DNA from: a virus
Lineage: Duplodnaviria; Caudoviricetes
Length of the DNA stretch: 28,302 bases
Virus record (IMG/VR): IMGVR_UViG_3300038552_000015
Span: 1 to 28,302 of that record
Strand: one strand, 5' to 3'
Made by a program: the position numbers and the translations under genes. The notes beneath the pieces were generated by a model. The model did not search any database. It saw nothing but the letters and a program-made list of their open reading frames with translations, and was not told the origin of the DNA. This document shows, piece after piece, positions 1 through 28,302 of the stretch (the first letter of the stretch is position 1; every line of letters starts with the position of its first letter).

Positions 1-2
1 GT

Positions 3-1184
3 GCGTATGTGAACGGAAGAACATTCGTTCACTTTGAAAATTTTACCACGCATGAATACAATACCAGTGGAAATACTTTTCCATCAGTTCCTTTTAGTGG
101 TCTAAACAATAGTGATGTTACGGTTATCGGTGCTAGCAACAATTATCTCATTGCAGTCGCTGGTATTACGGTCTACTGGTCAAGTCTTGTAGATCCTACA
201 GATTTCGTACCATCTCTTCAGACTGGTGCAGGAAATGCAATTCCGCAGGACATGAAAGGCATTGCCCGCGCCATTGTACCAATCTCCGGGGGCTTTGTAA
301 TTTATACTACTAAAAATGCAATTGCAGCCCTCTATACGAATAATGCTAGAGCGCCATTTGTATTTAGAGAGATTTCCAATGCTGGTGGAGTAATGGGGCC
401 AGAGCAGATTAGTTTGGAAGCAACTCTAGGCTTCCATTATGCATGGACAACAGGTGGCCTCCAGAAAATTAGTTCCAACAACGCCGAGAGTCTTTCTAGC
501 GGCGCAATGGATTTCTTGGCGGGGCGCGTCCTTGAAGAATTTGACTTAACTACCAAGACTCTTACATTCCAGCGACTGAATGAAGATCTTAAGGTAAAAC
601 TTACTTACGTTAGTAGCCGTTTTCTCGTAATTTCTTACGGGCGGCCTACAAACCCACTACAAGTTTATACTCATGCACTCGTCTATGATCTGGGTTTGAA
701 GCGTTGGGGAAAACTGCGTATTGACCATGTAGACTGTTTACTGTATCCCTACCCTAATCTGCCGGGAGTAATTACAGAGACTCCCCCAAAACGTAGTCTT
801 GCCTTCCTCAAATCTTCTGGACAGATAGATCTTGTAATTATGGACTATCGGGAACGCGCCAACCAAGGAGTTATTCTCCTTGGAAAGTATCAACTCATTC
901 GTCAAAAGAGAGTTACCTTTCAATTTGTAGAGCTAGAAGGTCTGCATCAAGCATACCCGCCTAGCGTGTTTTTACAGGTAAGCTATGATGGTAAGAAATT
1001 GGAAGCTCCTGAAGAGCTACAAGTTTTACTGAATAACGGTGATGGTGGAGTTGTAAAGTATGGTGCTCCTGCGCCTACAACTCACGCTAAATCCAGAACT
1101 GGTGTTAACTTTACTCTTGGGGTTATTGGATCATTTGAATTGAATACTGCTACATTTACTATTACGCGACACGGAAATCGTTAA
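3..1184 (+). CDS. Tail/DNA stabilisation protein (P22 gp10-like / tail nozzle), 5'-truncated
   Basis: The frame is open from the window edge (GCG TAT GTG AAC). The protein is beta-rich with a 'YWSSLVDPTDF...G' segment and a late 'LVYDLGLKRWG' motif typical of podovirus stabilisation proteins. It heads the tail gene block. Confidence 0.65.
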   Translation, partial: AYVNGRTFVHFENFTTHEYNTSGNTFPSVPFSGLNNSDVTVIGASNNYLIAVAGITVYWSSLVDPTDFVPSLQTGAGNAIPQDMKGIARAIVPISGGFVIYTTKNAIAALYTNNARAPFVFREISNAGGVMGPEQISLEATLGFHYAWTTGGLQKISSNNAESLSSGAMDFLAGRVLEEFDLTTKTLTFQRLNEDLKVKLTYVSSRFLVISYGRPTNPLQVYTHALVYDLGLKRWGKLRIDHVDCLLYPYPNLPGVITETPPKRSLAFLKSSGQIDLVIMDYRERANQGVILLGKYQLIRQKRVTFQFVELEGLHQAYPPSVFLQVSYDGKKLEAPEELQVLLNNGDGGVVKYGAPAPTTHAKSRTGVNFTLGVIGSFELNTATFTITRHGNR

Positions 1185-1188
1185 GTAA

Positions 1189-1755
1189 ATGGCAAACGAT
1201 AGCAGAATTATCGTAGGACTTCCACAATTTCCTGAGAATGTTCCTCAGGAATTATTCAATTCATTCTTCACTGTCTACACTGCCATCCATAATTTGGCAA
1301 GAAGTCTTAGTCTTTATGCTGGCGTAGATCCGGTACCTGAGGCAGAACAATCTCAAGTAACTGTAGATGATACAATTCAGGATGGAAACTTAAACCGCTG
1401 GTACGCCAAGGCTAATGAAATTATTAGTTTTGGAGCTGCGGTAAGCCCAATTCTAGTAGGATCTGAGCTACAAGTACGCTTGGCAAATGCTACCAATGCT
1501 AGTAGATGGTGCTGTGGCTTTGTAAACTCTATTGGAACTTTTTCCGCAGGGCAATATGTAGAAATTCGCACTAGAGGTTTAATTACTGGTGTAGCTGGAA
1601 TGATCTCAGGCGACCGTTATTGGCTTAGTACTACAAACGGAGTTATTCAAAATGCTGCACCAGCAGGCGCTGGAAATATTGTCCAAGTATTGGGTTTTGC
1701 TCTTAGCCCTACTAGGTTGCTATCTAATCCTAGCTTCTATTTCCCGACGGTCTGA
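1189..1755 (+). CDS. Virion structural protein with a C-terminal capsid-cement/fibre-base-like domain
   Basis: 188-aa ORF. The C-terminal 'G.YVEIRTRGLITGVAG..SGDRYWLSTTNG.IQ..AP..G.IVQVLGFALS' pattern recurs in phage structural proteins. Structural gene context. Confidence 0.55.
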   Translation: MANDSRIIVGLPQFPENVPQELFNSFFTVYTAIHNLARSLSLYAGVDPVPEAEQSQVTVDDTIQDGNLNRWYAKANEIISFGAAVSPILVGSELQVRLANATNASRWCCGFVNSIGTFSAGQYVEIRTRGLITGVAGMISGDRYWLSTTNGVIQNAAPAGAGNIVQVLGFALSPTRLLSNPSFYFPTV

Positions 1756-1762
1756 GGCTAAA

Positions 1763-2080
1763 ATGGACGAAGAAGCAGAGCACGAAGAGCGTAGAAGAAT
1801 AGTACGAATCCCCGTACCGTGGAGTAGAAATCCTATTGAATTTCGAGGATATGATTTAGTACTTGTTCTTTCTGCGGCCAGCTTGCCATTTATTGCATAC
1901 TTTTTGTATGTAATTTACACTGATGGAGAGCACGCTCATCTTAAAATTATGGAAGCACTTAATGAACAAACTTATGTGCTTTCATTGCCACAAGAAAAAC
2001 GGGAAGCTCTAAATATTTCAATGCCAGAAAGTCTCAAGACTAAAATTCGCAAACGCAGGCAATTGGAGCGTGAGGAATAA
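1763..2080 (+). CDS. Small single-pass membrane protein (hypothetical, possibly lysis-related)
   Basis: Start reassigned from 1652 to the ATG at 1763 (GAGG upstream, directly after the previous stop). One hydrophobic segment, LVLVLSAASLPFIAYFLYVIY, and a basic C-terminus. Confidence 0.6.
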   Translation: MDEEAEHEERRRIVRIPVPWSRNPIEFRGYDLVLVLSAASLPFIAYFLYVIYTDGEHAHLKIMEALNEQTYVLSLPQEKREALNISMPESLKTKIRKRRQLEREE

Positions 2081-2083
2081 ACT

Positions 2084-2407
2084 ATGTCGCGCGCAAACGT
2101 AGAAGAAATTGTAGAGGCGATTGTTTCTGCGTCTCCGGCGCGTACTATTGCAGTAATCATTGTAGATGGAGCTGGGGAAACTGAAGAAGGAAAAAAATTA
2201 AAAGATCTAGAAGAAGGTCTTGATTACTCTGAATATCCTTTTGAAGGCCCACAGGATGATATTGAATATGAAAAAGATTTCTTCCTGCGCGCTTTTATGG
2301 AAGCAATTTTTGGAAAGCAAAAAGAATTTGCAGGCGGCGGTGGTGGTAGTGATGAGAATGCAATTCTCCAATCTGCGGGTGGCGGCTCCCTGCTAAGGTC
2401 TCCATAA
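2084..2407 (+). CDS. Hypothetical acidic protein, translationally coupled to the fibre gene
   Basis: 107 aa with a GAGG RBS. TAATG stop/start overlap with the next gene. Confidence 0.6.
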   Translation: MSRANVEEIVEAIVSASPARTIAVIIVDGAGETEEGKKLKDLEEGLDYSEYPFEGPQDDIEYEKDFFLRAFMEAIFGKQKEFAGGGGGSDENAILQSAGGGSLLRSP

Positions 2408-4563
2408 TGTCCGGTCTGCCAATCTTTGCGTTTCCAGAGCCTAGTGGCCCACAGCTAAGTGCTGGCCTGTTTGTTATTGATGTAAGTAGTACGACTAACT
2501 TTCGTGTACCTTTTACTCAGTTAGCAGCCGCTATTGCTGTTGGCGGCGCTGCCATTAACTTTAGCGCAGGCACCACAAGTGCCAATCTCCAGTCAGTAGT
2601 CTTTGGAGATGCTAATGGAGTTTCATTTGGGCTAAACGGCGGCACTATTACTGCTAGTGCTGCACCTGCGGCTCCTGCTGGGTCTATTTCTGCTGGCACT
2701 ACAAATGCAACTCTTGGCCAAGTAGAATTTTCCAATGCTAATGGTATTTCTTTTGGCGTTAATGGCCAAACAGTTACTGCTAGCCACAATGCTTTAACTA
2801 GTCAAAGTAATCAAGCACTTAGTGGCTCTAATGGGTCTTTTACTTTTCAAACTGCTACGTTTGGAAATTTGAATGGAATGAGTTTTTATACTTCCAATGG
2901 CTCTCTCGTTGGAAGTTATACTGTTCCTTCCATTCCATCGCTCACGCCATACTTTAGCAATACAAATACTACATTCAATGGAACGAACATCAGTGGGTCT
3001 CTTACCCACAATACTGATGGACTGCGGGTAGATCTCTCAGTTGCAGCGCCCGGCGGCGGTGGAGCAGTAAACTTTTCTGCAGGAACTACTAGTAACAATC
3101 TTCAATCTGTAGTTTTTAGTAATTCCAATGGATTTTCTTTTGGCTTGGACGGTAGTACTATTACAGGTGCTTATACTGTACCTACCCAATCTGTACAACC
3201 GGGCATTCAATCCATCAGTGCGGGCACTACAAGAATTACTACAGGAGAAGCAGTATTCTCTAACTCCAACGGTATTTCTTTTGGAGTAAATGGACAGACA
3301 ATCACCGGAAGCCACAATGGACTCACAAGCCAATCTAACCAAGCAGCAAGTGGACAGAATGGTAGCTTTACATTCCAAACTCTCGGATTTAGTAACGCTA
3401 ATGGAATCAGCTTTGGCACGAGCGCAGGCAACTCAATCACAGCTAGTCATAATGGACTTACGAGTCAAAGCAATCAGGCACTTAGTGGATCAAATGGCAG
3501 TTTCACTTTCCAAACTGCAACTTTCGGAAACCTCAACGGATTCAGTTTCTACACCTCCAACGGCTCATTAGTTGGTAGTTATACCGTACCATCTGTACCA
3601 TCTGTAACGCAATACTTCAGTAATACTGCTACTACATTCAATGGTACAAATATCTCTGGCTCGCTTACCATTAACACTAATGGATTGCGAGTTGATCTTT
3701 CTGTAGCTGCCCCCGGAGCAGCAGCCGAGGCGAATTGGCATCATCTACTTGGCGCCAATACTTCTGGAAACACCACGGCCAGTGGTTCTACTATTGGGTT
3801 TTCTGGAATTAATCTTACACTTTCTGGAACTAATGGAAGTGTAATTAATTTCAGTGCTCCCCCCACATCTAGTCTTTCTGCAATTACTAACATTACTATT
3901 GGTACTACTGGGTCTACTATTGGATTCAGTGTAGGGGCAGGTGGCGGTGGCGGAGGATTTACTGCTCCGGGATACCATCCATATGATGACTTAGTACAAA
4001 TAGTTGCTCAAGTTGGACAAGGATCTCTTATTATTGATCCTCAAAATCTCCCTAATATATCTTTTGACCGACTTGTTCTTGGACTACAGAATACCAATAG
4101 TTCCAACTCTTCTGGCTCCCATACACTTCGTTTCTCTGTAGGACTCTATACGCGAGATGCCAGTAGACTTTCCCTATTTACTTCCTTTACTGGCTCTACA
4201 GCAGTAACTCATTCTGGAACTGCTGGCTCTTACTCTTGGTATTCTGGAAACAGAATGTTTCCAATTACATTTGGTGCTACTAGTATTCCAGAAAATCGGT
4301 ACTGGATTGCATTCATTAGTTCTACCAGCACTGCTGGCGCCAATGGATCGTATTCGAATATGCTAGTTAGCAATATTAGTTCTAACTTTTCTGGGCAGTT
4401 TGGAACTGCGACTAATGCTACTAAGCAACCGCGCCTAGGACAAGGATTCTACAGCGCGTCAACTACTGCATTTCCTGCGTCTATTGCATTTAGCCAGATC
4501 AACGGAACTCATGCATCTGCTAGGCGTTTCCCTGTAATTGGATTTGGAAGCAGCACTTACTAA
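2407..4563 (+). CDS. Repeat-built fibre protein (tail or head fibre), rich in Ser/Thr/Gly/Asn
   Basis: 718 aa. Recurrent 'F.N.NG.SF..NG.T.T.S' units resemble trimeric beta-spiral shaft repeats, with Gly linkers and a roughly 200-aa non-repetitive C-terminal head. I count a single Lys and no Cys. Confidence 0.7.
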   Translation: MSGLPIFAFPEPSGPQLSAGLFVIDVSSTTNFRVPFTQLAAAIAVGGAAINFSAGTTSANLQSVVFGDANGVSFGLNGGTITASAAPAAPAGSISAGTTNATLGQVEFSNANGISFGVNGQTVTASHNALTSQSNQALSGSNGSFTFQTATFGNLNGMSFYTSNGSLVGSYTVPSIPSLTPYFSNTNTTFNGTNISGSLTHNTDGLRVDLSVAAPGGGGAVNFSAGTTSNNLQSVVFSNSNGFSFGLDGSTITGAYTVPTQSVQPGIQSISAGTTRITTGEAVFSNSNGISFGVNGQTITGSHNGLTSQSNQAASGQNGSFTFQTLGFSNANGISFGTSAGNSITASHNGLTSQSNQALSGSNGSFTFQTATFGNLNGFSFYTSNGSLVGSYTVPSVPSVTQYFSNTATTFNGTNISGSLTINTNGLRVDLSVAAPGAAAEANWHHLLGANTSGNTTASGSTIGFSGINLTLSGTNGSVINFSAPPTSSLSAITNITIGTTGSTIGFSVGAGGGGGGFTAPGYHPYDDLVQIVAQVGQGSLIIDPQNLPNISFDRLVLGLQNTNSSNSSGSHTLRFSVGLYTRDASRLSLFTSFTGSTAVTHSGTAGSYSWYSGNRMFPITFGATSIPENRYWIAFISSTSTAGANGSYSNMLVSNISSNFSGQFGTATNATKQPRLGQGFYSASTTAFPASIAFSQINGTHASARRFPVIGFGSSTY
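2779..3054 (+). repeat. Intragenic direct repeat, copy 1 (276 nt / 92 aa)
   Basis: ASHNALTSQSNQ...LRVDLSVAAPG; 84 of 92 aa identical to copy 2 by manual alignment. Confidence 0.9.
3442..3717 (+). repeat. Intragenic direct repeat, copy 2 (276 nt / 92 aa)
   Basis: ASHNGLTSQSNQ...LRVDLSVAAPG; same length as copy 1, with many synonymous differences. Confidence 0.9.
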
Positions 4564-4569
4564 AGTTGT

Positions 4570-5238
4570 ATGCCGACGCCTTCCAGAACTGGCACTGCGG
4601 TACAAATTGATGCTTCAGGCGCAGGAAGTGGTAGCGGTTCCCATACTATCCCAGCAGATTGCAATCTTGTAGTAGCACATTGGGCACATTTTGATAGTAA
4701 TGGAGGAACAACTTTAGCAACTCTTACTCTCAATGGAGTAAGTTTTCTTCCAGCAAAAGCAGAAATTGAAGAAGGATCTATAACTGATGCATCTGGGCAC
4801 GGTGTAGCAATTTTAGTAAACCCTGCAACTGGGTCTCAAACTGTTGCATGGGCGTGGTCTGGGGGCGGTGCAAGAACTGAAGGTGGCTGGATTGTTCTTG
4901 TATTTTATAAAGATGCTAACACAGGTGATCCTTTCAGAGCTGCCGATGTAGATGTACAAGTAAGTACAAATAATTGTTCTGTAACTATTTCTAGTGATCC
5001 TACAGACATTATTAGTGCAGCGTGCCAATCTTTTAATGCCAACCCTTCTCTAGACGGATCAGTATTCATCAATGATGTAACTCTTAATTCAGAAAGATAT
5101 GATGTAAGTGACGTAACTCCGAGTGGTGGTGCGTCTACTACGGTAAATATGACAGGAGAAGCTTATTCGTCTATGTCAGCTATTTCATTAAAAGCTAGCG
5201 CAGATACTGGAATAGTAGCTGCATGGTTAACTGCATAA
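4570..5238 (+). CDS. Putative virion accessory/fibre-associated beta-sandwich protein
   Basis: 222 aa, rich in Ser/Thr/Gly/Ala and beta-strand-like, directly after the fibre gene. Confidence 0.5.
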   Translation: MPTPSRTGTAVQIDASGAGSGSGSHTIPADCNLVVAHWAHFDSNGGTTLATLTLNGVSFLPAKAEIEEGSITDASGHGVAILVNPATGSQTVAWAWSGGGARTEGGWIVLVFYKDANTGDPFRAADVDVQVSTNNCSVTISSDPTDIISAACQSFNANPSLDGSVFINDVTLNSERYDVSDVTPSGGASTTVNMTGEAYSSMSAISLKASADTGIVAAWLTA

Positions 5239-5245
5239 ATAAATT

Positions 5246-5983
5246 ATGGATATCAAACCTCAAATTGTAGTTCAAGATATTGGCGGTATTCACAACTCCG
5301 ATTTAAATGCAGCACACGCAAGAATTTTTCGTGGCGGAAGTTGGAAACAACAACGTATTATTGTTATTGTTCCTGCTGCTGCAACTATTCCTGCAAAAGT
5401 ATATTTATCACATACAAACCTAATCTATCCTCCCAATAACGGGGTATATCGTTATTTGGCACTAGGAATAGAAGTAGGTGAAGCGTACAGTACAGCAATC
5501 AATGAAATTATTAATCATCCACAACTTAAAGATTGGGAATACATTCTCACTCTTGAGCATGATAATTCTCCGCCGCATGATGGCGTGATGAAACTTTTGG
5601 AACAAATGGAAGCTCACCCAGAGTATGCAGCAATTGGTGGGCTATATTTTACTAAAGGTTATGGCGGAGTACCTCAGATTTGGGGCGAAAGAGCTGATCC
5701 CATGATTAATTTTCGCCCTCAGCCACCAGATTTGAATGGCGGACTTGTAGAATGTTATGGAACTGGTATGGGGTTTACTATGTTCCGTACTGCAATGTTT
5801 AAAGATTCTAAACTCCGGCGCCCGTGGTTTGTAACTCAGACGAAAGAAGGCGTAGGAACTCAAGATCTTTACTTCTGGTCAGACGCTCAAAAGTTTGGAT
5901 ACCGCTGTGCAATTGATTGTAGTATTAGAGTTGGTCATTACGACCTTGAAGGTAAATTCGGCCCTCCTGACACAATGTGGTGA
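5246..5983 (+). CDS. GT-A fold glycosyltransferase (GT2-like)
   Basis: 'EYILTLEHDNSPP' at the DxD position, plus 'AIGGLYF', 'GTGMGFTMFRTAMF', 'RPWF' and 'GTQDLYF...GYRCAIDCSIRVGH', matching the GT2-like C-terminal 'GED..F...G..i..D..i.vgH' pattern. Confidence 0.8.
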   Translation: MDIKPQIVVQDIGGIHNSDLNAAHARIFRGGSWKQQRIIVIVPAAATIPAKVYLSHTNLIYPPNNGVYRYLALGIEVGEAYSTAINEIINHPQLKDWEYILTLEHDNSPPHDGVMKLLEQMEAHPEYAAIGGLYFTKGYGGVPQIWGERADPMINFRPQPPDLNGGLVECYGTGMGFTMFRTAMFKDSKLRRPWFVTQTKEGVGTQDLYFWSDAQKFGYRCAIDCSIRVGHYDLEGKFGPPDTMW

Positions 5984-5992
5984 AAGACTAAA

Positions 5993-6604
5993 ATGATTGC
6001 TCAACCTCTTCCAGAAAAAACACTTCTCAAACTTGATCTCGGTTGTGGAACACGCAAACAAGAAGGATTTATTGGCGTAGATAGTATGAGTTTTAAAGGT
6101 GTAGATATGCATTGCGATCTAGCTAAAACTCCTTGGGTACTTACTCCGTGGGCAACACGCAGTGATACTGGAGAAACTTATGCTGTTCCAGGCGCAGATC
6201 CTCTCCCCAACGAATCTGTAGCAGAAGTATTTTGCTGTCATTTCATTGAACATCTAGATGCACAAGAACGCATCAATTTTGTCAATGAACTTTGGAGAGT
6301 TCTAGTCCCCGGTGGCAAAGCAGTTATTATTGTCCCCTACTGGGCAAGTGCCCGCGCCTACGGGGATCTTACTCATAAATGGCCGCCAGTTTCTGAATTC
6401 TGGTTCGGATACCTATCTAAAGCATGGCGCGAAGCCAATGCTCCACACAATGATTTTTACAAATGTAATTTCACCGTAACTGGCGACTGGACAATGCATC
6501 CCGCGTTAACAGCTAGGAATGATGAATTTAAATCATTTGCCATCCAATTTTACAAAGAAGCTGCTCAAGATATGCGCGCACTCTTTGTCAAGGAACCAAT
6601 GTGA
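5993..6604 (+). CDS. Class I SAM-dependent methyltransferase (Methyltransf_11-like)
   Basis: Motif I 'KLDLGCG', then 'GFIGVD', 'PLPNESVAEVFCCHFIEHL', 'ELWRVLVPGG' and 'GDLTHK'. No DNA methyltransferase catalytic DPPY/NPPY motif. Confidence 0.85.
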   Translation: MIAQPLPEKTLLKLDLGCGTRKQEGFIGVDSMSFKGVDMHCDLAKTPWVLTPWATRSDTGETYAVPGADPLPNESVAEVFCCHFIEHLDAQERINFVNELWRVLVPGGKAVIIVPYWASARAYGDLTHKWPPVSEFWFGYLSKAWREANAPHNDFYKCNFTVTGDWTMHPALTARNDEFKSFAIQFYKEAAQDMRALFVKEPM

Positions 6605-7002
6605 CGCCAAAAGTTTACATCTTACGAACTAGGCGCCCAGAAGGTGCTTTTGGTATGATGTTTGATATGTATGGGCAACCATTTGCTGTTACACTAGAAC
6701 ATACTTTTGCAGACGGAAAATCTCTGCTATCTCCCGGTGTATACGATTGCCACAGAGACAAGTATCACAAGGGTGGATATGATACATTTGAAATTGAAGT
6801 GCAAGGCCACGACAGAATTCTTTTCCATAAAGCAAATCTAGAAACCCAGTTAGCAGGGTGTGTTGCAATAGGGGAAAAGTTTGAAGATTTTAATGGTGTT
6901 CCCGGCATTGCAGAAAGTGGGATTGGATTCAATCAGTTTTGGGCAAAGTATGGAATGTTCGAACGTATTCAGTTAGATATAAAGGAAATGGAGATTCTCT
7001 AA
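6601..7002 (+). CDS. DUF5675-family L,D-peptidase-like protein, putative endolysin
   Basis: 'VTLE...LSPGVY', 'EVQGHDRILFHKAN...LAGCVAIG' gives the His...Cys pair of DUF5675/YkuD-like enzymes. The GTG start overlaps the previous stop, and the gene is adjacent to a membrane protein. Confidence 0.75.
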   Translation: MTPKVYILRTRRPEGAFGMMFDMYGQPFAVTLEHTFADGKSLLSPGVYDCHRDKYHKGGYDTFEIEVQGHDRILFHKANLETQLAGCVAIGEKFEDFNGVPGIAESGIGFNQFWAKYGMFERIQLDIKEMEIL

Positions 7003-7538
7003 TGGTTGCGCCATTGATCCCGATCCTTCTTCAACTTGCTAGTTTTGCGCCTTCTCTAATGAAATTTGTTGGAGCGGGCGACAAAGCTACTAAAATCACT
7101 GAAGAAGTTGTAAATGTGGTGCAAACTGTTACGGGAGCTAAGGCGCCAGAAGAAGCTGTAGAGATTCTTCGCGCAAACCCCGACAAAGTTTTAGAGTTCC
7201 GGCGCATGGTGCAAGAGAATGAAATGCGTTGGGATGAAATGTACTTGAAAGATGTACAATCTGCTCGCGATAGAGATGTAAAACTAGCTCAAGCAGGCTA
7301 TAGAAACTATCGTGCTCACCTAATGTTTGGAATTGCAGTAGGCGTAATCGTCTTTCTCCTTTACATGGTGTGGGCAGATCAAGCAATTAATGAATACGTT
7401 AAAGGAATTGTAACACTGGTACTCGGTAGGTTCCTTGGCTATCTAGATGCTATTTACAATTTCGAATTTGGTACGACTCGTTCTAGCAAAGCTAAAGACG
7501 AGACCATTGGCAATCTTACTTCTAAGCTTGGAGGGTAG
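7002..7538 (+). CDS. Holin-like membrane protein
   Basis: Start reassigned to the ATG at 7002 (TAATG overlap). N-terminal amphipathic helix, 'DVQSARDRD', two TM segments and a 'FEFGTTRSSKAKD' tail, as in phage 3TM-type holin-like proteins. Confidence 0.7.
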   Translation: MVAPLIPILLQLASFAPSLMKFVGAGDKATKITEEVVNVVQTVTGAKAPEEAVEILRANPDKVLEFRRMVQENEMRWDEMYLKDVQSARDRDVKLAQAGYRNYRAHLMFGIAVGVIVFLLYMVWADQAINEYVKGIVTLVLGRFLGYLDAIYNFEFGTTRSSKAKDETIGNLTSKLGG

Positions 7539-7540
7539 CG

Positions 7541-9400
7541 ATGGCTACTGAAAATGCTCCAGTTCCTATGAGAACAGGGCAACCTAGTCAAGTTGCTCCT
7601 GTATTAGACTTTTCTCAGTGGCTTGCTGGTAGTCGTACTGATACGCAAGCTAGAACTACTGGGCAAACTGCTCAGTTGGAGGCCATTCTTGCGCAAATTA
7701 TGGCTCCGGGGAATCTGGAGAACATTGTAGCAAATCTTTTCCAGCAAGGTGCTGCTCAGGTTCCTGCGCTTACTTCTCAGTTTGCAAATGCTACTGGTAC
7801 GCGCACTAGTAATAATTCCATGCTTTCGCAAAGCCTTGCACTGCTTAATCAACAGCTTGCACAAGCTATTGCACAAGCGGTTGCTCAACAACAGCAAACT
7901 GCGGTACAAGGGGCTGGACAACTTGCTCAAGCAACTAGGACTACGCAGCAAACGCAAAAGACGCAACCGGGAAGTCTTGGGCGTGCGGTACTTCCCACAG
8001 TAGTTGGAAGTGTACTCAATAGAATTGGTAAGGCGCAAACTCCTAGGACAGAAGCTCCTGCGGGAGAAGCCCCACTTCCTAGTTTTCCTGCACCTACAGA
8101 TTATGAAACTGGAATTCCTCCGCAAGATTTCATTCCTACTCCCGGCGTAGCAGAAGCTGGTGGTTCCCTTGGTTCTATCCCTTCTCTTGATTTCGTAGAC
8201 TTTTCTGCTGCTGCGTCTGCTGCGCCAGATGTAGGAGGCATGGATTACGGCTACGATTATTTCGATCTTCCAGAATTAGACGTAGCAGATGCTTTTTCTG
8301 ATGTAGGAAATCTGATTGATATTGACATTCCGGGCTGGTTCCGTGATGGTGGCATGGTCAGAAAGTATGCTGATGGTGGGCAAATTCGTGGCAGGCCAAA
8401 TATGGGGCCGCGTCCAGCACCACAACGTACTCAAGCTATGCAACTTCATGTACCATCGCAAGTAACTGCTGCTGCGCGTAGAAGCCCTAGACAGGGTGCG
8501 CAAGCAGATATGGAAGCTCCGGGGCCAAGTGCTGTAGCCCCTAACACAAGTTTTGCTAGCCCTGCTGCTATCGCTAACATTTCTTCGATGGTTTCTCCAG
8601 CAAATGTTTCTATGGGGCTTACTGGCCTAGGACTTTTAGGAGCACCAATGTCCGTGGTAGCAGCAGTCGCAGCTACTAAGGGCATTCAAATGGCAGTGCA
8701 ACAAATGTTGCAGGAAGTATTTAATCTGCCAATTCCACCAGAAGAAGCAATGATGCCACCGGCTATTCAAACTATGCCTCCAGCAATTCTTGATCCTACA
8801 ATTGCTGGAACAGTAGAAGGGTTGCCTGCTGCTAACCCTAGTATGGCGTTAGCTATGGGAGAACCAGAAGAAGGATTTACAACTGAAGGATCTCCTGCTG
8901 GCCCCGGTGTTGGTGGTTTTGATGCTGATACCGCTGCTGCTATTGGTGCAGCTCTTGGCATTCCGGGATTTGAATCTTTTGGAGAGGTAGGAAGTGCTGA
9001 TAGCGGCATCGGTGGTTTTGGCGATGCTGAAGGTATTGGTGCGACTACTGGTATTGGCGGAGAAAGTGCAGAAGGTGGAGTTGGTGATGGTGATGGCGAC
9101 GGTGGTGGTGATGGTGGAGTTGGTGGAGATGGTGATGGTTGGGCCGATGGCGGTATGGTAGATCGCTGGGGGCAAAAAAGCACCTATATTCCACGGAAAC
9201 CACAACCAGAAAAAAAGAAAGAAAAACAAGCAGGACTAGTTAAAGGTGCAGGTACTCGAACGTCTGATTCCATTCTTGCGAGAGTCTCCGTAGATGAGTA
9301 TATCCTCCCTGCTAGTACCGTTGCGGCTATTGGAAAACATACGCTCGATCAACTTGTGGCTGCTACTCATACTCCTGTGGACGAAGGGACTCATGGCTAA
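7541..9400 (+). CDS. Putative internal virion/DNA-ejection (pilot) protein
   Basis: 619 aa with a GGAGG RBS. Gln/Ala-rich helical N-terminus, acidic low-complexity tracts, three xxDGG motifs and a C-terminal 'G.GT.TSDSILARVS..EYI' domain. Precedes the SLT-containing and very large virion proteins. Confidence 0.6.
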   Translation: MATENAPVPMRTGQPSQVAPVLDFSQWLAGSRTDTQARTTGQTAQLEAILAQIMAPGNLENIVANLFQQGAAQVPALTSQFANATGTRTSNNSMLSQSLALLNQQLAQAIAQAVAQQQQTAVQGAGQLAQATRTTQQTQKTQPGSLGRAVLPTVVGSVLNRIGKAQTPRTEAPAGEAPLPSFPAPTDYETGIPPQDFIPTPGVAEAGGSLGSIPSLDFVDFSAAASAAPDVGGMDYGYDYFDLPELDVADAFSDVGNLIDIDIPGWFRDGGMVRKYADGGQIRGRPNMGPRPAPQRTQAMQLHVPSQVTAAARRSPRQGAQADMEAPGPSAVAPNTSFASPAAIANISSMVSPANVSMGLTGLGLLGAPMSVVAAVAATKGIQMAVQQMLQEVFNLPIPPEEAMMPPAIQTMPPAILDPTIAGTVEGLPAANPSMALAMGEPEEGFTTEGSPAGPGVGGFDADTAAAIGAALGIPGFESFGEVGSADSGIGGFGDAEGIGATTGIGGESAEGGVGDGDGDGGGDGGVGGDGDGWADGGMVDRWGQKSTYIPRKPQPEKKKEKQAGLVKGAGTRTSDSILARVSVDEYILPASTVAAIGKHTLDQLVAATHTPVDEGTHG

Positions 9401-11549
9401 CGCACAACAAGTAGATTTGGGAGAAGCTCTTTCCTACATTACAAGGGCTTCTAGCGAATATGGTGTAGATTCGCTAAATGCTCAGGCAATTCTGTTGTCT
9501 GAGAATATGGGGCCAACTGGAGAAGTTCCTCAAGTTTTGCAGACGGGCCAGATTTCGCCTCGTGGCGCAGCCGGACTAATGCAAGTAATGCCGGCTACTA
9601 GGCAAGCTCTTGTAGATCAAGGTTTTCTCTCTCCTGAATATGCTGCTGGAACTGATTGGCAGAGTAATGTTCACGCAGGATTAGCTGCATTGAAGGAAAT
9701 TCAGAAGCGGAGAAAGACTACAGACTATCGTGTAATTGGCGCAGATTATAATGCTGGGCCAAAAGGTGGTGATGTAGTTCTTTCAGGTGATATAAGTGGG
9801 CTGCCTACTGAAACTCTTGACTATCTAAAACGTCTAGATATTGCTCACGCTAGGCTAGTAGGTACTGAAGCACTGCCCAAAGGATCTACTATTCGTGAGC
9901 AGCGTCCCGCTACTCGTAGTACAGTAACTACTACACAAGTTGCAGGAGCAGACGCTATTACACAGATTTTGCGAGATAATGCAATTCATACTCGCAAATC
10001 CATTGAAGCTATTACACAGAGTACGGAAGCGGAAAGAGCAGCCCAAGAAGAAGCTGCTGCCGCGGCTGTATTTGCTGGCTCAGAAGCTGCGCAAGCAGAA
10101 CAAATTCGTGCAAGTATTGAAGCTGCTGCAACGCAAACGCGAGAGCGAATTCTTGGCATCCTGAACTTGGACACGCGCCAAGCAGACAATGTTATCGCTG
10201 AGAAAACTGCTGAGTTCAATACGCTTGATCCTGCGCGAAAGCAAATGGATGCAACTATTGATGAGAAAGAAGCTGTAGGATTTTTTGACAATCCTCTACA
10301 GTATCTTATTAACCAGACTATGCTTCCGGGGATGCTGGCGCAGCGTAATGCTGTAGCTAGAAAACAGAATGAAGCTTTTGCTGTTATGCGTGCTATGCAG
10401 GGTGTAGCAGAGCAGCAAGAACGTATTGATATTTCCGCATCTGCGGATCAAATTGCACAACTTGGTATTCACGTTGGTAACGTAAAAGTCTCTCAAGCTA
10501 ATGCTGCTGCCGCAGAATCTAAAGCGAGAGCTGCCAGTGCTACCGCTCGTGCAGTTATTACTATTGCCAATCTCACTGAGCGAGAACTAGATAACAAGCT
10601 TAAAGTTGCACAGTGGAATAGGGTGGTGCAGAGCGATAAAGAAGTAGATCAACTGAAAGAGCGAGAAAAGGCAGATCTTCAAGAGCTTGATGATAGACTT
10701 GCACGCCTTGGTGCTTTAGTTGGTGCGCCGGGAATGAATAGTACGCTGTTGAAGCGTATGAGTAAAAAAGAACAGCAAGAATGGATGGAACGTGCAGCGT
10801 CTAATAACATCGGAAATGATTTGTATGAAGCTGCAACTTGGTTGAAGCCGGGTTGGATTGCGAATATGAAAAATTCTGGGAGCGCGCAGCTTGCAGAATT
10901 TATTCGTAATACCCAAAGTGCTATGTTTAATCTAGCACAGATGGAGGCAGCTAAGATTCAAATACAAGGGGGTAAAATTCCTTCCAGAGAAGAACTTCTG
11001 CGATCTGCGGCGCGTTCGCTGGAGAGTGAATTCTTTGCTGCTCGTAACAATATGATGATTCAAACTCCAAATTCTGCGCTTAATCCCTACAAAGCACGGC
11101 ATGGAGTAATGGCAACTGCATGGAAGGGAGATCCTGAGAATGCAATCTACAAGATTGTACGAGATGGAGCTGTAAACAAGCTTAGGTACAATGATTCTAC
11201 TCTGTTTACTACCATTTATAAGATGGTGGAATCTGGTGCTCTTTCTCCTGCTGATGCTGCACGCCAAATGTCCGACTACTATACGGCTGCGGTAGATGAG
11301 AACAACAGAGCCTATAGTTTCCATCTTTATGGTATGAGTCCGCAGGATGATTACAAGGTACTGCCAAAAGAATCTAAGAAAACTGTAAATCTTTTGGCGC
11401 CTGCGGAACTAGAGAATTTGTTTACTCTGGCGCGGATTCGTGTTCAAGGTGCTCCCCAAGGGTTTGTTGTACCAGAAGGCTACGAATTTACTCCGTATCC
11501 TAGTGGCTTTGGTGGTTACTTGAAGAAACAAGAAGCTGGGGCTAAATAA
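9393..11549 (+). CDS. Internal virion protein with N-terminal lytic transglycosylase (SLT) domain
   Basis: Start reassigned to the ATG at 9393 (AAGGGA upstream). Motifs 'LSEN', 'SPRGAAGLMQVMPAT', 'NVHAG', 'DYNAGP' and 'ETLDYL', followed by a long Ala-rich helical region. Confidence 0.85.
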   Translation: MANAQQVDLGEALSYITRASSEYGVDSLNAQAILLSENMGPTGEVPQVLQTGQISPRGAAGLMQVMPATRQALVDQGFLSPEYAAGTDWQSNVHAGLAALKEIQKRRKTTDYRVIGADYNAGPKGGDVVLSGDISGLPTETLDYLKRLDIAHARLVGTEALPKGSTIREQRPATRSTVTTTQVAGADAITQILRDNAIHTRKSIEAITQSTEAERAAQEEAAAAAVFAGSEAAQAEQIRASIEAAATQTRERILGILNLDTRQADNVIAEKTAEFNTLDPARKQMDATIDEKEAVGFFDNPLQYLINQTMLPGMLAQRNAVARKQNEAFAVMRAMQGVAEQQERIDISASADQIAQLGIHVGNVKVSQANAAAAESKARAASATARAVITIANLTERELDNKLKVAQWNRVVQSDKEVDQLKEREKADLQELDDRLARLGALVGAPGMNSTLLKRMSKKEQQEWMERAASNNIGNDLYEAATWLKPGWIANMKNSGSAQLAEFIRNTQSAMFNLAQMEAAKIQIQGGKIPSREELLRSAARSLESEFFAARNNMMIQTPNSALNPYKARHGVMATAWKGDPENAIYKIVRDGAVNKLRYNDSTLFTTIYKMVESGALSPADAARQMSDYYTAAVDENNRAYSFHLYGMSPQDDYKVLPKESKKTVNLLAPAELENLFTLARIRVQGAPQGFVVPEGYEFTPYPSGFGGYLKKQEAGAK

Positions 11550-14500
11550 TGGCCGAAAATAATGTTTCTGAAGTAACAGATTACGCATCAATCCATCCTG
11601 TAATCACTGCCGCTGACACGGCAAATATGCAGGCTGGTAGTGAATACAGTCTGATTGAACGTGCAGGGATGTTTACTAAATCTGCCGCTGTTAGTGGTAT
11701 TGCGTCCGTCTATAATACTGCCGCAAATTTACTCGGGGAAGAACAGTGGAATGTGGCGCAGTGGCTTAGCGACAATGATGAACATCTTGGTTTGTACTAC
11801 CAACAAAATAAGCAACTTACAGATCTTGCAGGATTCATTGGTACTAGCTTAATCCCCGGTGGCCTTGCGCTGAAAGGCGTACAACTAGCGAAAGCTGGTA
11901 CTATGTTGGGGCCATTCGGTCGTGCTCTTGGCTATGCAAGCACTAGACAAAAACTTTATCTGGAGCAAGGACTCAAAGAACTTGCTACAGAGGGCGGAAC
12001 TGTATTTAATCTCATTAATAAAAATAAACTTGCATCTATGGCTTGGGCAACTGCTGACCAAGCTATTAATGTTGCAGCATTTGAAACTGCTGTAGCTATT
12101 ACAATGAAGCAAAGTCCATTGCTAGAGAAAGATGAATGGACTGATGTATTTAAGCACGTCGCTGTTACCAGCCTTGCGTTTGGTGGAATTGGTGGAGCTA
12201 TTGAATCTATCGCTATTAACTCCATTTTCAAACAAGGCACTAGAAGTATTGATGCTGCTATGCGTGAGTTTGATGTTGTCAAGCACATTGAAGGTGATAT
12301 TGTGCTTGGCGATAAAGCTTACGGTACTGTTAGGAGTTTGCTGGAACTTCCTACTACTGCAAGAGACATTGAATTTACCTACCGCATTGGCGGAGAAACA
12401 CGGAAGCTAGAGCTTCCTACTAAGCAGGCGCTGGAACGTGCAGCAGAAAGTGCACAAAAACGTGGATGGGATGATTTTCGTGAAACTGTCAACCGCATGG
12501 CGCAGAGCGACCCAGAACTTGGAAACCAATTTTCCGATTATCTAATCAATCTCGTAAAGCGCGAACAACAGGCGGGGAAGAGCAAAGAGGAAATTTTGGA
12601 TCGTGTAGGCGATCACTTGTTTAATGTAAAGCAGATTCGCAGAGTTAGTGCGAATGCTGCCGACGATCCTGCTCTTTTCTACGTTGCAAAAGAGATTGAT
12701 CCAGAACGTATCTTCAAGATCAAAGATTTTAATTCTTTCCTTACAGAAGTAGTTAGCAGAAGTCCGAAGGGGAAAGAAGGATTTAAGACTCCCTATGAAC
12801 TTGTAGGTACTGGCGATGATGTTAAAGTTGCGCTGGTTGGATTGAAACAAGAAGGGCCAGTACTTGAAACTAGCTATGCGCGGTTTGCTGTAGTAGATGA
12901 TGCATTCTCCAACGGCTACGATGTAGCTGTATTGGCTAATGGTACTATCCGTATTAATCCAAAGAGCAGTAAATTTAGGAAAGTAGACGAACCTATTACT
13001 GCTCCGAAGAGTTTCTTCAATGCGCGCGTAGGAGCATTTACTGACGTAGCCTATCCTACTGTAGCTGACATTGCTACGACTACTAAACCCCTTGCTATGA
13101 CTTCTGTTTCCCATCTTGTTAGTGGAGGGAAAGAATGGAGTATGGCACCGTATAATGTTTTTGCTCTTGAAGAACTCGATACTCTCAAAGCTTCAGCGCG
13201 GTACGTTTGGGCAGGAAGTAAGGAATTGAAAGTTGTCCCGCAGAAAGTTGCAGACACGGATATTCCTTTGCTCGAACGTATCTTTCAAGATGGCGCAGAT
13301 AAGTGGAAAGATGTAGTGCTGCGCTCTGCTGACAATACTGAGCGGAAAGTAGGAGACATTAAAGATTTTGGCCTTTGGCTTAAAGAGCAGAAGCTTGCGA
13401 TTCTCCAATCCTTCCTTGGGAAGAATGAGAAAGGAGAAGATCTCTTAAGTCTTGGGGTCAAACTTAATGTCGATCCTGTGTGGATTCAGGATGCTATCGC
13501 TGCTAACTTCATTCCTACAGAGAAACTTAGTAGCGGATTTTCCTTGCCTCTCAGCGCAAGCACGCGCCCACAGAACATGGAAGTATTGTGGGATTTTGCG
13601 CATCCTAAGCTCCTAGAAAATTCATTGCTTGGGAAAACAGGAAAAGTTCCTAATACTGTAATGGTGCAAGGATTCCCAGAAGCTGCTGGCAATACTATCT
13701 ACGGAGAGCTTGGCTGGGCGTATAGAGTAAAACTCGGCAATGATGCAAGACAGTCAGCTTTTGCTGCTGTCATGGGAACGGTAGACGCTTCCAAGTTTGT
13801 AGAGTTAAATGCTGATACTGTGCTCAACATTGCTAACCAAGCAGGTAGTGGTGCGGGTCTCCTGAAAAGTTCCAATGCAGATTACGGAGATGTTCTAGGC
13901 TTGTGGAGCCAATATACTGGCGCCCTTGTCCATGAAATTAGTCGGCGCAATGCCAATGCTACTCTCTCCGAACTCCAGCCTTTAATGATTCGGATCAAAG
14001 ATTCTAAGCAAGCTGCCGCAGAGCTTGGCATCCTCACTACGGCTATGCGTAGAACTCCTGAAAAATTCATGATTGATCCGATCAATAATAAGAGACTTGT
14101 GAATTTGGAAGCGGTAGAAAAAGCGCCAGAAGGTGGTTGGATTGTAAATGAAGCTAAACTAATTGAATTGCAAAAAGCTGGAAGAGCACATCAGTTTGTA
14201 ATGGAAGTAGATGAAGTCGCAGAATTTATTTCTGCAAGTTCTGTGGCTAACGCCCGTAGAATTGAAAAAAATAAAGTCCTTATGACTAGCCGTGGGTTCA
14301 ATTACAACTACGATCCTCGGGTAGTTTATATTCCTCCAGTGGATACTGGGCGCTATCCATACTTTGCATTTGTACGGAAGAAGCCAGAAATGCTCGGTAC
14401 TTCTTCAGAAGTTTCTATGATTACGGCGCGCACGGAACAAGAACTTCATGGACTTGTTACTAAAGTCCCTGATGACTACGAAGTAATTTTCAAAGAGAAT

Positions 14501-16693
14501 ACTGAGCGGTTCCACAGAATTAAAGGAGATTACGATTATTCTCTTACCATTAAAGAACCCACCGTTGATAGTACTTTGCAACGCCGCGGGATCTTGGGAG
14601 ATTTCTTCCCAGAAACAAAAGCTGAGAACGTGCTTGAAGATTATATTAATTGGCACCAGCGACAGGAAGTTAGCCTTGTTCGGCGTGCAACCGAAACTAA
14701 ATACGCACAGACTATTGAAGAACTCCGTGGAATTGGTAAACAATTCACCGAGCTTGGAACCTCTAAGGCCAGCGCCGGTCTTAAAAAGTTTCGAAGTCAA
14801 GTTGAAAACCCATTCAACGATTATATCAAAACTGCGCTGGACATTAGTAAGAGAGGCGAATACACTCTGCTTCATGAAGCCAATGAGTTTGTTGAGCAAC
14901 TTGGACGCAGTGCGTATCGGATCTTTGGTGTAAATAGAGAGAAAGCAATGGCAGGAACTGTTAGCTGGGAAGAAGCTAACAGGATTAGTGAACGCTTTGG
15001 AATCAAAGGCCCGTATACGGATGAAGCTGGCTACTTTGCTGCTAATCTTCCTGCAGAACGTAGCATCATTAAAGACTTTGTAGCCAAGGCAAATATGACG
15101 CTGGTGAATTTAAACCTGCGCCTAGACTTTGCTAACTCCCTCGTTAATATTATCAGCACTCCTATTCTTCTTAGCACAGAGATGGCAAGCATTCGTAGTT
15201 TGATTGCTAAAGATCCTGTGCTTGTAGGAAAACTGAGTGAGCTGCGTAGTATTGCTGTCCCCGGAACTGAGGGAGCAGTGCGTGTTCCCAGTACTACGGG
15301 GCTAATTGCTGAAGGAATTAAGAACTTCTTTGGCCCTGAGAAGAATCAACTTATCCAGCGATACAAAGATATTGGTGCAGTGCGAGATGTAGCTAGCCAG
15401 TACCATGAGATGCTAGATCATTTCGCATACAAGCCATATAAGAAAGCCAGCGAACTTACAGAGAGAGCGGCGCGAGGTATCGAAACTGGCGCAAAGTTTA
15501 CTGGTAATGCATTTGCAGAAGATTTCACTCGCTTTGTTTCTGCTGATGTAATGCGTAGACTTACTGATCCCATTGTACAAGCTGGGAAGTTGAGTGTTGC
15601 AGAGCAAAACGCATACATCAGTGTATTTGTAAATCGTGTGCAAGGTAACTACATTAGTTCGCAACGTCCAATTGCTTTCCAAGGCGTACTAGGAAGCGCC
15701 ATTGGTTTGTTCATGACGTACCAATTTAACTTTTTGCAACAACTTTTTCGCCACATTGAGAATAGAAATGTGCGGGCACTTGCTACCTTGGGAGCAATGC
15801 AAACTGGAATGTATGGATTGAACGGCATTCCATTTTTTGAAGCAGTTAATACTTCATTGATTGGAAACAGTTCTCTCAATCCAGAACACAGAGATGTGTA
15901 TTCCACCATCCCACAACTAAACAAAGATCTTGGGAATTGGTTAATGTATGGAACGGCTTCTGCGTTTCCTTTTTGGTCTAGTCAGGCTCCCAGTCTTTAT
16001 ACTCGTGGTGATATTAATCCTCGCCACATTTCTGTTATTCCTATTACTCCGCTTGACGTACCGGCAGTAGATGGGAGTATTCGCTTTGTAAGTAACTTGC
16101 TAGATATGGGCAAGAAAGCAGTGAAAGGCGCAGACCTTACTAGTGTATTGTTTGAAGGACTAGAACATAATGGTCTTAGTCGCCCGCTTGCTGGCATTGC
16201 TCAGGCAGTGCAAGGATACAGCACTACCAGCAAAGGTTCTTTGATTAGCGCGTCTAACGATTTCTTCTCTATTGCTACTGCTGCAAGATTAATTGGTAGC
16301 AAACCTGTAGACGAGAGTATTGCGCTGAATGCAAAATTCAGACTTGCTTCTTATGAAGCCGCAGATCAAGTACGTTTGCAGACACTCGGGGAAGTTGTAA
16401 AAACTAAACTTCGTGCGGGGAAACTTCCATCTTTGGAAGAATTGCAGAAGTTTCAGTTGGACTACGCGAAAGCTGGTGGGAGGATTGAAAATTACGCAAA
16501 GACTATGCAACGCTGGAGTAAGGACGCCAACGTATCGGTAATTAATCAGCTTGCACAACAGCACAGAAGTAGCTATTCTAGGAGATTACAGGAAATCATG
16601 GGCGGCAGTACTGTGCAGGACTACCGCGCCATGATGTTAGCAACTCCCACTACTTCTGAGGCATCCCCGGTTTCTGATGAGGGTCAAGAATAG
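11549..16693 (+). CDS. Large internal virion/DNA-ejection protein
   Basis: 1714 aa, largely helical, last gene of the late block and coupled by TAATG. Its size and position match podovirus ejection proteins. No catalytic motif recognised. Confidence 0.65.
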   Translation: MAENNVSEVTDYASIHPVITAADTANMQAGSEYSLIERAGMFTKSAAVSGIASVYNTAANLLGEEQWNVAQWLSDNDEHLGLYYQQNKQLTDLAGFIGTSLIPGGLALKGVQLAKAGTMLGPFGRALGYASTRQKLYLEQGLKELATEGGTVFNLINKNKLASMAWATADQAINVAAFETAVAITMKQSPLLEKDEWTDVFKHVAVTSLAFGGIGGAIESIAINSIFKQGTRSIDAAMREFDVVKHIEGDIVLGDKAYGTVRSLLELPTTARDIEFTYRIGGETRKLELPTKQALERAAESAQKRGWDDFRETVNRMAQSDPELGNQFSDYLINLVKREQQAGKSKEEILDRVGDHLFNVKQIRRVSANAADDPALFYVAKEIDPERIFKIKDFNSFLTEVVSRSPKGKEGFKTPYELVGTGDDVKVALVGLKQEGPVLETSYARFAVVDDAFSNGYDVAVLANGTIRINPKSSKFRKVDEPITAPKSFFNARVGAFTDVAYPTVADIATTTKPLAMTSVSHLVSGGKEWSMAPYNVFALEELDTLKASARYVWAGSKELKVVPQKVADTDIPLLERIFQDGADKWKDVVLRSADNTERKVGDIKDFGLWLKEQKLAILQSFLGKNEKGEDLLSLGVKLNVDPVWIQDAIAANFIPTEKLSSGFSLPLSASTRPQNMEVLWDFAHPKLLENSLLGKTGKVPNTVMVQGFPEAAGNTIYGELGWAYRVKLGNDARQSAFAAVMGTVDASKFVELNADTVLNIANQAGSGAGLLKSSNADYGDVLGLWSQYTGALVHEISRRNANATLSELQPLMIRIKDSKQAAAELGILTTAMRRTPEKFMIDPINNKRLVNLEAVEKAPEGGWIVNEAKLIELQKAGRAHQFVMEVDEVAEFISASSVANARRIEKNKVLMTSRGFNYNYDPRVVYIPPVDTGRYPYFAFVRKKPEMLGTSSEVSMITARTEQELHGLVTKVPDDYEVIFKENTERFHRIKGDYDYSLTIKEPTVDSTLQRRGILGDFFPETKAENVLEDYINWHQRQEVSLVRRATETKYAQTIEELRGIGKQFTELGTSKASAGLKKFRSQVENPFNDYIKTALDISKRGEYTLLHEANEFVEQLGRSAYRIFGVNREKAMAGTVSWEEANRISERFGIKGPYTDEAGYFAANLPAERSIIKDFVAKANMTLVNLNLRLDFANSLVNIISTPILLSTEMASIRSLIAKDPVLVGKLSELRSIAVPGTEGAVRVPSTTGLIAEGIKNFFGPEKNQLIQRYKDIGAVRDVASQYHEMLDHFAYKPYKKASELTERAARGIETGAKFTGNAFAEDFTRFVSADVMRRLTDPIVQAGKLSVAEQNAYISVFVNRVQGNYISSQRPIAFQGVLGSAIGLFMTYQFNFLQQLFRHIENRNVRALATLGAMQTGMYGLNGIPFFEAVNTSLIGNSSLNPEHRDVYSTIPQLNKDLGNWLMYGTASAFPFWSSQAPSLYTRGDINPRHISVIPITPLDVPAVDGSIRFVSNLLDMGKKAVKGADLTSVLFEGLEHNGLSRPLAGIAQAVQGYSTTSKGSLISASNDFFSIATAARLIGSKPVDESIALNAKFRLASYEAADQVRLQTLGEVVKTKLRAGKLPSLEELQKFQLDYAKAGGRIENYAKTMQRWSKDANVSVINQLAQQHRSSYSRRLQEIMGGSTVQDYRAMMLATPTTSEASPVSDEGQE

Positions 16694-17243
16694 TACTCTC
16701 TTTGTAAGCAGCCAACATAATTTCCCACACTTGTTTCTCTGGCCCAACCCAACCTTCAGGTTTCACTACCTTTCCATCTTCTCTAAATACTGGGCCACCC
16801 GGACGCACAACTTTTTTCATGTTGGCTCCGTGTACCGCTTCAAAAGCTGCATCGTAGGGCAGACCAAAGTTTATTGCTAGCCCCATGAAAAAGTAGTTCA
16901 TATCACAAATCCAATCTAGCAGAGTAGCCAGATTTTCTAGAGACATAGGAACTTCTCCGGTTCCTAGTTTTTCCAGTAGGGAAATTCCTCCATCTTCTCC
17001 AAATTCTTCCTTGATGATGTGGCAGCGAGCGGCTACAACTGCCAACGGTGGAGGGTTTTTTCCTAGGGAACCAACGAAGCAGTTTCCTTTTCTTTGCGCG
17101 CCCTCATGAAACTGGCGAACATTGTCAAACTGCGTATAGAAGTGCAGCATTCCAGAAGGCACAACTGCTTGAATAGATGCAATCTGCTGCATCAATGCTA
17201 CTTTTTCATTCGTCTTTTGCGTATCACCGGCCTGTGATTCCAC
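16650..17243 (-). CDS. MazG-like all-alpha NTP pyrophosphohydrolase (DR2231/dUTPase-like type)
   Basis: 'VRQFH', 'IKEEFGE', 'LLDWICDMNYF..G', 'AFEAVHGANMKK' and 'REDGKVVKPEGW..P'. AAGGAG RBS before the GTG. Confidence 0.85.
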   Translation of the reverse strand: MESQAGDTQKTNEKVALMQQIASIQAVVPSGMLHFYTQFDNVRQFHEGAQRKGNCFVGSLGKNPPPLAVVAARCHIIKEEFGEDGGISLLEKLGTGEVPMSLENLATLLDWICDMNYFFMGLAINFGLPYDAAFEAVHGANMKKVVRPGGPVFREDGKVVKPEGWVGPEKQVWEIMLAAYKESTILDPHQKPGMPQK

Positions 17244-18513
17244 TTGTGTACTCCTTTAATATGTTATAATCAACGTACAACATTTTTCTATCAAGAGGTT
17301 TTTGCTTAGGCAAAAATCCCTTTCCTGCCACTGCTTGAATCTTATCAGCTTGTTGAAGATTTGCTAGAAGTTCTCCTAAGTCTTTCATCTTTTCAAGATC
17401 ACTACTAACTACTTTCCATAAATCTATGAGCGTAAGCGGGCGTCTAGCCTCATAGAGTTTCTGCATAATTTTGTTAGCAGCTTCAGCATTCCTACTTTTT
17501 CCAAATTCTCCAAGAGCCTTTGGCATATCGGCTTCTGTGAAAGAAAGCAAACTGGAAGCCAAGAGTACATCTGACATTTCAATCTTAGTGCTGACACGCG
17601 ATGCAGCACAAATAAGCGTGAGTTTAAGAAGATGTGTAAATCTTCGTGTACTGTAATGCTTGAATCTTTGATCGTCAATTTCATGCCACGTTCGATAGAT
17701 AATATCCAAACCGTTTTTTGCGTCTGGCGCAATTGATGCTGCGCCGACAACCTTTTGCTTGATATCCGTAAAAGTCCTGATAAGGTTTTGTTTCGTGGAC
17801 GCAGACGGGGTTTCAGGAAACGAGATCTTTTTGCCGCTCGGTTCCGCATAAACAAGAATAATTCGTGATAGAAATCCTTGACCAATGGCTTGGGGAGGAA
17901 ACATATCTTGAAATCCGGCATGAGTGTTTCCTGCTAATAGAGAAATCGTTGGCTGGTATATGTGAACTTGCTTAGAGTTCTTGAGGCGATGTTTCCATCT
18001 ACGCTTGTCATTGTTCCAGTCCCAGAGGTCACCAAGAATAGCAATGAAATCTATATCGCCTCGTGGCATGAATGTGTTAAATTCTGGAGCACAAATAAAT
18101 ACTTCTCTAGGTTCTAAGCCAGTACAATCTTCTTCATCCTCGTTGAAGAGATTTTTAAATACAATGTTCGTGCTGTTGCGTTTAGCGGAGCGGTCGGCAT
18201 CAGATTCATCAGGAGTTGCACCTTCTAAATCTATTAGAAACTTTTCTAGTCTTGTTTTATTGGCACTGAAATGAGCATAGCCGCTAGCTTCTAAAATTTC
18301 AGTTGCAAGATTAATTGATGTATTCTTTCTAGTGCCGGGATTCCCTATTAACATCACATAGATGTTAGGGAAAATTTTCCATGGCCCAAAGGGGAGAAAG
18401 AATTGGCGGCCCAGCGCAGCTCCAACGCACGCAGCTAAACTCCACCGATGGTAAATCAGTGGAGGTTCAGTTTTTTCAACGTACTGGAAGTACGTATCGA
18501 AAAGGAGCGCCAC
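17224..18513 (-). CDS. DUF3987/YfjI-like AAA+ ATPase, probable replicative helicase
   Basis: 'TEPPLIYHRWS', 'FPNIYVMLIGNPGTRKNTS' (Walker A), 'FICAPEF' (Walker B-like), 'LGDLWD', 'GQGFLSRIILVY' and a winged-helix-like C-terminus. Adjacent to the polymerase. Confidence 0.75.
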   Translation of the reverse strand: MALLFDTYFQYVEKTEPPLIYHRWSLAACVGAALGRQFFLPFGPWKIFPNIYVMLIGNPGTRKNTSINLATEILEASGYAHFSANKTRLEKFLIDLEGATPDESDADRSAKRNSTNIVFKNLFNEDEEDCTGLEPREVFICAPEFNTFMPRGDIDFIAILGDLWDWNNDKRRWKHRLKNSKQVHIYQPTISLLAGNTHAGFQDMFPPQAIGQGFLSRIILVYAEPSGKKISFPETPSASTKQNLIRTFTDIKQKVVGAASIAPDAKNGLDIIYRTWHEIDDQRFKHYSTRRFTHLLKLTLICAASRVSTKIEMSDVLLASSLLSFTEADMPKALGEFGKSRNAEAANKIMQKLYEARRPLTLIDLWKVVSSDLEKMKDLGELLANLQQADKIQAVAGKGFLPKQKPLDRKMLYVDYNILKEYTSGITGR

Positions 18514-18519
18514 AAGAAT

Positions 18520-20775
18520 CTACTTCAGCTCGCTCCACCTTTCTTTTCCGTAGCTCATTCCCACCGGAATTCGCATTGTCCGTACTTTACCATCTGCCCC
18601 ACGTACTTCAGTACTGTTTTCCATGAGTCGGGATACTTCAGCAGGCACCCAATCAGCTTCTTGTTTGTATTGGAAAGGGATAGAATCATGAATTTGCGCC
18701 TTGATCCTGAAGACTCCACGGAGCTTACCGTATATCTGTTCCCACCAAAGTTTATAGAACTTCCGATTAATGATCGCCACGGATAGATTTTGCGAGCCAT
18801 GCGCAACGGCGGCATTAAAGTAATGACGGTTATTTTTGACATCGCCAAAGAAGTGTCTTGTCCAACCAAGAGCAGATACCAACTTTTTCGTGAGTTCAAT
18901 TTCCTTGCGGATCGCGTCATACCATTGTCCTTGAACCTTTGGATATGTTTTGCTCCATTGATTTAGACAGTATTGGCATACGTCTTTGAGACTCATGGAG
19001 CTAGGAAGATGTAGGATCATTTTCATTCTAGCTGCTACCTTGGGGCCAACAGTATCTAGCATGACCCCACCTGTCATATTGTAGTTAGCTCCGTGGTTGG
19101 TGCGTTTAGCAGGCTCGTCTCTGATTTGCTTGGCTTCTGGAGTTTTACATTTTTTAAGTTTTTCGTCCCAGAGATCCTCATACTTAAACCCGAAGAAGAG
19201 TTGAGCATTCCAGCAATGGAAATCTTTGCCACTCTCAACAACTGCGATTCCTTTCTCTTCTCCAGCAAGATAGAAAGTACACCGGCTTTCACTCTGCTCA
19301 AAATCAGGTTCACCCAGTTTCCATCCTTCGTCCGCAACCAGATATTGCTTGATTCGTGGCCCGCGAGGGATATTTTGAATCTGATAGCCTGTCCAAAAAG
19401 ACGATTCACTGGATGCAAGGCGTCCTGTATCGGTTCCAGCAGGATTAAGTCTATAGTGTAGGCGCCAGTTATTCTCACTGTGCTGCCAGATTTTAGATTC
19501 GTCACAATAGTTACTAACAAGTTTGCGCGCCTTTTTATATTCACGGATATCTCCAATGATTCTAGCATTAAGAGGATGGCGATATTCCGCCTTTTTCATC
19601 TGAGGTTCACCAGTCCCCTTCAAATCGCCACAACCAAGGATGATGAACACTTTGGTATTTTGTTGCCAACTACCGGGATTGTAGTTTGGCGCCTTCAACA
19701 TTTTCCGCAGGCTCGCAAGGCGCTTGTCTGCTTCTGCTGTCTGTGTTGCCTTTACAGTTTTGAATGTATCTGGAGCTACTCTCCAACCTTCCAATTCACA
19801 GTGAAGAGCTGGATAGACTAACGGAAATTCATGCTCTGTGTAATTTCTTAGTGCCCACTCTGGAAGCTCAGCCAAAAGACTAAGACAAGAATTGAGAGTA
19901 GCCCAACCATCCATGCCATTGTAACGGAAATAGTTTTCAAGATTTCCGCTCTTTCCATCGTCTTTCCAGAATCTGACGTTCCTGAGAGTAAAAGCTGTAA
20001 CAAAATCCAAACGCTTTGGCAACTCAGAATAGTAAGAATGGAAAAGATGAAGAGTATCGTAGAGCCAATTGCGAACAGGGATGTTGTAACGAAGAAGGTA
20101 TGCATTGTCATAAGTACCACCTTGGAAAACTTTAGGGGCTGGAAGATCTGCAAACTCACGGATTACGGCAAGGTTATATACGGAATCAAAGGGGATGACA
20201 ACTGTTTGAGTTTGATGTGCGTCTCTTTGCCATCCTGTGAATGAAATACAAGATATACGCTTAAGAGGGTCATTCCTGAAAGTTTCGATATCAATTGCGA
20301 TGAGTCTAGAGTTACGCAGCCATTCCCGCCAAAATGGTAAATCTCTTGGATCGAATACCTTCCAATTAAAGTTGGTGGCTGGAAACCAATCTGTTGGTTT
20401 TGTAAGTTTAGTAATAAATCGAGAAAAGATAAATGCGCCATAGGGAACACTCATTATATGTTCAGGAGGATTAAGGACGACTGCTGGAAGTGAACGAACA
20501 GAAATAAAACTTCCCTGATAGTCGTCCAAGGAAAGCTGCTTGTTTTCTATGGGCTTCTGGAAATCTGGCAGAGCATTGAGGGCGCGATCCAGCAGTTGTT
20601 GGTTTGCGATTAGAATTCCTTCAATGCCTGCGGTCTTACACTTCAGTTCAAGTTCACTGAGAGTGCTAGGAGTTCCTGTAGTTACAGAAACTTTGTGCCC
20701 ATGAAATACGGCAAGACGAGAAAATCTTGCTAAATGCGCTTGCTGGTCAGGCGTCGTCGCTAAAAGGAGATGCAC
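18520..20775 (-). CDS. polA: Family A DNA polymerase with 3'-5' exonuclease and a degenerate UDG-like N-terminal domain
   Basis: ExoI 'IAIDIET', 'YDNAYL', 'YDTLHL', ExoIII 'YNGMDG', 'GTDTGRLASS', 'QIQNIP', motif A 'DFEQSESR', motif B 'AKRTNHGANY', motif C 'QIHDS'. The start is probably the GTG at 20775 (AAGGA upstream); the ORF extends to 20817. Confidence 0.93.
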   Translation of the reverse strand: MHLLLATTPDQQAHLARFSRLAVFHGHKVSVTTGTPSTLSELELKCKTAGIEGILIANQQLLDRALNALPDFQKPIENKQLSLDDYQGSFISVRSLPAVVLNPPEHIMSVPYGAFIFSRFITKLTKPTDWFPATNFNWKVFDPRDLPFWREWLRNSRLIAIDIETFRNDPLKRISCISFTGWQRDAHQTQTVVIPFDSVYNLAVIREFADLPAPKVFQGGTYDNAYLLRYNIPVRNWLYDTLHLFHSYYSELPKRLDFVTAFTLRNVRFWKDDGKSGNLENYFRYNGMDGWATLNSCLSLLAELPEWALRNYTEHEFPLVYPALHCELEGWRVAPDTFKTVKATQTAEADKRLASLRKMLKAPNYNPGSWQQNTKVFIILGCGDLKGTGEPQMKKAEYRHPLNARIIGDIREYKKARKLVSNYCDESKIWQHSENNWRLHYRLNPAGTDTGRLASSESSFWTGYQIQNIPRGPRIKQYLVADEGWKLGEPDFEQSESRCTFYLAGEEKGIAVVESGKDFHCWNAQLFFGFKYEDLWDEKLKKCKTPEAKQIRDEPAKRTNHGANYNMTGGVMLDTVGPKVAARMKMILHLPSSMSLKDVCQYCLNQWSKTYPKVQGQWYDAIRKEIELTKKLVSALGWTRHFFGDVKNNRHYFNAAVAHGSQNLSVAIINRKFYKLWWEQIYGKLRGVFRIKAQIHDSIPFQYKQEADWVPAEVSRLMENSTEVRGADGKVRTMRIPVGMSYGKERWSELK

Positions 20776-21001
20776 GAAACCATCCTTCGTCGTAAGCATC
20801 TGCCCAGTTATTTCCAAGAGCAGGTGTTACTTTATAGGATACGCCGGTTTGACTAATACGATCTGTCAAGACTTTGGTAATAGTATGTTGTGTCCAATGC
20901 CCTGAAAAGTTTGTCCAGACCTCATCACCAATCTTCCAACGCGGGTTACTTACGAAAGGTAGGTTTACCTGTGAGTTCGCGCTGCTCACCATCTGTGTCA
21001 T
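20747..21001 (-). CDS. Small hypothetical protein (SH3-like beta-barrel)
   Basis: 'WKIGDEVW...HTITKV...VSYKV' pattern; GAGG upstream of the ATG. Confidence 0.55.
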   Translation of the reverse strand: MTQMVSSANSQVNLPFVSNPRWKIGDEVWTNFSGHWTQHTITKVLTDRISQTGVSYKVTPALGNNWADAYDEGWFRASPFSDDA

Positions 21002-21143
21002 TGGTAAGTTCCTCTCTATCTTTGAGATCTTCTAGATCTAGATCTTCCAGTTTTCTTTTGCGCTTTGCTTCGCGTTCCTTTCGCAGTCTTTTTTCTATCT
21101 CTGGATTGTTTCTCAATTCGTACTTGTCGTTGTCTGAGGGCAT
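20946..21143 (-). CDS. Small highly charged hypothetical protein
   Basis: ATG at 21143 preceded by GGAAGGA. 65 aa (MPSDNDKYELRNNPEIEKRLRKE...). Overlaps both neighbours. Confidence 0.5.
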   Translation of the reverse strand: MPSDNDKYELRNNPEIEKRLRKEREAKRKRKLEDLDLEDLKDREELTNDTDGEQRELTGKPTFRK

Positions 21144-21387
21144 GGATTTCCTTCCTGAAAAGATTTGCCATAGCTTTACGCAGAGCAAGTTGTCGTTGCG
21201 CTGCCCATCTAAGATCTTCCTCAACACTCCGGAGAATAAGAGTTGGAAGATCGTCTATTTTCGTATTTGTCAGGATTTTAATCCCCGGAATTTTTACAGC
21301 AGTGGACATAGATTCTGTAACTTTTCCGGGCAAAGAATCTAAACTCTGCATGAAGATATCTACTGCCTTCGTTTCTTTCGAGGCCAT
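21016..21387 (-). CDS. Hypothetical protein with basic C-terminus
   Basis: 123-aa ORF filling the gap in the operon. Its 3' third overlaps the 20946-21143 ORF. Confidence 0.5.
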   Translation of the reverse strand: MASKETKAVDIFMQSLDSLPGKVTESMSTAVKIPGIKILTNTKIDDLPTLILRSVEEDLRWAAQRQLALRKAMANLFRKEIHALRQRQVRIEKQSRDRKKTAKGTRSKAQKKTGRSRSRRSQR

Positions 21388-21695
21388 AGATTTATCTCAT
21401 GTCTATCCGCAAATTCTTGAAACGCGGGGCACTCTGTGGCTCGCTCCGCTCCGCTAACAATCTCGCATTCACCACTTCCCCGTAAGCTGCACTTAGCGCA
21501 TTCTCTAGATCCTCGTAAGTAAAGCCGTTCGACCCAGAGCAAATAAGAACATTTACCGCCACCGAATCTATGGGGGAATTTATATGCATCGCAGTTACAT
21601 ACGGTTTCTTTTGCACGTTGTTTTCTCCGCCATGCTGGAATAGGCTTCCTGCGCCCCGGAACTTTTGGTGCCACGGCGCAGGAAGTTTTCAGCAC
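21360..21695 (-). CDS. Cys-rich putative metal-binding protein
   Basis: 'CNCDAYKFPHRFGGGKC', 'CAKC...GEC...ECP'. The exact start is uncertain. Confidence 0.65.
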   Translation of the reverse strand: MLKTSCAVAPKVPGRRKPIPAWRRKQRAKETVCNCDAYKFPHRFGGGKCSYLLWVERLYLRGSRECAKCSLRGSGECEIVSGAERATECPAFQEFADRHEINLWPRKKRRQ

Positions 21696-21700
21696 ACTAC

Positions 21701-22162
21701 TTACAGAGGCGTGATATCTTTCAGATTCGGATACTTGCGCTGCTCATCGGCAGGCTTGTCCTTATCTTCCTTATGCACGCGATGTTTCAGAACAGCAGCA
21801 ACCTTAACATTCTGGCACTGCTGAATCGCTTCTCCCACCGTTTTGTAACCAAGGGCTTTAGAAATCGGGAGAATGAATTCTTTGAAAGAGGCTTGCCCCC
21901 ACTCGTTTTCCATCATAAACAGGGCGCTGAACTTACTCCCTGCTTCGACAGGAGCTTGGGTAGAATCTGCCAATTCCAGAGTCTCGTCAACAACGAGAGT
22001 AGCTTCAATGCATTTCTTCTCGTTGACAACTTTTTGCGCCAGTGATACGCTGAATTTGTAGTGGCCTTGTGGAGGCAACTCAAATTTCGGCATATCCGAA
22101 AGATCGTCAATGCTGGCGTCCATCAGATCGTCAATAGGAACTACTTTCATTTCATCGGACAT
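21701..22162 (-). CDS. Putative single-stranded DNA-binding protein (DUF669-like OB fold)
   Basis: 'FELPPQGHYKFSV' N-terminal pattern, 153 aa, downstream of an AAA_24 ATPase and nuclease (the usual nuclease-Sak4-SSB order). TAAGGT RBS. Confidence 0.6.
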   Translation of the reverse strand: MSDEMKVVPIDDLMDASIDDLSDMPKFELPPQGHYKFSVSLAQKVVNEKKCIEATLVVDETLELADSTQAPVEAGSKFSALFMMENEWGQASFKEFILPISKALGYKTVGEAIQQCQNVKVAAVLKHRVHKEDKDKPADEQRKYPNLKDITPL

Positions 22163-22181
22163 GATGTTTATTTACCTTAGA

Positions 22182-22215
22182 GTTTCGTTTCGTTTAGATT
22201 CGTTTAGTATCGTTT
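22182..22215 (-). repeat. Short tandem AAACGA repeats upstream of the SSB-like gene
   Basis: TCGTTT on the + strand at 22185, 22190, 22200 and 22210. Confidence 0.75.
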
Positions 22216-22613
22216 GCGTAACTGGCGTTGGGTAGCCAACCAATAGTGGCTTTTTCTTCCTCCATTGCGTAGAACAACATTAGATATGCAATCAGATCTA
22301 CAATTCTTCCAGTCATAGGTTCTGCTCTATGCCTGTTAGTTTTGGTACTAATATCATTGATGTACTGCATGAGAGAATCCCAATGCTTTCCTGCGTACAC
22401 TGCCCAAACTGTTTCAGCAGGAATACCAAGAGCGAGAGCATTACGGCGGAAATTCGCAAGACGATCGTTGTCTCCTGCATATTCTCCACCTTTGACAGCA
22501 AGAGTAGATTCTACTGTCATAAAAACTCTTTTTACAAGTCCGTCAAATGCTTCGTTAGGACATACGCGCTTTAGATCCAGCGGGCGCAAAGAATCAAGAA
22601 CTGGTGTACCCAT
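22194..22613 (-). CDS. Nmad1/DUF1599-like all-alpha protein (nucleotide-modification-associated / NTP-PPase-like)
   Basis: 'LAVKGGEYAGDNDRLANF', 'VWAVYAGKHWDSL' and 'EPMTGRIVDLIAYLML' follow the K..DY...NF...K......E...D...Y pattern. Confidence 0.65.
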   Translation of the reverse strand: MGTPVLDSLRPLDLKRVCPNEAFDGLVKRVFMTVESTLAVKGGEYAGDNDRLANFRRNALALGIPAETVWAVYAGKHWDSLMQYINDISTKTNRHRAEPMTGRIVDLIAYLMLFYAMEEEKATIGWLPNASYANDTKRI

Positions 22614-23530
22614 TATTTGGTTTCCTTAATCTGTGGTTTGAACATTGCTACTAGTGCATCCCCCGGCGTCAGTGTATTTCCTTTTTCATCTTTCATATCT
22701 TCAATGTTAAAAGGAAGTCTGCTGCCAGTTTGGATGGTAGGATGATAGAGTGTGGAAGAAAATGCACGATGCTTGCGATTCACGATATCTACATGAATCA
22801 GCATATCGAAATATTTACCGAAATTGCGGCTAAAGTTTCTACTCCCCGCCGCAGGAAAGATCATTTCTACATTATCGCTAGGCTGATTCTCTCCTTTTCC
22901 CGGCATATGTCCTGTATCTTTTGTGCGCTCAGTCATTACTTCGTGAGAGATAACAGCACAATTGAAGTTGCCAGCTTGAATAGTGGAAAAGATACGATCA
23001 AGCATAAAAGACACAGCCATTGGATATTTGAAATCTTTGCCTCCAGTATCTTTATCCAGTATGAATTTTTCTGGAGTGTCGGCAGTGCCGAAGATGAATT
23101 TGAGAACTGCGGCATTTGCGTCTGCGCTTAGCTGGGTGATTGAATCAATCACGAGCCAATCGTTACTAGTAAAATTGCGCAGACAAATATTAGTATGATA
23201 TGCAGTAGGATCTTTGCCGCAAACTGGACAACTGACCTTGCCATGTGTCCAACAAATTTTGCAGTCATCGCCTTTGATAACTTTCAGTAGAGTTTCTATC
23301 CCCATAGGGACAGCTTGAAGCGATGGAATTCTGATTACTTCAATGTTCTTCCAGTACTCTTTAGGGAGGATAGATTCATTGAGAGCAGTTTTAATTCCAT
23401 CTTCAAGATCAAACCACCAGAGTTTGCCGATGCGCGCAAGTTGCGCAACCAAAGCTGTTTTCCCTACCTTGGCGCGCCCGAATACACAAATCTTGTGGGA
23501 CTTTTTCTGTTCATAGTCTGTGAGAAGCAC
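22613..23530 (-). CDS. AAA_24/Sak4-like P-loop ATPase with Cys-rich insertion
   Basis: Walker A 'VFGRAKVGKT', 'WFDLEDG', Walker B 'LVIDSITQL', 'VISHE' and 'YFD'. AAGGAG RBS before the GTG. Confidence 0.85.
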   Translation of the reverse strand: MLLTDYEQKKSHKICVFGRAKVGKTALVAQLARIGKLWWFDLEDGIKTALNESILPKEYWKNIEVIRIPSLQAVPMGIETLLKVIKGDDCKICWTHGKVSCPVCGKDPTAYHTNICLRNFTSNDWLVIDSITQLSADANAAVLKFIFGTADTPEKFILDKDTGGKDFKYPMAVSFMLDRIFSTIQAGNFNCAVISHEVMTERTKDTGHMPGKGENQPSDNVEMIFPAAGSRNFSRNFGKYFDMLIHVDIVNRKHRAFSSTLYHPTIQTGSRLPFNIEDMKDEKGNTLTPGDALVAMFKPQIKETK

Positions 23531-23705
23531 TCTTTCTCCTTAAATTTTTGAAAGTACCTTTTTCTACTGTCTCGTTAGAGCGAATAGTTTCTGTGCATTT
23601 CCAGCATGGCACAGATTGATTTTCTGCGGGGCCAATACATTCTAAAATGTGTGTACCTTTAATGAGTATTGGTGGATTATATTTTTGTTCACACATCTTA
23701 CACAT
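23511..23705 (-). CDS. Small zinc-ribbon-like protein
   Basis: CKMC...CWKC pairs. ATG at 23705 with GGAG upstream, though the start may lie further upstream. Confidence 0.5.
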   Translation of the reverse strand: MCKMCEQKYNPPILIKGTHILECIGPAENQSVPCWKCTETIRSNETVEKGTFKNLRRKSASHRL

Positions 23706-23754
23706 AAAGAATAAAGCTCCGGTTTTCTTTGTGTTTTTTTCTACGAAGCGATAC

Positions 23755-24825
23755 TCAAATACTCTTGGAGATCTCTGGTTCACGCAGCACCGCTGTTGCA
23801 AGTTCAGAAAGTTTGAAAGTAAAGTCCATTGCTTCTGGCATTGGATCTTTTGTGGAATCGAATACACGGAAATCTGTACGTTGCATAGATTTCATGTCGC
23901 ACAAACCATAGTGCGGACAGCGAGAACTAAATGACCAGCAAGCAGACCCGTTTTTTGGGAAAAAAGAAATCTTTCTGAATGTTCCAATATTCGCGTGGTT
24001 AAGTAGCCGCGCTTGGAGCCATTCAAGTCTTTGTGTACGATTTTTAATGAAAGGCATAGCTTGCCATTCACGGTTAGTACTAGAGTATACAAAGTAAACT
24101 ACATTATAGTTCTGTGCAATCTCTGTAGACTCTGCGATACGATCTACAACTAAGGAATATCCAAGAGCTTGTTCAGAATTACCGTACTGTGCTTCGTCAA
24201 TACTACGGATGGCAGTAGTCTTAATCTCTACCACCATGAGCTTGTGTGTAACTCTGTGGCGCAGGACTACATCAATGTGCCCAGCATGGAAATAGCCATT
24301 CTCAAAATCAATCCAGAATGTTAACTCGGTTGCTGGTTTACCATTGAGTAGTGCAATTTCCCACTCATCTTCGTAAGTAGCTTTCCAAAATTGAATGAAC
24401 TTCTCCACTGCTAAAGTTGCGAGCGGAGAACTTTTACCTTTCTTTGGAAATTCTGCGTCTAGATCTATGTTCCACGCAAGCATTGAGGCGAGCTGTGCTT
24501 GTGTGGGGGAGTTAGTAGCTAGGTATGCTTGGACTCCTGCGCCCACGGCATGACCAAACACGAAATCTATATTGAAGATTCCTTCAGATGTTTGGTGCGC
24601 AGGAGATTTGGAGATCTGAAACTTCCGAGCACAGTCTTGAAGAACTTCAATCTGACTGTGTGAAGTTACGTTGATGTAGATATAAGCATCACGATAGTTT
24701 TTCTTTGATGTTTTGTGAGCTTGGATAGCCGCAAAGCTAGGAGCGGAACCAATAGTCCCTATCTCCGCTTCGGGAGCAGACGAATCTAGTGATAGCGACA
24801 GAAAGTCGTCAGCATTTAGAGCCAT
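23755..24825 (-). CDS. PD-(D/E)XK exonuclease, Cas4/RecB-like with probable Fe-S cluster
   Basis: 'SHSQI...DCARK', 'FGHAVG', 'ATE', 'GHIDVV', 'VVEIKTT', 'QALGY' and C-terminal 'CWSFSSRCPHYGLC' (one N-terminal plus three C-terminal Cys). Confidence 0.85.
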   Translation of the reverse strand: MALNADDFLSLSLDSSAPEAEIGTIGSAPSFAAIQAHKTSKKNYRDAYIYINVTSHSQIEVLQDCARKFQISKSPAHQTSEGIFNIDFVFGHAVGAGVQAYLATNSPTQAQLASMLAWNIDLDAEFPKKGKSSPLATLAVEKFIQFWKATYEDEWEIALLNGKPATELTFWIDFENGYFHAGHIDVVLRHRVTHKLMVVEIKTTAIRSIDEAQYGNSEQALGYSLVVDRIAESTEIAQNYNVVYFVYSSTNREWQAMPFIKNRTQRLEWLQARLLNHANIGTFRKISFFPKNGSACWSFSSRCPHYGLCDMKSMQRTDFRVFDSTKDPMPEAMDFTFKLSELATAVLREPEISKSI

Positions 24826-24827
24826 AA

Positions 24828-25181
24828 CTACAGATCATCAGCAGTAATATTTTTGAGAGATTGTTTTTGTTGTTTTTTAGTTGCTTGAGATTCTTCGTAG
24901 AGGGAGAGAGGATCTACGTATTCTTCGTACCAATATCCCACAATACAGCAAGCAGTTGCATCTTCTTTTTTTTCGTAAATATCTTGTCGTTCTCGCAAAA
25001 GGTTACAAGATTCAAATTTGCGAATATAAACAGGAATACCAGAAACTGGATCATAACCTTTATGTAGTATATTTTTTGGATGGTTACACCGCCAATCCTT
25101 GGCGTTTTCAAGGTTTCGTCTTACCCCTACAAGATATTTACAATCACAACAAAACGGCCCATCCTCAGAGGTCGTCAGCAC
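24828..25181 (-). CDS. Cys-rich hypothetical protein
   Basis: 'FCCDCKY...WRCNHP...DPVSG...CNLLR...C...GYWYE'. GGAGG RBS before the GTG. Ends in ITADDL. Confidence 0.75.
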   Translation of the reverse strand: MLTTSEDGPFCCDCKYLVGVRRNLENAKDWRCNHPKNILHKGYDPVSGIPVYIRKFESCNLLRERQDIYEKKEDATACCIVGYWYEEYVDPLSLYEESQATKKQQKQSLKNITADDL

Positions 25182-25458
25182 TTACGCCTCCCTTGATTTT
25201 GGAATTAGATCCTTTTGCTTTCGTAGTTTCAGCAGCAAGGATTATTCCAATCTTCTTCTGCTGACCTTCCAAGATCACAGCAATTTGATCTTCAGTCAAC
25301 AGATGCGCTAGCTCTTCGTATTGGATTAAGTGCTTATGAATCTCCTTAAGATGCGTAGGCATCAAAGGATCAGCAGATAGAAGAGCTTTCTCTAGGGCTT
25401 CCAGCTTGGGGAGAAGTGCTAGAAGCTGTGGATTCTTTTGAGGATCAAGCTCTGACAC
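25165..25458 (-). CDS. Hypothetical helical protein
   Basis: 97 aa with a TAAGGTG RBS. Ends in VSADDL. Confidence 0.75.
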   Translation of the reverse strand: MSELDPQKNPQLLALLPKLEALEKALLSADPLMPTHLKEIHKHLIQYEELAHLLTEDQIAVILEGQQKKIGIILAAETTKAKGSNSKIKGGVSADDL

Positions 25459-25642
25459 GAGTCACCTTAGTTTTATTTTTAGCCCAATAAAACATATTAT
25501 CTTCACTGGGGTCGAATTGTCCAGACCAACTCTCTATTGCATCTTTAATATATTCTTTAACTACTCTAGGGTCTAAAGGTTGTCCATCAGTTCCTGTAGT
25601 GGGAACTTTAATTTTAAATGTAATCCATTTCTTTGGTTTCAC
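25445..25642 (-). CDS. Hypothetical protein
   Basis: 65 aa, GGAG RBS, GTGA overlap with the upstream gene. Confidence 0.65.
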   Translation of the reverse strand: MKPKKWITFKIKVPTTGTDGQPLDPRVVKEYIKDAIESWSGQFDPSEDNMFYWAKNKTKVTRVRA

Positions 25643-25914
25643 GGATTGAGTTCTCCACGTCTTTTCCTGAGTTCTGTTAGAAAGGTTTTGCAGATGTAGT
25701 CAATAGCAAGTTCGTCATTGTTAGTTGCAGGACGAACCTTATAGACTCCATCGAGTTTTGAATTCATGAATTCTACAAAGAGTTCTGCATCAAATGCCAT
25801 TGCCCAACCACCGCGCGGATCATTCCAAAGTTCCGGCCAGTGGGTATACAATTCTTTCCTGAGTTCATTGTAGCTCTCAGGAAACATGAAGATATTTTTA
25901 GGGTCTATTGGCAT
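25639..25914 (-). CDS. Hypothetical protein
   Basis: 91-aa ORF in the tightly packed operon. Confidence 0.7.
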   Translation of the reverse strand: MPIDPKNIFMFPESYNELRKELYTHWPELWNDPRGGWAMAFDAELFVEFMNSKLDGVYKVRPATNNDELAIDYICKTFLTELRKRRGELNP

Positions 25915-26026
25915 AGTAAAGCAACATTCTTTTCATGCGAATAACTTCTGCATTGCGCTTGTAGTAGGCGCGATTACGTTTTCTTTTCTTTGCTAGTGAT
26001 GCTGACTTTTGTTTTCTTTTCTCCAC
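25898..26026 (-). CDS. Candidate small basic protein (42 aa, below the ORF-track cutoff)
   Basis: Manual translation from the GTG at 26026: MEKRKQKSASLAKKRKRNRAYYKRNAEVIRMKRMLLYYANRP. It fills the 25915-25973 gap; the RBS is weak. Confidence 0.4.
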   Translation of the reverse strand: MEKRKQKSASLAKKRKRNRAYYKRNAEVIRMKRMLLYYANRP

Positions 26027-26159
26027 GGACAACTGAACCGTTTCTGCGAACGCAGATATGCAAGTATTCATTTGCACTTAATCCCCATTGCTGGGAAGGG
26101 CCGGAGACTGTTCTAATCTTTCCTCCAGCTTTTCTGCACGCATCAAATTCTGCTGGCAT
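25974..26159 (-). CDS. Small hypothetical phage protein
   Basis: 61 aa with an AGGAG RBS. 'MPAEFDAC.K.GGKIRT...YLHIC'. Confidence 0.7.
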   Translation of the reverse strand: MPAEFDACRKAGGKIRTVSGPSQQWGLSANEYLHICVRRNGSVVRGEKKTKVSITSKEKKT

Positions 26160-26168
26160 GGTAATCTC

Positions 26169-26477
26169 CTATTCAGGGTGCCATTTACCATCAAAACAGT
26201 GCTTGACTTCATGACCAAGAACATACATTTCTCTGTAGTTTGTTTCAGTAGCAAAATCTTTAGCTACTATGGTACAGATGCCATCGTCTGCAATGAATTG
26301 GCAGCCAAGAATCTTTTGATTGCCATAAGATTTCGTAGCCATTGCAGCACAGAATTTGTGTGGGTCTGCTACACGCAGCCAACGGATTTTAACTACGTCA
26401 GATTGCGCGCAGCTAGTTAGTAGAACTGTTGCAGAGCAAATGCAACTCAGCAGCCGAACGATACTGGAAAATTTCAT
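26169..26477 (-). CDS. Putative lipoprotein with HEXXH minimal zinc-peptidase motif
   Basis: Signal-like N-terminus ending in LLTS|C, and 'YVLGHEVKHC' near the C-terminus. Confidence 0.6.
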   Translation of the reverse strand: MKFSSIVRLLSCICSATVLLTSCAQSDVVKIRWLRVADPHKFCAAMATKSYGNQKILGCQFIADDGICTIVAKDFATETNYREMYVLGHEVKHCFDGKWHPE

Positions 26478-26586
26478 AACAACGATACGTCTGTTCGTTG
26501 AAAATATAAGTACCTATGACAAGTAGAAAAGCTACTGAAAGGATGCCAATCAGTATGGCAAGCACAATTTTATCGCCGGTGTCCAT
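26413..26586 (-). CDS. Small membrane protein (57 aa, below the ORF-track cutoff)
   Basis: Manual translation: MDTGDKIVLAILIGILSVAFLLVIGTYIFNEQTYRCYEIFQYRSAAELHLLCNSSTN. GGAG RBS; starts 2 nt after the previous stop; one TM helix. Confidence 0.7.
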   Translation of the reverse strand: MDTGDKIVLAILIGILSVAFLLVIGTYIFNEQTYRCYEIFQYRSAAELHLLCNSSTN

Positions 26587-26588
26587 AA

Positions 26589-26831
26589 TCAGAGATTCTC
26601 CGAACGGTTGAATGATACGAGTTTGAATTCGATTTCGCCTTTATCTCGGTGCCGAGTAATCTCTAACTTTCCCGGTATCGGAAGTTCCAGTGCTCGGCGC
26701 GGAGCCACTTCTCTTGCTTTTTCTTTTTTTACAGCTTGGATTAATGTATTCATTTTCTCTGGCTTGCATCGCACTGTGATTTTCCTGTGCTTTTTGAGAG
26801 CAATCCAGATAGAAGTGTAACGTCTAGACAC
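26589..26831 (-). CDS. Small basic hypothetical protein
   Basis: 80 aa, GTG start 2 nt after the previous stop, AAGGT upstream. Confidence 0.7.
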   Translation of the reverse strand: MSRRYTSIWIALKKHRKITVRCKPEKMNTLIQAVKKEKAREVAPRRALELPIPGKLEITRHRDKGEIEFKLVSFNRSENL

Positions 26832-26833
26832 AG

Positions 26834-27160
26834 CTAGATACCTTCTGAGTTTGCATGATCGTAGACAATTCCGGTTTGCGGAGTTTCCACAATCTCAAAG
26901 TCTAGTTTCTGTCCTTCTTCTGAGGACTTTCTCCGCCTAATATGAAAAGTAGAAGTTCCAGAAGAAGGAGCAAACATAGCGCAAACAGACAGGCTACTAC
27001 TACCATCATCAACGCCAATATCTCGTAGCAAATCTTTATGGCGAGAGTAGCACTTGACCAAACGTATGCGAAGAGCATCATGCGTTTTGAAATTACTTGT
27101 CTTGATTGTTATATGTTTTTCTTCTACAAGACGGTTGAAGATTTCAAGAACTGATGCCAC
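26834..27160 (-). CDS. Hypothetical protein
   Basis: Likely GTG start at 27160 (GAAGGA upstream); the ORF extends to 27181. Confidence 0.65.
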   Translation of the reverse strand: MASVLEIFNRLVEEKHITIKTSNFKTHDALRIRLVKCYSRHKDLLRDIGVDDGSSSLSVCAMFAPSSGTSTFHIRRRKSSEEGQKLDFEIVETPQTGIVYDHANSEGI

Positions 27161-27401
27161 TCTGTTTCTTCCTTCGCGCAATCTCCCTAGCTCCCTGATG
27201 TGGAGCGTATTTAGACACAGTACGCATTTCCCGCGTTTTCATCAGGATGCCCATGCCTACCATGTTGGAAGTTTGCAGAGCTACTTGTTTCTTCAGTTGC
27301 TCTGCATTGTACGATGCCATCGTGAAGATATTTTTCGCAGCAGACTGCGATGGCTTGGAGGGAGTTACAGGAAGGTTAGTTTTAGGACGGGGTTTATCCA
27401 T
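27144..27401 (-). CDS. Small basic hypothetical protein
   Basis: Start reassigned to the ATG at 27401 (AGAGG RBS). C-terminal 'SKYAPHQGAREIARRK'. Confidence 0.65.
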   Translation of the reverse strand: MDKPRPKTNLPVTPSKPSQSAAKNIFTMASYNAEQLKKQVALQTSNMVGMGILMKTREMRTVSKYAPHQGAREIARRKKQSGISS

Positions 27402-27419
27402 CTTTGTGCCTCTTTCTAC

Positions 27420-27448
27420 ATAGTAGAGATAACACTTCACTGTATAAA
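27420..27448 (-). promoter_or_regulatory. Putative sigma70-type promoter for the replication operon
   Basis: TTTATA-N17-TACTAT (4/6 and 4/6 matches to consensus), ending 18 nt upstream of the ATG at 27401. Confidence 0.4.
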
Positions 27449-27562
27449 GAATATGAGGGTTACTCGGAGCACTCTTCCCTCGCGTTATTGTCTGAGCGTT
27501 GTGTGCCAGATTGTCCACGGATGTTTTGGCCTCAATTAGTTTGCCGGATGTCCGTTACGCAG

Positions 27563-27764
27563 TTTGTGGGGTACTTCGTCCAACTACCTAGGAGAGCACT
27601 GCTTTCATTTTTGATGGGCTTAACTTCACCATCCCAGTGCTCTCTTAGGTAGAACCTCACAGCACGTTACTGCAAGGTTTGGCCTCTACCTAACTGGTTA
27701 CTGTGGTTCCAGTGTGCTTTTTATAATCCCACAAAATCTAGGTAGCTAGCCTAGAATAAGCACA
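27563..27764 (-). ncRNA. Candidate structured non-coding RNA downstream of the hammerhead
   Basis: 18-bp inverted repeat with one mismatch (27584-27601 / 27635-27652) enclosing GATGG/CCATC. Long-range TTTGTGGG/CCCACAAA (27563-27570 / 27728-27735). Also TCTAGG/CCTAGA, TGTGCTT/AAGCACA and ACTGG/CCAGT stems. The strand is inferred from the flanking genes. Confidence 0.5.
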
Positions 27765-27778
27765 GCATCTATTAAATT

Positions 27779-27858
27779 ACCAAGACGAGAAAGGGAGGAT
27801 ACAATCCATTTGTAACCCTTCCTCGTTTCGCTGGAATTTCACCAGCTCATCAGTTGGT
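27779..27858 (-). ncRNA. Type I hammerhead ribozyme
   Basis: The - strand reads ACCAA-CUGAUGA-GCUGG(UGAAAUU)CCAGC-GAAA-CGAGGAAGGG...CCCUUUCUCG-UC^UUGGU. It has the full catalytic core, stems I, II and III all pair, and the GUC triplet is at 27786-27784. Confidence 0.92.
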
Positions 27859-28302
27859 TTACAGAGCTTCGGAAAGAATCTTCTCTTCCTCGGCCAGCAG
27901 ACTGTCAACCCGATTGCTCAGGTATTCGTACACAGTCTGGTTATCTTCCATGCTGCCAGTGTTTGCAGCCCAGACAGCAAGCATCTCTTTAAGAACACCG
28001 AGAGCTTTCTTGTCATTGCGGCAGGGCGCAAATTTCTTCTGGAAAAGCTGGATATGCTTTTCGATCCGGTCAGCATCTTTGCCAGTGGCCGCCGCCATGA
28101 TTGCGCGGTAGTCAGCAGCAAAATCGTTCCAATCTTCGTCGCTGATACCAAGGCCAGCACGCTGCGCTTTTGGAATGCTGGCAATGACCGACCAACTAGC
28201 TTGCGACAGGTCAATCATTTCAGGCTTGATTTCAGCATCTGCCGGAAGTTTCTCACGCACTTCATTGATGACAGTGCGCAGACGCCCGTACACAGTATCA
28301 GC
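27859..28302 (-). CDS. Hypothetical helical protein, 5'-truncated
   Basis: The frame is open to the window edge (148 codons including the stop). It appears more GC-rich at third positions than its neighbours. Confidence 0.8.
   Translation of the reverse strand, partial: ADTVYGRLRTVINEVREKLPADAEIKPEMIDLSQASWSVIASIPKAQRAGLGISDEDWNDFAADYRAIMAAATGKDADRIEKHIQLFQKKFAPCRNDKKALGVLKEMLAVWAANTGSMEDNQTVYEYLSNRVDSLLAEEEKILSEAL

Follow-up and report, generated by a model that had tools for sequence, protein, structure and literature searches.

Hammerhead ribozymes of prophages cut polycistronic RNA in vitro and in E. coli (Perreault 2011, PMC3088659), and in the same paper type I phage hammerheads are proposed to process long phage transcripts. 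In PLMVd hammerheads, UAA triloops are described as paired with UGAGAU-like loops (PMC2632901). The role of the self-cleaving ribozymes of phages and bacteria has been called largely elusive (PMC6765202). Here we analysed a 28.3-kb stretch of DNA from an uncultured phage (28,302 nucleotides, called the window as a whole), which carries a hammerhead on its minus strand. This ribozyme shares core, topology and an intergenic phage context with the type I hammerheads reported in PMC3088659 and is one of the known phage and bacterial type I hammerheads (PMC3088659, PMC6155905, PMC6765202, PMC13725137), though it lies under the Rfam thresholds.

Genomic setting

The window is identical, over the 3.4 kb compared, to a 47,069-bp IMG/VR contig with terminal repeats (L005). 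Virion-type genes occupy the plus strand of the window; on the minus strand, a UvrD-like helicase (in L005) is encoded upstream of the ribozyme, and an exonuclease, a Sak4-like protein, a DNA polymerase and a primase are encoded downstream. The helicase ORF (L005:2-1201), which lies beyond the window, has a C-terminal SprT-like domain and thus holds UvrD_C_2 and SprT-like domains in one ORF. Because the DNA polymerase is 28–33% identical to the polymerases of EBPR podovirus 3, Aeromonas phage P5, Polaromonas phage Tiera and PaP2-like phages, the host of the window phage is likely proteobacterial. The ribozyme stands at the start of a 457-nt gap between the genes for a 220-aa and an 85-aa protein:

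27859..28302, minus strand: upstream gene (3′ part), encoding a 220-aa phage protein without assigned function; truncated by the window edge, complete in L005
27144..27401, minus strand: next gene, 85 aa, the first of the small genes before those for the exonuclease, Sak4-like protein, DNA polymerase and primase

The 220-aa protein had 67 matches, two of them the window's own. Its window part matched nothing in PHROGs and the complete protein nothing in Pfam; no relative was found in GTDB or among GenBank phages, the Atlas gave no informative match, and searching these three for the protein yielded no cultured carrier of the ribozyme locus. No sigma-70 site was found on the minus strand between 26500 and 28302.

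A type I hammerhead directly after a stop codon

The original prediction described an intact type I hammerhead beginning at the first base after the TAA stop codon of the upstream gene, and every claimed element was confirmed on the minus strand:

27859..27861, minus strand: UAA stop codon, ribozyme positions −8 to −6
27854..27858, minus strand: 5′ arm of stem I, ACCAA (sequence, fold)
27847..27853, minus strand: catalytic core CUGAUGA (sequence)
27830..27846, minus strand: stem II, GCUGG (27846-27842) with CCAGC (27834-27830), and loop UGAAAUU (27841-27835) (fold, covariation)
27826..27829, minus strand: core GAAA (sequence)
27786..27825, minus strand: long stem III hairpin with an inner helix, which would remain on the upstream product once cut (fold)
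27784..27786, minus strand: GUC triplet, with the predicted cut at 27784/27783, 75 nt past the stop (sequence and hammerhead consensus)
27779..27783, minus strand: 3′ arm of stem I, UUGGU, the first bases of the predicted 5′-OH product

The core CUGANGA, GAAA and NUH triplet that define the hammerhead class are all present, as are three covarying helices around the core, and the open stem I with loop-closed stems II and III gives the topology of type I. The minimum free energy fold of the segment was the three-way hammerhead junction (z −2.85), with mean pair probabilities of 0.73–0.87 for stem I, 0.90–0.98 for stem II and 0.94–0.95 for stem III in five contexts of 88–611 nt. A full type I descriptor found one site in the window, the ribozyme, and a site in 2 of 300 dinucleotide shuffles. 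Both UGA triplets of the core share the frame of the upstream gene.

In related phages stem I reads CCAA/UUGG, CUGU/ACAG, GCUGA/UCAGC or GUCGU/ACGAC, and stem II reads GCUGG/CCAGC or GCCAG/CUGGC; across the homologous loci, compensatory changes were found in all three stems. The assignment to canonical type I was thus borne out by elements, fold and covariation, and the hammerhead motif in the window is real. The sequence predicts cleavage between 27784 and 27783. The Rfam hammerhead models, which the original prediction had named as a check, all stayed below threshold on the minus strand: nothing matched the ribozyme at gathering score, RF00163 and RF02275 gave no match at E ≤ 10, and the best hit was a partial match to RF00008 (Hammerhead_3) at 18.5 bits (E 0.72; gathering threshold 48.5). 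Given the compensatory changes in all three stems at homologous loci, we attribute this miss to the models.

The homologous locus in related phages

Fourteen loci were recovered with an alignment of 66 homologous proteins as the query: the window's contig and 13 others, of which L159 repeats L158. A hammerhead lies 3′ of the homologous gene in the window, L154, L155 and L158/L159, with 5, 118, 182 and 44 nt, respectively, between stop and core, and none was found by pattern in L156, L157 or L160–L166. Each of the four carrier contigs has one evident hammerhead among its pattern matches, judged by eye, and always at the homologous site. The ribozymes of L155 and of a further locus introduced below (L152) may be weakened by two features: the pair at the base of stem II is an A.C mismatch, and loop II carries a long insert.

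This patchiness among close relatives, together with the scores below all Rfam thresholds, would fit a hammerhead that is inactive or selfish and does nothing for the phage. We consider that very improbable in view of the perfect core, the compensatory changes in all three stems across lineages and the sole evident copy per carrier contig at an unchanging site.

The additional pairing of stem I with the coding sequence is present in the minimum free energy fold of the window and is not conserved in relatives, the duplex between 3′ tail and coding sequence amounting to −7.0 kcal/mol in the window versus −2.7 and −2.4 kcal/mol in two relatives. Across the 58 family members defined below, such pairing was no better than with shuffled partners (p 0.27). 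It had also been suggested that a terminating ribosome could gate folding and so couple cleavage to translation; as a conserved coupling this did not survive the comparison, since the ribozymes of close relatives lie 118, 182 and 44 nt from the stop, and translation coupling is thus not a conserved requirement at the locus.

Two other structures were seen in these intergenic regions. Between stop and hammerhead, L154 (3729-3774) and L155 (3660-3705) share a conserved hairpin with inner pseudoknot-like pairing that is absent in the window; L154 (4172-4212) and L158 (4011-4050) share a stem with a common loop ending CUUACGGUGAUGAAA in intergenic regions that are otherwise different.

Terminator-like hairpins at the same site

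Distant relatives (37–43% protein identity) carry another kind of structure at the site. A purpose-written script called a hairpin with a U-tract no more than 200 nt from the homologous stop in every distant relative (7 of 7), compared with 25 of 135 stops of other long ORFs in these loci; the hairpins at the homologous stop begin at least 26 nt past it. The original prediction mentioned neither these hairpins nor the structured RNA downstream of the ribozyme. The script found no terminator-like hairpin in the hammerhead-bearing L154, L155 and L158 (0/3), nor in L156 or L157, and in the window part of stem III alone scored. A stricter second scan confirmed the hairpin of L165 and not that of L161. 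On an unrooted tree of 13 proteins, in which L160 forms a long branch, a branch (95/99) separates the terminator group from the rest, and two changes are required to explain the hammerhead. With no root, two changes and one long branch, we assign no direction to the replacement.

Together, these results make the site look like a conserved transcript boundary that is made in two ways. Counting against this reading are the close relatives L156 and L157, which have neither a hammerhead by pattern nor a terminator and yet keep module 1 of the downstream RNA described below.

Both L156 (1199-1245) and L157 (4067-4105), lacking hammerhead and terminator, have an H-type pseudoknot, recognized by eye, upstream of module 1. 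In the distant relative L162, a tRNA-like gene (3191-3275; Rfam, 46 bits) follows the terminator.

Stop codons at the 5′ edge of phage type I hammerheads

A scan for hammerheads of the same loop-II type gave 121 viral loci and, with a narrower pattern, 12 GTDB loci. These 133 matches formed 63 clusters, and dropping L204, L288, L302, L304 and L324 left a family set of 58 clear type I clusters. ORFs of at least 50 codons ended 4–5 nt before the core in 18 of the 58 and at 6–20 nt in 5; counted by stop triplets, 18 of 32 at offset 4–5 ended ORFs versus 6 of 115 at 6–30 (Fisher 6e-10). The 18 stop-abutting ORFs seem to be genuine genes: all of them had G more commonly at codon position 1 than at position 2. 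No two of the 18 upstream proteins were BLASTP matches of each other, so the layout recurs with different genes; PHROGs matched 4 of the 17 scanned. After related flanks were merged, 14 of 44 groups abutted a stop. In 8 further family clusters of the 58, the ORF runs on to the first UGA of the core, in the same frame as the window's UAA.

An independent sample was drawn with a general pattern over 3 of the 64 IMG/VR parts (131 loci; about 2,600 stretches estimated) and pooled with 5 loci of a GNRA-loop control scan. From 145 matches, 5 were dropped for short flanks and 28 for lack of a stem II or a type; the remaining 112 fell into 82 clusters of type I and 22 of type III, with types called by script and ORFs by length, so that a few assignments will be wrong. 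A stop lay between 7 nt before the core and its first UGA in 44 of the 82 type I clusters, with an ORF reaching that UGA in 16, compared with 0–4 of 82 in control windows slid upstream. In the matching window no type III cluster had such a stop (0/22), and widening the window gave one (1/22; Fisher 1.7e-5). Since type III cuts close to its own 5′ end, it is not a matched control for compaction. Codon bias supported 42 of the 44 stop-overlapping ORFs, and the predicted type I cut sites of this sample lie 34–88 nt past the stop. A stop at the 5′ edge of phage type I hammerheads is thus a general rule that covers about half of the sample, and the position first noticed in the window is no accident of that one sequence.

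The stop may also contribute to the fold. In the family set, A(−6) was present in 53 of 58 members and A/U(−7) in 55 of 58; A(−6) occurred in 17 of the 18 members with an abutting stop at offset 4–5 and in 36 of the 40 without one there. The RF00008 consensus reads 'uUa' in the corresponding position, next to a loop II of UGAAAU. The (A/U)A pattern is satisfied by UAA when the stop sits at offset 5 and by either UAA or UAG at offset 4, which together account for 17 of 18 cases; the remaining member has a UGA stop at offset 4 and has lost A(−6). In this loop-II subfamily, the stop codon therefore probably doubles as a tertiary contact with loop II, judging from these base frequencies. Position −6 is often G in other loop types, so the overlap does not depend on this single (A/U)A contact.

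These counts bear on the reading in which cleavage is gated by translation: terminating ribosomes would sit on stem I, the core and the (A/U)A contact; busy mRNAs would then stay joined to the genes downstream and idle ones be cut, and the overlap would have been selected as a switch. The sharp spike of stops at offsets 4–5, the excess of ORF-ending triplets there, the recurrence of the layout with unrelated upstream proteins and the one member that keeps a UGA stop at the expense of A(−6) all speak for it, as does the fold itself, since stem I fell to a probability of 0.0 when the footprint of a ribosome at the stop was masked. The overlap is nevertheless not kept at the homologous locus, 38 of 82 type I clusters lack it, the stops occupy several registers (−4, 0, 2, 4, 5, 6 and 7) with no single tuned geometry, and the distal pairing with the coding sequence is not conserved. 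Translation termination is also brief relative to the life of an mRNA. We hold selected gating to be unlikely, given how labile the overlap is among close relatives and how many registers are used; gating as the purpose of the site is not supported. Because a ribosome at the stop would block stem I, gating is physically possible as a side effect.

Several family members have further features nearby. L234 (660-837, minus strand) carries, one after another, a stop codon, a type I hammerhead and a tRNA-Leu(CAA), and its hammerhead is predicted to cut 6 nt ahead of the tRNA; L209, L223 and L272 lie near tRNAs or a tmRNA. L228, L261 and L274, and likewise L208, L241 and L283, have related downstream genes and hammerheads after unrelated upstream genes; in these six loci similarity begins about at the ribozyme, as if it marked a gene-exchange junction. 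Cultured Pseudomonas phages, among them phita81A (L001:4001-4029), share this core and stem II but combine them with a GUU triplet and a stem III that is short; the motif lies about 260 nt before a tRNA-Thr and is unannotated.

A structured RNA downstream of the predicted cut

Beyond the ribozyme, the gap holds an orphan structured RNA with three parts:

27694..27764, minus strand: module 1, P1 around hairpin P2 (UAGCUA loop), then P3 (covariation; model R2)
27584..27693, minus strand: central domain, with a 10-bp hairpin that is nearly invariant and a long helix that covaries and contains an A-rich bulge (covariation)
27456..27562, minus strand: probable second, expanded AGUAA pseudoknot module (by eye, less sure)

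The stretch 27764-27584 begins about 20 nt past the cut and is conserved in L154, L155 and L152, the last being the one new locus among three returned by a metagenome scan for this RNA. Both partners change in 16 of its 54 pairs, and pairing holds in 98.6% of cells versus 32–48% in slid controls, in four sequences that represent, three being close, about 2–3 lineages. P3 of module 1 has an AGUAA loop and a predicted pseudoknot, UGUGG/CCACA, whose pairs are invariant in the four sequences. Two competing copies of UAGGUAG can each pair with CUACCUA; this partner sequence of the long helix is thus present twice and covaries twice, and the alternative pairing of the upstream copy, seen by eye, was left out of the counts. 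The UAGCUA of the P2 loop (27747-27742, minus strand) is self-complementary and recurs in L154, L155 and L152 and differs in L156 and L157; it is a possible kissing-loop dimer site.

Model R2 of module 1 found L156, which was outside its training set (32.2 bits, E 2e-6), matched part of the L155 copy of the second module at 11.7 bits, and gave no convincing match among 63 further loci of the family, the best reaching 12.6 bits (E 0.45). Model R1 of the central domain found nothing significant in 11 loci. Pattern scans gave 107 and 37 viral matches, of which three known contigs alone scored as homologues. Rfam and ARAGORN returned no riboswitch, pistol, twister, HDV-like, tRNA or tmRNA match, only sub-threshold miRNA or snRNA hairpins, and the window contains no tRNA.

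Other candidates were set aside. On topology, the RNA was rejected as a pistol, twister, HDV-like, ZTP, c-di-GMP-I or tRNA-like element. The L113 group from a pattern scan looks like the opposite strand of a coding gene. The 51 matches of a loose pseudoknot-module descriptor in 853 kb are mostly chance and are not used as evidence. A terminator-like match at 27755-27737 is P2 of module 1; relatives do not preserve its U-tract, and a terminator is therefore improbable here.

The main task of the ribozyme might be to generate the 5′ end of a free-standing non-coding RNA (about 27783-27450), as phage ribozymes beside tRNAs do, the end of the upstream mRNA being incidental. The covariation of the downstream RNA is as expected for this reading. 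So is its spacing: the distance from core to module 1 (131–166 nt) is steadier than that from stop to core (5–182 nt) over four loci, which indicates that at this locus the ribozyme travels with the downstream RNA. The predicted cut before the tRNA-Leu in L234 offers a parallel and Theta ribozymes, as outlined in PMC10879173, a precedent. Against it, module 1 occurs without hammerhead in L156 and L157 and the hammerhead without modules in L158, the other family loci hold no convincing module 1, and the 3′ side has neither a second ribozyme nor a clear terminator, so that the RNA may instead be a long 5′ leader. We find release of a stand-alone RNA somewhat less plausible even than gating; our leading guess for the downstream RNA is a stabilising or regulatory 5′ leader of the replication genes, and a new ribozyme, a nuclease block or a switch within 27764-27456 is possible. 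A combined account, in which phage type I hammerheads are widespread stop-anchored and ribosome-gated cutters that use the stop as tertiary contact, split the RNA only if the upstream gene is untranslated and here release a pseudoknotted non-coding RNA, seems to us doubtful as a whole.

Proposed role

From the observed motif, its covariation, the stop-overlap rule and the terminator-like hairpins of relatives we infer transcription, cleavage, end protection and compaction in the following model, which we give a probability of about 0.6: the canonical type I hammerhead would be a self-cutting transcript boundary, probably filling the place that the terminator-like hairpin has in distant relatives. 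The steadier spacing of the core to module 1 than to the stop also speaks for this model, as do the prophage hammerheads that cut polycistronic RNA (PMC3088659). Hammerhead cleavage leaves a 2′,3′-cyclic-phosphate end and a 5′-OH end. The replication-side transcript would be cut 75 nt past the stop. Because type I cuts at its own 3′ end, stems II and III would stay with the upstream mRNA and give it a structured 3′ end with a 2′,3′-cyclic phosphate, like that of a terminated message; the downstream RNA would start with a 5′-OH and, about 20 nt on, enter a folded leader of ~310 nt. Transcription would continue past the hammerhead, unlike at a terminator.

A terminator must fold while the polymerase passes and hence stay clear of ribosomes. 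Nothing of the kind would keep a hammerhead off the stop, because its folding can wait for the ribosome to leave and transcription continues. Genome compaction could then push the hammerhead against the stop, where UAA or UAG suits the (A/U)A bases that are needed, whereas a type III ribozyme, cutting near its own 5′ end, would leave a bare or stop-less mRNA end. The stop at about half of the sampled phage type I hammerheads and not at type III, with the hammerhead found where relatives have a terminator-like hairpin, suggests that type I ribozymes are makers of read-through 3′ ends, and these two results give the role of the ribozyme a testable shape. The orphan pseudoknotted RNA is a separate lead, worth pursuing because new ribozyme classes have been found near known ones.

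Comparison with known systems

The examples in PMC3088659 are often clustered around genes, whereas the window's contig has one evident copy; Legionella drancourtii LLAP12, listed in Dataset S1 of that paper, has the window's stem II signature (L192). The words 'stop codon' do not occur in its main text, nor 'stop' in the searched portions of its supplements. Titles and the openings of abstracts, a coverage that is thin for the subscription literature, revealed no earlier publication on the stop-codon rule, on the contrast between types I and III or on the terminator replacement.

With the type III hammerheads of the PLMVd type (RF00008; Dufour et al., PMC2632901), the window's ribozyme shares two features: a loop II resembling UGAAAU, and a UAA/UUA element that lies five pairs up stem I. 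Relative to them it is a circular permutation, with stem I open and stem III closed, in a DNA phage instead of a rolling-circle RNA, and the stop codon can on this account be regarded as a remnant of loop I. Rho-independent terminators and ribosome termination structures (RTS; Chemla et al. 2020, PMC7518266) likewise place a stable structure right after the stop and mark a boundary; they stop the polymerase or block re-initiation, whereas the hammerhead would cut the RNA chemically while downstream transcription continues. Theta (HDV-like) ribozymes next to phage tRNAs (PMC10879173) also set a self-cleaving phage RNA, here a predicted one, beside a structured RNA; their fold is different, and the neighbour of the window's ribozyme is no tRNA, of which the window has none, but an orphan RNA on the 3′ side of the cut. 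The kind of hammerhead was thus already known, and the processing of polycistronic RNA had been proposed and seen in vitro; what seems new is the layout at the stop codon.
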